Positions 1-10,660 of a stretch of DNA of 10,660 bases are shown piece by piece. Source of the stretch: Octopus sinensis (Eukaryota); the NCBI RefSeq assembly GCF_006345805.1, contig NW_021827366.1, positions 1 through 10,660 of the forward strand, in the 5' to 3' direction. Below the pieces are notes generated by a model. It was not told the origin of the DNA and did not search any database. It worked only from the letters and a program-made list of their open reading frames with translations. Positions within the stretch are counted from its first letter, which is position 1. The number at the start of each line of letters is the position of its first letter. Position numbers and translations under genes: made by a program.

Positions 1-113
1 ATGGCCTTACTACTAAGAAAGGAATGTTCTCAAGAAAAATTTTGCAAATGCCAGAACATAATGGTGTTTGCTATATTTTCTTGAGAACATTCCTTTCTTA
101 GTAGTAAGGCCAT
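1..113. repeat. Long inverted repeat (38-bp perfect arms plus a 10-bp inner stem); foldback/hairpin element
   Basis: 1-38 (ATGGCC...CAAGAAAA) is the exact reverse complement of 76-113. Inner stem 44-53/62-71 pairs fully with two G-U wobbles around an 8-nt loop. The arms may extend beyond the window start. Confidence 0.9.
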
Positions 114-329
114 AGGAGGTTGACTTCTAGCATAATGGATGTCCACTTAGTGGTCACCCCTCTTATATGTATGTAATATAATTTTTCTGAATCTTCAGAT
201 TTTTCTATATGCTAGACCACTGGTTTTAAATTGATATTAATCAAATTAATATTCAATTTTTCACCCTTGTTATTTTAAACTTATATATATATTAGCCACT
301 ACACACATTTTTTCTCTCCTTGTTTTTTC

Positions 330-468
330 TGTGTCCTTTTCTGTAGAAGAGCGTAGGCTCGAAATGTAAAAGACTTTTTCTATTCCTGAGCGTTATACTA
401 ATACAGCTGTTTGTTTTGTACACCACCTGTCTTCGTCTTTTGTTGTTTTCATAAACTTTCCCTAGATA
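330..468 (+). mobile_element. Penelope-like (PLE) terminal repeat fragment with a hammerhead-like motif
   Basis: GAGC-GTAG-GCTC-GAAA stem followed by TGTA-AAAGAC resembles the minimal hammerhead arrangement of PLE ends. The family assignment is from recall; only one copy is in the window. Confidence 0.4.
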
Positions 469-472
469 TATA

Positions 473-767
473 TCATCATCATCATCATCATCATCATTTA
501 GCGTCCGTTTTCCATGCTAGCATGGGTTGGACGGTTCTACTGGGGTCTGTGAAGCCAGAAGGCTTCATCAGGCCCAGTCAAATCTGGCAGTGTTTCTACG
601 GCTGGATGCCCTTCCTAACGCCAACCACTCCGTGAGTGTAGTGGGTGCTTTTTACGTGCCACCCGCACTGGTGCCAGACAGAGCTGGCAAACGGCCACGA
701 ACGGATGGTGCTTTTTATGTGCCACCGGCACGAGGGCCAGGCGAGGCTGGCAACGGACACGAAACGG
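473..767 (-). mobile_element. Retroposon 3' segment with (GAT)n tail (family D; SINE or truncated LINE)
   Basis: Reverse complement matches 5490-5897 (GGCGTTAGGAAGGGCATCCAGC...CCAACCCATGCYAGCATGGAAA...(GAT)n) and carries GGTGGCACRTAAAAAGCACC modules. Confidence 0.8.
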
Positions 768-927
768 ATACAACATGCTTCTTTCAGATTCTACCTACCA
801 AATTTGCTCACAAGGGTTTGGTCGGCCCGAGGCTATGACAGAAGATACTTGCCCAAGGTGTCATGCAATGGGGCTGAATCCAGAACCATGTGGTTGGGAA
901 GCAAGCTACTTACTACACGGCCACTCC
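768..927 (-). mobile_element. tRNA-derived SINE family A, diverged 5' half
   Basis: Reverse complement aligns, at roughly 80% identity by eye, to the head and central domain of 969-1130. Confidence 0.85.
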
Positions 928-968
928 AATGTACAAATCATTATAAAAAAATTTTTTTTTAAATCAAA

Positions 969-1130
969 GGCGCAGGAGTGGCTGTGTGGTAAGTAGCTTG
1001 CTAACCAACCACATGATTCCGGGTTCAGTCCCACTGTGTGGCATCTTGGGCAAGTGTCTTCTGCTATAGCACCGGGCTGACCAATGCCTTGTGAGTGGAT
1101 TTGGTAGACGGAAACTGAAAGAAGCCTGTC

Positions 1131-1171
<41 letters not shown>

Positions 1172-1397
1172 GTGTGTTTGTGTGTGTGTGTTTGTCCCCC
1201 TAGCATTGCTTGACAACCGATGCTGGTGTGTTTACGTCCCCGTCGCTTAGCGGCTCGGCAAATGAGACCGATAGAATAAGTACTGGGCTTACAAAGAATA
1301 AGTCCTGGGGTCGATTTGCTCGACTAAAGGCGGTGCTCCAGCATGGCCGCAGTCAAATGACTGAAACAAGTAAAAGAGTAAAGAGTAAAGAGTAAAG
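969..1397 (+). mobile_element. tRNA-derived SINE family A, full length
   Basis: A-box-like TGGCTGTGTGG, B-box-like GGTTCAGTCCC, central domain CCTTGTGAGTGGATTTGGTAGACGGAAACTGAAAGAAG, internal (TA)n/(TG)n and an (AGAGTAA)n tail. Three other copies occur in the window. Confidence 0.92.
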
Positions 1398-1689
1398 TAA
1401 TGATTTTCCACTATTTTTATTAATTTTCAGAAAATAGTTGGAAAATTCAATCCTACCAAAGTGGGGCATAAACAAAAATATTGATTCATATGGTTCACAT
1501 AAAAGCTATAAAGACACCAATTTTGTTTGAATATCATGCAGTGTGAAATATTTCATAGCAACACAATATCAACATATATTAAGATCCTTAATTTATCAGG
1601 TGATCTTCAGCATCGGACAGGTGTTACTGATATTGTCAATATAGACAAGAGTTATCAGGCCAAGTGAAATCAGAGTCGCGGACAGCGCT

Positions 1690-1864
1690 GGTGACACATA
1701 AAAGGCACCTGTGACGGTGATACATAAAAGGCACCCGTGATGGTGACACAAAAGGCACCTGTGAAGGTGACACATAAAAAGCACCTGTGATGGTGACACA
1801 TAAATAGCACCTGTGCAGGTGATACATGAGAGACATCCGTGCTGGTGACAGGTAAAAGGTACCC
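1690..1864 (+). repeat. 26-bp minisatellite, about 7 copies (GGTGACACATAAAAGGCACCTGTGAN)
   Basis: Units start at 1690, 1716, 1742, 1766, 1792, 1818 and 1844. The motif is shared with family D modules. Confidence 0.9.
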
Positions 1865-2057
1865 AGTTTCCTGGTTTCTATGGTGTGTAAATTCCCCAAC
1901 TGGACGGGACACTGGTCCATCACTGGGTTACTTGTTTTTGCCAGCTGAGTGGACTGGAGCAATGTGAAAGGAAGTACTTTGCTCAAGAACATAACACATC
2001 ACCCGGTCCAGGGATTGAAACCACGACCTTACAATCACAAGACCAATACCCTAACAA
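1865..2057 (-). mobile_element. tRNA-derived SINE fragment (separate family), head interrupted by the TTAA MITE
   Basis: B-box-like GGTTTCAATCC on the minus strand (plus strand GGATTGAAACC). The sequence stops abruptly at the TTAA at 2058. Confidence 0.6.
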
Positions 2058-2696
2058 TTAACCCTTTTGTTACCATATTTCTGTTGAGATGTTCTGTGTT
2101 TCTTTCAATTAATTTTAAATATAACAAAGAATTTAGTAAAATAATTAAAGCTAGTGTTAGGAACATAAATTGTGACTAAGGTTTGGTGGAAGATTTTAAT
2201 TCAGAACTTATGAAAACAAGACATTCGTACTACAGTGCCAGAGGTGGTTTCAGCCGGGTTGGTATCAAAAGGGTTAAAAATATCATGGTGACTTGAACCC
2301 TTTTGTTACCATATTTCTGTTGAGATGTTCTGTGTTTCTTTCAATTAATTTTAAATATAACAAAGAATTTAGTAAAATAAGTTAATTATAATTAAAGCTA
2401 GTGTTTGGAACATAAATTGTGACTAAGGTTTGGTGGAAGATTTTAATTCAAAACTTATGAAAACAAGACATTTGTACTACAGTGCCAGAGGTGGTTTCAG
2501 CCCAGTTGGTATCAAAAGGGTTAAAAATATCATGGTGACTTTAACCCTTTTGTTACCATATTTCTGTTGAGATGTTCTGTGTTTCTTTCAATTAATTTTA
2601 AATATAACAAAGAATTTAGTAAAATAACTTAGTTATCGTTAAGCCAGTGTTAGGAACATAAATTGTGACTAAAGTTTGATGGGAGATTCTAAATTC
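2058..2696. mobile_element. piggyBac-like non-autonomous MITE, tandem array: two complete copies (2062-2273, 2298-2520) and one truncated copy (2545-~2696)
   Basis: 14-bp TIRs CCCTTTTGTTACCA / TGGTATCAAAAGGG (1 mismatch), flanked by TTAA at 2058, 2274, 2521 and 2541 (TGAA at 2294). No transposase ORF. Confidence 0.85.
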
Positions 2697-2857
2697 TGTC
2701 TCTAATTGCCTTCCATAGATAATCCTGTTTATCTAAAGTGCAATCTTTGTGTTTGTCTCAATATTTTAATTACTCTGCTTAAGTCTGTTAATTACTGGCA
2801 TAATTAAGTAATAGCCAAATACATAGACGTCATGACAAGCGGATTTACATCACAAAC

Positions 2858-2930
2858 TGTAGTAGTGGTGGTGACGGTAGTGGTGGTGATGGTAGTAGTA
2901 GTAGTAGTAGTAGTAGCAGCAGTAGCAGTA
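2858..2930. repeat. (TAG/TGG/CAG)n compound microsatellite
   Basis: Direct reading. Confidence 0.9.
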
Positions 2931-2954
2931 CTTTTTTTTTCTAATTTTAGCACA

Positions 2955-3140
2955 AGGCCAGTAATTTTAAGGAGAATTGTAGTCCATTACATCGGTCCCA
3001 GTTCATAACTGGTACTTACTTTATGGACGGAAGAAAAAAGGCTAAGTCCACCTCGGCAGGATTTGAACTCAGAACATAAAGTGGGAGGAAACGCCACTAA
3101 AGCATTTTCGATGAGCCTGCCAAAAATTCTGCCAGGTTTC
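2955..3140 (-). mobile_element. tRNA-derived SINE family B, diverged copy
   Basis: Reverse complement resembles 4825-5040 (CTGAGTTCAAATCCTGCCGAGGTGGACTT...AAGTACCAGT). Confidence 0.7.
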
Positions 3141-3149
3141 CAAGAACCA

Positions 3150-3235
3150 CTCAGGTACAGGGAAGACAATGACACTGACTTACCCCCCTCCCCTCAAAAA
3201 CTACTGGCCCTGCACCAAGATTTGAAAGATTATTG
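3150..3235 (+). mobile_element. SINE family B, 3' fragment
   Basis: CCCCTCAAAAACTACTGGCCCTGCACCAAGATTTGAAAG resembles the 3' ends of the copies at ~5005-5040 and ~6675-6720. Confidence 0.5.
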
Positions 3236-3300
3236 TCTTTACACAGCTTCTAATGCTGGAGATGTACAACGGTGCCAGCTGTTCACTACCAGTGAACTGT

Positions 3301-3689
3301 GGAGGCGCAATGGCCCAGTGGTTAGGGCAGCGGACTCGCGGTCATAGGATCGCGGTTTCGATTCCCAGACCGGGCGTTGTGAGTGTTTATTGAGCGAAAA
3401 CACCTCAAAGCTCCACGAGGCTCCGGCAGGGGATGGTGGTGATCCCTGCTGTACTCTTTCACCACAACTTTCTCTCACTCTTACTTCCTGTTTCTGTTGT
3501 ACCTGTATTTCAACAAGGGCCGGCCTTGTCACTCTCTGTGTCACGCTGAATATCCCGAGAACTACGTTAAGGGTGCACGTGTCTGTGGAGTGCTCAGCCA
3601 CTTACACGTTAATTTCACAAGCAGGCTGTTCCATTGATTCGGATCAACCGGAACCCTCGTCGTCGTAACCGACGGAGTGCTTCCATTCC
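3301..3689 (+). mobile_element. tRNA-derived SINE family C, full length and young, with 11-bp TSD
   Basis: A box TGGCCCAGTGG, B box GTTTCGATTCC, many retained CpGs and a short (TTCCA) tail. Direct repeat ACCAGTGAACT at 3288-3298 and 3690-3700. Confidence 0.9.
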
Positions 3690-3775
3690 ACCAGTGAACT
3701 AAGGTAACTCGCCATATGTTTCAAGCTCCATGCGGAGTATTCCAGCAGATCCAGGATTCTTCTTCATGCTCTTTT

Positions 3776-4158
3776 TTTCTTTACTCTTTTACTTGTTTCA
3801 GTGATTTGACTGCGGCCATGCTGGAGCACCGCCTTTTATCGAGCAACTCGACCCCGGGACTTATTCTTTGTAAGCCCAGTACTTATTCTATAGGTCTCTT
3901 TTGCCGAACCGCTAAGTGATGGGGACATAAACACACCAACATCGGTTGTCAAGCAATGCTAGGGGGACAAACACAGATACACAAATACACACATACATAT
4001 ATACGACGGGCTTCTTTCAGTTTCTGTCTACCAAATCCACTCACAAGGCTTTGGTCGGCCCAAGATGCCACACTTGCCCAAGATGCCACACAGTGGGACT
4101 GAACCCGGAACCATGTGGTTGGTAAACAAGCTACTTACCACACAGCCACTCCTGCACC
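3776..4158 (-). mobile_element. SINE family A, full length
   Basis: Reverse-complement match to 969-1397 over its whole length. A small internal duplication CCAAGATGCCACAC lies at ~4059-4092. Confidence 0.92.
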
Positions 4159-4163
4159 TATAT

Positions 4164-4169
4164 AAAAAA
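4164..4169 (-). terminator. Pol III terminator (T6) of the tRNA-Met gene
   Basis: Six T on the minus strand, 2 nt after the discriminator base. Confidence 0.85.
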
Positions 4170-4171
4170 TC

Positions 4172-4265
4172 TGCCCCAGGTGAGGATCGAACTCATGACC
4201 TTCAGATGGCTCGACGATAACTTTGGATTATGAGACTGACGCGCTGCCTACTGCGCTACCAAGGC
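4172..4265 (-). tRNA. tRNA-Met-CAT: Elongator tRNA-Met(CAT) with a 21-nt intron (exon 1 4265-4229, intron 4228-4208, exon 2 4207-4172); possibly a decaying copy
   Basis: Spliced sequence GCCTTGGTAGCGCAGTAGGCAGCGCGTCAGTCTCATAATCTGAAGGTCATGAGTTCGATCCTCACCTGGGGCA (73 nt) folds as a cloverleaf with intact A and B boxes. Anticodon CAT is at 4232-4230. G1-C72, T54 and the U31:U39 pair are typical of eukaryotic elongator Met rather than initiator. Confidence 0.92.
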
Positions 4266-4280
4266 CTATTATTCTATTAT

Positions 4281-4568
4281 TCTTTTCTTTTTCTTTCATT
4301 TGTTTCAGTCATTTGACTGTGGCCATGCTGGAGCACCACCTTTTTAGTCGAGCAAATCGATTCCAGGATTTATTCTTTGTAAGCCAAGTACTTATTCTAT
4401 CGGTCTCTTTTGCCGAACCGCTAAGTTACAGGGACGTAAACACACCAACATCGGTTGTCAAGCGATGTTGGGCGGGGGACAAACACAGACACGCAAACAC
4501 ATACACACACATACATACATATATATATTATATTATATATATTACATATATAAACGATGATGATGATG

Positions 4569-4615
<47 letters not shown>

Positions 4616-4789
4616 GATATATACATATATACGATGGGCTTCTTTCAGTTTCTGTCTACCAAATCCACTCACAAGGCTTTGGTCGGCCCGAGGCTATAGT
4701 AGAAGACACTTGCCCAAAGTGCCATGCAGTGGGACTGAACCCGGAACCATGTGGTTGGTAAGCAAGCTACTTACCACACAGCCACTCCT
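4281..4789 (-). mobile_element. SINE family A, full length, with expanded internal microsatellite
   Basis: Reverse-complement match to 969-1397; (TA)n, (CA)n and (GAT)n core at 4490-4630. Confidence 0.92.
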
Positions 4790-4824
4790 ATTATTACTAT
4801 TATTATTATTATTATTATTATTAT

Positions 4825-5040
4825 GAAGGCGGTGAGCTGGCAGAATTGTTAGCACGCTGGCTAAATGTTGAGCAGTATTTTTCCCATCACTCCGTTATGA
4901 GCTCAAATTCTGCCAAAGTCGACATTGCCTTTCGTCCTTCTGGAGGTCGATAAATTAAGTACCAGTGAAACACTGGGGTCGATGTAATCAACACTTCCCT
5001 TCCCAACCAAAATTGCTGCCCTTGTGGCAAATTTTGAATC
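4825..5040 (+). mobile_element. tRNA-derived SINE family B
   Basis: GAAGGCGGTGAGCTGGCAGAA...TCAAATTCTGCC...GGTCGATAAATTAAGTACCAGT; matches 5079-5295, 6505-6720 and 6902-7300. Flanked by (ATT)n. Confidence 0.88.
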
Positions 5041-5078
5041 ATTATCGTCATTATTATTAATATAATTATTTTTATAAT

Positions 5079-5295
5079 GAAGGTGGCGAGCTGGCAGAAT
5101 CGTTAGCACGCAGGGCAAAATGCTTAGCGGTATTTTGCCTGTCTTTACTTTCTGGGTTCAAATTTTGGCATGGCTAACTTAGTCTTTCATCCTTTCAGAG
5201 TCAATAAATTAAGTAGCAGTGAAACACTGGGGTCGATGTGATCAACTTTCCCCCTCCCCACAACTTTTAGGCCTTGTGCATTTAGTAGAAAGGTT
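5079..5295 (+). mobile_element. SINE family B
   Basis: Homologous to 4825-5040. Confidence 0.88.
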
Positions 5296-5314
5296 TATAT
5301 TATTATTATTATTA

Positions 5315-5419
5315 TTCGGGGTCGATAAATTAAGTACCAGTTACGTACTGGGGTCGATGTAATCGACTTAATCCGTTTGTCCCCTCTGTGTTTAGCCCCT
5401 TGTGGGTAGTAAAGAAATA
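5315..5419 (+). mobile_element. SINE family B, 5'-truncated young copy
   Basis: Near-identical to 7188-7283; flanked by (ATT)n on both sides. Confidence 0.85.
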
Positions 5420-5449
5420 TATTATTATTATTATTATCATTATTATGCA

Positions 5450-5897
5450 AATCAAGATCAAAATCAAAATGGAAATTGTAGTTCTGACTAGCACCCATGC
5501 TGGTGGCATGTAAAAAGCACCATTCAAGTGTGGATCGATGCTAGTGGCACCTGACTGGCTCCCCATGCCGGTGACATGTAAAAAGCACCAGCCAAACATG
5601 GTCAATGCCAGTACCCCTGCCTCAACTGGCTCCTGTGCGAGTGGCACATAAAAAGCACAATCCGAACGTGGTTGATGCCAGTGCCACCTGACTGGCACCC
5701 TTGTTGGGAGCACATAAAAAGTACCCACTACACACTCAGGGTGCTTGGCGTTAGGAAGGGCATCCAGCTGTAGAAACTTTGCCAGATCAGATTGGAGCCT
5801 GGCTCAGCCTACTGGCTTCCAGTCCCCAGTCAAACCATCCAACCCATGCCAGCATGGAAAGTGGACATTAAACGATGATGATGATGATGATGATGAT
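5450..5897 (+). mobile_element. Family D retroposon with (GAT)n tail
   Basis: Four GGTGGCAYRTAAAAAGCACC-like modules, the conserved GGCGTTAGGAAGGGCATCCAGC block and a (GAT)8 tail. Confidence 0.82.
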
Positions 5898-6450
5898 TAT
5901 CATTATTGAGTGAGAGAGCAGCGCATGCCATCAAAGTGACACTAGGATATGAAGTCCAATAACCCATCATGACTACCCATCTGATAAGGGTACACCAGGC
6001 ACATGCATCACAACCATATGTGCGCAACATGGTGGTCTCATATCAAGATAAACAGCGCATGACCTTGCAGGTGGGTCCCAGTTAGAATTTTCTTCAGGTC
6101 GAGCAGCCCATCCTGCTGAAATAGTCCTTGAATAAGGGTTGTTTAAGGATGTTGAACAAAACACTCATGTTTCCAGAAGTGAATTATCCAGACCCCAAAG
6201 AATTCCTCTCAACTCATAGCTAAGATGCTCCCCCACTACTTCTGCTCGTGATTAGAGATGCACATATCGTCAGCCACTAAGGGACATGCTCAACTGGTTA
6301 AGGTCAAACAACTGACAAGCAAATCTGTGGTATTGAGCACAATATTTGTTGTAGTCCATCTTTTACACCAAGACAAACAATGTACATGATAACACTTCCA
6401 GTCAGTTAAGATCAGAAGCCATGAGAGCCACTGCCTGGTACTGCATCAGG
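5898..6450 (-). mobile_element. Unclassified interspersed repeat (family E) with an (AAT)n tail on the minus strand
   Basis: A ~550-bp complex block bounded by microsatellites, ending CTCTCTCACTCAATAATG on the minus strand. Recognised from recall as an octopus repeat; single copy here. Confidence 0.5.
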
Positions 6451-6452
6451 AC

Positions 6453-6483
<31 letters not shown>

Positions 6484-6504
6484 ATTACTACAACTACTAC
6501 TACT

Positions 6505-6720
6505 AAGGTGGCAAGCTGGCAGAACTGTTAGCACACTTGACAAAATGCTTAGTGGTAGTTCGCTCATCATTATGATTTGAGTTCAAATTCTGCTGAAGTC
6601 GACTTTGCCTTTCATCTTTCAGGGTCAATAAATTAGGTACCAGTAGAGTACCGGAGTCAATGGGATTGACTGTCCCCCTTCCACAAAATCCAGGCCTTGT
6701 ACCTATAGTAGAAAGGATCA
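6505..6720 (+). mobile_element. SINE family B
   Basis: Homologous to 4825-5040; preceded by (ATT)n/(TAC)n. Confidence 0.85.
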
Positions 6721-6769
6721 TTATTATTAAGGTTGTAAACCAGCAGAATCATTAAACAAACAGGGGATT

Positions 6770-6901
6770 GTAAGGAAATATTACCTTACTTGGTAACAGG
6801 TGAAGGTAGGTGACTGGAAAGGCATGCAGCCACAGGAAAAATCTACCTTGACAAATTCCATTCGACACACACGAGCATGGAAAAGTGGACGTAAAATGAT
6901 G
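6770..6901 (+). mobile_element. Degenerate family D-related 3' end
   Basis: GGAAAGGCATGCAGCC...AGCATGGAAAAGTGGACGTAAAATGATG resembles the D tail. Its (GAT)-like tail continues at 7301-7340. Confidence 0.55.
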
Positions 6902-7300
6902 AGGATAGAATCGTTAGCACGGCAGGCGAAATGCTTAGCAGTATTTCGTCTGCGGTTACGTTCTGAGTTCAAATTCCGCCGAGGTCGACTTTGCCTTTCA
7001 TCCTTTCAGGGTCGATTAAATAAGTACCAGTTACGCACTGGGGTTGATATAATTGACTTAATCCCTTTGTCTGTCCTTGTTTGTTCTCTCTGTGTTTAGC
7101 CCCTTGTGGGTAGTAAAGAAATAGGTATTTCGTCTGCTGCTACGTTCTGAGTTCAAATTCCACTGAGGTCAACTTTGCCTTTCATCCTTTCGGGATCGAT
7201 TAAATAAGTACCAGTTACGCACTGGGTCGATATAATCGACTTAATCCGTTTGTCCCCTCTGTGTTTAGCCCCTTGTGTAAAGAAATAGTGTAAAGAAATA
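6902..7300 (+). mobile_element. SINE family B tandem dimer with 11-bp TSD
   Basis: Two B units joined at GTATTTCGTCTG (~7126). Direct repeat GTAAAATGATG at 6891-6901 and 7301-7311. Confidence 0.82.
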
Positions 7301-7489
7301 GTAAAATGATGGGGTGATGAGGCTGATGATGACAATGATGTCAGACGCTCTACCGACTCTGCTAACACTCACAAACCACCGTCGTCATTAACTCCTACAT
7401 AACATCATAGTGAGTTTATAACAGTCAGCAGGCCAGACGTCTAGTACAACAAACAAGAAATCTCAGAAAAGTTTTGTTAGAGAGAGAGA

Positions 7490-7620
7490 GAGAGAGATGA
7501 CGTGAAATACATAAGAAGCACGTAAGGAAAATGGCGTCCACACTGATTCGACGGTTTCTCTCAAGAATGACGTCATTATTTTCATTCGTATGCGTCTGGG
7601 GAAATAATCAGCTGCTTGTC
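7490..7620 (+). promoter_or_regulatory. CpG-rich promoter-like cluster
   Basis: (GA)n upstream, ATGACGTG 7497-7504, YY1/Kozak-like AAAATGGCG 7528-7536, palindromic CRE AATGACGTCATT 7566-7577, Inr-like TCATTC 7582-7587. Confidence 0.55.

Positions 7621-10660: not shown

Follow-up and report, generated by a model that had tools for sequence, protein, structure and literature searches.

Introns in animal tRNA genes have been recorded in a small set of isoacceptors. In published surveys, introns outside the genes for Tyr, Ile-UAU, Leu-CAA and Arg-UCU are "essentially absent" from animals, the survey's database being dominated by vertebrates, insects and nematodes. A companion survey treats introns in Met-CAU genes as a kingdom-specific pattern (PMC12168002), and broad reviews agree. 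The first-pass annotation of the locus described here started from the same picture, in which the introns of animals fall mostly in Tyr, Leu-CAA, Ile-TAT and Arg-TCT and those of Met genes are a plant pattern, and in this it matches the surveys (PMC12168002). The papers on tricRNAs do not mention Met, and our search of the literature on tRNA introns in molluscs, invertebrates and cephalopods found nothing relevant. The genome paper on Octopus minor reports a tRNAscan-SE run and gives no intron data. In sum, the splicing mechanism is known and the isoacceptor is known from plants, while an animal family that joins the two appears to be undescribed in the literature that was searched. Such a family seems under-reported: its members are plain to see among public sequences and would appear in the output of any tRNAscan-SE run.

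The rules by which tRNA introns are recognized in animals have been worked out on fly and human TSEN substrates. They comprise a proximal C-G pair, a bulge that is invariably of 3 nt and a spacing of 6 nt between the proximal C and the end of the exon (PMC6614914). The helix between anticodon and intron must be neither unpaired nor over-tight, and the same trends hold in human cells (Schmidt et al., PMC6614914). According to a 2023 review, the proximal pair alone is conserved; otherwise the enzyme measures from the mature body of the tRNA (PMC10485636).

The locus studied here lies in a 10,660-nt stretch of Octopus sinensis DNA, the whole of which is called the window below. Its tRNA gene shares with the metazoan Tyr-GUA, Ile-UAU, Leu-CAA and Arg-UCU genes, which are served by TSEN and RtcB, a short intron between positions 37 and 38 and the Pol III architecture. 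Shared as well are the C32:G pair, the 3-nt bulge, the 6-nt spacing and the weak anticodon-intron helix. The window gene differs in its isoacceptor, Met-CAU, which is off the published animal list. It belongs, moreover, with a group of Met genes whose introns begin almost invariably with AUC, a feature that published TSEN rules neither require nor explain.

The elongator tRNA-Met(CAU) genes of plants offer the same isoacceptor with an intron at the same 37/38 position, whereas the exons of the window gene are of animal type and near-identical to what we take to be the elongator Met sequence of fly and human. Two plant-like Met genes recovered in the same scan as the relatives described below (L061 and L063) are unlike the window gene in that their introns are long and lack the AUC start. 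The resemblance to archaeal BHB introns is confined to the 3' half, where a helix closed by the proximal pair is followed by a 3-nt bulge. The helix has three pairs and an A35·C mismatch (A35 against C16i) rather than four pairs, and there is no clean 3-nt bulge on the 5' side. The precursor thus falls outside the strict definition of the archaeal motif (a 4-bp central helix with two 3-nt bulges) because A35 faces C. As with other eukaryotic substrates, its recognition probably relies on the ruler provided by the mature domain.

Anatomy of the gene and its predicted splice sites

Positions 4172-4265 of the window are a real elongator tRNA-Met gene split by a standard 21-nt tRNA intron (Table 1). 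The Rfam tRNA covariance model matches the minus strand from 4265 to 4172 (42.6 bits, E=1.9e-06), with 23 nt inserted into the anticodon loop. ARAGORN with introns switched on reports tRNA-Met(cat) c[4172,4265], i(38,21), with the intron ATCCAAAGTTATCGTCGAGCC between 37 and 38, which is exactly where the first-pass annotation had placed its 21-nt insert. The default ARAGORN run on the window returned no tRNA, because introns are ignored in that mode. On the gene strand the order is GCCTTGGTAGCGCAGTAGGCAGCGCGTCAGTCTCATA, ATCCAAAGTTATCGTCGAGCC and ATCTGAAGGTCATGAGTTCGATCCTCACCTGGGGCA, followed by GA-TTTTTT, and the intron sequence has a single occurrence in the window.

Table 1. Features of the tRNA-Met gene and of the neighbouring SINE copies (window coordinates; strand relative to the window as presented)
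Feature	Position	Strand	Basis
Elongator tRNA-Met(CAT) gene, 94 nt with intron; mature tRNA 73 nt	4172..4265	(-)	Rfam RF00005, 42.6 bits; ARAGORN -i
5' exon, tRNA positions 1-37; anticodon CAT at 4230-4232; C32 at 4234	4229..4265	(-)	ARAGORN, constrained fold
Intron, 21 nt, ATCCAAAGTTATCGTCGAGCC, canonical 37/38 position	4208..4228	(-)	ARAGORN; ends fit family consensus AUC...GAGNN
Intron G17-A18-G19 pairing with C34-U33-C32; G19:C32 is the proximal (anticodon-intron) pair	4210..4212	(-)	Constrained fold
3-nt bulge C20i, C21i, A38, with the 3' splice site inside	4207..4209	(-)	Constrained fold; criterion of PMC6614914
3' exon, positions 38-73; A49 (4196) mispaired with C65 (4180)	4172..4207	(-)	ARAGORN, constrained fold
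T6 RNA polymerase III terminator, 2 nt past the discriminator base	4164..4169	(-)	Sequence
SINE copy A, head 8 nt beyond the terminator	3773..4158	(-), strand of the tRNA	Repeat comparison
SINE copy B, probable target-site duplication 4267-4282 / 4789-4805	4283..4788	(-), strand of the tRNA	Repeat comparison
Third SINE copy	~960-1390	(+)	

The gene carries the marks of an elongator: G1-C72 in place of A1-U72, T54, a TTCGATC T loop and an anticodon stem without GGG/CCC. The contrasting set is provided by initiators from related loci (L105, L053 and L089), which have A1-U72 and an anticodon arm of the form GGGCCCATAACCC. In its A-box and B-box regions the gene is identical to high-scoring genes of the family, and the internal boxes are accompanied by the downstream T run expected of a Pol III gene. 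In the rest of the window the Rfam tRNA model found no further tRNA at its threshold, and the sub-threshold Rfam matches in the window were rejected as microsatellite or hairpin artefacts. An unconstrained fold gave no cloverleaf (z-score 0.24) and is uninformative on the feature.

When the cloverleaf is imposed as a constraint, C32 pairs with G19i, U33 with A18i and C34 with G17i, while C20i, C21i and A38 are left unpaired; the call of a 3-nt bulge assumes a stem closed by the apposition U31·U39, as in the mature tRNA. The first-pass annotation had proposed the same contacts, namely C32 paired with the G three bases before the 3' splice site, C32-U33-C34 paired with intron GAG, and C, C and A38 bulged at that site, and the constrained fold reproduces each of them. 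The features named by the published rules can be read off this fold. The intron lies between 37 and 38, one nucleotide 3' of the anticodon; position 32 pairs with the third-last base of the intron; and the 3' splice site lies in a 3-nt bulge. The distance from C32 to A37, the end of exon 1, is 6 nt, and the helix is a moderate one of three Watson-Crick pairs followed by an A·C mismatch. As modelled, the window precursor conforms to every published cis-rule for metazoan TSEN substrates. Its reading as such a substrate is supported by the anatomy and by the strong conservation seen across the family.

Three points were absent from the first-pass annotation. The mature domain does form a cloverleaf, with a mismatch between A49 and C65 at the base of the T stem. 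Its acceptor stem contains three G·U pairs, including a tandem G·U. Finally, the predicted 5' splice site falls within a weak A-U helix and shows no bulge in the constrained fold.

The course of events that such an anatomy would allow is the usual one. Transcription by RNA polymerase III would be directed by the internal A and B boxes and end at the T6 run, and the ends of the precursor would then be trimmed. After removal of the intron, an RtcB-type ligase would join the exons, and it may also close the 21-nt intron into a circle. A tricRNA may therefore be a product of this gene, a reasonable expectation by analogy with work in fly, worm and human.

Intron-bearing relatives in public sequence collections

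Relatives were sought with a pattern for the anticodon arm of animal-type elongators interrupted by an insert of 6-36 nt, GTCAGTCTCATA-N6-36-ATCTGAAGG, in which exact arm sequences were required. The collections scanned were public viral contigs, bacterial and archaeal genomes, and metagenomes, and matches were then filtered for a valid cloverleaf. The metagenomes gave at least 120 stretches. The matches on viral contigs proved to be a non-tRNA repeat only, and most of those on genome contigs are not tRNAs either. A coincidental, conserved non-tRNA sequence, GTCAGTCTCATAAAGGATTATCTGAAGG, on large viral and human-gut contigs accounts for L001-L006, L015, L019 and similar matches, which were set aside. 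The genome collection yielded one true match, L010 (FXLX01000321.1), a tRNA-Met with a 17-nt intron at 37/38 on a 1-kb contig of 0.55x coverage in the species-representative assembly of a 'SUP05 cluster bacterium'. Over 900 nt this contig matches another from a JGI metagenome (L073) at about 96% identity, and it is therefore most likely DNA of a host animal that contaminates a bacterial record.

Among the matches listed, at least 82 animal-type elongator-Met genes besides the window copy carry an insert at 37/38, making 83 in all, with at least 65 distinct introns of 13-36 nt and at least 20 exon haplotypes. The ends of the 65 introns listed are strongly conserved. At the 5' end, position +1 is A in all 65, +2 is T in 64 and +3 is C in 60. 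At the 3' end, position -3 is G in 64, -4 is A or G in 64 and -5 is G in 52. Positions -1 and -2, the interiors and the lengths vary freely in the same set. A terminator of at least four T that starts within 9 nt of the discriminator is present in 82 of the 83 genes listed.

The helices of the family are very weak and MFE folds of the anticodon arm with its intron were unreliable across it, and for that reason pairs were counted directly. At least three contiguous anticodon-intron pairs, counted from the proximal pair, are possible in 51 of the 65 introns listed, against about 1.4 expected from shuffled introns. The window intron, with three of the four helix pairs, is typical of the family. 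A control for the 5' end is provided by the non-animal-type Met genes that the same pattern retrieved: they have G at -3 in 20 of 20 cases and no fixed AUC start, and the AUC signal is therefore not forced by the search pattern.

The AUC with which the introns begin stands again at the start of the 3' exon (window 4208-4228, loci L010-L130), and in the coral subfamily described below the repeat reaches 7 nt (ATCTGAA). It may be the trace of an origin by local duplication, or it may reflect the need of a modification specific to the precursor.

The nearest group to the window gene among the matches listed consists of L077, L039 and four further loci, all from assembly JAAUYG01, together with L028, L081 and L087. 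The intron of L077 equals the window intron in length and is identical to it at 14 of 21 bases; that of L028 has the first 10 bases in common with it. A reverse-transcriptase fragment from the JAAUYG01 loci matched unnamed sequences only. The repeats of the window are absent from every relative contig that was fetched, and none of these contigs is therefore from a close relative.

The family spans many unrelated marine and host-associated samples, and for one subfamily a taxonomic label can be given. On contig L070 an intact linker histone H1 of 191 aa lies about 1.1 kb from the tRNA-Met gene. The named best matches of this protein are all stony corals: Orbicella faveolata (Cnidaria, Scleractinia) at 88% identity, followed by Desmophyllum, Porites, Montipora and Pocillopora. 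We therefore assign to corals the subfamily of L070, whose introns are 13-14 nt long and of the ATCTGAATTAGAA type, the label being limited to this one subfamily. No database record matched the L070 H1 protein exactly, and no tRNA was found within 10 kb of the H1 loci fetched from the genomes of Orbicella, Desmophyllum and Porites. Another contig, L095, encodes a PRP8 that is closer to the human than to the yeast protein, which is weakly informative.

The relatives sit in dense tRNA clusters. In L028/L081, for example, Arg-TCT, Ile-TAT with an intron, Gly-CCC and Met with an intron are found together, and L107 has nine tRNAs in 3 kb. On the loci fetched from the matches listed, ARAGORN called 257 tRNAs, 105 of them Met(CAT). 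These divide into 97 elongators with an insert, 8 initiators without one and no intronless elongator, the last count coming from a biased sample, as the contigs had been preselected for an intron-bearing copy. The exact intronless core, GTCAGTCTCATAATCTGAAGG, likewise had no occurrence in the 793 kb of fetched loci. The initiators are of metazoan type and intronless. The other intron-bearing tRNAs on the fetched contigs are chiefly Tyr-GTA (7 of 7), Ile-TAT (4 of 4) and Leu-CAA, which is the classic metazoan set. At least 12 contigs among the matches listed have two or three elongator-Met genes, and the intron is present in every copy. This argues that the intron is the rule for elongator-Met genes in the organisms of the relatives, where decoding of Met is likely to be splicing-dependent.

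A second type of Met-tRNA gene (GTCCTTGTAGCTCAGTTGGCAGAGC...) was seen at L017, L026, L057, L079, L093, L116, L120 and L127, in which the T loop carries an insert of about 10 nt besides the 37/38 intron. It resembles the non-canonical, multi-intron tRNA genes of some algae.

Probable inheritance of the intron and condition of the window copy

We consider it probable that the window gene belongs to a family of elongator tRNA-Met genes in animals, widespread and probably ancient, that have a canonical, protein-spliced intron at 37/38. Taken alone, the window gene would offer an intron of ordinary TSEN type, if in an unusual isoacceptor, and a copy that may be decaying; the pattern across the family is more useful. 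The scan indicates that elongator tRNA-Met is a fifth intron-bearing tRNA family of animals, and one common in marine invertebrates. If this were confirmed on named genomes, the ancestral metazoan set of tRNA introns would be extended, and Met decoding in those animals would be splicing-dependent. The AUC...GAGNN ends provide a conserved motif for testing whether tRNA introns persist as guides of precursor-specific modifications.

The condition of the window copy is a separate question. Its mature tRNA sequence is shared by none of the other 82 genes listed. It differs from the nearest exon haplotypes at positions 5, 49 and 67, in each case by a CpG-to-TpG or CpG-to-CpA transition, and the CpG observed/expected ratio of the window is 0.62. 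U5 is found in seven, and U67 in two, of the other genes listed, whereas A49, and with it the A49·C65 mismatch, is confined to the window copy among the 83. The score of 42.6 bits compares with 51.5-59.1 in intron-bearing relatives; it is 9-12 bits below L077, L028 and L039 and up to about 16 bits below the best copies listed. The gene is also solitary, lying outside any tRNA cluster. From these features the window copy looks like a lone, slightly degraded paralogue, and the chances that it is still expressed and functional seem to us about equal either way.

The most serious rival reading accepts the family and holds that the window copy is a silenced, decaying pseudogene among SINEs, with no contribution to the Met-tRNA pool. 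The copy by itself would then say nothing about Met decoding in this animal. The deficit of 9-12 bits against its closest listed relatives speaks for such decay, as does a mismatch at the base of the T stem that none of the other listed genes shares. Transitions at three CpG positions in a window with a depressed CpG ratio are the signature of methylated, inactive DNA, and the gene stands alone with two SINEs within 10 nt on either side where its relatives are clustered. However, both promoter boxes are intact, as are the anticodon arm, the two ends of the intron and the T6 terminator; U5 and U67 are each found in genes that look normal in other respects; and one mismatch with some G·U pairs need not abolish function. 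We would put decay of this kind slightly short of an even proposition.

Whether or not the copy is active, its intron was probably inherited rather than gained in this lineage. The first-pass annotation had offered lineage-specific gain and retention as alternatives, and of the two retention is the better reading, given what appears to be an old and widespread intron in many unrelated samples. Gain in cephalopods or molluscs would agree with the absence of Met-CAU from published lists of intron-bearing animal tRNAs and with the lack of any report for molluscs in the literature searched. It does not account for the 82 or more other animal-type genes with a like intron, one of them on a stony-coral contig, in which the same insertion site and the same ends recur across at least eight exon haplotypes, many intron families and unrelated samples. 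Nor does it account for the residual similarity that the window intron keeps to introns on contigs devoid of the window's repeats. We regard such a gain as very improbable. Common ancestry of the family is what we infer from this recurrence; the shared intron ends could instead reflect a common constraint.

Retention can be taken further. The elongator-Met intron may be ancestral to animals, cnidarians and bilaterians alike. Vertebrates, insects and nematodes would have lost it, and in many phyla of marine invertebrates, the present one among them, every elongator-Met gene would carry it. We think a history of this breadth unlikely, and mention it for its consequences. All internal AUG decoding in those animals would depend on TSEN splicing, and the AUC, as a mimic of A38-U39-C40, would mark an intron-dependent step of anticodon-loop modification. 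Intron-dependent modification steps are known for Tyr, Ile-UAU and Leu-CAA.

The last reading, that of a chance tRNA-like sequence or a tRNA-derived repeat with a random insertion in the anticodon loop, draws on a window full of tRNA-derived SINEs, and we dismiss it almost entirely: 70-71 of the 73 exon positions agree with the consensus of the family, the insert sits precisely at 37/38 and has the family's AUC...GAGNN ends, the SINE heads are unrelated, a terminator is present and the Rfam match has an E of 1.9e-06.

Flanking SINEs and other features of the window

The repeats of the window look octopus-like. Exact look-ups of three ORFs of the window gave no match, and neither did a homology search with an ORF that spans a SINE, probably because a stretch encoded by a microsatellite saturated the search's word index. 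A tRNA-derived SINE of about 400-500 nt is abundant in the window. Its copies resemble the tRNA gene in having Pol III-type, tRNA-like heads, and those next to it are on the same strand and directly adjacent. They differ from it in length, with a conserved body and tail over their 400-500 nt, and in sequence, the heads showing no kinship with tRNA-Met. The probable target-site duplication round copy B, TATTATT(A)CTATTATT, is about 16 nt long, and copy B landed in an (AAT)n run that already adjoined the tRNA on its upstream side. As the duplication lies in the run beside the tRNA, the tRNA is older than the insertion of copy B. Both flanking SINEs are no more than 10 nt from the gene; their closeness might reflect integration targeted to tRNA genes, or plain repeat density.

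A stretch at 3301-3375 on the plus strand resembles, by eye, the tRNA-like head of another SINE family (GGCCCAGTGGTTAGGGCAGCGGACTCGCGG...GGTTTCGATTCCC); it gave no match to the Rfam tRNA model even at E<=1. Positions 1-114 hold a near-perfect inverted repeat of about 34 bp that forms a long hairpin, with sub-threshold matches to several miRNA models; it is probably a small transposon or foldback element. Tandem repeats occupy 2040-2700 (three units of about 240 bp), 8190-8600 (three units of about 180 bp in (GAA)n/(AAT)n) and 9230-9470 (units of about 35 bp, gagaacgtgtaggtgaaagagag...), and long (TA)n and (CA)n microsatellites fill positions 9780-10660.
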